A stretch of 63,431 bases of DNA, filler included, from Candidatus Woesearchaeota archaeon (GTDB taxonomy: Archaea > Nanobdellota > Nanobdellia > Woesearchaeales > GCA-2687795): NCBI GenBank assembly GCA_030753365.1. It is 4 parts of 4 records of this genome, joined end to end, with 100 filler letters (N's around TTAATTAATTAA, not from the genome) between each part and the next. Parts side by side here need not be neighbours in the genome. Positions count along the whole stretch, not along the records: positions 1 to 24,829 come from JASMCJ010000020.1; 3 more parts are not named here. One strand, 5' to 3'. How positions within the stretch are numbered: the first letter of the stretch is position 1; every line of letters starts with the position of its first letter. The position numbers and the translations under genes were made by a program. The notes beneath the pieces are model-generated. The model was given only the letters and a program-made list of their open reading frames with translations, did no database searches and was not told the DNA's origin. Of the stretch, positions 1 through 63,431 are shown one piece after another.

Positions 1-729
1 TCTGATAATGGTTTAAGTGTTATTTCAGATGATATTTTAGTTATGGATTTGGGAACAGGCAACGTAGGTATCAACGACACCAATCCTCAGGCTAAGCTGC
101 AGGTGAACGGCTCTGGAACTACTGCAGCGTTTATGGGAGGCGACGTCGGCATCGGGACAACTAACCCTCAAACCAAACTGCATGTGAATGGTACTGGAAG
201 GTTTGAATGCGCAGCTACATGGGTTGATCAGGGCTCCTATATCGACTGCTCTGATTATGCTGAAATGTACAAAATAAACCAAGAAGAATTATTAGAGCCA
301 GGAGATGTTTTAGTTATTGGAAACAATGGACTCTTAGAAAAGTCAAAAGATGCCTATGAAACAAGAATTGCAGGCATTTATTCAACAAGCCCTGGGCAGT
401 TGATTGGCTCAAAGCAGGGCATTATAATAGGAAATTCTGCTGATTATTCTGATGATGAAGGAGTGCCTTTATCTTTAGCAGGCAGAGTACCAGTAAAAGT
501 TACGTTAGAAAATGGAAACATAGAACCAGGCGATCTTCTAACAACCTCTTCAACCCCAGGCCATGCTATGAAGTTCACTCTATTAGAATTTGAAATTGGT
601 GAATCAGAAGAAGACAGAGTTCATAAGATGAACCAAAACGAAGCAAGAAGAAACTCAATCTTAGGCAAAGCCTTAGAGCCATGTAAAGAGAAAGTGTGTA
701 AGATAACAGCTTTGGTTACTTTACAATGA
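1..729 (+). CDS. C-terminal part of a tail-fibre-like surface protein: GNVGIG repeats plus a putative intramolecular chaperone/autocleavage domain (5' truncated)
   Basis: Frame is open from base 1; GNVGINDTNP and GDVGIGTTNP repeats followed by SDYAEMY...LAGRVPVKV...IEPGDLLTTS...GHAMK...ILGKALE. Confidence 0.7.
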   Translation, partial: SDNGLSVISDDILVMDLGTGNVGINDTNPQAKLQVNGSGTTAAFMGGDVGIGTTNPQTKLHVNGTGRFECAATWVDQGSYIDCSDYAEMYKINQEELLEPGDVLVIGNNGLLEKSKDAYETRIAGIYSTSPGQLIGSKQGIIIGNSADYSDDEGVPLSLAGRVPVKVTLENGNIEPGDLLTTSSTPGHAMKFTLLEFEIGESEEDRVHKMNQNEARRNSILGKALEPCKEKVCKITALVTLQ

Positions 730-826
730 AACCAGAAAAGCCAACATTCTACACAACAAACTCAATTATCTCAAAATCAGTTAATTATATAAAGATAAAT
801 CTATTCTATACCCTTGGTGAAACAAA

Positions 827-1042
827 ATGGAGACTATAAGCCTAAATTTATTACAACAAATAGCAGAAGATATAAAATTTCTAAAGCATGAAATACTAAA
901 CATAAAAGAAGATGTAAATGAATTAAAAGACTTTGAACTAGAAGTTAAGCCAGAATACATAACAAAACTAAAAAGAATAGATAAAGAGAAAGGAATTCCA
1001 TTTAGTGATATGTCTGAATTAAGAAAGATAATTGAAGGTTAG
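827..1042 (+). CDS. Putative type II antitoxin
   Basis: 71-aa acidic helical ORF ending 1 nt before the start of a RelE-like gene. Confidence 0.65.
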   Translation: METISLNLLQQIAEDIKFLKHEILNIKEDVNELKDFELEVKPEYITKLKRIDKEKGIPFSDMSELRKIIEG

Positions 1043-1043
1043 A

Positions 1044-1316
1044 ATGTATAATTATGAGATTAAGCCCTCTTTACAAAAAATTCTTAAAAAACTGTCAAAA
1101 AAAGACAGAAAAAGGTATGAAATAATCATAAAAAAGATTAAGGAAATCATTAACCATCCAAATCCACACAATTATAAAAATCTAAAACATGATCTAAAGG
1201 AATTCAAAAGAGTGCATATTGATTCTCACTTTGTGTTAACATTTAAGGTTGATAAGGACAAGAACTCTATTCTATTTGAAGATTTTGATCATCATGATAA
1301 AATAAATTCTATATAA
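1044..1316 (+). CDS. RelE/StbE-family toxin (archaeal type)
   Basis: Basic ~90-aa protein with YKNLKHDLKEFKRVHIDSHFVLTF and FDHHDKI; ATG at 1044 coupled to the upstream ORF. Confidence 0.8.
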   Translation: MYNYEIKPSLQKILKKLSKKDRKRYEIIIKKIKEIINHPNPHNYKNLKHDLKEFKRVHIDSHFVLTFKVDKDKNSILFEDFDHHDKINSI

Positions 1317-1351
1317 TAATCTTACGAACGGCTATCCATAAGATCGAACTC

Positions 1352-2674
1352 TCAAACCTCCACCTTCTCCCCATTCCCTAACAAATGCACATTCTTCTTA
1401 GGATTGTAGCCCATCTCAACAGCAAGCTCCTGCAAAGCACTTCTCATCTCAATTCCACCATGCGCAGGAACAAGATGTTTAGGCTTAACCAAATGAATAA
1501 AATCTCTAAGGTCTTCTTTAGCGCAATGCCCGCTTACATGAATATCCTTAAAAATCCTAACACCTAAATCTTTCAAGTCTCTCTCCAACACACGACGATT
1601 TTCTTCATTTGTAGGCGTTGGTATAACCCTGCATGAAAATATAACATGATCCTCTTTCCTAAACTTAAAAATGTCACTATTAGCCATCTTAGACAATGTT
1701 GATTTAGGCTCGCCCTGATGCCCTGTAACCACTAAAAGATACTTCTCACTCCCTTTCTCTTCAATTTTTTTCAATCTCTTCTTAATCTTACTGCCATATT
1801 TCACAATTTCAACTTCTTTAGAAAAATTCACAAGCCCAATATTTTCACCAGCCTCAACATACTTAGCAAGACTTCTTCCTAAAAACACAATCTTTCTGTT
1901 AAGCTTCTTCCCAATCTCGATGATACTCTTCAATCTGGCAAGATGAGACGCAAACGTTGTAACAATAACAGCCTTTCCAACACTGTCAACACCTAACAAA
2001 ACATCTTTAAGCATCTGCTTTGCTACAGACTCTGAAGGCATCTTGCTCTCAGAAGAAGAATATGTAGAATCAACTATCGCAGCCAACACACCTTCCTTAC
2101 CAAGTTCCTTCATTCTCTTAAAATCCGGCTTCTTTCCAAGCACAGGAAACCTGTCAAACTTAAAATCGTTAGCATACAACACTTTCCCATTTTTTGTATG
2201 CACAACCGCCATCACAGTTTGAGGAGTTGAGTGCGTCATATTAACAAACTCAACCTTAATATCCTTAGAAATTCTATAACTAGAACCAGCATTAAGCACA
2301 ATAATCTTATTATTAATCTTTATTTCCTCATCTCTAAGTATGGCCTTTATAACCTCTGCAGTATAAGGACTGCAAATAATAGGCACACCAAACTTATTAG
2401 CCAGATAAGGTATGGCACCACAATGGTCAAGATGCGCATGCGTAACAATTATAGCTTTTACATTAATATCCTTAAGCACAGAAATATCAGGCACTGCCCC
2501 AACCTTCATCAGTTCATTGGCATTAATATTAACAATATCTTCATCTTCTGTATATTTAATGTAACTATCCAAATGAATCCCTAAATCAAACAGCACTGCT
2601 TCATTCCCAACTTCAAGGGCTGTACAATTCTTTCCCACTTCATCATATCCGCCTACTGCATATATTTTTACCAT
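1352..2674 (-). CDS. rnj: Ribonuclease J (metallo-beta-lactamase/beta-CASP)
   Basis: GGYDEVGKN, THAHLDHCG, HVSGH and PAHG motifs. Confidence 0.92.
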   Translation of the reverse strand: MVKIYAVGGYDEVGKNCTALEVGNEAVLFDLGIHLDSYIKYTEDEDIVNINANELMKVGAVPDISVLKDINVKAIIVTHAHLDHCGAIPYLANKFGVPIICSPYTAEVIKAILRDEEIKINNKIIVLNAGSSYRISKDIKVEFVNMTHSTPQTVMAVVHTKNGKVLYANDFKFDRFPVLGKKPDFKRMKELGKEGVLAAIVDSTYSSSESKMPSESVAKQMLKDVLLGVDSVGKAVIVTTFASHLARLKSIIEIGKKLNRKIVFLGRSLAKYVEAGENIGLVNFSKEVEIVKYGSKIKKRLKKIEEKGSEKYLLVVTGHQGEPKSTLSKMANSDIFKFRKEDHVIFSCRVIPTPTNEENRRVLERDLKDLGVRIFKDIHVSGHCAKEDLRDFIHLVKPKHLVPAHGGIEMRSALQELAVEMGYNPKKNVHLLGNGEKVEV

Positions 2675-2683
2675 TTTGACCTC

Positions 2684-2722
2684 TTACCCTTTACATTAAG
2701 GTTTTGCCATTGTAAAGGGTAA
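2684..2722. repeat. Palindromic site, copy 1 (12-bp arms, 15-bp spacer)
   Basis: TTACCCTTTACA-ttaaggttttgccat-TGTAAAGGGTAA. Confidence 0.95.
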
Positions 2723-3730
2723 CTACACCATAAAATTATTCCAATAGCCATCATCAAGCTCTTCGGCAATATAATTAACAAGCTCCTTATAAAATTTAGG
2801 CTCTATATTATTTAAATCTACGTTATTTCCCTTAGCAAGAGCATTCAAATAATCAGCTCTTCTCGATTTTTTAATTATCAAAGGAGGATATTTCTTTTTC
2901 ATCAAAATATAAATCATAAGCATTCTACCAGTTCTTCCATTTCCATCTGAAAAAGGATGTATTTTCTCAAATTTTTGATGAAAAATGGCAGCTAACGCCA
3001 AAGGATGTAACTCATCCTCATACTTTCTATACCATTTAAGTAGAATACCCATATCTGCCTTAACATAAACAAAAGGTGTTGCCTCAAACGCTGACTTAAA
3101 AACTCTTATATCATGCTGCCTATAGCCTTTTCTAGTATCAATATTTTCCATGAGTTTATCATGGACAGAAACTATAAATTCATTATCCAAACTAGCTATA
3201 GAATTAATAATCTCAAAAAAGACTTTTTCTGTATTCTGTAGGTCAAACACTTCCCTTAAATTTTTATCTTTTGGGGTTAAATTTTCTCTAAGCAATCTGT
3301 CTGCTTCCATTAAAGTGATAGTATTTCCTTCAAGTGAAGTAGTATTGAAAGCAAAATCTATCAGGAAATTCTTATATGCTTCACTAACTGTTTTTTCATC
3401 CAATTTTAGAAATTTCTTATTGAAATGCTCTTTAATTGCCTCAACTTTATCCAATAAATCCTTCTCTAAATAGTCATCTTCTTTTAACTTAAGCTCTTTA
3501 ATCTTTTTAAGATAATGTTCTGATTCAATATACTTCTTAATGTCCCTATAAGCTTTTCTTACTTCTTTTTTATAAATAACTGGTAATTTTTTCAGTTTAG
3601 GCTCAATCTTAGAAACATCACTGCCAAGATAGGCTATATCTTTGACTATTATTTTGCCTTTAATTCTCTTTGAAATCCTTAAATAATAATAAGGCTTTTC
3701 CTGAATTATTTTCTTATAAATATATACCAT
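2723..3730 (-). CDS. Fic-domain protein (class II, intramolecular inhibitory motif) with an N-terminal basic beta-sheet domain
   Basis: Canonical Fic motif HPFSDGNGRTGR; inhibitory motif TTSLEG. Confidence 0.92.
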   Translation of the reverse strand: MVYIYKKIIQEKPYYYLRISKRIKGKIIVKDIAYLGSDVSKIEPKLKKLPVIYKKEVRKAYRDIKKYIESEHYLKKIKELKLKEDDYLEKDLLDKVEAIKEHFNKKFLKLDEKTVSEAYKNFLIDFAFNTTSLEGNTITLMEADRLLRENLTPKDKNLREVFDLQNTEKVFFEIINSIASLDNEFIVSVHDKLMENIDTRKGYRQHDIRVFKSAFEATPFVYVKADMGILLKWYRKYEDELHPLALAAIFHQKFEKIHPFSDGNGRTGRMLMIYILMKKKYPPLIIKKSRRADYLNALAKGNNVDLNNIEPKFYKELVNYIAEELDDGYWNNFMV

Positions 3731-3750
3731 ATAAGATAGAAAATCGAACT

Positions 3751-3762
3751 CATATATATATC
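3751..3762 (-). promoter_or_regulatory. Probable TATA box of the leaderless fic gene, abutting palindromic site copy 2
   Basis: Minus-strand GATATATATATG ~20 nt upstream of the fic ATG. Confidence 0.5.
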
Positions 3763-3801
3763 TTACCCTTTACATTAGTAAAATTAGATTGTAAAGGGTA
3801 A
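3763..3801. repeat. Palindromic site, copy 2 (12-bp arms, 15-bp spacer)
   Basis: TTACCCTTTACA-ttagtaaaattagat-TGTAAAGGGTAA; arms identical to copy 1. Confidence 0.95.
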
Positions 3802-4260
3802 CTATTTTTTAACCAGCCTCACAACCTCTTTTGGAACAAGCTTTTCCCAACCTTTACTATTCAACAATTTCCTTACTTTTGTAGAAGAAACCCCTTCAAG
3901 CATCTTAACCTTTTTAACCTCAACCCCTTTCTCCTTAAACAACCTTATAACCAAAGGATTTGAAGAATACACAACATCAAATTTAGGAACTAAAACCTTC
4001 ACATGCTCCACCCATTTCTTGTCATTAGGAACATCAGGTATAGGAAATATAGTATAACCACCAATATCTAAACTAACCAATGTTTCTTCTATCATCTTAA
4101 ACCTTTCCTCAAACGTGAAAGGATTTCCCTTAACACCAGCCTTTTTAGAACTTCCCACACATATCACAATCTTATCAACTTTTCTAAGTATCTGCCTTAT
4201 AGCAGATAAGTGCCCTTTATGAAAAGGCTGAAACCTTCCTATGAACAATGCAATCACCAT
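3802..4260 (-). CDS. nadM: Nicotinamide-nucleotide adenylyltransferase
   Basis: FIGRFQPFHKGH, NPFTFEER and SSTKVR motifs. Confidence 0.85.
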   Translation of the reverse strand: MVIALFIGRFQPFHKGHLSAIRQILRKVDKIVICVGSSKKAGVKGNPFTFEERFKMIEETLVSLDIGGYTIFPIPDVPNDKKWVEHVKVLVPKFDVVYSSNPLVIRLFKEKGVEVKKVKMLEGVSSTKVRKLLNSKGWEKLVPKEVVRLVKK

Positions 4261-4322
4261 ATTACATATAATATTAGGAAAGCTTTATTAAGTTTTCTTC
4301 ATAACCCTTGTTTAGGGGTAAA

Positions 4323-5516
4323 ATGATAGTTGGCGTAGTAGGTAAAGCAAACGTTGGAAAGAGCACTTTCTTTAAGGCACTCACTTTAGCAGATGTAGAG
4401 ATAGCAAATTATCCTTTCGCAACAATAAAACCAAATTCTGGAATTGCCCATGTAAGAATAGACTGTATTGACACTGAATTCAATGTCCAGTGCAACCCAA
4501 GGGAAGGCTATTGCATCAACCATCAAAGGTTTGTTCCCATAGAACTAATAGACGTTGCCGGTTTAGTCCCTGGAGCTTATGAAGGCAAGGGCATGGGCAA
4601 CCAATTCTTAGATGACTTAAGGCAGGCTGATGCTTTAATCCATGTAATAGACATCTCAGGCTCAACAAATGATAAGGGAGAACCTGTAAAACCAGGCACA
4701 AGAGACCCTATAGAAGACATCAAATTCTTAGAGGTAGAGATGGATATGTGGTATCTAGGCATCCTAAAGAAAGGCTGGGAAAAGTTCGCAAGAACAGTCC
4801 AGCAGGAGCACCAGGATATAAAGAAAGCATTAACAGACCAGCTCTCAGGCTTGGGAGTCACCGAAGAAATGGTAGAATCCACATTAAAAGGCATGGATGA
4901 AACCAACTACACCAAATGGACTGAACAACACTTAAAAGATATAGCTACGAATCTAAGAAAGAAGACAAAGCCTATGATAATCGCTGCCAACAAGATAGAC
5001 ATTCCCGGAGCAGAAGATAACCTAAAAAGAATAAAAGAAGAATTCCCTAACTATATCATAATCCCCTGCTCAGCTGAGTCAGAGCTTGCCATAAAAGAGG
5101 CTGCAAAAGAAGATTTGATAGAATACCTGCCAGGAGACAATGATTTCAAAATATTAGAAGAAACCAAGTTAAATGAAAAGCAGAAGAAAGCATTAAACTT
5201 TGTAAAAGAAAACATATTAAAAAAGTACAACTCAACAGGCGTCCAGGAAATCATAAACAAAGCCACTTTTCAATTATTAAAGCTAATAGCAATTTTCCCA
5301 GGCGGCGTGAACAAGCTTGAAGACCAGCATGGAAATATTTTGCCAGACTGTTTTCTTCTAAAAGAAGGCTCAACAGCCTTAGACTTTGCCTACAAAATTC
5401 ACACTGACTTAGGAGACAAGTTCATAAGAGCCATAGACGTAAAAACCAAGAGAACTGTGGGAAAAGAGCATATTCTAAAGCACAGAGACGTTGTTGAGAT
5501 AATAACTGCTAAATAA
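4323..5516 (+). CDS. ychF: YchF/Obg-family translation-associated GTPase/ATPase (archaeal)
   Basis: GKANVGKST, ANYPFATI, DVAGLV, NKID and a C-terminal TGS domain. Confidence 0.9.
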   Translation: MIVGVVGKANVGKSTFFKALTLADVEIANYPFATIKPNSGIAHVRIDCIDTEFNVQCNPREGYCINHQRFVPIELIDVAGLVPGAYEGKGMGNQFLDDLRQADALIHVIDISGSTNDKGEPVKPGTRDPIEDIKFLEVEMDMWYLGILKKGWEKFARTVQQEHQDIKKALTDQLSGLGVTEEMVESTLKGMDETNYTKWTEQHLKDIATNLRKKTKPMIIAANKIDIPGAEDNLKRIKEEFPNYIIIPCSAESELAIKEAAKEDLIEYLPGDNDFKILEETKLNEKQKKALNFVKENILKKYNSTGVQEIINKATFQLLKLIAIFPGGVNKLEDQHGNILPDCFLLKEGSTALDFAYKIHTDLGDKFIRAIDVKTKRTVGKEHILKHRDVVEIITAK

Positions 5517-5568
5517 GCCCTACAAACCGTTACCTTTATAAATAATTCTCTCATCCTCTTATATTAGA

Positions 5569-6165
5569 ATGATTAAAAAAACCGGTAAGAAGTCTTGGTA
5601 TAAGGTAAAAGAGCCTAAAATATTAAGAGGCCAGGTAATAGGCGAATTAACTGCCTTTGACCCTCAAAGCGTAATAGGCAGAAAACTAAGCCTTAACCTT
5701 ATGAGCATTACTGATAACCCTAAGCTTCAGCACATAGACCTTAACTTCTTAATAGACGGCATTGAAAACAATGAGCTAAAGGCAAGTATCACAGGTTATT
5801 CATTTTCAACCGCTTCAATAAAAAGGTTAGTTAAGAGAGGAAGCAAAAGGGTTGACGACTCTTACGAGTGCAAGACAAAAGACAACTTCAAAGTCAGAAT
5901 AAAATCATTTTTCGTAACAAGATCATACACATCCAACTTAATTGGCAGAAAGATAAGAAAGACTGCCAGGGAAAATACAATCGATATGGTAAGCAAGCTG
6001 GACTTTGACACGCTTATCAATGACACTCTTGATCACAAACTCCAGAACGATCTTAAAAAGCTGTTAAACAAGGTTCATCCATTAAAAGCATGCGAAATAA
6101 GAGTTCTGGAAAAGATAATTCCAGCAAAAGCTGAAGAAAAGACTGACAAACCTTCAAAGAAGTAA
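5569..6165 (+). CDS. rps3ae: 30S ribosomal protein S3ae (eS1)
   Basis: KKSWYKVKEP, RLVKRGSKRVD and KVHPLKACEIR motifs; size fits. Confidence 0.8.
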   Translation: MIKKTGKKSWYKVKEPKILRGQVIGELTAFDPQSVIGRKLSLNLMSITDNPKLQHIDLNFLIDGIENNELKASITGYSFSTASIKRLVKRGSKRVDDSYECKTKDNFKVRIKSFFVTRSYTSNLIGRKIRKTARENTIDMVSKLDFDTLINDTLDHKLQNDLKKLLNKVHPLKACEIRVLEKIIPAKAEEKTDKPSKK

Positions 6166-6188
6166 GTTAATCTACAAATCACTTTCAT

Positions 6189-6947
6189 ATGAAAAAAGCA
6201 ATATTTTCTATCCTAATATTAATATTGAGCATAAGCATAGCATCTGCATCAATAGATGTTGAATACAGATGTCATTCTAAAAACTGCCTTGAAGGTACAG
6301 ATATTGATTATAGTTTCATCATTTATAATAACATTGACAAGAAGATTGATATAAAAGACGTCTTTCTCAAAGAAACAGAAACCAATAGAATCCTTGAATA
6401 CTATGAGATAAGCGAGAGAATTCTCCCTAAAGAAAGTAAGTCTTTCAATTTCACCTCAAAAATAAAAGCTCCAAACAAAGGCTACACTTTCTATTTTTAC
6501 CCATGCTTCACTACTGTTATTTCAAACCAAAGTCATATAACCGAAGCAGGAACAGTCTGCGGAGAGGTTGTAAAAAGCTTTACAACCATACCATTATCAA
6601 AGATTGAATGCACCACAGATAAAGAATGTTCAAACAATGAATACTGCAACACCGACCTGTTAAAATGCAAGCCTACTGAATGCCAACGCTTTGAAATAAT
6701 CAGAAACCATAAATGCGCAGGCTTAAGCATATACATACTTCCTCTGCTTGGCATAATCATCATCTTAATTGTTATAACACTTTTTAGAAGAAAGCATAAA
6801 AAAGGGGATGAGAATGAAGAAAATGAAGAAGAAAGCGAAACTAAGCTTAATTCTGAAGAAGATATTGCCACAGAAGACAATAATATTGAAGAAGAAAGCA
6901 ATGATAACGAAGACAAAGAAGAGCAGTATCAACATCCATTAGATTAA
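6189..6947 (+). CDS. Single-pass membrane protein (signal peptide, Ig-like and Cys-rich ectodomain, acidic tail)
   Basis: N-terminal hydrophobic signal, Cys cluster, C-terminal TM helix, E/D-rich tail. Confidence 0.75.
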   Translation: MKKAIFSILILILSISIASASIDVEYRCHSKNCLEGTDIDYSFIIYNNIDKKIDIKDVFLKETETNRILEYYEISERILPKESKSFNFTSKIKAPNKGYTFYFYPCFTTVISNQSHITEAGTVCGEVVKSFTTIPLSKIECTTDKECSNNEYCNTDLLKCKPTECQRFEIIRNHKCAGLSIYILPLLGIIIILIVITLFRRKHKKGDENEENEEESETKLNSEEDIATEDNNIEEESNDNEDKEEQYQHPLD

Positions 6948-6951
6948 ATCT

Positions 6952-7140
6952 TTATTTTTCTTTACCAACAACATAAAAAGAATACATACTTACTGGGCAA
7001 TACTTTGGGTACTGTTTATTCATATCATCTGTTATGCATCTCTCACAACCATACTTAGTCACATAACCACTTCCAACTATTTTATGCCTGAACACCTGAT
7101 GCAAACATTTAACCTGAGAATCAACGCTTTTTCCTTCCAT
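6952..7140 (-). CDS. Small Cys-containing hypothetical protein
   Basis: 62-aa ORF overlapping the end of the upstream gene by 20 nt; CERC motif. Confidence 0.45.
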   Translation of the reverse strand: MEGKSVDSQVKCLHQVFRHKIVGSGYVTKYGCERCITDDMNKQYPKYCPVSMYSFYVVGKEK

Positions 7141-10100
7141 TAATCTTCTTCTTAGACACCTTAAATCCCGTTTTTTTCTTCTCTTCTTTTTTTATTTCAG
7201 AGTTTCCATCTTCTTCTTTAGAACTATCTTTTTCCTTCTCAGAATTTTCTTTATTTGTATCCTCTTCAAGGAAAGCAATGATTTGTTTCTTAAACCTAAG
7301 AAACAGGATAATCATTAATAATATAAACAAGCCAAGCATTATATATCCTATATACTCCATAAAAGATTCCTTCAGTCTTTTTATCTGCTTTGACACAAAC
7401 CCTTTCATACCCAAAACTCTGGAATTCAAGCCTCCAAATAAAGTCTCAGGCATATCTGTCACAATAAGCGTTACATTATTGCTCTTAACAATCCCTCCTT
7501 TTCCATCATCAGCTATAAAAAACACTTCTTCTCTTCCATACCAATCTTTATTAGGCTTCAGCCTTGCAACTCCGTCATTAATAGTAATCGTTACATTTCC
7601 TGACAAACTGCTTGAATAAGCCAATTCATCATTATCAGGATCCTTAAAATATTCATCAAGATTTATACTTAGAATTGTATCCTCTTCCCACACCTGCGTT
7701 TTTATCCCTGTTTCATTAGCAGGTATAACAGGTAAAGGTTCTTCAATTTCTGTAACATTCTTTTCCACGCTTACATTCCTAACCTTCTCCATAAGATAAG
7801 GCGCTGTTTTAGCAGAATAATATCCCGCAATCGCAAGCACACCAAGAACCAAGACTATTAATATCAGATTCTTAACTTTTCCTTTAAACTTCTTTTTCCT
7901 AACCAACTTTTTGGTCTTTGCAAACTCTCCTTTTACTTTAACTTCTCTCTTTACTTTCTTGCCTTTTCCTTTTTTCTTATCTTCATTTTCTTCTTTAGCA
8001 GCTTCCCTCTTTTTTCTGATTATATCCAAAACAACCAGGCTGAACAACGCTCCAAGCCCTATACCAATATACATCAAATATCCCTTAACAAAGCCATATG
8101 CCTTACTCAAAACATTCTTAGAAACATTAAGCGCATTGCCCATACCATCCTTCACCTTTTCACCAGCAGTATCAAATAATGACATTGTTACATTCTCAGA
8201 AACCGAAGCATTCACGCCTTCAGGAACAACAGAAGGTTTTATGAACCTAAACGCAAAGAACACTCCTGCGCCAATAACTATCGCAATAAGCAGATAACCA
8301 AGAGCTTTCTTTAAGTTAAACTCTTGTTTTTCATTTTCAATCTCAATAGACTCCTCTTCTTTCTTTTTGTCTTTTTTTGCAACCTTCTTCTCTACTTTTG
8401 CCTTTTCTTCCTTATCTTCAGCCACAAGCCCCTCTTTTTTCTTAGACCTGATTATATTCAACACCACAACCAAAACAATTAATGAAACAAAACCTATTGC
8501 AATATACAAAACATACCCTTTCAATAAAGCAAAAACTCTGCCAAATATTTTATATTTAACACCAAAGAATATCAACGCTCCAAGAATAACCGCAATAAAA
8601 ACATAAAGAATAATCTTCCATGGAATCTCTATTTTGTCATCTTTCTCTATTTCTACCGGCTTTTCTTCTCTTACCTTCTTCTTTTTTATTTTCTTTTCTA
8701 TTTTTCTTTCTTCTTCAGCTTTTTTCTGGACTTCTGATTTTATTTCTTTTATTTTTTCTTCTTCAACAACATCAACCTCTTTTTCATACAATTTCTTAGC
8801 CTTTCTTCTGGAAACTGTCCCTAACACCACTACCAATCCCAATAAAACTACAATCCCTCCAGTAAAATACCACATATAATCCTTAGCAAAGTCAAGAACA
8901 TCAACAGTCTTTCCCATCATAAGGCCAACAAAATTAGAAATTTTGCCTGGCTTCCTCAACCTTATCTCAACATCCTGCTGATAACTTTTCCCGCTTTGAT
9001 TCGCCAGCACATTAACAATTGCCCTATAACTTCCCTGATCCACGCTCTCTTCAGGAGATGTGCGCAAATATACTGTACCTTCTTCATCAGGCTTAACAAC
9101 AATACTGGATGGCTCAATAGACACCCAGTCTCCTTCTTTCCATTCCATACTCAATGTATATGCTGCTTCCTTGCTCCCTTCATTCTTAATAACTATTGGA
9201 GTCTCAATCCTTGAATAATTTATTTTAACTCTTTTCCCAGATACAATAAAGGGCTTATAACAATTATCTAACCTAACAGAAAACTCTCCTTTCTTCTCAA
9301 CCCCTCCTTTCAAGCTTTTAACATTCAATGTAAGATTATAATCATCATTCTTCACTCCTTCAGTCTCAATAACTACACCAACAATCCCTTCCTGGCTCCC
9401 ATTCAATAACAATTCTTTCTTATCCAGTCTTGCCCATTTTTTCCCTTCAAGCTCAAAACTATACTTATTTTGCTCACCAATCTCATTTTTTATAAGAACA
9501 GGCACCATTACAGGCTTCTCATTCTCACACAATTCATAAGCAGATGACCCATAACTCCTAAAGCCAACCTCTTTATTTTCTTCCAATAAAACAGGCTTTC
9601 CAAGCCCCATGCTATAATTAAAACAAGAGCCTAACACATTTATTTTAAGAGGGTATGTTGCCTTTAGCTGACTGTTTTCCATACCAACTCCTAAGCTAAC
9701 AACTTGTTGCCCTGAAATCTCACAGGGAGAATTTATATACATAGAAAATGGATTTTCCTGTCCTGGAGCTAACCCCAGCCTATTAGAAGTTAAAGTCACC
9801 CAATCTTTGAAAGCTTCTTCAACACCAAAATTATAAATCTCATAAAATGAGCCTGTGTTCTTAACCTCAAACTCATAATACATAAGCGAGCAAGGGCAGC
9901 CAGTGTTATCAAAACTCTTAAGCTCCATTTCAAGATTAAGGCATTTATTCAAAGAAATCTTCTGAACCAGCCGCTTCTTCAGCCCTTTTTCTGTGCTTAT
10001 CAGTGTACCCACATCAAAATTGCCAGTAGCCCCACATTCAGGCTGTATATAAGAATTCACAGAAGCTTCTTCATCAGGAGCTAACACAAGAAAGTCAGGA

Positions 10101-10318
10101 TAGAACGTTGCCCAATTCCTTGCATCACCTTCAGCTTCAATAGAATACACACTCGTTTCGCTGCCTGTGTTCTTAATCTTTATAATACCCTCATACACAG
10201 AACATGAGCACATACTCACAACCATACTATCAGAAACCGCAGAGAAATCCTCCGTTCCAATAACGCTAACAGTAGTTAAAAGAACTAAAAAGATAGATAA
10301 GATTATTATTTTTTTCAT
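7121..10318 (-). CDS. Large multi-pass cell-surface protein with tandem Ig-like domains and a cadherin-like domain
   Basis: Signal peptide, repeated IKNTG...Y Ig-like units, ~7 TM helices with K/E-rich loops, YFKDPDNDELAY...DWYG motif. Confidence 0.8.
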   Translation of the reverse strand: MKKIIILSIFLVLLTTVSVIGTEDFSAVSDSMVVSMCSCSVYEGIIKIKNTGSETSVYSIEAEGDARNWATFYPDFLVLAPDEEASVNSYIQPECGATGNFDVGTLISTEKGLKKRLVQKISLNKCLNLEMELKSFDNTGCPCSLMYYEFEVKNTGSFYEIYNFGVEEAFKDWVTLTSNRLGLAPGQENPFSMYINSPCEISGQQVVSLGVGMENSQLKATYPLKINVLGSCFNYSMGLGKPVLLEENKEVGFRSYGSSAYELCENEKPVMVPVLIKNEIGEQNKYSFELEGKKWARLDKKELLLNGSQEGIVGVVIETEGVKNDDYNLTLNVKSLKGGVEKKGEFSVRLDNCYKPFIVSGKRVKINYSRIETPIVIKNEGSKEAAYTLSMEWKEGDWVSIEPSSIVVKPDEEGTVYLRTSPEESVDQGSYRAIVNVLANQSGKSYQQDVEIRLRKPGKISNFVGLMMGKTVDVLDFAKDYMWYFTGGIVVLLGLVVVLGTVSRRKAKKLYEKEVDVVEEEKIKEIKSEVQKKAEEERKIEKKIKKKKVREEKPVEIEKDDKIEIPWKIILYVFIAVILGALIFFGVKYKIFGRVFALLKGYVLYIAIGFVSLIVLVVVLNIIRSKKKEGLVAEDKEEKAKVEKKVAKKDKKKEEESIEIENEKQEFNLKKALGYLLIAIVIGAGVFFAFRFIKPSVVPEGVNASVSENVTMSLFDTAGEKVKDGMGNALNVSKNVLSKAYGFVKGYLMYIGIGLGALFSLVVLDIIRKKREAAKEENEDKKKGKGKKVKREVKVKGEFAKTKKLVRKKKFKGKVKNLILIVLVLGVLAIAGYYSAKTAPYLMEKVRNVSVEKNVTEIEEPLPVIPANETGIKTQVWEEDTILSINLDEYFKDPDNDELAYSSSLSGNVTITINDGVARLKPNKDWYGREEVFFIADDGKGGIVKSNNVTLIVTDMPETLFGGLNSRVLGMKGFVSKQIKRLKESFMEYIGYIMLGLFILLMIILFLRFKKQIIAFLEEDTNKENSEKEKDSSKEEDGNSEIKKEEKKKTGFKVSKKKINGRKKR

Positions 10319-10387
10319 GCAGATTCCTCTCCACTTATGTAGTTAAGAAATAAATAATATAAAAAAATATAGAAAAAGAAAGGAAAG

Positions 10388-11686
10388 TTAATAATACTTT
10401 TCTGAACCTTCTTCAGGCTCTTCTACTTCCTCTCCTCTCAACTTGTTAAATCCGATTATTAAGCCAAGTATAACCAGTAACACAACAAAGGTTATTAATC
10501 CTACTTCCAAAGCTTTCTTCAAAGTTGCTCTTGAAAGTAACCTTGACGATGACTGTGCTACTGCTGATACGCTTGTCTTTAAAGGTATCTGCTTTAATAC
10601 TGTGTCATCAGATTTAACTGTTGCGCTAAACATATAATCTCCTGCGCTTGCTGAATCTTTAGCTGAAACATAAACATATAATGATTTTGTTTCGCCTTCA
10701 CCAACAATAACAAGATTTGAAGGAGTTACCCTTGTAGTTCCCCAATCATCAACACCTTCAATTTCAACAGAGTAAGTTCTTGATTCACTGCCTTCATTAG
10801 TTATTGTAATTGGATAAACAACACCGCCTACACCTGCTGTAGCCTGCTGTGTTTCCTGGCTAACAGTTATAACAGTTCTTGGAGTTGTTGATGTTCCGCT
10901 GCTATCTCCAGCACTGCCATCTTCTCCTATAACTCTATAAGTGAACCTTTCCTTTTCAACTTCATCCCCGTCATCATATTCAACGCTAACGATTACTTCA
11001 TAATTGCCGGTTTCAGCTTCTTTAGGAATTCTCATATAAAGTTCTGAACTTGTTACTGAATCTCCTGATTCTATTTCATCTATATAATCAGATGCTGACA
11101 ATCCAAGCTCAGGCACACTTACCTTAACCTTAACACCATCTTCATCTTTTTCGCCATAGTTCTTAATTCTTACTTTTGTTAAGATTGCCCTATTAGCTTT
11201 CTGTTTCTCATCAGGATCAAATATAACATCTTTTATTGTAACAGCATGCCTGTCTGCGCCGATGTCTAATGGATAATTAATTACATAAGTTACGCCTACT
11301 CTGTCATCAAACCTTATTTTCAGATCATATCTTCCCTGCTCAACTCTTTGAGGAAGGTTTAATACCAATTTTGCATCATATCTATTGCCTGCTTTTACTT
11401 CAAAAACATCTGATATATCTTCTATAACATCATCATGGTCATAGCCTCTTAATACAGCTTCAACCTGAAGATCTGATAAGTTCACATTGGAATCGAAAAC
11501 GATTAATACTTCCATTTCGTCTGTGACTCTCACACTTCTCGGTGTTGCAGTGCTAAGCTCTACATCATTAGCCTCAAGTTTAACATTGCTAAAATCAGCT
11601 ACGCTTAGTCCTGACACAAAGCCAGTGCTAACTAAAACACTCACTAAAAAGAACATAAATACAGTAAAATTTTTCCACTTTTTCAT
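10388..11686 (-). CDS. Putative S-layer/CARDB-like surface protein with a C-terminal membrane anchor
   Basis: GGGGAAG RBS before the ATG at 11686; signal peptide, beta-rich Ig-like domains, S/T linker, C-terminal TM helix ending YY. Confidence 0.75.
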   Translation of the reverse strand: MKKWKNFTVFMFFLVSVLVSTGFVSGLSVADFSNVKLEANDVELSTATPRSVRVTDEMEVLIVFDSNVNLSDLQVEAVLRGYDHDDVIEDISDVFEVKAGNRYDAKLVLNLPQRVEQGRYDLKIRFDDRVGVTYVINYPLDIGADRHAVTIKDVIFDPDEKQKANRAILTKVRIKNYGEKDEDGVKVKVSVPELGLSASDYIDEIESGDSVTSSELYMRIPKEAETGNYEVIVSVEYDDGDEVEKERFTYRVIGEDGSAGDSSGTSTTPRTVITVSQETQQATAGVGGVVYPITITNEGSESRTYSVEIEGVDDWGTTRVTPSNLVIVGEGETKSLYVYVSAKDSASAGDYMFSATVKSDDTVLKQIPLKTSVSAVAQSSSRLLSRATLKKALEVGLITFVVLLVILGLIIGFNKLRGEEVEEPEEGSEKYY

Positions 11687-11891
11687 ATTATCTTCCCCCA
11701 AAATTTTTTTAAATAATTAGTTTATAATTACTTCGAAAATACCACCTATATTTAAACTTTATTGTTATTGAGTATATCAAAGTGATTAAACATAATAACT
11801 ATTAGAGAATAGAGACTGCTGATATATAAACTTTATGTTGTTTAAGGCATATAAGGGCAGATTTAAAAAAGAATCTCAAACACTATATAAA

Positions 11892-12974
11892 ATGAGAGTA
11901 TATATTATAGGCGGTGGACCTATAGGGTCTTACACAGCATACCTCTTAGCCAGGCAAGGATATAACGTAGAAGTTTTCGAAGAGCATACTACAATAGGAG
12001 AACCTGTCCAATGCACAGGCATAGTAACCTCTGCCTTAGCTGAAACCATAAAGCTTGACAAAGAGTTCATACTAAACAAGATAACCAAAACAAGAATTTT
12101 CTCTCCTGACAATTCATTCATAGAACTAAGCTTTCCAAAGGGCAAAGAGAACATCGTCCTTGACAGGGCAAAGTTTGACAGACATATTGCTAGTATGGCA
12201 AAAGACGTTGGTGTTAAGTTTCATCTTGGCAGCAAGTTCGTTGGAAGAAGAAATAATATTATTATTATAGAAGGAAACATGGCAGGAGAACATAAAGCAG
12301 ATTATATAATAGGTGCCGACGGCCCAACCTCAAAAGTAGCCAAGTCTTCAGGAATGTTCAAAAAAAGAAAATTCTGGACAGGGCTACAGGCAAGAGTAAA
12401 GCTAAAGAATAATAACATAGTAGAATTCTACCCTCATATTGGAAGCTTTGCATGGGTTGTTCCCGAGGACAAAGAAACCGTAAGGATTGGCTTGTTAGCA
12501 AAGAACAACATCAAAGAAACATTCAACGATTTCCTCAAGAAAAGATTAGGTAACTATACTATAATAGACCAGCAGGCAGGATTGGTTCCAATTTATTCAT
12601 CTCAAATAAAAACACAGAAAGGCAACACTTTTCTTGTAGGCGACGCTGCCTGCATGGTAAAGGCAACCACAGGTGGAGGGATTGTCCAGGGGCTTAAAGC
12701 TGCAAAAGCATTAGCCTATTCCATAAAGAATAATAAGAATTATGAAAAAGCATGGAAAAAGGAGATAGGAAAAGAGCTATGGTTATCCTTAATGATAAGA
12801 AGATGCTTAGACAACTTCTCAGACAAAGACTATAATAACTTAGTCTCTTTATTCAACAAAGAGAAAACAAGCAGGATCCTAGAAGAACATGACAGGGACT
12901 ATCCTTCAAAGTTCTTATTCAAACTTCTCCTTGCAGAGCCAAGATTGATGCTGTTTGCAAGGAAACTTATTTAA
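11892..12974 (+). CDS. Geranylgeranyl reductase-family FAD oxidoreductase
   Basis: IIGGGPIG, PVQCTG, GADG, FAWVVP and GDAA...TGGGI motifs. Confidence 0.88.
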   Translation: MRVYIIGGGPIGSYTAYLLARQGYNVEVFEEHTTIGEPVQCTGIVTSALAETIKLDKEFILNKITKTRIFSPDNSFIELSFPKGKENIVLDRAKFDRHIASMAKDVGVKFHLGSKFVGRRNNIIIIEGNMAGEHKADYIIGADGPTSKVAKSSGMFKKRKFWTGLQARVKLKNNNIVEFYPHIGSFAWVVPEDKETVRIGLLAKNNIKETFNDFLKKRLGNYTIIDQQAGLVPIYSSQIKTQKGNTFLVGDAACMVKATTGGGIVQGLKAAKALAYSIKNNKNYEKAWKKEIGKELWLSLMIRRCLDNFSDKDYNNLVSLFNKEKTSRILEEHDRDYPSKFLFKLLLAEPRLMLFARKLI

Positions 12975-13003
12975 AGAATATAATATATTTAAAATACTAT
13001 AAT

Positions 13004-13151
13004 AGCCCCATAGTGTAGTGGTCAATCATTTCGGATTTTGGTAATGGAAATCAAGCAAAGGTTTATTTTCCATTGAAAACGTCCGAGGACGGCAGTTCGA
13101 ATAGCTTTAAGTCATAATAAGATTTATCGCAAGAAAGTCTGCCTGGGGCTA
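13004..13151 (+). tRNA. tRNA-Gln(UUG) with two introns: 13042-13080 (position 37/38) and 13102-13137 (T-loop, ~59/60)
   Basis: Acceptor stem AGCCCCA/TGGGGCT, anticodon stem TCGGA/TCCGA, T stem GGCAG/CTGCC; removing both introns gives a 73-nt cloverleaf. Confidence 0.9.
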
Positions 13152-13207
13152 TTTTTTATTATTTCTAAACCAAATATTTTTAAACCCCAATGCTTTTCTT
13201 ATATTCT

Positions 13208-13504
13208 ATGCCAGCAGGAAAACATAAATCAAGGACTTTCAGAAGGGTTCATGTAAGAACTCCTGGATCAAAATCTGTAGTTCATTATAGAAAGAGAAAA
13301 CCAAAGGCAGCTAAATGCGGCGAATGCGGCGCAGTTCTCAAAGGCGTTCCAAGGGAAAGGCCTTACAAGATGAATAATATGCCTAAGACAAAGAAACGGC
13401 CTGAAAGACCATACGGTGGCAACTTCTGCTCCAAATGCATGAGAAGAGCTGTAATTACAAAGGTAAGAACAGTCAAGAAAGCAGAAGAAAAGGCTAAGAA
13501 ATAA
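13208..13504 (+). CDS. rpl34e: 50S ribosomal protein L34e
   Basis: RTPG, CGECGAVLKGVP and RPERPYGGNFCSKC motifs. Confidence 0.95.
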   Translation: MPAGKHKSRTFRRVHVRTPGSKSVVHYRKRKPKAAKCGECGAVLKGVPRERPYKMNNMPKTKKRPERPYGGNFCSKCMRRAVITKVRTVKKAEEKAKK

Positions 13505-13524
13505 ATATTTGTTCTATATATTAT

Positions 13525-14274
13525 CTAATACACCTTAATAATCTTTCTCAATGTCATGCTAAATATCAAAGAGAATATTATATATGTACCAAGCCAGCCA
13601 ACCTTCCAGCCAAAGAGGTTAAGCACTTTCATTGGCTTGTTATCAATAGAAACAGATTTCACAAATCCATCATTCACTTTTTTCAAAGGTTTGCTATATT
13701 CCTGTGAACTTGAGATTAACAACTCTTTCAGATAGCTCTTGCCCTGAAAATTATATTCTAAAAGATACTCTCCAGCCTTTCCTTTCAACAGCCAGATTGC
13801 CTTTCCATCTTCTATTGTCTTAGGATTATCACTCATTATTTCAACATCCACAGGAGCTATCAGTTCAATATTTCCATTCTTAAAGTTGCCATCCAATAAA
13901 ACTGTTGTAGTAAACTCCTGGCCAGGCAGTATCGGCTCAAAAGCAATATATGCATTCATCCAGCCGAATATGATAATTATGGGTAGGAAAGTAAACAATG
14001 TTGATTTCATTGACTGCATCATATACTTCATGTTAGATTCCATTGCCTTCTTGTTCACTTCCATTGCTTTCTCTGGATCATGTTTAAGCTCCTTGATCTC
14101 TTTCTGAAACTCTTTCATCTCAGTTTTCAGTCTTTTCATAAGATCCTGGTTAGTGGTGAACTTATACACTAATGTAATAATCAAAGAAACTAAGAATGCT
14201 ATTATGCCAATTGCTAAAAGCATAGGAAGCTTAAGCAACGGCGCAAAAATTGGATTTATTAGTCCTTCTAACAT
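13525..14274 (-). CDS. EMC3/TMCO1 (DUF106) Oxa1-superfamily membrane insertase with an inserted extracellular domain
   Basis: TM-coiled coil-TM topology, PIIIIFGWM and GWLGTYIIFS motifs; next to rpl34e. Confidence 0.85.
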   Translation of the reverse strand: MLEGLINPIFAPLLKLPMLLAIGIIAFLVSLIITLVYKFTTNQDLMKRLKTEMKEFQKEIKELKHDPEKAMEVNKKAMESNMKYMMQSMKSTLFTFLPIIIIFGWMNAYIAFEPILPGQEFTTTVLLDGNFKNGNIELIAPVDVEIMSDNPKTIEDGKAIWLLKGKAGEYLLEYNFQGKSYLKELLISSSQEYSKPLKKVNDGFVKSVSIDNKPMKVLNLFGWKVGWLGTYIIFSLIFSMTLRKIIKVY

Positions 14275-14359
14275 AATATAAAACTAAAATGAGCTTAATA
14301 TAAAAAACCATCGGATTTCATAACAATTTTTATATACCTAAGCCTAATCATTAATTAGT

Positions 14360-14521
14360 ATGGCAAAATGCGAAATATGCAAGAAAAAGATTGAAGTAAC
14401 CTTCCTTAAGAAGATACTGGGCACATACATCAAAGACAGCAAAGGCAAGAAGCATACAATTTGTTCATCATGCCAAAAAAGCTTAGGCAATGATAAAGAT
14501 AAAGCGCTTGAAAAGCTTTAA
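14360..14521 (+). CDS. Small zinc-ribbon protein (53 aa, not in the ORF track)
   Basis: MAKCEICKKKIEVTFLKKILGTYIKDSKGKKHTICSSCQKSLGNDKDKALEKL; two CxxC motifs; TTTTATA box upstream. Confidence 0.75.
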   Translation: MAKCEICKKKIEVTFLKKILGTYIKDSKGKKHTICSSCQKSLGNDKDKALEKL

Positions 14522-14535
14522 GTCTTATGCCCTAA

Positions 14536-14630
14536 CTAATTTTTTCCGAAGAAAAAATTAGACAGCCTATTTCAAGCGAAGCGAAGAAATAGTCTCAATT
14601 AAGAACTCAAACAAAAAACGAAGTTTTTTG
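14536..14630. repeat. Three tandem hairpins with GAA-containing loops
   Basis: CTAATTTTTTC-CGAA-GAAAAAATTAG; CTATTTC-aaGCGAAGCgaa-GAAATAG; CAAAAAAC-GAA-GTTTTTTG. Confidence 0.8.
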
Positions 14631-14747
14631 CCTCAGTAGCTCAGCTAGTAGAGCGGCAGTAACTAACAAGAAAGTATGCCGAACCTCGTAGAATCTGAAA
14701 AGATTTAAGACAGCTGCAGGTCAAGGGTGCGACTCCCTTCTGAGGCT
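14630..14747 (+). tRNA. tRNA-Thr(CGU) with two introns: 14660-14683 (30/31) and 14691-14711 (37/38)
   Basis: Acceptor stem GCCTCAG/CTGAGGC; spliced anticodon arm GCAGC-CT-CGT-AA-GCTGC; 73-nt mature length; BHB-like motifs. Confidence 0.88.
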
Positions 14748-14820
14748 TTTGTTTCTTTTTCGTGGGACTTCAATCCGTGAGGATTGAATGTTGCACTCGG
14801 GATCAAGGAACAAGACCCTT

Positions 14821-14847
14821 GGGTGCGATCACTCTGAGGCTTTTGTT
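14821..14847 (+). repeat. Degenerate duplicate of the tRNA-Thr 3' end (att-like scar)
   Basis: GGGTGCGAtcactCTGAGGCTTTTGTT versus the tRNA end GGGTGCGActcccttCTGAGGCTTTTGTT. Confidence 0.65.
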
Positions 14848-15124
14848 ATTTTTCTCTAATTATTAGTTAACATATTGAGTTTAAAATAGGATAAGAACAA
14901 TTACAAACAAATTTAGATTATAAATAAAAACAAAAAGAATCAGCTTATTTCTGCTTTCTTCTTCTCTTCTCTTTCTTCATTCTCTTTCTCTGCCATTTCC
15001 ATCTCATCTGGCCTTTCTTTTTCCATCGTCTTGAGCTTCGTTTCACTTTATTTTTCTTCACTCAGTTCATTGAGCTAGTTAACCTCCGTTGGTTTAATCT
15101 AATTTTGAATGCGTAAACAAAAAA

Positions 15125-15267
15125 TGCCCCCGCCGGGATTCGAACCCGAGTCCCCGCCTCGAAAAGGCAGAATGATTGTTCCCGCAGGGAACCCATAAAC
15201 TGGGTTTCCACTGGACCGGACTACACTACACTTGCCAAATCTCAAGTAATCCTCAAGATTCTGGAGC
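15125..15267 (-). tRNA. tRNA-Glu(UUC) with two introns: 15231-15262 (acceptor stem, 5/6) and 15179-15214 (D-loop, after U20)
   Basis: Spliced sequence GCTCCTGTAGTGTAGTCCGGTCAATCATTCTGCCTTTTCGAGGCGGGGACTCGGGTTCGAATCCCGGCGGGGGCA (75 nt) folds as an archaeal tRNA-Glu. Confidence 0.88.
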
Positions 15268-15366
15268 AGTAATAAATCCCAAAGGGCAATATATTGGATA
15301 TATCAGGGTATTTATAAAGCTTCGCATACAAAAGCTTTTTATATCTTCTATCTTCCCATAAATTCC

Positions 15367-16785
15367 ATGATTGATGAAGACCTCGCAGAATTTGTAATAA
15401 AATACTTAACCAAACAAGGCTCTTCCTACGCTGAAGTAAGATTGCAGGAGATCTCAAGCAACGGCTTTATGCTTAAGAACAGCATACCTCAACTCTCAGG
15501 TTTTGAAGAAACCAGCGGCATTGGGATAAGATTTCTCTCAAACAACAACATACTAAACTTTGTATCTTCAAACTCCTTAGACAAGGATAAGATTAAGTCT
15601 CTCCTTTCTAACGCTTTAAATACAGCCAATGGCGCAACAAAAATTGGAGAAAAGGTTGACTTATCAGAAGAGAAAACATCAGAAAAAAAATATGAAGTCA
15701 AGCAAAAAGTTAAGCTCGCAGACATCTCTCCTGAAGAGAAGCTCAAAGTTTTGTTTGACGCAGACAAAGCAATACAGGCCACAAAAGTAAACACCATCGG
15801 CAGATATCTCTCGCTTTCTGACAGCCTTGTAACAGAATACTTTGCAAACTCTGAAGGCAGCAGCATACTGGCAACCATTCCTAGAATGACATTCTTTTAT
15901 TTTCTCACAGTCCAGGAAAAGAACAAAACAATCCAAAGATTCTGGCAGTATGGAGCCACCAAAGGTTATGAGCTTGTAAAAGAATGGGACGCTCCAAAAA
16001 TAGTAACAGATGAAGTAAAAGCTATGCAGCAGAACCTTTCTAAAGGCATAAAGCTGCCCGCCAAGAAAATGGATGTTATAGCATGCCCTCAAGTAGTAGG
16101 CATCATGGTGCACGAGAGCGCAGGCCATCCCTATGAAGCTGACAGAATTTTCGGTAGGGAAGCTGCTCAGGCAGGCGAATCATTCATAGAAAAAGATATG
16201 ATAGGCCATCAGATAGGGAATGAAGTTGTAAATGTTGTTGACGATCCCACTCTACCAAACAGTTACGGCCATTACCTTTATGATAACGAAGGAGTAGAAG
16301 CAAGAAGAAAGTTTCTCATTAAAGATGGTAAAATCAATGAACTCCTCCACAATAGAGAAACTGCAATGTTCATGGGCCTTAAAAGCAACGGCTCTTCAAG
16401 AGCTGTTGAATATAATAGAGAAAGCATTGTAAGGATGTCAAACACTTTCATGCTCCCAGGAGAACATACAGAAGAAGAGCTTATTGAAGATGTAAAAGAC
16501 GGAATATACATGAAAAACTTCATGGAATGGAACATTGACGATAAAAGGCTCAACCAGAAATATGTTGGCGCAGAATCCTACTTAATCAAGAACGGTGAAA
16601 TCAAAGGGCCTGTCATAAGCCCATCAATAGAAATCTCAACACCTGAACTCTACAAAGCAATTGACGCTGTTGCCAAAAAGCCGGAATATCATTCAGGCAG
16701 CTGCGGAAAAGGCGAGCCAATGCAGGCTATTCCTGTCTGGTTCGGCGGCCCTTCAATAAGGTTGAGGAATATAAGCATAAAATGA
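15367..16785 (+). CDS. tldD: TldD metalloprotease subunit
   Basis: HESAGHPYEAD zinc motif, YDNEG, RMSNT, CGKGEPMQ. Confidence 0.92.
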   Translation: MIDEDLAEFVIKYLTKQGSSYAEVRLQEISSNGFMLKNSIPQLSGFEETSGIGIRFLSNNNILNFVSSNSLDKDKIKSLLSNALNTANGATKIGEKVDLSEEKTSEKKYEVKQKVKLADISPEEKLKVLFDADKAIQATKVNTIGRYLSLSDSLVTEYFANSEGSSILATIPRMTFFYFLTVQEKNKTIQRFWQYGATKGYELVKEWDAPKIVTDEVKAMQQNLSKGIKLPAKKMDVIACPQVVGIMVHESAGHPYEADRIFGREAAQAGESFIEKDMIGHQIGNEVVNVVDDPTLPNSYGHYLYDNEGVEARRKFLIKDGKINELLHNRETAMFMGLKSNGSSRAVEYNRESIVRMSNTFMLPGEHTEEELIEDVKDGIYMKNFMEWNIDDKRLNQKYVGAESYLIKNGEIKGPVISPSIEISTPELYKAIDAVAKKPEYHSGSCGKGEPMQAIPVWFGGPSIRLRNISIK

Positions 16786-18116
16786 AGCCAGAAGAACTAG
16801 CAAAATATATCAAAGAACAGCTTCTTAAGAAAGGAGTAGACGATGCAATAGTCTCCCTAAATAAGCAGGAATGCTCACAAATTAAATTCTCAAACAGCAA
16901 AGTTTCCGCAATCAAGGACTGGTATCACATGGACATTGGAATCTTCGCTGTCCACAAAAAAAGAACAATCGCAATCTCAATAAAAGATTTTTCTAAAAAA
17001 GCTGCAGATGCTGCCATAGAAAAACTGCTAAAGTTCGCAGAAAACCTGCCACCTAACAACGAATACAATGGAATCGCAAAAGGCCCTTTTGAATACAAAG
17101 AGATAAAAAAAGGTTATGACAAAGATATTGAAGAAATCAACAAAGGTGGAAACATAAAACTTGTAAAGCAGGCCATTGACAGTGCTCTTAAAAACGGCGC
17201 AAAAAGAGCAGCCGGCGTTCTTGAAACAGATTCCTCAAGCACTTATCTTATAACCTCAGGCAAGATTGAAGTAAAAGAAAAGTCCACTAGCTTATACTTC
17301 TCATTAAGAGCATTGATTGACAAGTATGCATCATGCCATCTAAACTATGGCGCAAAAACGCTTGACAACTTCGAGCCTGACAAGATAGGAAAAGAAGCAG
17401 CTGAGACTGCAAAGAAAGCCCTCAATCCAGTGGAAGGAAGAACCGGAAAGTTTGACATCCTGTTCAGCCCTCTGGCATTCGCCAACATACTGGGAAACAT
17501 AGGCGAGGCAACCTCAATCTTCTCCGTTGAATCAGGCCTTTCCTGCCTTGCAGGCAAACTGAACAAGCTGATAGCAAGCCCTATAGTAAACCTATATGAT
17601 GACGGCACAACTCCTAACGCATTAGGCTCATCAAAGTTTGACGCAGAAGGAGTACCCTCAAAAAGAAATGCAATAATAAAAAATGGAGAGTTAAAAACCT
17701 ATCTTCACAACACTTCTACTGCAAAAAGGCATGGCACTGAAACAACTGCAAATGCTGGTTTAATCTCTCCAGAGCCAAGCAACATAATCCTTGAAAAAGG
17801 AAAGTCCAGCGAAGAAGCTATGCTAAAAGACATCAAGGAAGGTTATTATATAACAAACTTATGGTACACACGATTCAACAACTACAACACGGGAGATTTT
17901 TCAACAATACCAAGAGATGCAGCATTCTATGTCAAGGATGGAGAAATTAAATTCCCTGTAAAGAACATAAGAATAAGTGATAATATACTAACCATTCTAA
18001 AGAATATAAAGCTAATAGGAAATAATCCAGAACAAATCTTCGGCTGGGAAGTGGAAACTCCTGTTATCACCCCCGCTGTTCTTGTAAAAGGCATTAAAGT
18101 TTCAAAGCCAGAGTAA
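16782..18116 (+). CDS. pmbA: TldE/PmbA subunit
   Basis: FDAEGVP, TANAG and GDFST motifs, no HExxH; ATG overlaps the tldD stop. Confidence 0.88.
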   Translation: MKPEELAKYIKEQLLKKGVDDAIVSLNKQECSQIKFSNSKVSAIKDWYHMDIGIFAVHKKRTIAISIKDFSKKAADAAIEKLLKFAENLPPNNEYNGIAKGPFEYKEIKKGYDKDIEEINKGGNIKLVKQAIDSALKNGAKRAAGVLETDSSSTYLITSGKIEVKEKSTSLYFSLRALIDKYASCHLNYGAKTLDNFEPDKIGKEAAETAKKALNPVEGRTGKFDILFSPLAFANILGNIGEATSIFSVESGLSCLAGKLNKLIASPIVNLYDDGTTPNALGSSKFDAEGVPSKRNAIIKNGELKTYLHNTSTAKRHGTETTANAGLISPEPSNIILEKGKSSEEAMLKDIKEGYYITNLWYTRFNNYNTGDFSTIPRDAAFYVKDGEIKFPVKNIRISDNILTILKNIKLIGNNPEQIFGWEVETPVITPAVLVKGIKVSKPE

Positions 18117-18276
18117 ATGATTAAAGGTTAAATTTATTTAATTTCTCGTTTTTAGCAACTAATAAGTAGTTACCTAATGTAGTCACTTTAAAAGAAATAT
18201 TTAAATATAGAACATAATTCTATCTAAAAATATATAATTATAGTATAAAATATTTCAAACGGGGGTAATATTAAAA

Positions 18277-21200
18277 ATGAAAAAAACAATTCTTACAACA
18301 GCAGTTTTAGCTGCTATATTCGGTTTTAGCAGTCCACCAGGTTTAACAGCTCAAGAGGTATATGAAGCATTTAGTGATCCTACAATATCAACATTGTCTG
18401 CTGGCAATTCATCCTATGTTGCCACAGCAGGTGATACTGGCGAAGCAACAGGCTCAGCTGGCGGCCCTGATCCTAATATCGACGAAGAAATCCTCAAGAT
18501 CATTGATTCTCTAGAAAACAATTCAGTCAGCACAAAGACAGAACTGGATAAAGCTATTACAGATTATCTAAACTTAAATGAATCTATAGATGGCTTAGAA
18601 AAAAATGATGATTATACTACAATTTTTGAAGAATTAAACACTAAAAGAGAAGCTGCTAAAACTAAAATTGATACCTGGCTTGGAACAAATGTAGATGCTT
18701 TGTTAGAAGGATACGCTGCAGTCACCAATATTTTAAGAAAAGAAGACAAATATATAGAGTTAGCTGAAGTATCATATGATACAACTGTTGACCTTAAAAT
18801 AGAAGTGCCAAGCATGAGAAACGCTAGAGATTTCTTAAAATTAACCCATTCTGAAGATTTGAAAGCAGAAGTAGACAACACTTATAAAAAAATATCTGAT
18901 TGGGTTATCGAAGAAGTTCCTGAAGCGCACAGCTATATGGAAGCAGCAATTTCTTCAAATGTTATTGTCAACCTTGACGCAAGAATAGCACAATTAGATA
19001 GTATGGAACTTGGCTTTGGCCAACTATTAAGATATGGGCTCATATCAGAAGAAGTTTCTGAACATGAAGCTGATCATACTGAAACAATAGGAGACTTAGA
19101 GAAAACATTTAATGATATATATGCTAATGCAAATAAAACACTTAGAGAAAATAGAAAAATATTATCAGCTCATTCAAGAAATTTGGAAAAGAATATAGCT
19201 ACCTCCAAAAAGGAAAACCCTTACCTTGATGTTACAAGAAATCTTGCTTCTTTAACCAAAATAGGAGAAACTATTGATGATTCATCAGAATTTATTGAGG
19301 CTGTTAGAATAAACAATGCTCATGATGACTTAATCGTTGCAGCAGCAGGTTTAGATAACAATAATTTTTACAAGGAAAGAGTAAAGGAATTCGAAGTATC
19401 AGAAGGTGTCAAAGTCTCAGACTTAGAGGAAAAGGCTAAAGGCACTTCAACAATGCTAAACGGAGCATATGGATCATTCATGGAAGAATATGCTATACTA
19501 GTTAATGGCTTCTTAGAAGGCAAGAAGATTGGGGATGTTGCTTCCTCTGAAGAGTTTACAACATTAGTTGACGACTTATATAATATAGACCTAAACATAA
19601 AAGGAAATTCTGAAGAATTTGATTCTAAAGCAGAAGTTGAGGAAGGCTATGGCCATCTTCATCACCAAATGAATGCGCATTCACTTTGGATGGAATCTCA
19701 GGCAAGAAACGAACTATTAAAATCATTAGATGAACAGCTTTCTGAGCTTTACTCAGGCAAGAACATCACTGGCAGTGATGTTGAAGAAGGCGCTCCAGAA
19801 ATAGGAGACTATTCTGAAAAGCTTGAACTAGAAAGAATCAGTGAAAGGCTTGCAGAAGTTAAGGCTGAAGCTAAAGCTGCAAAAGATGAGTATGAAGGAT
19901 TCAAACCATTAGCTGAATACGCTGGACTGGAAGAAAAGATTGACTTCACTGAAATAGAAACTATCACTGCTCATGAAGGGATAGGAACAGAAGTTATGGA
20001 AAGATACAAGCAGTCAGTTATAAACGCAACTGTGGACTTCATAAACGCAGGAGGTATAGAAGACAAAGTAGGATTAGAAACTGCAAGAAGGGTAACACAG
20101 GAAATAGAAAACAGTTCAGATGATTACAAAGATACTATAACTATAACAACAGAAATAACTGAGAAAATTGATCCAAGTTCTGAAGGCTATGATGCTGATG
20201 TTCCTTCAACACATACTAAAGAAGTAACAGAAACAAGCCCATTTGACTCAGAAGGTCTAATTAGCAGATTAAAACTTATGATAAACAGACATCAAAGAGA
20301 CAATAGCGGTGATGTTGGAGTTTCAGGTGACATGGATATAGATTATAACACACCATCAGTTGCTGGCGGAAGCGCAAGTATTCCATTTCACCATGACCAT
20401 TTGTCAGGCAATGCTGGAGTTGAAATCAACAAAGACTATTCCAACAACGATATAGGAAGCCCTGAGCATGCTCTTGGGCAGACAACAAGAAGAAGCGGCT
20501 TTATTGGCAGCTTAAGATATCTTAAAGACAACTTTTCTGCTTGGATTAATGCTTCTATTGGAAAAATCAAAACAAGCATGAGCCACGATGAAGCAAGAAG
20601 AACATTAGGACAAGTTCCTACAGGTGTATCACAAACCGGCGAGCTTACTTATGGTGATTTAGATAGCAAAAGCAGCAGAACTTACACAGAAGATACTATT
20701 GCTGCAACCGTAGAAGCTGGGGGTGAAGTTGACTCAAAATATTTTAGAGGAAAGTTTAATGCTAACGTTATAGCAGGCAGAAAGAACACTGTAAGAGAAG
20801 AACAGTTCACAAGATGGTTGCCTGGAGCTGAAGGAGAAGAGCTTCCTTTATCAACAACTAAATCAATAGTTGATGTGATTGAGCCTCTTGCCCAGCTTAC
20901 TACAGAAGGGAAGCTGCCAATAGGAAACTACACACTTTTAGTATCAGCCACTGGTGGAATTCTGACAAACTTTAGCACTACTGACGAAGCTATCAACACA
21001 AAAGAAGGTGTTACCACAAGCGACTGGGAAACTGAAACACAAGAGATGTTATATGGTCAAGTTGGTGGCAGTGCTGGAGTTAGAGGAAGGCATGGCAATT
21101 TCGCCCATTCAACCATAGCAGGATACTTATTTACTACTGGCGGTTTTTCAGGAGAAACTGATACATCCTTAGCAAGCCTAAATACTAGTGAGCATGAGGT

Positions 21201-21990
21201 TACAGTATATGAAATACTAACATTTAGCGACATTGGCTTGCTCATTGGAGGAAACGCTCAGATAAGGAACGATTCAATATCTTCAATGGTAAAAGAAGAC
21301 GATGCAACACTAAGAGCAGCTAATGGAAGTCTTAACCAATGGAATCCTAGGCTACTCTTTGCATATGGAGCCTCACAGGAAGGCCTTATTAACTACGCGC
21401 AAGCATTAGCAGAACAATCATCCTTAGAAAGCTTAGCAAATCATGGGCAAGCACTTTACATGCCAAGCACTCCTCAACTGGACGCACTATTAAAAGCAGA
21501 GATCTCAGCATATATTATAGGCCCTGATAGCACAATGCATAGCTTTTATCCAGGCTTAGGTCCTGTAGGAATCACTGTAGGCTCTGAAGGCAAAACTCTT
21601 GTAGGCAGTAGCAGCCTTGAAGCTAGCTTATATGCAAACGTTAGAGGATTAATCGCAGATATTAATGGTATTAATCCAAATGATGCTCCAGAAATAGCAG
21701 CAGTGCTTGCATACCAGCATTTCAGCAACCAGTACACAATAGGCCAGGTAGCAAGAAATGAGCAAGACACACCTGCAAAATTAATAACAAACTATGATGA
21801 ATCAGGTAATGGATTAATTGCTCTTAGAGTTAGCAACTTAAGCATAGGTAACAAGCTTGATCGTTTCATTCAGGGATTAATTTTTGAAGCCGGCGCAAAG
21901 CTCAAAGGCATAAGATGGTCTGATGGCATGAGCCTTGGCACAATAATACCTTATGCAACTCTAGCAGGAAGATATGACTTGCCTGAATAA
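18277..21990 (+). CDS. Large secreted protein: helical acidic N-terminal region and a beta-strand-rich C-terminal region
   Basis: 1237-aa ORF with a signal peptide and GGGGGT RBS; no recognised family. Confidence 0.75.
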   Translation: MKKTILTTAVLAAIFGFSSPPGLTAQEVYEAFSDPTISTLSAGNSSYVATAGDTGEATGSAGGPDPNIDEEILKIIDSLENNSVSTKTELDKAITDYLNLNESIDGLEKNDDYTTIFEELNTKREAAKTKIDTWLGTNVDALLEGYAAVTNILRKEDKYIELAEVSYDTTVDLKIEVPSMRNARDFLKLTHSEDLKAEVDNTYKKISDWVIEEVPEAHSYMEAAISSNVIVNLDARIAQLDSMELGFGQLLRYGLISEEVSEHEADHTETIGDLEKTFNDIYANANKTLRENRKILSAHSRNLEKNIATSKKENPYLDVTRNLASLTKIGETIDDSSEFIEAVRINNAHDDLIVAAAGLDNNNFYKERVKEFEVSEGVKVSDLEEKAKGTSTMLNGAYGSFMEEYAILVNGFLEGKKIGDVASSEEFTTLVDDLYNIDLNIKGNSEEFDSKAEVEEGYGHLHHQMNAHSLWMESQARNELLKSLDEQLSELYSGKNITGSDVEEGAPEIGDYSEKLELERISERLAEVKAEAKAAKDEYEGFKPLAEYAGLEEKIDFTEIETITAHEGIGTEVMERYKQSVINATVDFINAGGIEDKVGLETARRVTQEIENSSDDYKDTITITTEITEKIDPSSEGYDADVPSTHTKEVTETSPFDSEGLISRLKLMINRHQRDNSGDVGVSGDMDIDYNTPSVAGGSASIPFHHDHLSGNAGVEINKDYSNNDIGSPEHALGQTTRRSGFIGSLRYLKDNFSAWINASIGKIKTSMSHDEARRTLGQVPTGVSQTGELTYGDLDSKSSRTYTEDTIAATVEAGGEVDSKYFRGKFNANVIAGRKNTVREEQFTRWLPGAEGEELPLSTTKSIVDVIEPLAQLTTEGKLPIGNYTLLVSATGGILTNFSTTDEAINTKEGVTTSDWETETQEMLYGQVGGSAGVRGRHGNFAHSTIAGYLFTTGGFSGETDTSLASLNTSEHEVTVYEILTFSDIGLLIGGNAQIRNDSISSMVKEDDATLRAANGSLNQWNPRLLFAYGASQEGLINYAQALAEQSSLESLANHGQALYMPSTPQLDALLKAEISAYIIGPDSTMHSFYPGLGPVGITVGSEGKTLVGSSSLEASLYANVRGLIADINGINPNDAPEIAAVLAYQHFSNQYTIGQVARNEQDTPAKLITNYDESGNGLIALRVSNLSIGNKLDRFIQGLIFEAGAKLKGIRWSDGMSLGTIIPYATLAGRYDLPE

Positions 21991-22055
21991 ATTTTTTATT
22001 TTTATATTTTTTAACTTTTAATCAAAACACAAAAAGAGTTAGGGGGTAATATCAT

Positions 22056-24829
22056 ATGAAAAATAATTTAATAATAAGCTGTTTACTTATATTCATTATT
22101 TCTATTATAAATATAAATCTAGCTGCTGGAGCTTACACAGATGTTACCTCTCCAGACATATGGGACTTTAGAACAATTCCTGAAGACACAGTTCCAATAG
22201 AACAAGGCTCTTATATTCTAACCCTTACAGGCGTTGACTTTGAGACAGGCATGAAAACAGTCAAGCTATACAACAGCAGCGATGGGCTTATTGAAGAAAA
22301 AGCCTGCTCCCCTGATACAGAATACTATGCTTGCACTGTTACTTCTACCATCCCTACAACCACTTCAGGAGACTTCACATACAAAGCAGAAGTAGAAGAC
22401 AGGGCTGGCAACACAGCAAGATATGACTGCGCAACAGGAACACACACAGCATACAAATGCAAAATCACTGTTTATGAAAACCAGCCACCAGTAGCAGATG
22501 ACCAATCAGTTACAGTAGATGAAGACCCTGAATCTCCAGTAACCATAACATTAACAGCATCCGACCCAAACAATGATCCTCTTACATATTCAATTGTTAC
22601 TAATCCAACAAACGGCATATTATCAGCATTAACAGAAAACACTTTGACTTACACACCAAACCTTAATTATAACGGCGCTGACAGCTTTACTTTCAAGGCT
22701 AACGACGGAAGGCTTGACAGCAATATTGCAACAGTTTCAATCACAATCAATCCAGTTAATGACGCGCCAACAATCAGCATAACATATCCTGATGAAGCAG
22801 ACAAATTCACTGTTGGCCACAGTATTAATATTATAGTAGATGCTCAGGATATTGATGGAAACTCACTGGAAATAACCTATAATTTTGGTGATAGTAATAT
22901 AACAACTTTAACAGACATAAATACTATAACCCATGCATACGCAACAAATGACACTTACACCATCACAACCACAGTAAGCGATGGAACACTATCAGCTGAA
23001 GACAGCGTAAGCATAGAAATACTGCCTCACGCATTTAATATAACAGACATCACCACCTTCAATGATGCTTTCACAACCGAAGAAACCAATTTCCTTAGAA
23101 ACCAGTCAGTTTATGTTAATTTTAACGTAATTGACAAGAATGATGGAAACAATTATGTTTCAAACGCAATTTCTGAAGTTTACATCCTTGACAGTGAAGG
23201 AAACACAATCGATTTAACAGCTTATGGTAACGGCGTAAGCATAATTGACGGCCAGCCAGCTACACCTAATGGTTCATATTATTATAACTTAGTAAACCTT
23301 CCATTAAATGATGATATCTTAGGAGAAGACATTGTGTTTGTATTTTCTTATACAGATGCAGGCGCAGGCCAGGGAGAGCATATAATCTATGTAGCTAACA
23401 ATCCTTTAACATTCTCAGATTTGCCGCCAAGCATAACATTTAACGAAGACGAATCTGACAACACATTGAGCTTAAACGATTATGTAAGCGATATTGAAAC
23501 ACTTGACAATGAGATAGTATGGACATACTCAGGCAACACAAACATCAATGTTGACATTCCATCAAGCCATATAGTAACCTTCACAGCTACTCAGGATTGG
23601 AATGGAACAGAAACAATCAGTTTCACTGCTGATGACACTGACGGTTCTACAGACACTAAAAGCATTAATGTTACTGTCAACCCAGTAAACGATGCACCAG
23701 TTATAAGCAATATACCGGACCAGACTATAAATGAAGGAGAAACATTCACAACAATTAACCTAGACGATTACGTAAGTGACGCAGACAACACAGATGCTGA
23801 AATCATATGGACATACTCAGGCAACACAGAGCTAACAGTAAGCATAGCAAGCAGAGTTGCTACCATTACAATACCAAGCATTGAATGGAACGGAGCAGAA
23901 ACTATTACCTTTACTGCAACCGACCCAGGAGCTTTAAATGACAGCGATGCTGCTGTATTTACAGTTACAAGCGTTAATAATATGCCAGTAGTGAGCGATA
24001 TACCAAATCAAACAATCAATGAAGGAGAAACATTCGCAACAATTAACTTAGATGACTATGTAAACGACACAGACAACACAGATGCTGAAATTGCATGGAC
24101 ATATTCAGGAAACACAGAATTAATAGTAAGCATAGTAACCAGAGTAGCAACAATCACAATACCAAGCATTGAATGGAATGGAGATGAAACTATTACTTTT
24201 ACTGCAACTGACCCAAACGGGCTAAGTAACAGCGACGCTGCAACATTTACTGTTAATGCTGTAAACGATGCTCCTATTGTAAGCGATATACCTAGCCAAA
24301 CAATCAATGAAGGAGAAACATTCGCAACAATAAATTTAGATGATTATGTAAATGACACAGACAACACAGATGCTGAAATAGTATGGACATACTCAGGCAA
24401 CACAGAGCTAACAGTAAGCATAGCAAGCAGAGTTGCTACCATTACAATACCAAGCATTGATTGGAATGGAGCAGAGACTATTACTTTCACAGCAACTGAT
24501 CCAGGAGCTTTAAGCGATAACGATGCTGCAACATTCACTGTTGTTTCTGCTGGGAACAATGCGCCTATAGCAAACGCAGGAATTGACCAAAATGTATTAG
24601 TGCTTTCAACAGTAACATTAGATGGCTCAGGCTCATCAGATCCTGATGGAGATACTATTACTTACAGCTGGACACAAGTTTCAGGTCCAATGACAGTTAC
24701 TCTATCAGACCCAGCAGCAGCAACTCCAAGCTTTATAGCTCCTATGATAGGCGCTTATGTATTTCAATTAATAGTTAATGACGGCCAGGTTGACAGCGCT
24801 CCTGACACAGTCTTAATAACTGTCACATC
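22056..24829 (+). CDS. Adhesin-like surface protein with cadherin-like/Big_9 (tandem-95), PKD and K319L-like Ig domains (3' truncated by contig end)
   Basis: NQPPVADDQSVTVDED, YNGADSFTF, VNDAP repeats and APIANAGIDQ...LDGSGSSDPDGD. Confidence 0.85.
23688..24551 (+). repeat. Three 288-bp intragenic tandem repeats (96-aa cadherin-like units)
   Basis: Units start at 23688, 23976 and 24264 with high DNA identity. Confidence 0.9.
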
Positions 24830-24929
24830 NNNNNNNNNNNNNNNNNNNNNNNNNNNNNNNNNNNNNNNNNNNNTTAATTAATTAANNNNNNNNNNNNNNN
24901 NNNNNNNNNNNNNNNNNNNNNNNNNNNNN
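24830..24929. other. Artificial contig linker
   Basis: 44 N + TTAATTAATTAA + 44 N. Confidence 0.99.
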
Positions 24930-24938
24930 GGAATAAAA

Positions 24939-25076
24939 ATGGTAAAATACAAATGTTTTTATTGCGACAAAAGCACTTCACTGGAAATGCTAAGGAAGAG
25001 GGTGAGATGCCCTTACTGCGGTTCAAAGATATTATATAAGCCAAGGACAACAAAGACAAACGTTAAAGCCAGATAG
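24939..25076 (+). CDS. rpoP: DNA-directed RNA polymerase subunit P (Rpo12); not in the ORF track
   Basis: MVKYKCFYCDK...RVRCPYCGSKILYKPRTTKTNVKAR; upstream of prefoldin beta. Confidence 0.92.
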   Translation: MVKYKCFYCDKSTSLEMLRKRVRCPYCGSKILYKPRTTKTNVKAR

Positions 25077-25080
25077 AAAG

Positions 25081-25413
25081 ATGACAGACCAAGAAACAGA
25101 GAAAAAGATTGAACAGTTACAGCTTCTGGAACAAAACCTACAGGCATTCTTAGCTCAGAAACAACAGTTCCAGACACAGGAAATAGAGATTGATTCTGCT
25201 TTAGGCGAAATTAAAGATAAGAAAGATGCTTATAAGATAGTAGGAAATATTATGGTTAATGTTGACGCAAAACAGTTAAGTGAAGAATTAACACAAAAAA
25301 AAGAAAACCTGAATATAAGAATCAAAAGCGTTGAAAAACAGGAAGAAAAGATAAGAGAAAGAGTAAAATCAATCCAAGCAGAAGTTCTTAAAAAGATTAA
25401 ACCATCTGAATAA
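25081..25413 (+). CDS. pfdB: Prefoldin subunit beta
   Basis: Coiled coils flanking AYKIVGNIMV; follows rpoP. Confidence 0.9.
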   Translation: MTDQETEKKIEQLQLLEQNLQAFLAQKQQFQTQEIEIDSALGEIKDKKDAYKIVGNIMVNVDAKQLSEELTQKKENLNIRIKSVEKQEEKIRERVKSIQAEVLKKIKPSE

Positions 25414-25415
25414 AA

Positions 25416-25664
25416 ATGAAATCTTCAGAAAAGATTAAGGAAATAATTGACACCTTATCAGAGCTACAGGAAGATCCAACCCTTCCAAAGAACACAAATA
25501 GTAAACTCCAAGAAGTCATAGACATCCTCAACAGCGATTCTGAATCATCAATGAAAGTCAACAAAGCCTTTAATATTTTAGAAGGAATAGCAGACAACAC
25601 AAATCTGCAATCATACATAAGAACTCAAATCTGGAATATAACAAGCATGTTAGAGAAAGTTTGA
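25416..25664 (+). CDS. UPF0147-family protein
   Basis: DPTLPKN and NLQSYIRTQIWNITSMLE motifs. Confidence 0.85.
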   Translation: MKSSEKIKEIIDTLSELQEDPTLPKNTNSKLQEVIDILNSDSESSMKVNKAFNILEGIADNTNLQSYIRTQIWNITSMLEKV

Positions 25665-25810
25665 TCATATCACTTTGTCAAAAACCGTCCATCAAAGAAG
25701 GGAGGCATGATTATACAATCGGCGATATAAGAAAGGTGGTTTTTGATGCTTAAAATTCCAATGGAATGTTGGAGTTGCTGCTAAACCACTTCTCATAGAG
25801 AACTGGAATT

Positions 25811-26371
25811 TTATTGTTTTAACTTAACCACTTCATTCTTTGTCATTATTGAGTTTGGAATAGAAATAGTATCCTTGCCCTTTGTTTCAATCCTGGTTTC
25901 TATTAGGCTTATCTTTGTAACCCTTCCTTCCGTCTCCTTGACTCTTATGAAATCTCCTTTCTTAATAAACCCTTCTCTATAAATAGTTATTCCAGCTACG
26001 CAGTTAGGAACAAAGTCTTTTATGCTCAGGAAAACTGATAAAATAATCACAAGCATAACTCCTCCTGCTACTATATTCAACACAATTGCTCCTACTCCTA
26101 ACTTTTCTATGGCAATTATTATAAACACAAAATAAGTAAAATATGTCACAAAAGAGCTTATTATTTCCTCAAGAGCCACTTTCAGGCCTGTTGCCTTCTT
26201 CAGTATGTTATTAAGCTCTATCTCATGCAGAACCTTATGAATTAATTTTCCTAATATTCTGCCAACTATTAATCCTATCAATAGTATTATCACAGAAACC
26301 ACAAATTTCATAAAGAAATCAGGAAGATAGGTATTTATGTAATTATTTATCATAGTAATAATATTTTCCAT
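25811..26371 (-). CDS. Short MscS-family mechanosensitive channel protein
   Basis: Three TM helices, then KDFVPNCVAG...GDFIRV...GRV...IPNS. Confidence 0.8.
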   Translation of the reverse strand: MENIITMINNYINTYLPDFFMKFVVSVIILLIGLIVGRILGKLIHKVLHEIELNNILKKATGLKVALEEIISSFVTYFTYFVFIIIAIEKLGVGAIVLNIVAGGVMLVIILSVFLSIKDFVPNCVAGITIYREGFIKKGDFIRVKETEGRVTKISLIETRIETKGKDTISIPNSIMTKNEVVKLKQ

Positions 26372-26464
26372 TTTCTATTCAAAAAGTTTTAAATAAATAT
26401 AAACCTTTCTATAAGAGATAATGGATTTCAACGAACAAATAAAATTATTGGAAGAGAAATAAAA

Positions 26465-26558
26465 AATCCCAATCGCAGCAAGCTGCGGGGTATTTTTAGT
26501 ATTTAGTTTGTGTATTAATGTCGATGCAAGCATCGGGGTATAAAACCCAAACTAAATA
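26465..26558 (+). repeat. Pair of REP/IS605-end-like GC hairpins (second one enclosed by an 11-bp inverted repeat)
   Basis: AATCCCAAT-CGCAGC-AA-GCTGCG-GGGTAT and CGATGC-AA-GCATCG-GGGTAT; TATTTAGTTTG/CAAACTAAATA. Confidence 0.75.
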
Positions 26559-26666
26559 ATTAAACATTACCCATCATAATAAGAGGACTCAACACTAAGC
26601 AAGGGATATGTATTAGAAATCCATTTAAGGTAAGAGACATGATATTATCTCTCCCTTATCTTCTAT

Positions 26667-26912
26667 TTACTGTAGAATATCTTCAATAGGTTTCTTTTCC
26701 TTCTTAGCTGAACTCTTTGCTTCTTTAGCAGCTTTTTCAAGATCAATTCCTAAATCTTTTAAGGCTTTGACATGCATCTGCATTAACTGTTCAACTATCT
26801 TAAGCAACCTTAGCAACTCTTCTCTTTCCTTTGCCAAAGTGCTCAAAGAACCCTTATGAAAGCCTACTTGTTCATCATTTGATGTTTTCTTTGCCATATC
26901 CATTGAAAACAA
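26667..26912 (-). CDS. Small coiled-coil hypothetical protein (start probably a few codons downstream)
   Basis: Clean ORF, EQVGFHKGSLSTLAKEREEL. Confidence 0.7.
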   Translation of the reverse strand: MFSMDMAKKTSNDEQVGFHKGSLSTLAKEREELLRLLKIVEQLMQMHVKALKDLGIDLEKAAKEAKSSAKKEKKPIEDILQ

Positions 26913-26984
26913 ACAGGCATTTATAAAGGTTTAGTTAAGTTATCAAGTTTAATGATATTTTTCCTCTTATAATACTAACACATA

Positions 26985-26998
26985 AAAAGTTTTTTATA
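26985..26998 (+). promoter_or_regulatory. BRE/TATA-like promoter of the first KaiC-like gene
   Basis: AAAAG-TTTTTTATA 23 nt before the CTG at 27022; near-identical geometry (22 nt) at the gene starting 29097. Confidence 0.5.
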
Positions 26999-27021
26999 CT
27001 AGTTCTAGCCAAATAAAACAT

Positions 27022-27747
27022 CTGGAACAAGTCAAAACAGGAATACCTGGACTGGATGAAATCTTTAAAGGAGGATTTAAGAGACACAATGCAGTCCTAT
27101 TAACTGGTCCTCCAGGCACAGGTAAGACAATATTCTGCATACAATATATTTATCATGGCGCAAAAATAGGCGAGCCAGGCCTTTACATTACTTCTGAAGA
27201 GAGCCCTGATGATATAAGAGACTATGCAGCAAGCATTGGCTTGGACTTCACAGAGTTTGAAAAAAAAGGATTAATAAGCGTAATAGAACAGTCTATCTCT
27301 GATAAAAAGCTTGTCTCAATCGCAACACCATTAAAACTTATCAAAGACAAGAAAATCCAGAGAGTTGCTTTGGACTCATTAACCTTGTTTGAATACATGC
27401 ATGTAGCCGGTGAGATGGATTACAGGAAAGAAGTCCTTGATTTCATAATAAGGATGAAGCAAACCCAGATTACGTTACTCACTACTTCTGAGAAATCCAT
27501 AAGAGATATAGACACGTTTAACTATGATCCCGAAGATTTCCTGTTTGACGGCCTGATTTTTATGACTAAGATAAGAAAATCATCATCCTTTGAAAGATGC
27601 CTAAACGTGGCAAAGATGAGAGGCCAGGAACATCTAATAGACATTTTCCCAATATCCATCACAAAAAAGGGTATTATTGTCCATACAAACCAACTGCCAT
27701 TCTCTCTCATAGATAAAGACGCCAGTCAAGGCAAGTTCACAAAATAA
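27022..27747 (+). CDS. KaiC/GvpD/RAD55-family RecA-like ATPase 1 (no ATG/GTG/TTG start; CTG proposed)
   Basis: The frame upstream of the called ORF reads LEQVKTGIPGLDEIFKGG...LLTGPPGTGKT; later LDSLT and KMRG. Confidence 0.75.
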   Translation: MEQVKTGIPGLDEIFKGGFKRHNAVLLTGPPGTGKTIFCIQYIYHGAKIGEPGLYITSEESPDDIRDYAASIGLDFTEFEKKGLISVIEQSISDKKLVSIATPLKLIKDKKIQRVALDSLTLFEYMHVAGEMDYRKEVLDFIIRMKQTQITLLTTSEKSIRDIDTFNYDPEDFLFDGLIFMTKIRKSSSFERCLNVAKMRGQEHLIDIFPISITKKGIIVHTNQLPFSLIDKDASQGKFTK

Positions 27748-27748
27748 A

Positions 27749-27790
27749 AATCCCAACCACCCTAAGGGGAGGGGTATCCAAAACAAATGA
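27749..27790 (+). repeat. Degenerate copy of the AATCCCA...GGGGTAT repeat, carrying the RBS and ATG of the next gene
   Basis: AATCCCAACCACCCTAAGGGGAGGGGTATCCAAAACAAATGA. Confidence 0.7.
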
Positions 27791-28497
27791 TTAAGTCAAA
27801 GACAAACAAAAGGGTGACAACAGGAATTTCTTGAATTGACCCTCTCATTCAGGGCGGCTTAAAAAAGAACAGCATTAACCTTGTGGCAGGCTCAGCCGGC
27901 TGCGGCAAAACAATCTTCAGCATGGAATTTCTTATAAAAGGCATCATGAACGGAGAACCCGGTATTTATATAACATTTGAAGAAAAAAAGAACAAGACAT
28001 ACGAAGATATGCTGGCCTTTGGCTGGGATTTAAAAAAATATGAAGAAGAAGGAAAATTCGTATTCCTTGAATACTCTCCTGAACAAGTAAAAAAAGTATT
28101 GGTAGAAGGAGGCGGCATCGTAGAAGCAATAATAGAAAAAATCAAAGCAAAAAGGATTGTGATAGACAGCATAACATCTTTCTCCTTACTATACCAGGAT
28201 GAGCTAACAAAAAAAGAGGCAGCACTCTCATTATTTGAATTAATCAACAAATGGGACTGCACTGCAATCCTCACATCCCAAAGCGAGACAAGAGATGATG
28301 AAGCAATCTCAACAGCGCTTGAATTTGAAGTTGACGGAATAATAGTTTTATATCATGTCAAAAAGAAAGGAATAAGAACAAGGGCAGTTGAAATCCTTAA
28401 GATGCGGGGAACTAAGATCCCTGAGAAAACATTCAAGATGGATATTGCAAAAGGTGGGATAGTCGTAAACCTCAATGAAGTAATAGATTTCACTTAA
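27787..28497 (+). pseudogene. KaiC/RAD55-family ATPase 2 with an in-frame TGA at 27832-27834 (nonsense allele, error or readthrough)
   Basis: MIKSKTNKRVTTGIS*IDPLIQGG...VAGSAGCGKT...IDSIT...VDG...KMRGT in one frame. Confidence 0.7.
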
Positions 28498-28990
28498 TCT
28501 TTAGATGATTTATAATTTCATTAATCCCTGAATTAATTTCCTGAATACTCTCTATCTTAGGAAGCTTTTCCTTTTCTCTAAGATAATTATACCTTTCAAG
28601 TGATTCTTCTTCAACCAGCACAGAACTAATCTTTTTTTTCTTCACCTTATTATAAGGATTGTTTGATTTAAGCCAGTCTTCTTTTTCAATCTGCATTAGC
28701 TTACTAACAATAGTATATAACACAACCTGCCTCCTAAGAACTAAATCTTCAATCTTTTTTAGTTCCTTGCTCAAAACAACCTTATATTCTCTTCTCAGTT
28801 TTTTTATTCTCTTTCCTCTTTTCTTTTGCAGGACAAGTTTGCTGGAACCATTATTTCTTATCACTCTGGATTCCATATATCCTAATACCTTCTTCGGTAC
28901 ATTCCCATAACCTGCAAGGACAATATACTTATTAAGAGCAGGAAAAACCTCTCTTACTTCATGCGCCCAGACTTGACATTCAGTTAACAT
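28490..28990 (-). CDS. Hypothetical basic protein
   Basis: 166-aa ORF, no recognised motif. Confidence 0.6.
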   Translation of the reverse strand: MLTECQVWAHEVREVFPALNKYIVLAGYGNVPKKVLGYMESRVIRNNGSSKLVLQKKRGKRIKKLRREYKVVLSKELKKIEDLVLRRQVVLYTIVSKLMQIEKEDWLKSNNPYNKVKKKKISSVLVEEESLERYNYLREKEKLPKIESIQEINSGINEIINHLKIK

Positions 28991-29096
28991 CAGAATTTTA
29001 ATAACCTCTCTGATTTAAAAAGATTTCTATAACAAATTTTACAAGTTAAAAAAAATTATAACAAAGTTTTTAAAATCTCTTCACAATCAAACAATT

Positions 29097-29699
29097 ATGC
29101 AACATTACTTTTCAGAAAACCAAACCTCGCCATTAAACCCTCATAAAATAAACGCAAGACTGAGGGGAAGATTATTTGAGTTCTGGACAGGCAGTGGAGT
29201 GTTCTCCTCAAGAAAGATTGACAAAGGTTCCACCTTGTTAACAGACAGCGCTATCATCACTACTGGCAAAGTCTTAGACATGGGTTGCGGCATTGGTGTG
29301 ATAGGAATCTCCATTGCAAAATCCTTTCCTCAAACAGAAGTTCTCATGACTGACATCAATAAGAGAGCTGTAAGGCTTACAAAAAGAAACATTAAGCTCA
29401 ACAACATACAAAACGCAGAAGCAAGACACGGCAACTTATTTGAATCAATAAAAGATACAGAGAAAGGAAAATTCAACACAATACTAATCAATCCGCCTCA
29501 GAAAGCAGGCAAGAAGCTCTGCTTCGAAATGATAGACAAATCTTACGATTATCTAGAAAAGAAAGGCACTCTGCAGATAGTAGCAAGGCATAACAAAGGT
29601 GGGAAAGAATTAAGCAAAAGAATGCATGAAGCATTCGGCAATGTAAAAGATGTCGCTAAGAAAGGCGGCTATAGGGTCTATATTAGTGAGAAAGATTAA
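29097..29699 (+). CDS. RsmC/MTS-family class I SAM methyltransferase
   Basis: MQHYFS, GVFSSRKIDKGS, LDMGCGIG, NPP and KKGGYRV motifs. Confidence 0.9.
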   Translation: MQHYFSENQTSPLNPHKINARLRGRLFEFWTGSGVFSSRKIDKGSTLLTDSAIITTGKVLDMGCGIGVIGISIAKSFPQTEVLMTDINKRAVRLTKRNIKLNNIQNAEARHGNLFESIKDTEKGKFNTILINPPQKAGKKLCFEMIDKSYDYLEKKGTLQIVARHNKGGKELSKRMHEAFGNVKDVAKKGGYRVYISEKD

Positions 29700-29704
29700 A
29701 AGAA

Positions 29705-30769
29705 TCACTTCACAAGACCATTAATCTTCTCCAGAATCTTAGGGTGTATATAATGATGAATAGTTACAGTATAATTGTCTTTCCATGCATGCTCTTTCTT
29801 CACAAACTTTTTATGCCCTAACTTCTCTGCTATACCCAAAAACAATCCCTGAACTTCCTCTTTAGTTGCTGTTTTATACGTTTTAAGAAATTCTTTTGCT
29901 TTCTCTGTGCCATAATACGATCTCACAACATGAGGATAAAATTCCTTGCCACAATATTTCCTAAAAGCATGCTTAAAATGAATATCTCTCAAAGGACGGT
30001 TTGTGGAGGGATTAACAAACACAAACGATGAATTATTCAAAGGCTTGATAATCTTTCTCAACCTTTCTATATACAGTTTTGGAAACCTTTCAACTATCTT
30101 CCTTGGTACCCCTCCCTTTGAAAGATAGTTAAACTCCACAGTATCACCTTTAATAGAAATATCCTTCTTCTTCAGTGTAGTCAATCCCTTATGCCCATGC
30201 GCCTTATAATAAATCTCATTGCCAATCCTCATATAAGTCTTAAGCAATGTATACATAGGCAAAGCAATATAATCATCTTTCTTCCTTAAAGCAGAATAAA
30301 CATTATGTTTAATCACTGAATAATACTTACCAAACTCTTCAACAACTTTATATTTTTTTCTAACAGATTTAATATCCTTACCAACAGTATAAACATAAGA
30401 AAAAGTCCCGCCTGGATTCTTATAAATCACATCCCAATGGTCATGCGAAGTCTCATCATGCATAGTCAAATGCTCAGCAAACAATGAAAAAGCTTTGTCC
30501 AGCCTGCTTCCATCAGGCAGCACACCAATCCTAGCTCCCTGCGCACTCCCAGAAGGTGAGAACTGCCCCTTCAAAAACCTTGAATCCTTTTTATCAATAA
30601 GAACATCAAGACAACCATGCGCTTTAAACAGCTTGATAACATTCATAGCAGAAGGAAACTTCCTTGACGATTTCTTCCAGGAAGCCTTAGTCTTCTCATA
30701 CACTCCAAGGCCTCTAGCTTTTATTCTAATTGTTCCAACAGGAATCTGTTTCAGCTTTCTTTTAGGCAT
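29705..30769 (-). CDS. Short type IB DNA topoisomerase-like protein
   Basis: RIGNEIY...GLTTL, FNYLSKGG, HVVRSY, LGH and YIHP match the R-K-R-H-Y pentad. Confidence 0.75.
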   Translation of the reverse strand: MPKRKLKQIPVGTIRIKARGLGVYEKTKASWKKSSRKFPSAMNVIKLFKAHGCLDVLIDKKDSRFLKGQFSPSGSAQGARIGVLPDGSRLDKAFSLFAEHLTMHDETSHDHWDVIYKNPGGTFSYVYTVGKDIKSVRKKYKVVEEFGKYYSVIKHNVYSALRKKDDYIALPMYTLLKTYMRIGNEIYYKAHGHKGLTTLKKKDISIKGDTVEFNYLSKGGVPRKIVERFPKLYIERLRKIIKPLNNSSFVFVNPSTNRPLRDIHFKHAFRKYCGKEFYPHVVRSYYGTEKAKEFLKTYKTATKEEVQGLFLGIAEKLGHKKFVKKEHAWKDNYTVTIHHYIHPKILEKINGLVK

Positions 30770-30878
30770 ATGTTTTATTCTAAACTAGCTGATATAAATA
30801 GATTACTGTTAAAAGAAATTCTAAAATATATTCTTCAGAACATAAAACAATATAATTGAACGTTTTCTTACTCTTTTT

Positions 30879-32396
30879 ATGACAAAAGGCCAGGTAATCT
30901 CAGGCGAGTTTGGAAAGATTCTTGTCAGAGAAAAAGCCAACCAGGAAATAGAATTAGGCGAACTTCTTATAGCAGACACCAAAGAAGGCAAAATCCTTCT
31001 CCAGGTATTCGACCTATTATACGGCAGCCAACTATCTCAATCAAATCTTGAGATGGTCTCAGGAATCAATCTTGAAGAAGACACTGACCAGGAATTCATG
31101 GACGCCCATCTAAGGAACTATAATCTTGCAAGAATGAAGAATCTGATAACAATAAAAGACAACAAGGCAGTCATCTGCAAAAGCCTGCCAAACTTCTTCT
31201 CACCAGTAAGGCAAATAACAAAAGAAGACTTAAGCTTCATAACCAAGCCAGCCAAACCCTTATATCTTGGAAATCTAAGAAGTGGCTCAAAGATGCTTGA
31301 CGTTGAAATCTTCCTTCCAGGAGAAAGAGTCTTCCAGCATCATGTTTTAATTGCAGCGAGTACGGGTAAAGGTAAGAGCAATTTAATGAACTGCATGCTC
31401 TGGGACACTTTAGATAAGGATTACATAGGCATGCTTGTATTAGATCCTCATGATGAATACTATGGAAGGAACAAACTCGGCCAGAAAGATCATCCTAACA
31501 AAGAGAAAGTAATCTATTACACTCCCAACAACCCTCCTCCTGGAACAAGAACACTTAAAATCAATCTAAGCCTTCTAAGACCCCAGCATTTCAATGGAGT
31601 GGCAGATTTCAGCAATCCCCAGAAGCAAGCTCTTAACATGTATCACAAAAAATACAAAAAAGAATGGGTAGAAGCCATCATACTGGAAAAGCCATTAGAT
31701 GTTGACTTCAGAGATGACACACTATCTGTAGTAAAAAGAATGTTGTTATACCTTCTTGACCTTGATGTCTCATCCAACCAATTATTCTGCAACAGCATCT
31801 TTGACCTAAAAGCAGGAGAAAGCACAATAAACGACATAACAAAAGGGCTTGAAGAAGGAAAACTGGTTATAATAGACACATCATACTTTGGAGGGGCTGT
31901 TGAAATACTCATAGGCTCTCTCATAGCCTCAGAAATCCTTAACAGGTACAAGCATTATAAAGTTCAGGGCATACTCAAGGACAAGCCAGTAATATCCATT
32001 GTGCTTGAAGAAGCTCCTAGAGTGTTAGGCAAGGAAGTGCTTGAGAAAGGACCTAATATCTTCTCAACTATAGCAAGAGAGGGAAGAAAGTTTAAAGTAG
32101 GGTTGACAGCCATAACCCAACTCCCATCCTTAATACCAAAACAGATTCTGGCAAATATGAATACAAAGGTTATATTAGGGCTTGAAATGCTCACTGAGAG
32201 AACAGCAATCATAGAAAGCGCTCTACAGGACCTTTCAGACGACAGCAGGAACATTGCATCATTGGACATAGGCGAGGCAATCATCACCTCAACTTTCTCA
32301 AGGTTTGCAACACCCATCAAAGTGCCTTACTTTGAAAATATTGCTAAGAAACAAAAGAAAGAAGATGTTAAGAGGGATTTTAGTTTAATCCAATAG
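30879..32396 (+). CDS. HerA-like (DUF87) ATPase
   Basis: N-terminal barrel domain, [27 protein letters not shown] and REGRKF motifs. Confidence 0.85.
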
Positions 32397-33255
32397 GGCT
32401 GTAAGCTATATTAATACCAAAATAACTTTCTGCCCTCAATTCTACTTCGGGTATGCCTATATCTTTCATTTTATAAACTTTTATTCCATAAACAGGCATA
32501 AATTCTAACAACCCAATATCAAATTTTATGCCTGTCTTAATTCCATCCGCAAATTGTTTGAACCTATCAAGATAATTTTCAGGTATTTCTGGTCCCCATT
32601 GTCTATGGTAAAATGATAAAAATAAGCTTAATCCCTTTGTATTTTGGAAGTAACCTTCGATTATTAAAGAAAGGTCTAAATGCGCGCTTTTCTGCCAATC
32701 TGAAACAAGCGGTTGAGTATATCCAACTCCCAACTGGACATTATAGTTTTCTTCTTTTCCAATAAAGTAGGCATTTACCATCAAATTATGAATTACAGGG
32801 GAAATATCAGTCCTTTCAGATATCTTTTCAAGTTTTGAAGAGCCTTCTGCCATGTAACCAAAAGAAATCAAGGCTTCGTCAACCCATTTCCCTGTCCATC
32901 CTTTTGTTCCTAATAAATATTGAATTCTTAAATTTGAATGTATGTTTTGGTCAGATATTCCTTCTGAGGGTAAAATATTAACTAATCCTCCAAAAACTAA
33001 GGTATGAGAAATATCACCGGGTATTTGGAATAATGGGATGTCACTTCCTAAGGAAATATTTGATTGAATTTTCTCAAGTCCAATAAGACCATACAGAGAT
33101 GTAGGTTCAAAATCAGGGTCAGCTGATACAGAAGTTTCAATAGGATTCTCTGGAAACCACTTCAACTCTTCTGCGGTCGCAGATTTGCTTGATGTAACAC
33201 TAAAAAGAGTTCCTGCTAAGATAGCAAAATATAATGCTTTAATATTGCCTATCAT
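32380..33255 (-). CDS. Secreted beta-strand-rich hypothetical protein
   Basis: Signal peptide; amphipathic strands ending YFGINIAY. Confidence 0.65.
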
Positions 33256-33488
33256 AATCCACAGAAGCTAAAAAGATTACTTAAACCTTTCCCTCATAAC
33301 CACTGTCAGAAAATAGTTATATCTAGAACACCCTAAATTCTTAAGGTGAACTGACTTATATTTTTTGTCAAACTGTAGAATATATATCAAGAAGCCTACT
33401 ATTTCAGTATAGAAATCAATTTAAAGGTCTTTGTTTGAGATTTGATATGATACCAATCACCAAGGAGGTTTTGATTTGATTTCTTAAG

Positions 33489-35009
33489 ATGATAAAAATA
33501 ATTGATTGCGGAAGTCAATTAACTCAGAATATAGCTAGAAGAATCCGCGAACTAGATGTTTTCACAGAGATTGTGCCTTTTCATACAAAGCCAGAAGATA
33601 TTAAGACAGAAGATTTAGAAGGAATCATTATTTCAGGCGGCCAGTTCAGTGTTTATGATAAAGAATCTCCTCTTTATTCAAAAGAGGTATTAAATTTAGG
33701 AGCTCCTGTTCTAGGTATATGTTATGGGCAACAATCTATTGCTTATCTTTTAGGTGGCAAAGTTACTCCTACAGAAAATAGAGAGTATGGTGAAACAAAT
33801 ATATTATTGTCAAGAGAAAGTCCTCTATTCAAAGATATTCCATGTAGTGAGTTCAAAGTCTGGATGAGCCATGGAGATATAGTGCAAAAAGTACCTGAGG
33901 GATTCGAGATTCTAGCAAGAACATCTAATGGGCACATTGCTTCTATTAAAAAAGATAATATATATGCTGTACAGTTTCATCCAGAGGTTGATCATACTGA
34001 ACATGGAAGAGAAATTCTAAATAATTTTCTAAATATATGTGATGCAGAAAGGACATGGAACCCTGAAAGAGATTATGAAAGATTAGCAGAAGAAACTGAA
34101 GAAAAGATAAAAGGTAAGGTAGGTGTTGGTGGAATAAGTGGAGGAGTAGACTCTTCTACAGCATCAGTTCTTATTGATAATATTGTTGGAGGAGATTATC
34201 ATCCAATCTTTGTTAACAATGGCTTATTAAGATTAAATGAAGCAGAAGAAGTTAGGAAAAACTTTAGTTCTTTTAATCTTAATATAAACTATGTTGATGC
34301 AAGCGAAAGATTTCTCACAAAACTTAAAGGAGTAACAGACCCAGATAGAAAGAGGAAAATTATCGGCCATGAATTCATAAGAGTCTTTGAAGAGGAAGCA
34401 AGAAAGATAGAGGATGCTACTTATTTAGTCCAAGGAACTCTTTACCCTGATGTTATTGAGAGCGTTCCAATCTATGGTTCATCTTCAAAAATAAAAAGGC
34501 ATCATAATGTTGGAGGTCTTCCTGAAAATATGGGGTTAGAACTTGTTGAACCTTTTAGAAACATGTTCAAGGATGAAGTAAGAAAGATTGCTGAAAACAG
34601 ATTAGGTTTACCTAAAGAAATTGTTTATAGGCATCCCTTTCCAGGTCCAGGCCTTGCTATAAGAATAATTGGTGAAGTAACTTCTGAAAAGCTTGATTTG
34701 GTGAGAAAAGCTGATTATATTCTTACTGACGAGCTTAAAGAAAGAGACCTGTATTATAAAATAAGCCAGGCATTTGCTGTCTTAATAAATGCGCAATCAG
34801 TAGGAGTCATGGGAGATGAAGGTACATACCAAGGAATTATAGGACTTAGAGTAGTTACAACAGATGATTTCATGACATCTGATTGGTATGACTTTAAGAA
34901 AGCTGATTTGACTGCTATCGGTAATAGAGTAACAAACGAAGTAAAGGGTGTAAATAGAGTGGTTTATGATATAACCCAGAAACCGCCTGCAACAATTGAA
35001 TGGGAATAG
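33489..35009 (+). CDS. guaA: GMP synthase (fused glutaminase + synthetase, bacterial-type architecture)
   Basis: GICYG, QFHPEV, SGGVDS, QGTLYPD, RHPFPGPGL and KPPATIEWE. Confidence 0.96.
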   Translation: MIKIIDCGSQLTQNIARRIRELDVFTEIVPFHTKPEDIKTEDLEGIIISGGQFSVYDKESPLYSKEVLNLGAPVLGICYGQQSIAYLLGGKVTPTENREYGETNILLSRESPLFKDIPCSEFKVWMSHGDIVQKVPEGFEILARTSNGHIASIKKDNIYAVQFHPEVDHTEHGREILNNFLNICDAERTWNPERDYERLAEETEEKIKGKVGVGGISGGVDSSTASVLIDNIVGGDYHPIFVNNGLLRLNEAEEVRKNFSSFNLNINYVDASERFLTKLKGVTDPDRKRKIIGHEFIRVFEEEARKIEDATYLVQGTLYPDVIESVPIYGSSSKIKRHHNVGGLPENMGLELVEPFRNMFKDEVRKIAENRLGLPKEIVYRHPFPGPGLAIRIIGEVTSEKLDLVRKADYILTDELKERDLYYKISQAFAVLINAQSVGVMGDEGTYQGIIGLRVVTTDDFMTSDWYDFKKADLTAIGNRVTNEVKGVNRVVYDITQKPPATIEWE

Positions 35010-35010
35010 A

Positions 35011-36471
35011 ATGAAAAGGAGGGTAAAAGAAATAATACTTGAACCTGGCAGAGCATTCAGTGAGTTCACTCTCTTACCAGGATATACTGGCAAAGATTGT
35101 AACATACAAAACATTAGCCTTGAAACCAAGCTGGCAGAGAATCTTACTATAGGCATACCTTTTCTAAGCGCTGCTATGACTTCTGTTACAGGATACGATA
35201 TGGCCTTAGCCTTGGGAAAAGAAAGAGGGATAGGAGTCTTGCCTGCAAGACTGCCAACAAAGGAACAGGCAGGAATTGTTGATAGGATTAAAAACCATGA
35301 AATAGGTTTCGTTGAAAAGCCTATTACTGCACAAGAAGATTCTTCAATAGAAGAAGTTATAAGAATGGTTGAAATTCATGGCCATTCCAAAATACCTATT
35401 GTAGATGAATATCGTGTGATTAAAGGAATGTTTATACTACAGCACTATTGGGAAGTTGGAGGCTCACTTCAGGACCGAGTTACTTCTGTTATGATATCTT
35501 TTAATTCTGGTAAACACGTACCCAACTGCAACAATCCTAATATTTCAATAAAAAAAGCAAAATCTTTGCTTGAAAGCTCCAAAGAGAATTATTTAGTTGT
35601 ACTGGATAACCAAAACAGGCTTGTTAAATTAGCATTTACAAAAGATATTGAAAAGATAAACGTTGCTTCCGCTATCTCAACCCATAAAGGTTGGCAGGAT
35701 AGGGTAAGGACAAATGTTGAAGCTGGAACCGACTTGATTGTTATAGACACTGCAGATGCATACAATTATCATGCAGTAGATGTTATCAGGAAGTATAAAA
35801 AAATGGGCATAGATGTTCCAATATGCGCAGGGAATGTTATCACATACGAAGGAGCAATGAAGCTAATAAAAGAAGGTGCAGACATAGTAAAAGTAGGCAT
35901 GTCCACTGGCTCAATATGCACTACTGCAAAAGAAAAAGCTGTTGGCAGGGCGCCAATGGCAGCATTAATTGATGTTGATAAGGCAAGGCAGGATTATTTT
36001 GAAGAAACAAAAAGATATGTGCCACTTATCATTGATGGCGGTGTATCCAATTCTTATAGTATGGCTATAGCCCTTAAAAAAGCTGATGCTATTATGATGG
36101 GCAACTACTTTAACAGATTCTATGAATCAAGTGGTGAAAAACAGGATGGAAAAGGAGAGCCAACAACAATTGAAGATAAGATGGAAAAAGTAGTTACTTA
36201 TGGTGAAGGTTCTGAAAGGGCGCATAACCTGCCAAGATATGGCCACACAACCCAGGCAACTTTCTTTCCTGAAGGGGAAGAAGGGACAGTCAAATACGAA
36301 GGGAGACTAAAGCCATACCTTAAAGCTGATATACTAAGAATAAAAGCTGCATTAGTCAATGCAGGCTGCATGAATTTAAAAGAGTTTAGAGAAAATGCAG
36401 TGATTGAGGTAATATCAGACTACGCAAGAGGCATAGTAAGTGACACTCATGATATGGAAGTAAAAAATTAG
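35011..36471 (+). CDS. guaB: IMP dehydrogenase with CBS insert
   Basis: SAAMTSVT, AGNV, KVGMSTGSICTT and DGG motifs. Confidence 0.88.
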   Translation: MKRRVKEIILEPGRAFSEFTLLPGYTGKDCNIQNISLETKLAENLTIGIPFLSAAMTSVTGYDMALALGKERGIGVLPARLPTKEQAGIVDRIKNHEIGFVEKPITAQEDSSIEEVIRMVEIHGHSKIPIVDEYRVIKGMFILQHYWEVGGSLQDRVTSVMISFNSGKHVPNCNNPNISIKKAKSLLESSKENYLVVLDNQNRLVKLAFTKDIEKINVASAISTHKGWQDRVRTNVEAGTDLIVIDTADAYNYHAVDVIRKYKKMGIDVPICAGNVITYEGAMKLIKEGADIVKVGMSTGSICTTAKEKAVGRAPMAALIDVDKARQDYFEETKRYVPLIIDGGVSNSYSMAIALKKADAIMMGNYFNRFYESSGEKQDGKGEPTTIEDKMEKVVTYGEGSERAHNLPRYGHTTQATFFPEGEEGTVKYEGRLKPYLKADILRIKAALVNAGCMNLKEFRENAVIEVISDYARGIVSDTHDMEVKN

Positions 36472-36487
36472 TAAAGAGGTAATAAAA

Positions 36488-37903
36488 ATGGGAACTGATA
36501 TATCAAAAATGAATTATACATTAGCAGGTGTCTCGATTAGAAAACAGAATGAAGTTAATAGAGCGATTAAAGAAAAGCTCAATGAATTGGGGCTAGCTGC
36601 TGAAGGTCTTTTTGGCGGGGCAATAGATATAAGCCACCTTAAAGGGAATGAACACATCCCTATAGGGATTATTAGTTCTTCTATCGTTGAAGATAAAGAT
36701 GTAGTAAGAGCTGGAAGAGAGACTGCATATGCAGCATTTAAAAGGGTTAAACAAGGAATCATCCCTATCGCAATACTTGATTATTTCGCAAGCGCTGGGA
36801 TGGATGTTAATGAAATTCCTGGATTTGTAGAAGGTGTTGCAACTGCTGGTCTTGAGATAAATGTTCCAACTATAGGTGGAGAGAGTGCGCAGATGCCTGG
36901 GACCTATAATGAAGGAAAAAGGGATGCTTACGTCCATGTAATATTTCATGGAAATCAGGGAGCCGTTGTTGATATTGCAAACATGATAAAGGGTATGGAA
37001 AGACCTCTTCTTTGTGCAAGCACAGATGGCACAGGGACTAAGACAAGGATTGTTAAAGACCCAAGGGATATAATTTATCATAGTTCAAATGATTTAGGCG
37101 CTATTGGAGCCCAACCTGTTGCATTTGCGGTGTATATTGCTGGAAATGTTCCAAAGAAAGAGCTTGAAGAAATAGTTACTAAATCAGAGAGAATATGCGA
37201 TACTCTGGGAATAACCTCATTGGATGCTACTGTTGAACTTAAGCCTGAAAAATATGCTCAAGGCCAGGTTGATATTGCAGGAACAGTAATAGGAGTAATC
37301 GACGAACAAGATATGATCACAGGGGTGGATGTTAAAGAAGGCTATGTACCAATAGGACTTGCCGCAGACTGCTTAATGACAAATGGATATTCGCTTGCAA
37401 GAGAATATTTAGAAATGATAGGTGAACCTAAAGTAGGCGGTCTTACACAAGAAGCAATAACAAGAGAGCTTTCAAAACCACATGTTTCATATACAGATAT
37501 ATTATTTGGAAATGAGAGTGCAGGAGGAATCATTTCAATGTTTAAGGAGATAGTCAAGGCCACAGCACATATAACAGGCGGTGGCCAGAAGGATAACATT
37601 GAAAGAATGGTGCCTGAGGGATTATGTGCAGTAGTCCAAAAAGAAGTTCTTCCTTTACCCCCAATCGTTAAGTATTTCAAAGCAAATGGAGCTGATATGA
37701 ATGCAATGTGTGAAACACTCAATATGGGAATAGGGTTTACTATAACAGTACCAAAAGAAGCTGCAGAAGGTGTTATAAACTATGTAAATGCTAACTTTAG
37801 ATATAGTGTTGAAGGAGTTGACAGGCAGGCAGCACGGATAGGAACTATTGAACGCAGAGGATATGGTAAACCAAGATTTGAATTTGCAGAGGGAGGGGTA
37901 TAA
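36488..37903 (+). CDS. purM: AIR synthase with a duplicated N-terminal domain
   Basis: YTLAGV, GGESAQMPG, STDGTGTK, NDL, TNGYSL, HITGGG and NMGIG motifs; 471 aa. Confidence 0.85.
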   Translation: MGTDISKMNYTLAGVSIRKQNEVNRAIKEKLNELGLAAEGLFGGAIDISHLKGNEHIPIGIISSSIVEDKDVVRAGRETAYAAFKRVKQGIIPIAILDYFASAGMDVNEIPGFVEGVATAGLEINVPTIGGESAQMPGTYNEGKRDAYVHVIFHGNQGAVVDIANMIKGMERPLLCASTDGTGTKTRIVKDPRDIIYHSSNDLGAIGAQPVAFAVYIAGNVPKKELEEIVTKSERICDTLGITSLDATVELKPEKYAQGQVDIAGTVIGVIDEQDMITGVDVKEGYVPIGLAADCLMTNGYSLAREYLEMIGEPKVGGLTQEAITRELSKPHVSYTDILFGNESAGGIISMFKEIVKATAHITGGGQKDNIERMVPEGLCAVVQKEVLPLPPIVKYFKANGADMNAMCETLNMGIGFTITVPKEAAEGVINYVNANFRYSVEGVDRQAARIGTIERRGYGKPRFEFAEGGV

Positions 37904-37906
37904 AAA

Positions 37907-39238
37907 ATGGCAAACGTACTTGTAATAGGAAAAGGCGGAAGAGAGCATGCATTAGTTTGGAAACTTAAACAAAGCGAGAACGTTGACAGAGTTTATTGTA
38001 TTCCTGGCAGTGATGGTATTGCAGAGATTGCAAACTGTGCTGATTATAACGTTAATGATTTCAATGGAATAGCAGAGTTCTGTAAAGAGATGAACATAGA
38101 TTTAGTTGTCCCTGGCCCTGAAGATCCTTTATGCGAAGGCATAGTTGATTATCTAACAGAAAGAGGTATTAAAACATCTGGACCTTCTAAAGCTGCTGCA
38201 AGATTAGAAGGAAGCAAGGCATTTGCAAAAGAGTTTATGAGAAAACATAATATTCCCACTGCTGATTTTGAAGTTTTTATGGATCCTGACAAAGCTAAGG
38301 ATTATGTAGAAGCACATGGAGCACCTATAGTCATCAAAGCTGATGGCCTTGCAGCTGGTAAGGGAAGTAAGGTTTGCATGACACTAGACGAAGCTATTAA
38401 TGCTGTAGATAGTATACTAGTCAAAAAGGAATTCAAAGATGCTGGTAACAAAATTGTAATTGAAGACTATTTAGAAGGTGAAGAAGCTTCTATCTTAGCT
38501 TTAACTGATGGGAACACAATAAGAACATTAGCACCAGCTGGGGATTACAAACCTGCCTTTGAAACAAAACATGATAGAACAAGATGGTTACAATCAGGAG
38601 GAGATAGAAAGTATGAAGATAGAAAGATTGGTCCTAACACAGGAAGTCTAGGCGCTTATGCACCTACTCCTATAGTTACCCCAGAATTAATGGAAAAGGT
38701 ATATAACAGAATATTAAACCCAACAATAAAAGGCATGGCAGAGGAAGGAACTCTTTTCGTTGGTTGTTTATATGCTGGTTTGATGATTAAGGATGGTGAG
38801 CCAAGTGTTCTGGAAGATAATGTTAGGTTTGGCGACCCAGAAACTCAGCCTATTCTCAGCTTATTAGAGTCCGATCTATTTTTATTATTAAATGCATGTG
38901 TTGAAGGAAATCTAGAAAGACACCAAATAAAAAACAGAGAAGGAGCGGCATGTTGTGTTGTAATGGCTTCTGGCAGTTATCCTGGAAGTAATTATGAAAA
39001 GGGCAAAGTAATTTCTGGATTAGAAGAAGTAAAAAGATTATCTGATGTCTATGTTTTCCATGCAGGGACTAAGAAAAATAATGGGAGAATTGAAACAGAT
39101 GGAGGAAGAGTATTAGGAGTAAATGGGAATGGAGACAATATCTGGCAGGCAATTAATACAGTTTATCCTGCTGTGAGCTTGATACATTGGGAAAATGAAT
39201 ACCATAGAACTGATATTGCTGAAAAAGCTTTGAGTTGA
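37907..39238 (+). CDS. purD: Phosphoribosylamine-glycine ligase
   Basis: GGREHA, LEGSKAFAK, KADGLAAGKG, RFGDPETQ and FHAGT. Confidence 0.96.
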   Translation: MANVLVIGKGGREHALVWKLKQSENVDRVYCIPGSDGIAEIANCADYNVNDFNGIAEFCKEMNIDLVVPGPEDPLCEGIVDYLTERGIKTSGPSKAAARLEGSKAFAKEFMRKHNIPTADFEVFMDPDKAKDYVEAHGAPIVIKADGLAAGKGSKVCMTLDEAINAVDSILVKKEFKDAGNKIVIEDYLEGEEASILALTDGNTIRTLAPAGDYKPAFETKHDRTRWLQSGGDRKYEDRKIGPNTGSLGAYAPTPIVTPELMEKVYNRILNPTIKGMAEEGTLFVGCLYAGLMIKDGEPSVLEDNVRFGDPETQPILSLLESDLFLLLNACVEGNLERHQIKNREGAACCVVMASGSYPGSNYEKGKVISGLEEVKRLSDVYVFHAGTKKNNGRIETDGGRVLGVNGNGDNIWQAINTVYPAVSLIHWENEYHRTDIAEKALS

Positions 39239-39242
39239 AAAA

Positions 39243-40022
39243 ATGTACAAGAAACTCTACACGCCAAAAGATAGAAAACCAAGAATAGCCCTATTCATGA
39301 GCGGTTCAGGAACTAATGTTGAACAAGTTCTGGAACAGGAATTCATGATGAGTGAGAAATGTCCTTATGAAACTATTTTTATATTTACAGATGATAAAAG
39401 GTCAAAAGCTGCTATAATAGGAGAATCTTATCATAAGTTGGTTCTTCTGCTTGATATAAGAGACTATCAGAAATCAAAAGGTTTAGGAAGAAAGCTAACA
39501 TTAGAAACCGAAACTCATAAACAGGCAAGAAGAGATTATTCTAATGGAATAAAACGGATTTTAAGAACACATGATATAGATTTCAATGTATTTGGCGGTT
39601 TTGAGCCATTGATAAACATAACTGAGGATTATGTATGTATAAACGTTCATCCAGGAGACTTAACATATCTAAAAGATGGCAAACCCTATCTTGTTGGATT
39701 ACATACAGTCCCCATAGAAAAGGCACTTGAAGAAAACATTGGCTATGTAAGAAGCAGTGTTATTCAGGCAATGCCTTATACTGACTCAGGAGAAGATATG
39801 GATAATGGTCCTATCTTAGGTTTAGGTCCTAAACTATTCTATGAGAATGAAACAGACCCAAAAAAGATTCAGAACGCATTAAAGATGGTAAGCGATTGGA
39901 AGATATTGCCAGCTATTGTTCTTGCAACTGCTTTAGGTAAAATGGAAGTTGACTATGAATTAAATATGCCTAAGAATCCAATTGCTATAGACTTAGAATA
40001 TAAAATAAATGAGGTGGAATAA
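39243..40022 (+). CDS. purN: Folate-dependent GAR formyltransferase (divergent)
   Basis: FMSGSGTN, INVHPG and MDNGPI motifs; operon context. Confidence 0.8.
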   Translation: MYKKLYTPKDRKPRIALFMSGSGTNVEQVLEQEFMMSEKCPYETIFIFTDDKRSKAAIIGESYHKLVLLLDIRDYQKSKGLGRKLTLETETHKQARRDYSNGIKRILRTHDIDFNVFGGFEPLINITEDYVCINVHPGDLTYLKDGKPYLVGLHTVPIEKALEENIGYVRSSVIQAMPYTDSGEDMDNGPILGLGPKLFYENETDPKKIQNALKMVSDWKILPAIVLATALGKMEVDYELNMPKNPIAIDLEYKINEVE

Positions 40023-40024
40023 AA

Positions 40025-40906
40025 ATGAAAAGAATATTATTTTTAGGTGCTGGTTCAGGAAAAGACCCAGGATTTGATGATGTAATTATTGGTGACGAAA
40101 AACCTGTTCCTTACAAATACTTTATGGAAGACAAAGGGATAACTGTTATTGACAACATAGTAGAATCTTGCCATGGATGTCCTGATATAATGAGTCATTA
40201 TAGTGAACAAATGCAGGACCTTGTTGAAGAAGGATGTCAGGTTGTCGCAGTTTTGCAGGGAGGATTATACTTTGCACTGCCAAGCATCCAGGCAACACAA
40301 GTAACCTATCCAATAATCTCAGTTCCTTTGGATACTATAGCTTTCCAGGGGTTCATAGTTCCATCTGGGCATGCAGCCATTGCAAGCGTGGGAATAGAAG
40401 AAAAAGTAGATGGAACATTAGAACAGGAACAAAGAGCTAAAGCTTTAATTGTTGCAGAAAGATTCCTTAACCTGCCAAACTCTGATGTTCAGGTGGTTGG
40501 GAATCCTGAGTATTTAGATGAGTTATGTACTGAACTCGAAGACTTGGATATCAATGCCTTGAAAGAAAGTGATTCAGCAGGTCTTGTGTTAATGTATGGC
40601 ACACATAATGGGGTCTATGATAATATAAATCCTAATCAGGTTCTAATAAGAGCAGATAATGATGATACTATTCCATACCTTCTTTATCTTAAAGCAGCTG
40701 AAGAAAGACACAAATCCAAAGAATTTAATATAGTTCCAACAGTACAGGTCAAAGGGTTAAAGAACCTTGCAATATATGCTGCAAAGATTATTTCTCTGCA
40801 AAGGCCTGAGCTCAGAGAAAATCTGGAAAGAATTGCTGATAAGAAATATGGCACTTATCAAGAAAGAAATTTAATAGATGAAATAAAAAGCAGGAGGGTT
40901 GAATAA
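40025..40906 (+). CDS. purE: Divergent double-length PurE-like protein
   Basis: SCHGCP (cf. SAHRTP), ALPS...TYPIISVP and a C-terminal NLAIYAAKII; sits between purN and purC. Confidence 0.6.
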   Translation: MKRILFLGAGSGKDPGFDDVIIGDEKPVPYKYFMEDKGITVIDNIVESCHGCPDIMSHYSEQMQDLVEEGCQVVAVLQGGLYFALPSIQATQVTYPIISVPLDTIAFQGFIVPSGHAAIASVGIEEKVDGTLEQEQRAKALIVAERFLNLPNSDVQVVGNPEYLDELCTELEDLDINALKESDSAGLVLMYGTHNGVYDNINPNQVLIRADNDDTIPYLLYLKAAEERHKSKEFNIVPTVQVKGLKNLAIYAAKIISLQRPELRENLERIADKKYGTYQERNLIDEIKSRRVE

Positions 40907-40908
40907 AA

Positions 40909-42006
40909 ATGCCAATAAATGAAAAATTAATAACACCAGAAGTTTTGAATAATACGCTAAGGAAAGAAATATATCCCGAAGTAAAAGTTATAGCTCTGCC
41001 AAAGAAGGGAAAAGTAAGATCTATATATGATATAGGCAATAATCAGCTTTTAATGATGTCCAGCGATGATCTTTCAACACATGATGTTGTCCATAAGAGA
41101 CAGGTTTATGCAAAAGGAGGAAACCTAGATGCGATTTCTTCAAACTGTTTTGAGAAAACAGGACATATTATTCCTAATCATTTCATTAGGGATGTTGCAC
41201 CTAACACCTGGCTTGTACGGAAAGCTGAAAGAATACTAGTGGAAATAGTTTTTAGAAGTTATATAACAGGTTCTGGTTGGAGAGATTATGTAAAAGTAAA
41301 TGGCCCAGAAGAAGGCGCCATGGTTAGCGGTGTATCGATAAGACCAGGTTACAGAAAAAATGAAAAACTTGATGACGTGATATTCACTCCTGCAGCAAAA
41401 GGTCAAGTAAAAGATTTCCTTTCAGTACCTGAAATGCAAAAAATGGTTGATAACGCCAAGCCAGAAGATAGAGAAAAAACACTAAATACTGATGACCCAA
41501 AACTTACAGAAGAAACCATAAGAAATAATTACAAGGCATTTGGCCTCAGAAAGCCTGAAGACCTTGATTATATTGCTGAAAAATCTTTTCAGTTGTTTGA
41601 TTCTATCTCAAGGGATCTTGAATCAAGAGGATATCTCCTTGCAGACACTAAATGGGAATTTGGCTATTTCCCTGATGGAACAATTGGCCTTATTGACGAA
41701 TGTGTAACACCTGATTCATCCAGAATCTGGGGCAAAGCGCAATATGAGTTCAATCCAGAAAAAAGTGAATTTATCATAGTACAAAATGATAAGCAGCCGT
41801 TCAGAGACTATGTAGAAGCGTTGGGTTTAGATGAAGATAAAGAAGCATTAGCTGCTCATTGGATGGCTGATGAAGTGTTAAAAGCAGGCGTTATAAGATA
41901 TTGCAATATAAGAGAAAAGATAACAGGAACCTTACCAGAAATAACCACAACACCAAGGAAGGATATCATTTTAGAAGCTTTAGGAGATGCAGGATATTTA
42001 AGATGA
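40909..42006 (+). CDS. purC: SAICAR synthase
   Basis: GKVRSIY, YITGSGW, ADTKWEFG, DECVTPDSSR and DKQ. Confidence 0.92.
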   Translation: MPINEKLITPEVLNNTLRKEIYPEVKVIALPKKGKVRSIYDIGNNQLLMMSSDDLSTHDVVHKRQVYAKGGNLDAISSNCFEKTGHIIPNHFIRDVAPNTWLVRKAERILVEIVFRSYITGSGWRDYVKVNGPEEGAMVSGVSIRPGYRKNEKLDDVIFTPAAKGQVKDFLSVPEMQKMVDNAKPEDREKTLNTDDPKLTEETIRNNYKAFGLRKPEDLDYIAEKSFQLFDSISRDLESRGYLLADTKWEFGYFPDGTIGLIDECVTPDSSRIWGKAQYEFNPEKSEFIIVQNDKQPFRDYVEALGLDEDKEALAAHWMADEVLKAGVIRYCNIREKITGTLPEITTTPRKDIILEALGDAGYLR

Positions 42007-42018
42007 TTTGATGATAAA

Positions 42019-43599
42019 ATGCAAAAACAATTAGCAATAGAAAGAATAGATATAACTCCTGAAGAGCTTGAAGATATAGTTGTAACAGAAGAACAAAGAT
42101 CAAGGATGCATGCTATCACTCCTATTGACGGAAGATACAAAAGATATGTTACAGGACTATCTGATCTGACTTCAGAATTTGCTTGGACAAAAAAAAGAGT
42201 TATGATAGAAGTTGAATATGCAATTTCCCTAGCCTCTGAGTTTGAACATTATTATAAAGGAAGTAAGAGAAAAATTATTCCACATCCTTTTAGTGAACAG
42301 GAAAAGGAAGTTCTAAGGTCATTATATTCTGAATTTAATGAGAAGGATTTTAGGGCCATTCAGGAAATAGATAAAAAGAGTGACCATGATCTTGTTGCAA
42401 TGGTACGCTGGATAAATTATAAACTACACTCAGAGAGTGTTGATCCTGATAAGTTTGGGTTTTCTGAAGAAGCTGCACACTTTGGATTAACATCTTCTGA
42501 TATCAACACGAATGTATATAACCTAATTGTAACAGATATCCTAAGAGAAGAATATTTGCCAACATTAATTAGATTTCAGGAAACAATGATTGATGCAGCA
42601 AACTCTAATTATTCTAATACAATAGATGACTTTCTTGAAGCTTTTGCCGGCCAAACACATGGGCAGTTTGCAGAGTATACAACATTGAATAAAATATTTG
42701 CAAACATTACTGATGGAATAAATCAAACAATTGTTGATGAATTGCTTATAAAGAATGGATCAAAGGGAATAGTTTTGGTAAAACTCCCGGGGAAATTAGC
42801 AGGAGCTATTGGAAACCATGATGATTTAAGAGGCGCTTACCCGGATCATGATTGGCTTTCCTTCTCGAAAAGGTTTGTTGAAAATCTGGGGTTACGTTAT
42901 GCTCCAATGTGCGACCAGGATGAGTTTAATATAAGAAACTCAAAATTATACGATGCAATAGTAAGGATAAACGATGTGATATGGAAATTCTGCGATGATT
43001 TCTGGGAATATGCGAGCAATGGCTTATTCGTGAAAAAAACAGGCAAAGAAGTCTCAGGCTCTTCTGTTATGGCGCAGAAGGTAAATCCTTGGAGATTAGA
43101 AGGTGGCTGGGAACTTATCGATGATTCCTCAAGCTCTTTTCAGAAATACCATAACCTCACTAAATATAAAAGGCAGGGCGATCTTAGAAGATCAATAAGA
43201 AAAAGATTCATTAGCGAGCCGTTTGCAAAAGCAATAATCGGTATGAAGAGAATTATTGAAGAAGTAGAACGCTACCAGGCAAACATGACCGCTATCGAGA
43301 GGGAAGTAAACGAACATCCAGAAATGTTTTCGGCATATGTTCAAACCGTTCTTAAAAGGGAAGGCATATCAGATGCTTATGACAAGATAAAAGACATGAC
43401 AAAAGGGAGGAAAGTAACAATAGGTGATTATGAAGCAAAGCTCCTTGAATTCGTGGAGCAAGGTACTCTAAAAAAAGAAGTTTATGAAGAGATAGTTCAT
43501 GGCCTTGATCCAAAAGAAAGAACAGGTTATGCCACTAGATTAACACATGATACTATAGGGGCTGCTAAAGCAAGTATAGAATTATTAAAAGTATTATAA
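42019..43599 (+). CDS. purB: Adenylosuccinate lyase
   Basis: PIDGRY, HFGLTSSDIN, THGQ and GSSVMAQKVNP. Confidence 0.9.
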   Translation: MQKQLAIERIDITPEELEDIVVTEEQRSRMHAITPIDGRYKRYVTGLSDLTSEFAWTKKRVMIEVEYAISLASEFEHYYKGSKRKIIPHPFSEQEKEVLRSLYSEFNEKDFRAIQEIDKKSDHDLVAMVRWINYKLHSESVDPDKFGFSEEAAHFGLTSSDINTNVYNLIVTDILREEYLPTLIRFQETMIDAANSNYSNTIDDFLEAFAGQTHGQFAEYTTLNKIFANITDGINQTIVDELLIKNGSKGIVLVKLPGKLAGAIGNHDDLRGAYPDHDWLSFSKRFVENLGLRYAPMCDQDEFNIRNSKLYDAIVRINDVIWKFCDDFWEYASNGLFVKKTGKEVSGSSVMAQKVNPWRLEGGWELIDDSSSSFQKYHNLTKYKRQGDLRRSIRKRFISEPFAKAIIGMKRIIEEVERYQANMTAIEREVNEHPEMFSAYVQTVLKREGISDAYDKIKDMTKGRKVTIGDYEAKLLEFVEQGTLKKEVYEEIVHGLDPKERTGYATRLTHDTIGAAKASIELLKVL

Positions 43600-43617
43600 G
43601 AATGGAGATACCCAAAA

Positions 43618-44406
43618 ATGAAAGATGATTTTGAAGCTTTAAGAGCTATGATATATAGCGGTAGAGGTATTACTGTTGGAATGACTCCATCAGGCAACCA
43701 GTTTATTGGTTATTCTTTGACAGGAAGAAGACCTTTCAGTCAGGCAAGAGAGGTTTTGCAAGGTAAAAAGACAGGAACAGTACGAACAAATGCAACAAAT
43801 AGGAAAACACTGGAAGAAGGAAGCTCTGCTTTACTCATATACCCAGCCATTGTTCCTCTTGGAAACGCTTTAATAGCAAGCAACGGTGCACAGACAGATT
43901 TGATATATTCTCAGGCAATGAACGTTCCTGAATTTCAACATCCTAATCTGCTTCTAAGTCATGCATTTGGAAATCCTTCTTTTAGGTATGACTCACAAAA
44001 TGATAGATGGATAGATATCACAACATATGAACCTGATGAACCAAACAATACTCCTAGAATAAGCGCATGCCTTTTTGAGGATTGGGGAGCTTTTCATATA
44101 GTAAGGTGCAAAGATGGGAAAAAAGATACTGATATAACAGGGTTCGAATTATTACCAGGTGAAGGAAAACTAATAACAACATATAAAGGAGGTAATGAAA
44201 CTCCTCTTTTACCTTTTGAAGGAGAACCTTTAGAGGTTAAAATTAATTCAGAAACCGCTGGCGGAATCGCAGAAGGGATTTACTCTGCAATATATGGCGG
44301 TCAAAACCAAGGAGACAATTACAGAGTAAGCGCTGCTGTTATGCTACAAAAGAAAGCAGGTGGGCTTGAGACTACTATTATTAATAGAAGCGAAAGAGGT
44401 AATTAA
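43618..44406 (+). CDS. purO: PurO-like IMP cyclohydrolase
   Basis: YSGRGI, SNGAQTD and YEPDEPNNTPRIS. Confidence 0.82.
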   Translation: MKDDFEALRAMIYSGRGITVGMTPSGNQFIGYSLTGRRPFSQAREVLQGKKTGTVRTNATNRKTLEEGSSALLIYPAIVPLGNALIASNGAQTDLIYSQAMNVPEFQHPNLLLSHAFGNPSFRYDSQNDRWIDITTYEPDEPNNTPRISACLFEDWGAFHIVRCKDGKKDTDITGFELLPGEGKLITTYKGGNETPLLPFEGEPLEVKINSETAGGIAEGIYSAIYGGQNQGDNYRVSAAVMLQKKAGGLETTIINRSERGN

Positions 44407-44408
44407 AA

Positions 44409-45737
44409 ATGGCAAAAGAAAAAGACTTAAGACAAGCATACAAAACAATCGAGGAGGAGCATTTTCCAAATAGTGTGACGATTTCTTTTAACTTTAAGAA
44501 TGGATCTCAGGAATTATTATATGAAAAGAAAACATGGTCTATACCAGACCCAAAAACAGGAGAACCTAGAGAAGATGGATTACGCTATGGAGAAAATCCT
44601 GGACAACCAGCTGCTCTTTATAAATTAACAAACGGTAACCTTGTATTTGGAGACGTCCATACAATCCAGCCTGGAAGATATCTCGCCTCTAATGCCAAAC
44701 TATTAAGGTCAGGCAAGCATCCTGGCAAAATAAACATCACAGACGCAGACAACGCACTAAACATTCTAAGATACTTCACAGACCAACCAGTTGTTGCAAT
44801 AATGAAGCACAACAATCCCTGTGGTGTTGCAATAGGCGAAAGCATATTAGACGCCTACCAAAAAGCAAACCTTGCTGACAGGGTAGCAGCTTTTGGAGGA
44901 ACTATTGCACTTAACAGGCCAGTCAACAAAGAAACAGCAGAAGCCATAACTGAAAACTATTCAGAAGTTGTTGTAGCACCTGGTTATGAAGAAGGCGTAA
45001 TGAGTATCTTTGCAAAGAGAAGTAATCTTAGGATAATGGAAATAAAAAAGATGGAAAAGCTAAAAGATTGGGTAGGTGAAAAAGTAGTTGATTTCAAAAG
45101 CTTAATAGATGGCGGGCTTATTGTCCAAACATCCTATGTTCCTAAGGCAATTACTTTAGATGACATAAAAGCACTGCCACTTGGCTACTTCACAAAAAAG
45201 AATGGAACAAAATACAAAATACAAAGAGCTCCAACAGAACAGGAATACAGGGACATGTGGTTCGGCTGGCTGGTTGAATCAGGCATTACATCTAATTCTG
45301 TTATCTATGTAAAAGATGGTGTCACAGTTGGCATAGGAACAGGCGAACAAGACAGGGTTGGAGTTGCAGAAATCGCCAAGGATAAAGCCTATTGGAAACG
45401 AGCTGACGAAATCTGTTGGAAAACATGCAAGAAACCTTTCAATACAGTAAAAGATAGTTTGAAAAAAACTAAGGATCCTGAAGAAAAAAAAGAGTTGGGA
45501 GATATAATCTTAGGAATTAAAAGAGAACTCGGAAAAACCAAAGGAGGGTTAAAAGGAGCAGTCACGGTGTCTGATGCATTCTTCCCCTTCAGAGACGGCG
45601 TAGACGTTGGCCTAAACGAAGGCATAACAGCCATAATCCAACCAGGCGGCTCTGACAGAGACTTCGAATCAATAGAAGCCTGCAATGAAGCTGATGCAAC
45701 TATGATATATACAGAGCAGAGGAGTTTCAAGCATTGA
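44409..45737 (+). CDS. purH: AICAR transformylase (PurH-type, lacking the N-terminal MGS/IMPCH domain)
   Basis: LRYGENPGQ, KHNNPCG, AAFGG, SDAFFPFRDG, QPGGS and RSFKH. Confidence 0.9.
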   Translation: MAKEKDLRQAYKTIEEEHFPNSVTISFNFKNGSQELLYEKKTWSIPDPKTGEPREDGLRYGENPGQPAALYKLTNGNLVFGDVHTIQPGRYLASNAKLLRSGKHPGKINITDADNALNILRYFTDQPVVAIMKHNNPCGVAIGESILDAYQKANLADRVAAFGGTIALNRPVNKETAEAITENYSEVVVAPGYEEGVMSIFAKRSNLRIMEIKKMEKLKDWVGEKVVDFKSLIDGGLIVQTSYVPKAITLDDIKALPLGYFTKKNGTKYKIQRAPTEQEYRDMWFGWLVESGITSNSVIYVKDGVTVGIGTGEQDRVGVAEIAKDKAYWKRADEICWKTCKKPFNTVKDSLKKTKDPEEKKELGDIILGIKRELGKTKGGLKGAVTVSDAFFPFRDGVDVGLNEGITAIIQPGGSDRDFESIEACNEADATMIYTEQRSFKH

Positions 45738-45750
45738 AAAATTAATTAAA

Positions 45751-48729
45751 ATGCCCCACAGAATAGAAATCAAATCAAAAATCCCTGATGCAAGAGCAGA
45801 AGTCAGGAAAAAGGATATTAAAGATATGGGCATCTCTGGAATTAATACTGTAAACATAGTTGATGTCTATACAACAGGAAAAGACTTCAATGATGAAGAA
45901 TTAAGCTCTATCTCATCAATGTTCACTCAACAAGTAGTCTATAAAGCAGCAGTTGACAGTTATCTTGCTCCAGACAAGTTCGACTGGGCAGTTGAGATAG
46001 GCTTTCTGCCAGGAGTTAAAGACAATGCAGGAGACACTGCACAGGAATCAATTGAAACTCTGCTAAAAACTCCTAACAACAGCCAACAAGCATACTCTTC
46101 TCAGGTAACCTATCTATCCGGCAATCTTTCTAGAGCTAATGCAGAAACTATTGCAAACAACCTCGCAAATGGATTAATTGAAAGTATACACATCAAAAGC
46201 TATGATGAATTTATGCAAGATAAAGGCATGGGAATAACTGTCCCAACAGTAAAACTTGACACACTACCAAAAGCAGACATTGTTGACATTATAAACACAA
46301 GTGATGCAGAACTAGAAATAATAGGAAAGCAAGGCATTGTAAACGAAGATGGCAGCAGAAGAGGCCCCCTTGCATTACGCCCAAGTTATATGAAAGCCAT
46401 CCAATCATATTTTATAGAAAAAGGCAGAAACCCTTTTGACATAGAGCTAGAATCCATTGCTCAAACATGGTCAGAGCACTGCAAGCATACAATCTTTGCA
46501 GACCCAATAGACGAATTAGAAGAAGGATTATTCAACGCATACATCAGGAAAGCAACACAAGAAATCAGAAAGAAAAAAGGAACTAAGGATTTCTGTGTCT
46601 CAGTCTTCACAGACAATGCAGGCATAATAAAATTTGACGAAAACTATAACATTGTATTCAAAGCGGAAACTCATAATTCCCCTTCAGCATTAGATCCTTT
46701 CGGGGGCGCAATCACAGGCATTGTAGGTGTAAACAGGGATATTATCGGTGGGGGTAAGGGAGCAAAACCAATTATAAACATTTCAGGTCCCTTCTGTAAT
46801 GGAAATCCTGAAGAAGAAATTATCTTATACAAAGGCAAAAACAAGACACAGAAGATGCTCTCATCCAAAAGGTTATTGGAAGGCATAATAGATGGCGTTC
46901 AAGTAGGAGGCAACTGTTCTGGCATACCAACATCACATTTCAGACTAATCTTTGATGAAAAGTACAGAGGAAAACCTTTAGTCTATGTAGGCACTGGCGG
47001 CATCATGCCAGCAGAAATAAACAACAAACCTTCACACCTAAAAAAAGCAGAGCCAGGAGACTACATTGTAATGGTTGGAGGAAAGGTTGGCAAAGACGGT
47101 ATCCATGGAGCAACCTTCTCATCAGAAGGCATGGACGAAGGCAGCCCTGTCACTGCAGTCCAAATAGGGGACCCAATCACCCAGAAAAAAGAGTGCGATA
47201 TGCTAATGGAAGCCAGAGACCTTGACCTATACAGCAGTATAACCGATAATGGAGCTGGCGGCCTTTCATGCTCAGCCGCAGAAATGGCAAAAGAATCAGG
47301 CGGTTGCGAAGTCCAGCTAGATAATGTACCTCTCAAATACCCAGGACTGGCACCTTGGGAAACTTTGATTTCAGAATCGCAGGAAAGAATGACGCTTGCA
47401 GTTCCAAAACATAAATGGCAGCAATTCTCAGAGTTAGCGACCAGAAGAAAGGTTGAAGCCACAATAATAGGAGAATTCACAGACTCAGGCAAATGCATTG
47501 TCAATTACAATAACCAAACCATAATGGACATTGACATGCACTTCTTACACGACGGACTTCCAAAAGAACAACTAACAACAATCTACACACAACATTTCCA
47601 TAAAGAACCAAACATTCCTTCACTAGATGACCTAACCGAAACATTCCATTCAATGCTAAGCAGGCATAACATCGCAAGCCATGAGTTCATCTCAAACCAA
47701 TATGACCACGAAGTCCAGGGTGGCTCAGTATTAAAGCCATTGCAAGGCAAAGGCAAAGTATGCTCAAGTGCAACCATAACAAAACCTCTGCTAAACTCAA
47801 ACAAAGGAGTAGTAATATCACAGGGAATAAATCCTTCCTACAGCGACATTGACACATACCATATGGCAGCCTGCGCAATTGACACAGCAATAAGAAACGC
47901 AGTCACAGCAGGCGCTGATCTTGAACAGTTAGCAATACTAGACAACTTCTGCTGGTGCTCTTCAGATGAACCTGAAAGATTAGGACAGTTAAAAGCTGCT
48001 GCAAGAGCCTGCTACGATTATGCAACAGCTTATGGAACACCTTTCATATCAGGCAAAGACAGCATGTTCAATGACTTCAAAGGTTATGACAAAGATGGAA
48101 ACCCTATCAAAATCTCAATTCCTCCAACTTTACTAATCACAGCAATAGGCATCATAGACGATATAAGAAAATCAGTAAGCCTTGATACTCAAAAAGCTGG
48201 AGACCTTGTCTATGTCTTAGGAGATACATTAGATTTTGAATCTAGCGGCTCAGAGTACTATGCAATGCACGGAGAAAAAGAAAGCAAAGAAAAGCCCATA
48301 GGAAACAATGTTCCAACAGTTGATGCAGAGAACAACTTTAAATTATATTCAGCATATTCCACTTGTGTTAAAAAGGGATTAATAGCATCTGCCCAAAGTG
48401 TTGAAATTGGAGGCCTTGCCATAGCGCTTGCCAAAACCGCAATGGGCGGAAATCTTGGCATGGACATCTCCTTAGAAACCATCTCAGGGACTATTAATTA
48501 CGATGATTTAACATTATTCTCAGAAACTCAAGGAAGAATACTTGCAACAGTTTCTCCTGAAAATAAAGAAGGATTTGAAAAAAGCATGCAAGGCAACTCT
48601 TTTTCACAGATTGGCATAATGAAAGAAGATACCTCATTTAATATCAAAGGATTATACAATCAATCCATAATTAATACAACCATAGATTCAATGCTTGAAT
48701 CATACAAATCAACATTTAGAGGTTATTAA
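45751..48729 (+). CDS. purL: FGAM synthase synthetase subunit with N-terminal PurS-like domains
   Basis: QTWSEHCKH, KAETHNSPS, DGIHGA, SESQERM, DNF and SGKDS. Confidence 0.94.
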   Translation: MPHRIEIKSKIPDARAEVRKKDIKDMGISGINTVNIVDVYTTGKDFNDEELSSISSMFTQQVVYKAAVDSYLAPDKFDWAVEIGFLPGVKDNAGDTAQESIETLLKTPNNSQQAYSSQVTYLSGNLSRANAETIANNLANGLIESIHIKSYDEFMQDKGMGITVPTVKLDTLPKADIVDIINTSDAELEIIGKQGIVNEDGSRRGPLALRPSYMKAIQSYFIEKGRNPFDIELESIAQTWSEHCKHTIFADPIDELEEGLFNAYIRKATQEIRKKKGTKDFCVSVFTDNAGIIKFDENYNIVFKAETHNSPSALDPFGGAITGIVGVNRDIIGGGKGAKPIINISGPFCNGNPEEEIILYKGKNKTQKMLSSKRLLEGIIDGVQVGGNCSGIPTSHFRLIFDEKYRGKPLVYVGTGGIMPAEINNKPSHLKKAEPGDYIVMVGGKVGKDGIHGATFSSEGMDEGSPVTAVQIGDPITQKKECDMLMEARDLDLYSSITDNGAGGLSCSAAEMAKESGGCEVQLDNVPLKYPGLAPWETLISESQERMTLAVPKHKWQQFSELATRRKVEATIIGEFTDSGKCIVNYNNQTIMDIDMHFLHDGLPKEQLTTIYTQHFHKEPNIPSLDDLTETFHSMLSRHNIASHEFISNQYDHEVQGGSVLKPLQGKGKVCSSATITKPLLNSNKGVVISQGINPSYSDIDTYHMAACAIDTAIRNAVTAGADLEQLAILDNFCWCSSDEPERLGQLKAAARACYDYATAYGTPFISGKDSMFNDFKGYDKDGNPIKISIPPTLLITAIGIIDDIRKSVSLDTQKAGDLVYVLGDTLDFESSGSEYYAMHGEKESKEKPIGNNVPTVDAENNFKLYSAYSTCVKKGLIASAQSVEIGGLAIALAKTAMGGNLGMDISLETISGTINYDDLTLFSETQGRILATVSPENKEGFEKSMQGNSFSQIGIMKEDTSFNIKGLYNQSIINTTIDSMLESYKSTFRGY

Positions 48730-48730
48730 C

Positions 48731-49534
48731 ATGGCAACACCAAAAGCTATAATCCTAAAAGAGCATGGAACAAATTGTGAGCTTGAATCCAAGTACGCCT
48801 TTGAAAAAGCAGGCGGAAAAGCAGACATTATTCACATGGAAGATTTGATAAGAAACAAAAGCAAATTGTTTGATTACCAAATTCTAATGTTCCCAGGAGG
48901 CTTTTCTTATGGTGATGATATAGGCTCAGGCATGGCTTGGGCAAACAGGATAAGAAATAATCTTAGGGATGAACTCCAAAGATTTACTGAAGACGATCAT
49001 CTAGTTCTAGGAGTATGCAACGGCTTCCAGGTAATGGCAAACCTTGGCCTGCTTCCTGCATTAAACAGCCACCAAAACCAGCAGGTTGCTTTAACATACA
49101 ACGATTCAGCAAGATATATTGACACATGGATTGATCTAAAGGTAGACAGTTACACTCCTTGGCTAAAAGACATATCTAGATTAAGTCTTCCTATAGCTCA
49201 TGTTGAAGGAAAGTTCTATGCAGACAACAAAACATTAATGAGATTAAATGAAAAAGGCATGATTGCTCTAAGATATTTTGAAGGAGAGATATTTGATTAT
49301 CACAATGGAAAAGAGCCTTCAAACCCTAACGGCTCCCTTGAAAATATTGCAGGCATCACAGATGAAACTGGAAGAATTCTTGGCATGATGCCCCACCCTG
49401 AAAGGGCAATAGAATTCACTCAACTCCCTCATTGGCGCAGTCTTGGAAGAAAATATAAAGAATTAGATATAAAATCTCCCAACATAGGTCCAAGTTTAAA
49501 GATATTCCAGAACGGTGTAGATTATTTTGAATAA
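48731..49534 (+). CDS. purQ: FGAM synthase glutaminase subunit
   Basis: GTNCE, PGGFSYGD, GVCNGFQ and MPHPER; ATG at 48731. Confidence 0.94.
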   Translation: MATPKAIILKEHGTNCELESKYAFEKAGGKADIIHMEDLIRNKSKLFDYQILMFPGGFSYGDDIGSGMAWANRIRNNLRDELQRFTEDDHLVLGVCNGFQVMANLGLLPALNSHQNQQVALTYNDSARYIDTWIDLKVDSYTPWLKDISRLSLPIAHVEGKFYADNKTLMRLNEKGMIALRYFEGEIFDYHNGKEPSNPNGSLENIAGITDETGRILGMMPHPERAIEFTQLPHWRSLGRKYKELDIKSPNIGPSLKIFQNGVDYFE

Positions 49535-49569
49535 CTATATAAACCCCTTTCTCCTTTTTCTTTTTCATA

Positions 49570-50166
49570 ATGAAAATCCTTGCACTAGTTGACCTCCACA
49601 GCTCATTAAAAGCTTTGGAAGTCATAACCAAGAAAGTCAAGAAAGAAAAGCCTGATGCAATAGCCTGCGCAGGAGATTTAACAATATTTGAGCAGGGCAT
49701 GAAATACATCCTCTTTGAGCTCAGTAAGCTGAAAATACCCTGCTTTATAATACATGGCAACCATGAAACTGAAGATGACATGAGAAATGTATGCAAAATG
49801 TTCCCAAACCTTATCTTTCTGCACAAAAAAAGCCATGTAGTTGATGATACTATATTCTTAGGCTATGGCGGAGGCGGCTTCTCAACAGAAGACAAAGGCT
49901 TTGAGAAAGCTGCAAAACAGTTTGAAACAAAGCTAAAGCCTTACAAAGAAAGAGTATTAATAACCCATGCTCCCCCATACAACACAAGACTTGACAAAAT
50001 CATGGAAAAGCATTGCGGCAGTAAGCCTATAAGGAAGTTTATTGACAAAAACAAAATAACCTTAAATGTCTGCGGCCATCTTCATGAGAATGCTGAAAAA
50101 GAAGATAAAATCAAGGATACAAGAGTAATTAATCCGGGTCCTTTGGGCAAGATGATAACTATTTAA
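49570..50166 (+). CDS. Icc-related metallophosphoesterase
   Basis: DLH, GD, GNHE, THAPP and GHLHE motifs. Confidence 0.9.
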   Translation: MKILALVDLHSSLKALEVITKKVKKEKPDAIACAGDLTIFEQGMKYILFELSKLKIPCFIIHGNHETEDDMRNVCKMFPNLIFLHKKSHVVDDTIFLGYGGGGFSTEDKGFEKAAKQFETKLKPYKERVLITHAPPYNTRLDKIMEKHCGSKPIRKFIDKNKITLNVCGHLHENAEKEDKIKDTRVINPGPLGKMITI

Positions 50167-50198
50167 CACTTGTCACTCTTTCTGCTTTAACTTATAAC

Positions 50199-50885
50199 TC
50201 AATACAATCTATGCTTACCTTCTATAATCTTCATCATATCCTCAGCATGTCCTGCTCCCACCACTGCAAGAATCTTCTTATCAGGATGCTCTTTCATAAT
50301 CTTAAAAAGGTTAACAGCCATTATCTTATTCCTTTCAGTAACCAGCACTCTGTAAAGGTTAGGATACCTCACCTTAACCTCTTTCATCATCTTCTTAATA
50401 ACCTGCTCATCAGGCACCTTGCTCAAATCAAACTGAACAACATTCTTCCTAAAGAAAATCCCCTTAAATATATCAGCAACAATATGCCATTTCTCTCTCC
50501 ATGTAAAACTCTTTGAAAACTTCTTCAATGTAACTTCAATGTCCTGGTCAATAAGCGCAATCTGAAGATTGTTCTTCTTTGCAAGCTTTATCGCCTTCTT
50601 CATATCAGAGCCTGGCACAACTCCAACAATCTTTCCCAGCTTCTTCTGCACATAACCGCCAATCAAAGAAAACAGATAACCTTTAACACCTATTCTCCTA
50701 ATATCCCTTAATCTTATTCTATCTTTCTTCCCCTTCTTCTTATGCATTAAAGCAATAAACCTTCTTCTGTCAAGCTCAATCGCTATAATATCAGGCTTAT
50801 TGTTTGAAACAGCCTCCTCTACTTCACGCATGCTCTGCTTAGCAATATGCGATGTTCCAACAATTATAAGGTTTTTAAACTTCAT
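50199..50885 (-). CDS. TraB/PrgY-family protein
   Basis: GTSHI, IELDRRR, PGSDM, ERNKIM and VVGAGH. Confidence 0.9.
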   Translation of the reverse strand: MKFKNLIIVGTSHIAKQSMREVEEAVSNNKPDIIAIELDRRRFIALMHKKKGKKDRIRLRDIRRIGVKGYLFSLIGGYVQKKLGKIVGVVPGSDMKKAIKLAKKNNLQIALIDQDIEVTLKKFSKSFTWREKWHIVADIFKGIFFRKNVVQFDLSKVPDEQVIKKMMKEVKVRYPNLYRVLVTERNKIMAVNLFKIMKEHPDKKILAVVGAGHAEDMMKIIEGKHRLY

Positions 50886-50999
50886 ACCAATAACAAAAAT
50901 AAAGAGCTATATAAATTTATAGAAAACTTATACAAAAAAATCAGATTAAAAAACATTTATATACTTCGAGATTTTGCTAAATCGTAAAAGAGGCATAAA

Positions 51000-51649
51000 A
51001 TGAACGAGCTCAGAAAAGATTACATCCTCAACAGATGGGTAATTATTGCTGAGGACAGGAAAAAGAGGCCAAGAGAGTTCAAGAAAGAAGAATCAAAAAA
51101 AATAAGCAAGACATGCTACTTCTGTCCGGGAAATGAAAAATTAACTCCAAAAGAAACCGGTAGATTGGAATATAAAGACGGCTGGAAGGTCAGATGGTTC
51201 CCTAATATGTTCCCTTTTGTAACATTAGATTGTAAAAAGCCTAAGTCAACCAGATCACTTAAGAAAAACTGCGCTTACGGTTATCATGAAGTTATTGTTG
51301 AAACCACTGACCACAGCAAACAGCTCTCTGACTTATCAGAAGATGACATAAGAAACATCTTAATGGTCTATGCAATAAGAATCAAAGAATTATCAGAAGA
51401 AAAGAATGTAAAATATGTGCTTATCTTCAAAAATCATGGAAGAGAAGCCGGCACTTCATTAATCCATTCACACACTCAGCTTTCAACGCTTGATATGATA
51501 CCATCTCCAATAAAAGAAAAGATGGACGCTGTAAAAAAACAGAAAACCTGCCCTTACTGCTCAATCATTGAAAAAGAATCAGAATCAAAAAGAAAGATTC
51601 TTGAAAATGATGACTTTATCGCTTTCGCGCCATTCGCTTCAAGATTCAA
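51000..51649 (+). CDS. galT: Galactose-1-phosphate uridylyltransferase family (3' truncated)
   Basis: ELRKD, CYFCPGNE, GYHEVIVE and AGTSLIHSHTQ. Confidence 0.88.
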
Positions 51650-51749
51650 NNNNNNNNNNNNNNNNNNNNNNNNNNNNNNNNNNNNNNNNNNNNTTAATTA
51701 ATTAANNNNNNNNNNNNNNNNNNNNNNNNNNNNNNNNNNNNNNNNNNNN
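51650..51749. other. Artificial contig linker
   Basis: N run with TTAATTAATTAA. Confidence 0.99.
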
Positions 51750-53710
51750 ATGCAATCTGTTCTTGAAGCTCCAGGACATTGGCTTGAACAATCATCACAG
51801 CCAGGCCCCATCTCTTCAACATCTCTCATATGCTTATCACAAGCCTCTTTAGATACAGCGCCAATCTTTTTACAATCTTCAGGCAGGAAATCATATTCTT
51901 CACGTTCTCTCCTTTCCTTATCAAGTTCTTCTTGTTTCTGTTCTTCCAACTTAGGCCATTCTTCTCTCATAAAAGTCTCACAGTCAGGGCCCCAGTGTAT
52001 CATATGTTCTTTGCATTGCCAGGTAATCTCTCCTTCACCATCTTTGAACTTGTCTCCAATACCATAACGATTCCCTGTATCTCCAACTGCATTTTCAAAG
52101 CATTTCAACCTTTCATCAGAATTTTCCAGGCTCATACAATCCCTTCCAGGAGGACCCATATCTCTAGGGCCTCTCCCCATGGAACCATCTACCATTTGAC
52201 CTTCAAAATCATCTTCCCTCAGATTATCCATAAAGTTTGCACATTCCTCAGGGTCACTTATCCCTTTTTCTACACATTTAGGGGCATGTTTCTCCATCAT
52301 TATTCTATCACAGATTTCTCTTCCTTCACTTTCACTATTTGTGTTAGCTTCTAACAATGCCTCCCTGCATTCAAGAGGAGCATGTTCCTTAATCATGATT
52401 CTTCCACATTCTTTTGGGCTTGTAGCTCCTGCTTCTACGCACTCTCTTGGCATATGCATATCATATTTTGCTTCAGAAACATCTCCCTCCAGCTCATCAA
52501 AAACATCCTGCAGATAATCAGGTAATCTAGGCATATCTAAGCTGCCTAACTCATCACATGCTCCTTCATCACCACTATCACACGCAGCAGCTAAAGGAGC
52601 TGCCTTAGAACAGGCAACTGAAAAGTCATAGAATGATATATCATCACAAGCGCAATCTCTCCCAGAAGTTTTAAAACATTGGCCCATTATCCTCCCAAAC
52701 TTCTTCGCCTCTTCTTTCTGCTCTTTAGTTAATTCTTGATCAAGTTCCTTCTGCCATTTAGGAGACTCATCATCTGATCTACAAATCTCCTTATACTTTT
52801 CAGGGTCTAATTCTGAAAGTGATTGGCACAATTCTTTTATTTTGCTGGATATTTCCACTGCTGTAACAATATTCCTTTCACTACCTATAATCACATCAGC
52901 AAAATCCTCAACAAACACTTCTCTTTCCTCAGGTGCCATTCTTTCTTCTACACCACGCAATATTCTTCGAATGCCAGCTGCTTCTCTCCTGGCCATATCT
53001 CTATCCTCAGGCCGCGCATTTTTCATAAATTTTTCAACACGTTCCTGATACTTCTTTAAAGCAACCTCTGCAGCATCATATTTCCCTTTTTCAATCATAG
53101 TTTTTATTTCTGCTATCTTTTCCTCTCTGCTTTCTCCAAAAAGATTAGCAAGCATTTCATCAATAAAATAAAATGGGCTATCCGGGCCTATTCCGCCAGT
53201 GCCAACATTTTTGATTTTATCCAATTCATCTTCTGTAAGATCCTCTTCAATATCATCAAAGAAATCATCATCTTCTATTTTCACTTCTTCAGGCACTATA
53301 GGATTTTCATCTTCAAAGCCTACAACCACACATTTACCATCATCAACACCACAAACAGGTTCCCCCTTAGTTGGAGGAAGACACATTGCTGAAGACACGA
53401 AATCAACTGACCCGCAGCCATCTCCGCAAGGCAAGCAGAATAATTCATCTCCTTTCCCAAAATCATCACCAACATCAAAATCTGCTTTACAACCTCTTAT
53501 ACATTTACTTCTACACTCTTCACCTTCATTAGCACATACTACTTCTTTACAATTAATAACACAAGCATCTAATTTAGTATAATCCGTATTGTCAACGAAT
53601 GGCCTATCAGAATTATCATTAAAGCTTTGCGCAATAACCAAACTAGAAAACACAAACATAATCAAAAATACAGAAATCAAGACCACCAATTTTTTTTTTG
53701 TAATTGTCAT
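51750..53710 (-). CDS. Secreted Cys-rich acidic helical protein (3' truncated)
   Basis: Signal peptide, GIGPDSPFYFID motif, many C-x(7-9)-C helical units; GAGGGGTG RBS. Confidence 0.78.
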
Positions 53711-53826
53711 AAAGCACCCCTCTTTTTTTTATTTTTTATGATTGTTATACCATAGCAGTACCCATAATAGTATACTAATATCCCCTTATTTGCAGAACAA
53801 GTATTTAAACTTTCTTAAAATCCAAA

Positions 53827-54114
53827 TTACTTCAACTTCATTGTTATAAATCCACCGACGAGAATCGCTGTTCCCAGGCCAAGAAAGAAATAACTCAGAT
53901 AAACGTCAGACATAACTCCTTTGCATTCCATAACCAATTTATTATTTTCCTGCAGCTCTTTAGCACTCTCAGGAGTGTCATCAAGAGAAACCACTTCCAC
54001 AACATCCTTACAAGTTATATAAGAACCATAAAGCCCTGATAAAAAAGAAAGCATTAATGTTAGAACAATCACAACTCCTCCAAACATAATAATATACTTT
54101 TTAATCTTAATCAC
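53827..54114 (-). CDS. Small two-TM membrane protein
   Basis: Two hydrophobic helices with a Cys pair in the loop; GTG overlaps the upstream stop. Confidence 0.65.
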   Translation of the reverse strand: MIKIKKYIIMFGGVVIVLTLMLSFLSGLYGSYITCKDVVEVVSLDDTPESAKELQENNKLVMECKGVMSDVYLSYFFLGLGTAILVGGFITMKLK

Positions 54115-54488
54115 CTCTTAACTATTTCAACAATCTCTTTCTTAATTTCTTCAATATCACATTCCAAAGGAATCCCAATAATCACCAATTCTTTCAACTC
54201 TCCTAACTCCTTAAGCGACTTAACAAAAAAATCAATATTAATATCATGCATAGAATAAACTCTTTGCTTTTTTAATGTTTCTATATCTTTTATCACTTCC
54301 ACTTTTTCTATATCTTTCACAACTTCAACAATATATATTGTCTCATAATTTTGAAACTTAAACAAATCGCCAGGATCATAACATCTCATACTATCAAAAC
54401 CTTCAATTTCCAACTCTTCAGAAAGCTTAATAGCAGGATTATTTTCTTTATGAAACTCATTCCCAAAAGTTAATATTAAATATTTCAT
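54111..54488 (-). CDS. Hydrogenase maturation protease-like (HycI fold), degenerate
   Basis: LTFGNE, YSMHDI and IIGIP motifs. Confidence 0.6.
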   Translation of the reverse strand: MKYLILTFGNEFHKENNPAIKLSEELEIEGFDSMRCYDPGDLFKFQNYETIYIVEVVKDIEKVEVIKDIETLKKQRVYSMHDINIDFFVKSLKELGELKELVIIGIPLECDIEEIKKEIVEIVKR

Positions 54489-54599
54489 TTGTTTTGGATA
54501 CCCCTCCGCTTGTAGTGAATAGGTATTCTAACCTCATTTGTTTTGTGGTGGAGTATTCACAACACTAAAAATGCCACACACATTTGAGTAGTTGGGATT
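54485..54599 (-). repeat. Two degenerate copies of the AATCCCA...GGGGTAT repeat family between polB and the next gene
   Basis: Minus strand: AATCCCAACTACTCAAATGTGTGTGGCATTTTTAGT ... AATACCTATTCACTACAAGCGGAGGGGTATCCAAAACAAATGA. Confidence 0.65.
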
Positions 54600-54600
54600 T

Positions 54601-57069
54601 TTATTTAAAAAAGCTCTCCAGCTTGCTCTGCTCATTCTCAACAATATCATCCTTCTCATACCCTAACACTTCAAATATCTTCTCAACTGAAGGAAGCACC
54701 TGATTATTGATATAATACTCTGCATCATATTCATCCTCCTCAATCTCATCCGGCATCCTTGCCCTTTCACTTATTTTTTCCTTACCAGATTTAATCACAT
54801 ATCTTACCAAAACACCAGGCCCAACAGGCAGTTTCTTCTTCTCCATCCTTAAAGCCACCGCAACGTGAGGAGACACATTATCATATTCATCAATATCTTT
54901 AGTAAGCTGTGTCTGTATCACAACCTTATCCATTTCAATCTTTTTATTCTTAAGCTTTAATATAACAGTTTTCACATATTTAAGAGCCTTTTCATTATTC
55001 TCTTCCTTCAGCACTATCTCAAACACCTTTGACTGCACCTCTTTGGCAATAGCGCTAATATTCCTTCTAACACTCTCAAACCCTTTTACTTTAATATCTC
55101 CTTTCTCAGACAGCAATGCATACTTCTTCTTAGCGCCAAAACTGCTCATCTTAGCAGAAACAAACAACCCTCTAGGATAAAGCCCTTCATACTCAAGTTC
55201 CATCAGTTCAGGCAGTTCAAGATTAATCTTCTCAGCAAAATGCTCCACGTTCTTCTTACTCTTGCCCTTCATAGTAAGAAAAATGCTATCAGTATCAGAA
55301 TAAACAACATTAAACCCTTCCTCTTTTGCATCATCTATTACCATGTTTATATACTTCCTGCCATACGCAGTAACAGACTTAGCACACTCAAGACTATACC
55401 ATCTCGCAGCAAAAAAACCATAATAGCCATACATACTATTAGCCAACAATTTAAGGCCTGCTGACCTTGCTTCAAGAACAGGATTACTCTTTTTCTCCTT
55501 CTTTATAATCTCCTTTATCCTTGTCCTTCTTGTTATAATATCTTCAATAACATAAGGTATAAACCCTTTCTTCTTCTTGCAGAACCAATAACTCTCATCA
55601 TCAACCTCAATAACTTCACTCTTATCCCTACAGCAATCACAGTTCAACGTATCAGGCGATATATTATGCGAACTAATAATAGTGGGATAAAGGCTCTTAT
55701 AATCATAAATCACTATATCTTTATACAATCCAGGCTTAGGTTCATAAACAAACGCGCCTTTAAAACTAGCACTTTTCCTTTGCCTAATCTCATCATTATG
55801 CGGCTTATTAGGGCACAAAATATCAAAGCCAACGCTCTGCCTTATAAGATGCCATTCAACCAATTGAGAAAAGCTCATTCTATTAATATCAAACATCGGC
55901 AAGCCAACAATTTTCACAAGCTCTATAATGTTAGGCAGCAATTTCATGCAAAGCTTGTAAGTAAGCAATGAATCCCTAAGATTATAATCGCAATATCTCT
56001 CCAACTCTTTAGCAATATCCTTAGCGCTACTCTTAACTCCCTCCTTTCCTTTGCCGTCCCATACATTTGCAAGATTCTCAATATCAACCTCCTGCTTCTT
56101 CTCCCCCAACAACTCAGAAGCAACAGAATCAAGACTATAAGACTTAATATCAAAAGACCTCCCCATCACTTTAAGCATAAACTTAAAGATATCAACATGA
56201 ATAATTCCATTAACCTTCACCTTATCCCTAAGCAGTTCCACTCCAGAATTATCAACCCCAATATTCAGCCTAACCTTACATTTCTCAGCCCTTTTTTTCA
56301 AATAAGGAAAATCAAACCCATCAGAAAAATACCCAGAAAGAATATCAGGCTTAAGCTCCTCCACAATCTCCACAAACCTTTTGATTAATTCAGCCTCCCC
56401 TTCAACAAACTCAATATTCTTATTGCTTGTCTTAAACTTCTTCCATGTGATTACCTTTTCAAAGTCCTTGCCATACAAGCTCAACATAACAACAGGATAC
56501 TTCTCAGGAACAAAACTCTTCCCCAACGGATTATAAACCTCTATATCAAACGCAAGCACATTAAGTTCATCCAGAAACTCATCTCCTTTACGATTAATCC
56601 TCTCTGCCTTGAACACAGGAACCTTAAAATTTGATTCAACAAAATCTCCTTTAGCTTCCAGCATGCTCAAAGGATAAATATTCTTATCAATAAGATATCT
56701 GTTCACATACAATATATCATACTCATTTACAGACCTAACAGATTCCAGCTCTTTCAGCTCATTCCTAATCACAGGAATATTCTTTGGCAGTCTTGCAAAC
56801 ACTTTCACTGCATCAATACTCTCTCCAAGATAATTCCTCTTAATAACCTCATAGCTTACAATAAGGTTTTCATTTTTCATGCCATCAAGTTCTTCCTTCA
56901 CCTTCTCCATTTCATCATCTTCAGGAACAACCCATAAGTAAGGCTTAAAGCTATCATCAATAACGCAGACCTGCTTCTTATCCAATGTTCTACCGAATAA
57001 GTAAACCACCGGCCTGCCTTCTGCTACTTTATAGCTTATATCCAATAGAAAAAACTTCAGTTTTGCCAT
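54601..57069 (-). CDS. polB: Family B DNA polymerase with intact exonuclease and polymerase motifs
   Basis: FDIE, FDFPYL, YNLRD, DYKSLYP, KLLANSMYG, YSDTDS and KKKY. Confidence 0.95.
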   Translation of the reverse strand: MAKLKFFLLDISYKVAEGRPVVYLFGRTLDKKQVCVIDDSFKPYLWVVPEDDEMEKVKEELDGMKNENLIVSYEVIKRNYLGESIDAVKVFARLPKNIPVIRNELKELESVRSVNEYDILYVNRYLIDKNIYPLSMLEAKGDFVESNFKVPVFKAERINRKGDEFLDELNVLAFDIEVYNPLGKSFVPEKYPVVMLSLYGKDFEKVITWKKFKTSNKNIEFVEGEAELIKRFVEIVEELKPDILSGYFSDGFDFPYLKKRAEKCKVRLNIGVDNSGVELLRDKVKVNGIIHVDIFKFMLKVMGRSFDIKSYSLDSVASELLGEKKQEVDIENLANVWDGKGKEGVKSSAKDIAKELERYCDYNLRDSLLTYKLCMKLLPNIIELVKIVGLPMFDINRMSFSQLVEWHLIRQSVGFDILCPNKPHNDEIRQRKSASFKGAFVYEPKPGLYKDIVIYDYKSLYPTIISSHNISPDTLNCDCCRDKSEVIEVDDESYWFCKKKKGFIPYVIEDIITRRTRIKEIIKKEKKSNPVLEARSAGLKLLANSMYGYYGFFAARWYSLECAKSVTAYGRKYINMVIDDAKEEGFNVVYSDTDSIFLTMKGKSKKNVEHFAEKINLELPELMELEYEGLYPRGLFVSAKMSSFGAKKKYALLSEKGDIKVKGFESVRRNISAIAKEVQSKVFEIVLKEENNEKALKYVKTVILKLKNKKIEMDKVVIQTQLTKDIDEYDNVSPHVAVALRMEKKKLPVGPGVLVRYVIKSGKEKISERARMPDEIEEDEYDAEYYINNQVLPSVEKIFEVLGYEKDDIVENEQSKLESFFK

Positions 57070-57146
57070 AATATAGAGGTGATGAATTTAGCTATATAAA
57101 GATTATGCAGAATTAGGGTGATTTAAGCTATTTAAAACACATTTAA

Positions 57147-57401
57147 CTACTGTTTAAACTCACTATGACCCCATTGTACCAATAAATCAACTCCTAGTTT
57201 ATCCAGGCCTAAAGGAACATCGCAAGCTCCGAAACATGAGCCAATCCAGATAATAACATCTGCCTTTGTCTTGCCTTCTAGCTCTTCCTGAATCTTATTT
57301 GCTTTAGGCTTTAAGCCGTCAGGCAGCTGAATACAAACAAATTTAGCTCTTTTCTTCTTAATTTCCCTTATTGCTCTATCTATATCTAAGTCAAAGTACA
57401 T
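57147..57401 (-). CDS. dph2: Stand-alone N-terminal domain of diphthamide synthase Dph2
   Basis: IQLPDGLK, CFGACD and WGHS; only 84 aa with its own stop codon. Confidence 0.8.
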   Translation of the reverse strand: MYFDLDIDRAIREIKKKRAKFVCIQLPDGLKPKANKIQEELEGKTKADVIIWIGSCFGACDVPLGLDKLGVDLLVQWGHSEFKQ

Positions 57402-57459
57402 AATATAAGAAAGAATAAGTCAATATAAAAAAGTATTCATTTCTATTAGATGTTTGTTT

Positions 57460-57559
57460 NNNNNNNNNNNNNNNNNNNNNNNNNNNNNNNNNNNNNNNNN
57501 NNNTTAATTAATTAANNNNNNNNNNNNNNNNNNNNNNNNNNNNNNNNNNNNNNNNNNNN
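57460..57559. other. Artificial contig linker
   Basis: N run with TTAATTAATTAA. Confidence 0.99.
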
Positions 57560-58609
57560 TCTTAAATATTCATTTAAATATGGAATAAAATCTGTCTTAC
57601 TCATTCTAGATGAATTTATAGAATCAATACTTGAAAGTATCTTTCTCTTTTTTTCTGAAAAAAAGTTTATTTTATCTTTAAATTGTTTAATAGATTGATA
57701 TCCACAAATTTGTAGTTTATTACACCCATTCCTCTTATCTTTGTAAGGATTGATTGTAACAATCCCGAAATTTAGAAGTACAACTTTTAATTGGTCTATG
57801 AGAGTTGAACTCTTCGAATCATAAGTAAGAACTATACTTTTCCCATCATGTCTTTTGTCAGTTTTATATTGAACAGAACCATCCCCTTCAAACAATCCTT
57901 GTAAGAATGAACTCAAAACTTTTTTCGAAGATAACAAAACAGAAAAAGGAATTTCCTTCTTTTCAGACTTCTCTTCTTTTAACCCAATATTCTTTAAGAA
58001 ATCTACAATTTGTGTATGATATAAGTCTAATTCTAAACAATTTCCAGTTATCCTTCGTTCATATAACTGAACGCCTTTAAATAAATCATAAATAGCTTCT
58101 TTAACATTATTATAAAAGTTCATATCAGAATTATTAAATATTATTTTACCTTGATGGAAAGAGTCCTCAGATACAAGGGCTCCGAGCAAGAAAGCCAATT
58201 TCTTATTCATTTTATTTGGCAGATCAAATTTCTTAGCTCTATTTCTTAATTTTGGAAAATATTTTCTCAAATCCAAATCACTCTTCGAAAATAAAGATGT
58301 GTTCCTATTCAAGATTACAATGTCCTTTTCACTAATATCCTTTAGTAATTTCCACTGAATTCCTGGAATTCCATCCTTAATATTCCAGCACATCAATGGA
58401 TGATTATACGATCCTTTGATTTTATATCCTAATGCAGTTTTAACCTCAATAATATTGTGCTTACCTGAATTAAAGAACTTAGAAGCTAAGTTTTTTTTGC
58501 CATTGTAGGATAATATTTCCATTTTAAGATTAGCCTCTTTCTTTGTGGAAATAGTTCCTACAGGCAAAATACCTCTATTAGTTAATATTAATGAATCTCC
58601 TGTAATACA
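57560..58609 (-). mobile_element. LAGLIDADG-containing intein directly after the GyrA catalytic Tyr (truncated by contig end)
   Basis: RY|CITGDS, block [18 protein letters not shown] and [11 protein letters not shown]. Confidence 0.9.
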
Positions 58610-59527
58610 ATATCTTGATGCTGCGGCGGAGTCCCCGTCTACTGAATTGTGCACAAAAACTCCAGAAGCCAATGCAAAGTTATGGGTATTATCAATTGTG
58701 AGGTCATAAACATCTTGACTTTCATTTAAGAAAATAGTATCCCTTACTTTATGATTTAATTTTAAAGGCATCAAAGAATCTCCTGATTTGAGTTCTTTAG
58801 CTTCTTTATATATCCCATCTCTTAACATAAACTTATGATTTAAAGTACACTTTATTTCGTTATCATTGTCCAAAACAATTTTTAGAATCCTTTGAGTTTT
58901 TTTTGTAAGCCTAGGGTTCTTTATTTCAGCTATGTCTATATCTCTCTTTTCATTAATAGTATAAGTATAATTTTTCTTATCCTTTTTGCTTTCCTTGATT
59001 AATTCATCAAAACTTAAGTTTCGCCCATCAGTTAAGGCAATTTTTGTATCTTTTGTAAAACATCCAAAATTTCCCTGTCCATCAACTAATGGATACCTAA
59101 GAGAAAAATCCTGGGCCATTCTCACCAAAGTATCATAAATAGCCATATCCCCATGAGGGTGATACCTTGCCATGCAATTACCAACAACATTAGCAGACTT
59201 CCTAAACGGCTTATTATGTGCCAAGCCAACTTCATGCATAGTAAAAAGAACTCTTCTATGAACAGGCTTCAACCCATCCCTAACATCAGGCAATGCTCTG
59301 CCAACTATCACGCTCATGCTATAATCAAGATAAGACTTCTTCATCTCAGTATCTATAGGTCTAAGAATAATCTTTTCTTTCGGCCCTTCTTCAGACTTTT
59401 TCTCAGGCCCTTGTTTAGAAGTTTTTTCTTCAGAACTTTTATTAATCTCTTCCTTAGGACTTTCGTCAGGCTTCTCATTTGATTCTTCCCTTGTTACTGG
59501 TTCCTTTGGTGTGTCTTCTTCAGCCAT
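57560..59527 (-). CDS. gyrA: DNA gyrase subunit A N-terminus with two inteins (3' truncated)
   Basis: [52 protein letters not shown]. Confidence 0.95.
58646..59062 (-). mobile_element. 139-aa mini-intein in GyrA (after GNFG)
   Basis: Starts CFTKDT, block B CTLNHKF, ends VYDLTI...VFVHN followed by Ser+1. Confidence 0.93.
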
Positions 59528-59746
59528 TTTATAAAGAATTTAGTACTCTATCTCACATAATTCTAGATTCTACTATACAATAAGGAATATTCCATTCTTT
59601 ATAAGTATTGTGGTTGTAAAATGACAGTATAGACGCTGTAACCCTAAAATATCGACGTTTCAGCAGTTAAAATTTAAAGGATTAAAGGGCTGTAAAGTAG
59701 GTTAATTAAAACAAATTATTTATACTACTCGGGAAAGAGAAATTTT

Positions 59747-62017
59747 ATGAAGCTCTTTGGAAGAATACTCTTCCTTGTCCTCTTCATCTTCCTTCTTACT
59801 AATCATGTTTATGCTCAAATCCTTATCACAGAGGTTATGGCAAATCCTTTAGAAGATGAAAACCTAAATGAATACATAGAAATCTACAACAATGGAACTC
59901 AAAACATAAATGTAAGCGATTGGTTCATAGGAGACAATACTGACAACGACACAATCGAAGGCGGACTATACAAGGGTTCAGGCACAATCATTCCCTCAAA
60001 AAGTTATGCGCTCATCACAGATGACATGACAAGAGTTTACAACAACTTCAACACAAGTTCAGACACAATAAGACTATACATTGACGATTCCTCTATAGGC
60101 TCTTACGGTCTCAGCAACACTGCTTATTACATCTATCTGCGCAACAGCACAGGAAACCTCATCGACAGCTTCAACTACAGCAGCACAACAGAAGGCTTAA
60201 GCTGGACAAGAGTCGGAAACAACTGGATAGAAGAGCAGCCAACCCCTGGAAACAATGGAACAATCAGCGCAGAAACAATTGAAAATAACTTATGCAACTG
60301 GCAGATAAAGATAACTTCAGACAAAAGTTTCTATGAAAACAACAGTGAAGTAGAATGGGAAGTAGAAGCTTATAAGCTTGAAGGAACAAAAGCAAACATA
60401 AGCGTAACCGGTTATATAAAAAAAACAAACGGAGACATAACAAAAGAATATCATCCTTGGACAAATACCACAATAACTTCAAAAAGAACAAGAACATACA
60501 GCCCAAACCTAGAAAACAATATTTACCTCCTGGAATACAACATAACACACCTAAGCTGCAATGACACAGATTTATCAAACAACTATTTCTCAAAATTAAT
60601 AGTAATAGGTTCTCAACAATCATCGCCAGAACAAGATATCATCCAAAACACAACCTACAGCGTGCTAAAAATAACTGAACTCCTTCCAAACCCGGAAGGC
60701 GATGACACAAAAAGCGAATGGTTAGAGCTTTACAACTCAGGAAACATCAACTTAGACCTAAAAGGCCTTAAACTAAAAGACAATTCAAACAGAAACATAA
60801 TAATCTCAGATGTAAACACAGAAGGCAGCACAATAATAAACTCTAACAGTTACAAAATAATCCATACGGGAAGTATTTTTGGATTTCTAAACAATGAAGG
60901 ATTAGAAGAAATCAGTCTATACTATGAAAACTCACTAATAACCAAAGTAAGTTACAGTGATTCAAAAGAAGGAGATTCATGGTCATTATTAGAAGACAAC
61001 TGGCAGCTAGGCATACCTTCTCCTAACTCAGAAAACATAAACAACAATTCAGGAAAAATCTCCATCTTCACCATAGAAAAAATCTATGACTTAGGAAGAT
61101 ACAACATGTCAAAGTTTGGTCAGACAATAAGGGCAAAAGTCAACATCTGGAAAGGAGACGATACCAAAAACAGTATAAGCCTTTGGGTAGAAGACAAAAA
61201 GGGTCACAGGGTAAGCAAACACTCAAAAACAAGCATCTTCACAAAATACATAAATTATGACCTCGCCTTACCCATACAAATATACCCCAACTGCAACGAA
61301 AACTACGAAGATGGAAACTACACCTTAAACATTGGCTGGACATCAGGCTATGAAATCAAAGACTCCTACAAATTCAACATCAAAGGAATAAGCAACGATG
61401 TATGCGTTGGAGAAAACAGGCCAAAGCAGGAAAGTGCAAAAAGATTCATCTATGCACTCCTCTCTTCACCAAAAGAAATTGAACCCAATAAAAAATTTGA
61501 AACAAAAGTTAAACTAACCAACAACGACAACAAAATGCATAAGATAGAAATTTGGAGCTATGTCTACAGAGGATCAAAAAGTTATTCAGGAGAAAGAGAA
61601 GAAAACAAAAAACTGCTAACCATTCCAAAAAATAATGAAATTATTGAAACCCTAAAAAACGAAGTAAAAGCAGCAAAGCCAGGAGACTACAAACTAAGAA
61701 TAATGATCATAAAAGACAACCAGAAAACGCCCTATATACTCACAGAAGATATAAGCATAATAGACTCTTCAAAAGAAACAACAGAAAACAAAACCCTCTC
61801 AACAAAACTAACCGGAAAAGCAACTTCACCTATAACCGAAGAACCTCTTGAAAGTGAGAGAACCAGTCTTCAGCCAAGAACACAACCTGGACTAATCTAT
61901 GAAAGCACATCCTCAAAATCAAATAAACTAATACCATACATTGTGATATTCACAAGCATAATATTAAATGCTATTTTAATAAAACAAATACACCTAAACA
62001 AAAACAAAAGTTTTTAA
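59747..62017 (+). CDS. Membrane-anchored surface protein with two lamin-tail domains
   Basis: ITEVMANP...EYIEIYN...PTPG and ITELLPNP...EWLELYN; signal peptide and C-terminal TM helix. Confidence 0.85.
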   Translation: MKLFGRILFLVLFIFLLTNHVYAQILITEVMANPLEDENLNEYIEIYNNGTQNINVSDWFIGDNTDNDTIEGGLYKGSGTIIPSKSYALITDDMTRVYNNFNTSSDTIRLYIDDSSIGSYGLSNTAYYIYLRNSTGNLIDSFNYSSTTEGLSWTRVGNNWIEEQPTPGNNGTISAETIENNLCNWQIKITSDKSFYENNSEVEWEVEAYKLEGTKANISVTGYIKKTNGDITKEYHPWTNTTITSKRTRTYSPNLENNIYLLEYNITHLSCNDTDLSNNYFSKLIVIGSQQSSPEQDIIQNTTYSVLKITELLPNPEGDDTKSEWLELYNSGNINLDLKGLKLKDNSNRNIIISDVNTEGSTIINSNSYKIIHTGSIFGFLNNEGLEEISLYYENSLITKVSYSDSKEGDSWSLLEDNWQLGIPSPNSENINNNSGKISIFTIEKIYDLGRYNMSKFGQTIRAKVNIWKGDDTKNSISLWVEDKKGHRVSKHSKTSIFTKYINYDLALPIQIYPNCNENYEDGNYTLNIGWTSGYEIKDSYKFNIKGISNDVCVGENRPKQESAKRFIYALLSSPKEIEPNKKFETKVKLTNNDNKMHKIEIWSYVYRGSKSYSGEREENKKLLTIPKNNEIIETLKNEVKAAKPGDYKLRIMIIKDNQKTPYILTEDISIIDSSKETTENKTLSTKLTGKATSPITEEPLESERTSLQPRTQPGLIYESTSSKSNKLIPYIVIFTSIILNAILIKQIHLNKNKSF

Positions 62018-62043
62018 ACAATTCACGCCCTCACCATCATATA

Positions 62044-62613
62044 ATGCAAGAAGAACAGCAAATCTTATCAAGAGTAATAGTTGAAATAGCTGGCAAGCCA
62101 AAAGAGCACATAGAAAGCACTATGAAACTAGTGCTCCAGAAGATAAAAGAAAGCAAGGACATAAAGATAGAAAAAGAAGAAACTTTTGACGCAAAAGAAA
62201 AAGAAGGCATCTGGAACATCTACACAGAACTTGAAATAAAAACAAAAGACATAGAAGGATTAATCGGCTTCTGCTTTGACTATATGCCATCTTCTGTAGA
62301 AATAATAGAGCCAGACAACCTAAAATTCGACACAAATTCTATAGGCCATCTCATAAACGACCTTCTCGCAAGATTACACACAGTAGATGTAACCCTCAAA
62401 AAGCTCAAATCAGACAAGATAAGCCTTGAAAGCAATGGAACAATGCTTTTAAGAAACATTATACTTATTTCAGTCAAAGAAAAGGAAAAAGATTTAAATG
62501 AAATGTCTGCATTAATAGGTATAAAACAGGAAGAATTAAAACCATTTGTTGATAGTTTAGTCAAAGAAGGCAAAATTATTGAGAATAACACTAAATATTC
62601 ATTAAAAAAGTAA
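62044..62613 (+). CDS. Hypothetical protein with a C-terminal winged-helix-like segment
   Basis: VEIAGKPKEH and FDYMPSSVEIIEP; HTH-like C-terminus. Confidence 0.75.
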   Translation: MQEEQQILSRVIVEIAGKPKEHIESTMKLVLQKIKESKDIKIEKEETFDAKEKEGIWNIYTELEIKTKDIEGLIGFCFDYMPSSVEIIEPDNLKFDTNSIGHLINDLLARLHTVDVTLKKLKSDKISLESNGTMLLRNIILISVKEKEKDLNEMSALIGIKQEELKPFVDSLVKEGKIIENNTKYSLKK

Positions 62614-62625
62614 CTTTATTTCAAA

Positions 62626-63431
62626 ATGAAAGAAGAGGTTGAAGCCCTGTTATTTTCAGCAGGCAGAAAAATGGAGGTGGAAGAGCTATCCAAGCTATGC
62701 AAATCCTCTCCAAGCGAAATAACTAAATCTTTAGGAAAGATAAAAAAAGATTACGAAGAAAGGAATTCTCCTCTTATGGTTGTCCAGGAAGGCACCAGTT
62801 GGAAACTAACAGTCTCAGAAAAATATCTTCACTTAGTGCAAAAGATAGTAACTGAAACAGAGCTAAGCAAGACAATAATGGAAACCCTTGCAGTCATAGC
62901 CTGGAAACATCCAGCACTCCAGTCAGACGTAATAAAAATAAGAACAAACAAAGCTTATGAACATCTCAAAGAACTTGAAGAAATAGGTTACATCACAAGA
63001 GCAAGAGAAGGAAGATCAAAAAAAATCAGGCTAACCCAGAAATTCTTTGATTACTTCGATTTACCAAAAGAAGAATTAGGCAAGAAATTTGAGAACGTCA
63101 ATGAAATTGCTCAGGTAATAGAAGCAAAAGAAGCTGAAATCGAAAAAATCAAGGCAGAAGCAAAAGAAGAAACCAAAAAAGCAAAAGAAAAATCATCACA
63201 AGACAATCCAGAAGTTGATTTAATTGACAAAGAAGGCCATAAGCAGAAGCTTGAAGTAGTGGATGAAACCAAAATCAAGCCCACTCAAGAAGAACTAGAC
63301 AATCTCAAAGCCATTCCAGACAAAGAAATGCTTGGAAAGCTTGAAGTAGTGGACGAAAAAGGTGAAAAGTCCTCTGCTCCAGAAGATGATACAACAGAAA
63401 CTGAAGACGAACAGCCTGAACCTGAAGAAGA
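62626..63431 (+). CDS. scpB: SMC-Scp complex subunit ScpB with an acidic tail (3' truncated; not in the ORF track)
   Basis: MKEEVEALLFSAG...ELSKTIMETLAVIAWKHP...IRTNKAYEHLKELEEIGYI...LTQKFFDYF. Confidence 0.9.
   Translation, partial: MKEEVEALLFSAGRKMEVEELSKLCKSSPSEITKSLGKIKKDYEERNSPLMVVQEGTSWKLTVSEKYLHLVQKIVTETELSKTIMETLAVIAWKHPALQSDVIKIRTNKAYEHLKELEEIGYITRAREGRSKKIRLTQKFFDYFDLPKEELGKKFENVNEIAQVIEAKEAEIEKIKAEAKEETKKAKEKSSQDNPEVDLIDKEGHKQKLEVVDETKIKPTQEELDNLKAIPDKEMLGKLEVVDEKGEKSSAPEDDTTETEDEQPEPEE

Follow-up and report, generated by a model that had tools for sequence, protein, structure and literature searches.

The window analysed here, i.e. the whole 63,431-nt stretch assembled from four records of a Woesearchaeal genome, contains a gene for a Fic protein that lies between nadM and rnj and is framed by two palindromes with identical arms. 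This raises the question of what these palindromes are: sites by which a single gene moves, operators bound by a protein, or both. We therefore compared the locus with its orthologs, with the genomes of its order and with known regulatory and mobile systems.

The fic locus and its product

The two exact 12-15-12 palindromes described in a sequence-only reading of the window are indeed present, with four identical 12-bp arms and 15-bp spacers (Table 1). As that reading also stated, each copy on the coding strand is preceded by a TAG stop codon (that of nadM, then that of fic) and followed by GA, and the unit has its own TATA box, a TATA-like run directly after the upstream copy. The GAGGT motif at 2679-2683 lies 4 nt ahead of the rnj ATG. 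The GC content of fic is 29%, versus 36-39% in the neighbouring genes. A paired search of the 896,806-bp genome (at most 3 mismatches per arm and 4 in all, spacers of 3-30 bp) found only these two sites, chance expectation being about 0.2 exact arm copies. The two spacers are merely 0.40 identical, i.e. at background level, though all four arms are perfect.

Table 1. Features of the fic locus, in positions of the window
Feature	Position	Strand	Basis or remark
Upstream palindrome, 12-15-12	3763..3801	.	Predicted operator, overlying the BRE of the fic promoter; marks the left end of the unit
TATA box, 2 nt after the upstream palindrome	3751..3762	-	Sequence; equal placement across orthologs
fic, 335 aa, predicted class II Fic protein	2723..3730	-	Pfam PF02661 (E 1e-21), motifs, AF2, Foldseek
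N-terminal basic three-stranded beta-sheet domain, residues 1-45, predicted DNA-binding	3596..3730	-	AF2, HMM, hhalign
Inhibitory-helix motif (S/T)xxxEGN, residues 130-136	3323..3343	-	Sequence; 46/46 orthologs
Fic catalytic loop HPFxDGNGRxxR, residues 258-269, intact	2924..2959	-	Sequence; 45/46 orthologs
Downstream palindrome, 12-15-12, beginning at the fic stop codon	2684..2722	.	Marks the right end of the unit
nadM, host gene, 152 aa, stop abutting the upstream site	3802..4260	-	Pfam; comparison with a same-genus relative
rnj, host RNase J, with GAGGT ribosome-binding site	1352..2683	-	In the relative, the ribosome-binding site lies inside the nadM 3' end

Two other features of the window deserve mention. 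Just beyond rnj (827-1316, plus strand) lies a likely toxin-antitoxin pair, formed by a small gene resembling DUF2683 and one resembling RelE, neither of which reaches the Pfam cut-off. Moreover, positions 26457-26563 hold a 107-bp repeat with nested hairpins that has 21 near-identical copies in the genome, besides degenerate relatives; it is REP- or MITE-like and may be linked to IS200/IS605.

The fic product is, as predicted from its motifs and fold, a class II Fic protein. It matches PF02661 above the cut-off, has the HPFxxGNGRxxR loop and carries on the same chain, N-terminal to the Fic core, an (S/T)xxxE(G/N) inhibitory helix (class definition as in the accessible text of PMC10628234). 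In the AF2 model (pLDDT 92), for which Foldseek returned FICD and BT_2513, a basic N-terminal three-stranded sheet with helices precedes the Fic fold and the chain ends in Fic helices. The strands of the N-terminal domain span residues 2-9, 12-23 and 26-36, and residues 1-45 include 11 K/R versus 4 D/E. No family name was obtained for this domain in Pfam, NCBIfam, PHROG and PDB sequence scans; Foldseek gave no match at an E-value of 0.001 or better, Atlas matches were below 0.9 and bore no name, and the best VIA match, a ribosomal protein (Z 6.7, rmsd 2.9, 73 aligned residues), was not taken as homology. The same domain also stands at the N-terminus of other enzymes (P0189, P0239, P0245, P0247, P0259), namely a nucleotidyltransferase, class II tRNA synthetases, a serine hydrolase and a phosphatase, the promoters of which may carry matching operators.

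The upstream copy and the domain likely to bind it

An exact-pattern scan of GTDB species genomes returned 20 genomes with 23 loci between them, most bearing Woesearchaeota or Nanoarchaeota in their titles, and an orthologous fic abuts the site in 18 of the 20; viral contigs gave no exact match. With up to three mismatches, 41 of the 401 genomes of the order match, versus one for the reversed control. A close Fic ortholog is encoded by 28 of the 41 site-bearing and 17 of the 360 site-less genomes (45 in all, kin not being independent). These tallies include four genomes flagged as unpublished (G132, G315, G244, G374), on which no sequence claim is based.

Sixty of the best Fic matches by protein similarity were retrieved, of which the 46 of at least 45% identity were scored together with the window (47 loci); broken or fragmentary loci (L135, L142, L113) and those at contig ends were excluded from some counts. 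A site precedes the gene in all 46 evaluable loci (background: 1 of 1207 windows), a count that is partly circular since the matrix was trained on upstream arms, and that takes a neighbouring or outer site for L113 and L114. In 43 loci, the upstream site ends 30-34 nt before the ATG, and the TATA box begins within the next 1-3 nt. In the established layout of archaeal promoters, the right arm of the upstream site falls on the BRE position.

The sequence of the arms follows the Fic subfamily and not the host, even inside one genome. For instance, a Fic clade at 36-41% identity has another half-site, occurring as direct repeats around the TATA box and again at the stop codon (9/11). Position 3 of the arm is A with Tyr16 (35/35) and T with Thr16 (9/9), a single change on the tree that does not count as independent evidence. 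Several site types can thus occur together in one cell, each next to the Fic gene to which it belongs, which points to the Fic protein and not to a host factor as the binder; since the arms change with the Fic subfamily, the N-terminal beta-sheet domain likely binds the site as an operator. The palindromes are therefore likely to be binding sites of the Fic protein that they enclose, as predicted from sequence. Very probably, a Fic dimer would bind the two 12-bp half-sites through its N-terminal domains. With the upstream copy covering the BRE position next to the TATA box, this binding would likely repress fic. The proposal that the palindromes are paired operators for a dimeric DNA-binding protein thus fits the upstream copy best, the most likely binder being Fic itself. 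The module points to a DNA-coupled control of Fic activity in archaea, and the variants of the domain within the family, with their matching half-sites, form a natural table from which a recognition code of beta-sheets could be worked out.

Palindromes also accompany more distant Fic genes. A distant paralog in the window genome (G000:C60:7388-8522) has its own 12-24-12 palindrome around the TATA box and a 12-23-12 palindrome overlapping its last codons, with an outer direct repeat of 42 bp (86%). A third Fic gene (G000:C8:21587-22588) does not encode the beta-sheet domain; it is preceded by a 10-15-10 palindrome, and its product has a basic C-terminal extension.

The N-terminal domain is homologous to the N-termini of IS1634-family transposases, as judged by profile comparison. 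An HMM built from Fic N-termini alone scored 9 of 32 IS1634 N-termini at 9.5-32 bits, the maximum of 640 shuffles being 7.4, and hhalign aligned the Fic and IS1634 N-termini over 43 columns (97%, E 7.7e-11), with a set that was partly pre-selected by HMM score. In addition, a stand-alone homolog of the domain searched against plasmids met IS1634 annotation in 14 of the 30 rows listed, with weak E-values and many near-copies; Pfam found no transposase family in the 46 matches scanned among the 150 listed by a profile search. We infer, from an unrooted comparison, that the Fic module likely borrowed its DNA-binding part from a transposon. The domain would thus probably descend from the N-terminus of an IS1634-type transposase, and the sites at promoter and stop codon would likely perpetuate an old end-binding arrangement in which Fic replaced the DDE core. 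In that case, an autoregulatory module would likely have arisen from the DNA-binding domain of a transposase.

IS1634 elements were found in 29 of the 401 genomes of the order, some of the contigs being possible contaminants of the bins. Several of them (L301, L302, L293, L294) have TGTAG-type motifs beside a TATA box and at the stop codon. In a promoter-versus-stop motif test, elements with the domain gave 7/15 (control 35/210) and elements without it 4/8 (control 11/56), so that the two groups are not separated. The window genome has no IS1634 (no match to NF033559), fic being the sole ORF between the sites, and the co-occurrence of IS1634 with a Fic ortholog is not enriched (5 of the 29 genomes, p 0.35). 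One IS1634 element (L284), on a contig that may be bacterial contamination of the bin, is flanked by a 40-bp direct repeat.

Gain, loss and boundaries of the unit

A nadM-rnj locus devoid of fic was found in a relative of the same genus (G001, 75% complete), and it holds no copy of the site. The expectation that removal of one site and fic would restore an intact operon did not hold: the empty site lacks a palindrome, and nadM, which encodes 167 aa instead of 152 aa in the window (15 aa more), overlaps the start of rnj. As far as can be judged across nadM genes of 57% identity, the insertion would have replaced about 36 nt of the nadM 3' end and kept the ribosome-binding site of rnj. A metagenome scan with rnj (80 loci) found nadM beside rnj in L145 alone, which is identical to G001, and no palindrome in any locus; the window locus thus has one independent empty site. 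Likewise, in genus g164, one genome (G301) has a site-fic-site arrangement that two others (G253 and G192) lack at the matching locus. Comparison of G301 with G253 places the ends of the unit at most 3 nt from the outer arms, and nothing is duplicated there. In further searches for empty sites, the genus had no second genome, nothing matched or the flanks were rearranged; at the locus of G056, G164 has no site but other content.

Flanks differ between ortholog loci: in an all-against-all comparison, no two loci share both, except in three g86 genomes. In seven close pairs of modules, identity is 0.58-0.84 over the site versus 0.13-0.30 in the 30 nt outside it. Furthermore, in genus g86, one genome (G178) has a single hybrid site without fic where another (G241) has the full unit at the matching locus; the hybrid combines the left flank of the upstream copy of G241 with the right arm of its downstream copy. 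Together, the empty sites in relatives, the differing neighbours and the hybrid single site support a single-gene mobile cassette, and this part of the sequence-only reading stands. Its other part, a dif- or attC-type recombinase acting in trans, is not supported, given the spacers, the direct orientation, the site-less targets and arms that follow the Fic subfamily. Genome comparison shows a fic unit that is evidently mobile, having been gained, lost and placed at different loci across Woesearchaeales genomes. In these comparisons, the unit begins at the outer edge of the upstream site and reaches either the stop codon or the outer edge of the downstream site. Excised circles or joints, a check proposed in the sequence-only reading, were sought as well; no skipped or circular form was seen in four contig sets from runs at a depth of about 3-7, a weak search as it used contigs of low depth.

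Of the 43 loci that could be evaluated, 19 have a downstream site, which in 17 of the 19 lies 0-9 nt past the stop codon. Its presence changes 11 times on a 40-row tree, no fewer than in shuffles. Across modules, spacer length varies from 13 to 15 bp and the whole site measures 38-39 bp. Within modules, spacer identity is 0.67 in direct and 0.35 in inverted orientation, versus 0.41 between modules (0 of 2000 permutations); it reaches at least 0.85 in 6 of 17 modules in direct orientation and in none of the 17 in inverted orientation. Moreover, the spacers of a module resemble each other more than those of its nearest relative in 13 of the 17 (0.68 versus 0.46). This likeness in direct orientation suggests that the pair of sites is repeatedly re-derived from one copy. 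Since the window spacers are at background level and the arms are perfect, the window would hold an old or recombined pair with arms that are still conserved. This suggests selection on binding at the downstream copy, beyond a mere relic of movement.

Of the 41 site-bearing genomes, 13 have no close ortholog, and 8 of 10 such single sites examined lack a TATA box. In genus g139, three single sites bear the spacer of the G348 module at three other loci. Other arrangements were also observed. Three loci (L111, L114, L119) have two tandem sites upstream of fic, separated by 2-3 or 33 nt, lack a downstream one and carry a host repeat that starts at the stop codon; they look like circularly permuted two-site modules. 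At L004, L009, L096, L108/L115 and L138, modules or sites of different Fic subfamilies adjoin, often beside MNT-HEPN pairs, so that these loci look like hot spots. In L004, the two sites of one module are identical, and a second, hybrid-looking single site lies at 639.

Of 63 modules, 12 have long flanking repeats (14-100 bp) that exceed the 99th percentile of controls, few of them exactly abutting; one of the 12 (L129) is a repeat of the site and not of host DNA, and the window module has no long flanking repeat. The two copies are identical in some cases and are homologous gene ends in others. In L120 and L106, they are two versions of the 3' end of a host gene, differing mostly at third codon positions. 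Short target duplications of at least 5 bp occur in 2 of 17 cases (control: 15/272).

How the unit moves, and known systems compared

Movement is the least certain step. We found no dedicated recombinase for the module, and the reading that we favour, with about an even chance, over three rivals needs none. Host recombination or slippage between the direct copies would delete fic, leaving one hybrid site and a one-site circle. The circle would then re-enter by short homology. Entry at a leftover single site would yield two direct copies that are nearly identical, and entry at a captured host gene end would yield long flanking repeats. Neither of the two clean empty sites contains a single site, so that re-entry at a leftover site needs an unseen intermediate. 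Such a route, which is open to testing, would allow very small archaeal genomes to acquire, shed and relocate accessory genes one at a time. A wider and rather speculative idea, which we hold to be possible but would not expect to stand as a whole, is that these are self-bracketing cargo modules of DPANN archaea combining an IS1634 end-binding domain with Fic. Each variant would bind its own half-site at both ends, repress itself and pair the ends; the 38-bp site would be a miniature direct terminal repeat, duplicated on insertion, left singly on loss and reused as a landing pad, either without its own recombinase or with an IS1634 transposase in trans.

Among the rivals, a non-autonomous IS1634-type transposon, whose sites are bound by a transposase in trans and whose site or long variable target is duplicated by staggered cuts, draws on the homology of the Fic domain, the presence of the family in the order, the TGTAG-type motifs of some of its members and the sharp ends of the module. 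The long flanking repeats also agree with it, the accessible text of PMC2266710 reporting that IS1549 and IS1634 make variable direct repeats of 8-514 bp. We consider it unlikely, however: the window genome has no such element and co-occurrence is not enriched, no conserved C-starting terminal repeat lies outside the sites, a right-hand site is missing from 24 of 43 modules, with no clear half-site after the stop codon, and the third-position differences in the repeats of L120 and L106 fit homologous entry better than fresh duplication. We give a similarly low probability to purely regulatory sites, i.e. looping operators or a downstream roadblock protecting the next gene, spread by ordinary horizontal transfer and illegitimate recombination with the bound protein setting the ends of the fragments. 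This reading accounts for an upstream site that is universal, for a downstream site that is optional and for arms that stay perfect where spacers diverged, as in the window, and it has a precedent in CccR of Yersinia pseudotuberculosis, a Fic enzyme and transcription factor that, according to the accessible part of PMC9755527, represses its own promoter as a dimer on a 10-N26-10 palindrome. It leaves unexplained the likeness of spacers within modules over nearest relatives, the single sites that share one spacer at several loci, and the direct-only orientation, as conversion between palindromes should presumably be blind to orientation.

XerA/dif-like or integron-like crossover sites, at which a host tyrosine recombinase would excise and insert the cassette, seem improbable to us, even though hybrid single sites and direct spacer likeness are the expected products of such recombination and two XerA-like recombinases are encoded on other contigs (C44 and C13; L143, L144) of the 0.9-Mb genome. 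The spacers of 13-15 bp vary, whereas dif and pdif are 11-6-11 and pdif are inversely oriented; related Fic clades use spacers of 23-24 bp or direct repeats. The site occurs in 41 of 401 genomes, is tied to the Fic gene and coexists with other site types, each with its own Fic. Moreover, empty targets have no site, and outer arms score equal to inner arms.

Other candidates were rejected. Homogenisation of terminal inverted repeats does not agree with inverted spacer similarity at background level; an inner TG...CA element with the spacer as target duplication would need a site to be there beforehand, and empty targets have none; TA duplication accounts neither for TTCCCC-type arms nor for the G253 junction. 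The sequence-only reading had named a generic terminator as a possible refutation; a terminator or hairpin of this kind does not agree with the tie to one gene family and with the direct repeats in related clades.

We found no description of such a Fic-palindrome module in searches of the open-access literature, and the palindrome has no credible match in Rfam. The attC sites of integrons have an RYYYAAC...GTTRRRY core and form imperfect hairpins with extrahelical bases over 57-141 bp. In contrast, the Fic site measures 39 bp, its 12-bp stem is perfect and has no bulges, and the core triplets do not lie at the ends of its arms. Moreover, attC cassettes are promoterless and arrayed, with an integrase nearby or as CALIN, whereas fic has a TATA box, the genome has two sites and the recombinases are on other contigs. 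As in the dif modules of Acinetobacter and the archaeal XerA/dif system, an accessory gene lies between short palindromic sites with no adjacent recombinase (accessible parts of PMC6449649 and PMC2958812). However, dif modules, as described there, have 28-bp, host-defined and inversely oriented 11-6-11 sites, while the Fic sites are 12-(13-15)-12, cargo-specific and directly related.

Among Fic proteins, CccR has in common with the module a palindrome at its own promoter that is tied to the Fic gene. It differs by a C-terminal HTH and one operator, as far as the available text of its report goes, whereas the Woesearchaeal Fic has an N-terminal beta-sheet and an operator that recurs at the stop codon of a mobile unit. 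CbFic2 of Coxiella burnetii and the class II protein FICD have likewise an intact Fic loop and an N-terminal inhibitory helix, and by likeness to CbFic2, DNA binding coupled to dimerisation may switch activity (PMC10628234, in part). Unlike the Woesearchaeal protein, CbFic2 has a C-terminal wHTH, and the accessible text of the same article describes neither a specific operator nor a mobile unit.

The IS1634 family shares with the module a homologous N-terminal domain and, in some Woesearchaeal members, short motifs at the TATA box and stop codon; two of its members make the long variable direct repeats mentioned above (PMC2266710, in part). The Fic module differs from what that text describes by having neither a DDE core nor an outside terminal repeat, and by palindromic sites of 38-39 bp instead of single motifs. 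As in IS26 pseudo-compound transposons and translocatable units, the cargo lies between direct copies and a circle would hold one copy; homologous recombination leaves one copy, and modules pile up beside existing sites (PMC8722046). Unlike IS26, the Fic repeat is non-coding, 38-39 bp long and likely bound by the cargo protein, and no clear short target duplication is seen. By analogy, the module would work like a pseudo-compound transposon in miniature whose cargo is a Fic gene that regulates itself.

Follow-up and report, generated by a model that had tools for sequence, protein, structure and literature searches.

A tRNA-Glu(UUC) gene with a position 5/6 acceptor-stem intron whose splicing motif is predicted to be completed by the 5' leader

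A tRNA-Glu(UUC) gene on the minus strand of the window (the whole stretch of DNA analysed, 63,431 nt with filler, from a Candidatus Woesearchaeota archaeon, assembly GCA_030753365.1) is interrupted by one intron in the acceptor stem, between nucleotides 5 and 6, and by a second in the D-loop. We hold it to be highly probable that the 5/6 intron is cut by EndA at a motif completed by the 5' leader, that splicing comes before RNase P, and that a copy of exon 1 found upstream is most likely the original 5' end of the gene. The locus lies on contig C20 of an assembly of 0.90 Mb (36% GC, 94.5% complete), and the gene, with both of its introns, is real and most likely functional (Table 1).

Table 1. 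Layout of the tRNA-Glu(UUC) gene; positions count along the window
Feature	Position	Strand	Basis or remark
TATA box (TTTATAAA)	15311..15318	-	top consensus match within 70 nt upstream; flanks kept in G001; putative promoter role
Upstream copy of exon 1 (GCCCT), at predicted transcript start	15283..15287	-	complementary to acceptor nt 72-68; also in G001
Predicted 5' leader, 20 nt	15268..15287	-	equal length in G001; start placed by promoter spacing
Leader strand of BHB outer helix (-7..-2), pairs with nt 7-12	15269..15274	-	compensatory change in G001
Exon 1 (tRNA nt 1-5)	15263..15267	-	sequence
Intron 1, 32 nt, position 5/6, strict BHB	15231..15262	-	23-nt counterpart in G001
Exon 2 (nt 6-20)	15215..15230	-	sequence
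Intron 2, 36 nt, 20/20a in D-loop, relaxed motif without stacked outer helix	15179..15214	-	absent from G001
Exon 3 (nt 20a-73)	15125..15178	-	anticodon UUC 15163-15161, discriminator A73, no encoded CCA
T-run immediately 3' of the gene, likely terminator	15119..15124	-	sequence; putative function

Once both introns are taken out, ARAGORN reports a 75-nt tRNA-Glu(TTC); it makes no call on the genomic form or after removal of intron 2 alone. Rfam at its gathering score also overlooks the gene (26.5 bits against a cut-off of 29), as the first-pass annotation had expected of standard tRNA finders. According to the available text of PMC8450103, tRNAscan-SE 2.0 extends candidates by 60 nt to catch introns near their ends, and it may detect this gene. 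The second, 36-nt intron described in that annotation is indeed present in the D-loop, and its central helix at 20/20a forms four of four pairs; a placement at 20a/20b was rejected, with just one of four. The gene is neither split, with its pieces on separate transcription units, nor permuted, with its 3' half upstream of its 5' half: it occupies one contiguous locus with one TATA box, and its exons stand in normal order.

At position 5/6, a 4-bp central helix and two 3-nt bulges on opposite strands lie between an outer helix of 6 bp and an inner helix of 10 bp, the strict form of the BHB motif, and the corresponding motif of a same-genus relative, G001, has the same central helix length and bulges with flanking helices of 7 and 6 bp. 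Most of this arrangement had been proposed at first pass, and we found the central helix TGCT/GGCA (four of four pairs, one being G-U), the bulges CCA and AGT and the 10-bp inner stem where they had been placed. Cutting past the second base of each bulge excises 32 nt and restores seven of seven acceptor pairs, again as proposed, and with intron 2 also removed a canonical tRNA results. The pairing of leader ATTAC (15273-15269) with tRNA nucleotides 7-11 also held, but the helix reaches 6 bp, the leader is longer than had been thought, and the copy of exon 1 had been overlooked.

We compared this motif with chance expectation using dinucleotide shuffles (20,000) of the 100 nt that precede T8, a strict BHB being one with both outer helices of at least 2 bp. 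For the source genome, 234 shuffles restored the stem and the central helix, 4 gave a strict BHB and none gave one with both helices of at least 5 bp; for G001 the respective numbers, again out of 20,000, were 559, 19 and 0. Under a nearest-neighbour model, G001 has the exact BHB register as its minimum-energy fold; in the source genome that register is 2.3 kcal/mol less stable than a slipped one (-15.3 vs -17.6). The energy of the leader-exon duplex is unexceptional by itself, 19 of 106 intact genes reaching -7 kcal/mol. That the locus is a pseudogene or an assembly artefact, its motif a chance fold, seems to us scarcely credible given the shuffles, the conservation of the motif with compensatory changes in G001, and the presence of the identical sequence in metagenome contig L040 and in contigs of runs X12, X14, X15 and X1 (some possibly source DNA), even though the assembly is incomplete and another Glu(UUC) gene could be unassembled. 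The region is present in 20 DNA runs from marine, seawater and vent samples (11 possibly the source of the assembly). Among the pieces listed for four DNA runs at 80% likeness, no variant letters fall in the leader or intron 1. No RNA run was listed as containing the stretch, and three metatranscriptome runs gave no records on it, which has no bearing on expression.

Among the roughly 30 tRNA genes recovered from the genome, a partial set of which the majority have introns, this gene is the sole Glu(UUC) gene and the sole one with an interrupted 5' acceptor strand. The other Glu gene, on contig C10, has the anticodon CUC and an intact acceptor strand; a CUC anticodon cannot read GAA under standard wobble rules, and in 521 long ORFs GAA occurs 10,576 times against 5,535 for GAG.

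G001 shares this gene and the gene order around it, with ~74% DNA identity in the neighbouring genes; its intron at 5/6, of 23 nt, differs in sequence, and it has no D-loop intron. The leader had been suggested at first pass to be under pairing constraint, and leader/exon covariation, looked for in this one available relative, was found: leader position -4 and nucleotide 9 form U-A in the source genome and C-G in G001, a two-sided change. Three pairs differ on one side, with the source genome given first: A-U and G-U at leader -3/nucleotide 8, U-G and C-G at nucleotide 3/intron, and G-U and A-U at the first inner pair. No change within the motif breaks a pair; as this comparison rests on two sequences from close kin, it lends support and is not a statistical test. 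The mature tRNAs differ at five bases, two of which make up a compensatory T-stem pair. By eye, the D-loop introns of two tRNA-Glu genes from other families (L004 and L051) are very similar to intron 2. Since these genes carry like introns while the same-genus G001 has none, the comparison suggests that intron 2 was lost in G001 or moved between genes.

Folding predictions point to a role for the leader as a whole. With the native leader, the strict BHB has a predicted probability of 0.041 in the source genome, low in absolute terms, and 0.239 in G001; shuffling the leader gives medians of 0.0005 and 0.0007, and the native value was matched by 1 of 60 shuffled leaders in the source genome and 4 of 60 in G001. 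In silico, a transcript lacking the leader has exon 1 bound to the 3' acceptor strand (P ~0.99), its central helix falling to 0.00; with a leader of 5 nt or less, exon 1 still occupies that strand (P >0.9) and the central helix reaches at most 0.06. Because the 5' leader completes the EndA motif, splicing would precede RNase P trimming, and the proposal at first pass that splicing comes before 5' end maturation is favoured both by the geometry and by the leaderless fold. Within the leader, GGGAT (15274-15280, minus strand) is kept in the source genome and G001 and may pair with D-loop nucleotides 15-17a (15218-15222) or T-arm nucleotides 59-63 (15135-15139). Folding favours neither partner, and pairing with the D-loop would come at the expense of intron 2's central helix.

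The TATA box lies 51 nt from nucleotide 1 in the source genome and 52 or 49 nt in G001. As a reference we used 67 intact genes of relatives, 34 of them with a good TATA match; in these 34 the median distance is 33 nt, with 29 falling at 28-41 nt and 3 at 47-56 nt. The exon 1 copy and the first T of the TATA box are 31 nt apart (32 in G001), and the copy lies 20 nt ahead of the actual exon 1. In the available text of PMC3491384, Nanoarchaeum box A is located 26 nt upstream of the start, and together with the promoter spacing this places the probable transcript start at or near G15287. A strict upstream copy of exon 1 precedes 4 of the 67 intact genes; this stricter test was adopted because a lax one, which scored runs with G-U pairs allowed, was uninformative, runs of 5 being common in intact genes. 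In G001 a perfect 10-nt direct repeat spans both copies of exon 1, and in the source genome the copies have diverged. The upstream copy is most likely the gene's former 5' end, an insertion or duplication having brought in a new exon 1 together with its leader strand.

The usual promoter distance of the copy would also fit a gene in which G15287 is the true nucleotide 1 of a near-leaderless tRNA and the entire 52 nt up to nucleotide 6 form one intron at 5/6. Such a splice restores seven of seven acceptor pairs, its 4-bp central helix is perfect in both genomes, the motif in G001 qualifies formally as a strict BHB (3 + 3 bp), and the resulting acceptor strand occurs in intact relatives. However, in the source genome the inner helix would have 0 bp and the outer 3 bp, at least four transcribed bases would be required upstream of G15287, the predicted probability in G001 is ~1e-15, and the covarying inner BHB would serve no purpose. 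We therefore regard a 52-nt intron as very unlikely. A nested two-step intron between the copies was rejected, with at most two of four central pairs at each of seven junctions in either genome.

With the 32-nt intron and the leader-completed motif as the preferred reading, there remains the part played by the copy. In the predicted fold it takes the 3' acceptor strand through five pairs (P 0.93-0.99), freeing exon 1. The copy might then be a selected decoy, required to keep exon 1 off the 3' strand and delaying RNase P while splicing proceeds as above; the two readings overlap and are not mutually exclusive, and we take the decoy to be a serious possibility that falls somewhat short of an even chance. 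In its favour, predicted pairing of exon 1 to the 3' strand is 0.00 with the copy and 0.47 (G001) or 0.04 (source genome) without it, the copy is kept though the two genomes differ in the bases right behind it, and strict copies are infrequent upstream of intact genes, as given above. However, replacing the copy in silico moved the strict-BHB probability from 0.041 to 0.066 in the source genome and from 0.239 to 0.152 in G001, a modest drop, and the copy alone may matter little for BHB formation. Moreover, the promoter region just upstream is conserved as well as the copy is, and the tRNA-Phe genes considered below mostly have two or three matching bases there, which pair with the D-loop too. 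Because in-silico removal of the copy barely altered BHB formation, the evidence favours a relic of duplication over a required helper. A two-dimensional model of the post-splicing RNA still favours the copy over exon 1 (P 0.99 in the source genome, 0.41-0.84 in G001); since the copy stays paired there, tertiary folding or RNase P binding would have to drive the final switch.

How widespread is this design? A 23-base pattern returned five matches from a genome collection, one true orthologue with the sequence of G001 and four unrelated bacterial stretches, and six from a metagenome collection, one identical to G001, one identical to the window and four unrelated. A Glu-type pattern with a purine at apparent position 4, which would miss other kinds of interruption, matched 15 times, in 14 of the 401 same-order genomes searched: two interrupted genes (source genome and G001), nine intact tRNAs and four coding stretches. 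Because interrupted matches came from just the source genome and G001, while intact Glu- or Asp-type starts occur in 137 of 151 genomes, the 5/6 intron looks confined to the source genus among the genomes searched; the two distinct sequences that carry it are closely related.

Searching 251 genomes of the phylum with a second pattern yielded 54 matches, spread over 49 genomes, and in eight of these matches an AT-rich stretch replaces the acceptor strand. The 401-, 151- and 251-genome tallies include the unpublished genomes G121, G132 and G209, on which nothing else here depends. Seven of the eight were examined, one from an unpublished genome being left out, and each proved to be a tRNA-Phe gene whose acceptor stem holds an intron, at 3/4 in one gene and at 4/5 in six (L128, L129, L151-L155; two needed relaxed filters). 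In five of the six 4/5 introns no pair stacks directly onto the 3' bulge. For the five solved genes, the leader pairs with nucleotides 5-18 (D-arm) at -12.6 to -17.2 kcal/mol, against a minimum of -12.2 among 106 intact controls; their TATA distance is 41-51 nt, and the leader begins with GG or GGG at 31-32 nt. These G runs are no proof of relic origin because they also pair with the D-loop. Judged by eye, one of the remaining two fits the leader design and the other does not. With these seven genes in the phylum and a 3/4 intron already in print, the description at first pass of acceptor-stem introns as very rare was overstated.

In this genome we found one EndA, a 200-aa protein with one N-terminal and one catalytic domain, whose nearest counterparts are the alpha subunit of Nanoarchaeum and the subunit of the Methanocaldococcus homotetramer; as a single subunit was found, this suggests the alpha4 type. 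RtcB, RNase P RNA, Pop5, Rpp21 and Rpp30 are encoded as well; Rpp29 was looked for in the genome and not found. Neighbouring genes are those of the divergent TldD and PmbA peptidases and, downstream, a short basic ORF. No homing endonuclease gene lies in or beside the intron or leader: the neighbours are TldD, PmbA, L34e, an EMC3-like gene and two short ORFs, basic or Cys-containing, that lack a confident family.

Other features of the genome came to light alongside this gene. The ORF directly after the tRNA-Glu gene (14945-15061, minus strand) encodes 38 very basic residues, has no Pfam match and is 92% identical in G001; a like start follows tRNA-Glu in L058, and many unrelated contigs match it. 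The product resembles ribosomal protein L41e. On the plus strand, the gene at 13004-13151 resembles tRNA-Gln(UUG), its anticodon loop and its T-loop each being interrupted by an intron; neither ARAGORN at default settings nor Rfam reports it. ARAGORN labels 14630-14747 as Leu(TAA) with one intron; read by eye, this gene is closer to Thr(CGU), having a U discriminator and a pair of introns around the anticodon. On contig C61 (~1170-1470, plus strand) a tRNA-His gene has its 5' part repeated upstream and its 3' part repeated downstream, and these copies may be scars of integration or reflect an assembly repeat. Many T-loop introns, in different tRNAs and on many contigs of the genome, have related ends, consistent with one intron family spread within the genome. 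Near the end of contig C20, 23671-24542 contains internal repeats of ~280 nt at 82-87% identity.

On the preferred reading, in which EndA cuts at a leader-completed motif, processing would run as follows. Transcription would start from G15287 or nearby, as promoter spacing indicates, and the leader would pair with nucleotides 7-12, locking nucleotides -1 to 3 in the central helix of the BHB, a predicted fold that agrees with the complementarity and covariation. The exon 1 copy would meanwhile hold acceptor nucleotides 68-72. EndA would then cut and RtcB would ligate, both genes being present and their activity presumed. Finally, the D-stem would form, the 20/20a intron would leave, the acceptor stem would refold and RNase P would take off the 20-nt leader.

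EndA-spliced BHB introns are a known class, and the 5/6 intron is one of them; as far as checked, its position and leader design are an uncatalogued variant that recurs in related archaea. A literature search, for which "5/6" is unsearchable as a term and whose scope lay outside the primary catalogues, turned up no 5/6 intron and no upstream exon 1 copy in print. The acceptor stem itself is a known intron site in the available text of PMC12397907 and PMC3978253. An Asgard preprint (10.64898/2026.10.13.758758) mentions, in its main text, a few acceptor-stem sequences with details in a supplement, which may list 5/6. In the accessible part of Yoshihisa 2014 (PMC4090602), citing Sugahara et al. 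2008, the extreme position of non-canonical archaeal tRNA introns is 3/4, in certain Thermoproteales. That intron, as described, is likewise short, protein-spliced, BHB-marked and set in the 5' acceptor strand, and by geometry its motif should also use leader bases; the gene described here differs in its 5/6 position, its Woesearchaeota-type genome with a single alpha-type EndA subunit, and its 20-nt leader with an exon 1 copy.

Intron 2 has a counterpart in Methanopyrus kandleri, whose tRNA-Glu(UUC), in the available text of Kaneta et al. 2018 (PMC5829648), has a D-loop intron with an HBh' motif: the tRNA, the D-arm location and the relaxed motif are the same, whereas the EndA is of another type and that text describes no acceptor-stem intron. 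Split and permuted tRNAs of Nanoarchaeum equitans and Thermofilum pendens, as far as PMC3218864 and PMC3978253 present them, resemble the present gene in that a leader outside the mature tRNA builds the BHB, splicing comes ahead of end trimming and an odd promoter distance marks the gene. Unlike these, our gene is contiguous and in normal order, and its leader would be left to RNase P and not removed by EndA.

Genes of this design are missed by ARAGORN and Rfam, which may partly explain why DPANN tRNA sets are incomplete, as the available text of PMC5829648 describes them. A 170-nt substrate would suit a direct test of the order of EndA and RNase P. This locus keeps an apparent footprint of intron gain, with an old 5' end at normal promoter distance and, in G001, the 10-nt direct repeat. 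We tentatively suggest, while leaning against it being correct in full, that near-leaderless archaeal tRNA genes gain acceptor-stem introns by a self-contained insertion that supplies a new exon 1 and its pairing strand, the old 5' end becoming the start of the leader and a decoy that blocks RNase P until EndA has cut. If true, introns would be gained by a general route that also builds a checkpoint on processing order into the RNA, and it would recur in the Glu and Phe tRNAs of the phylum.
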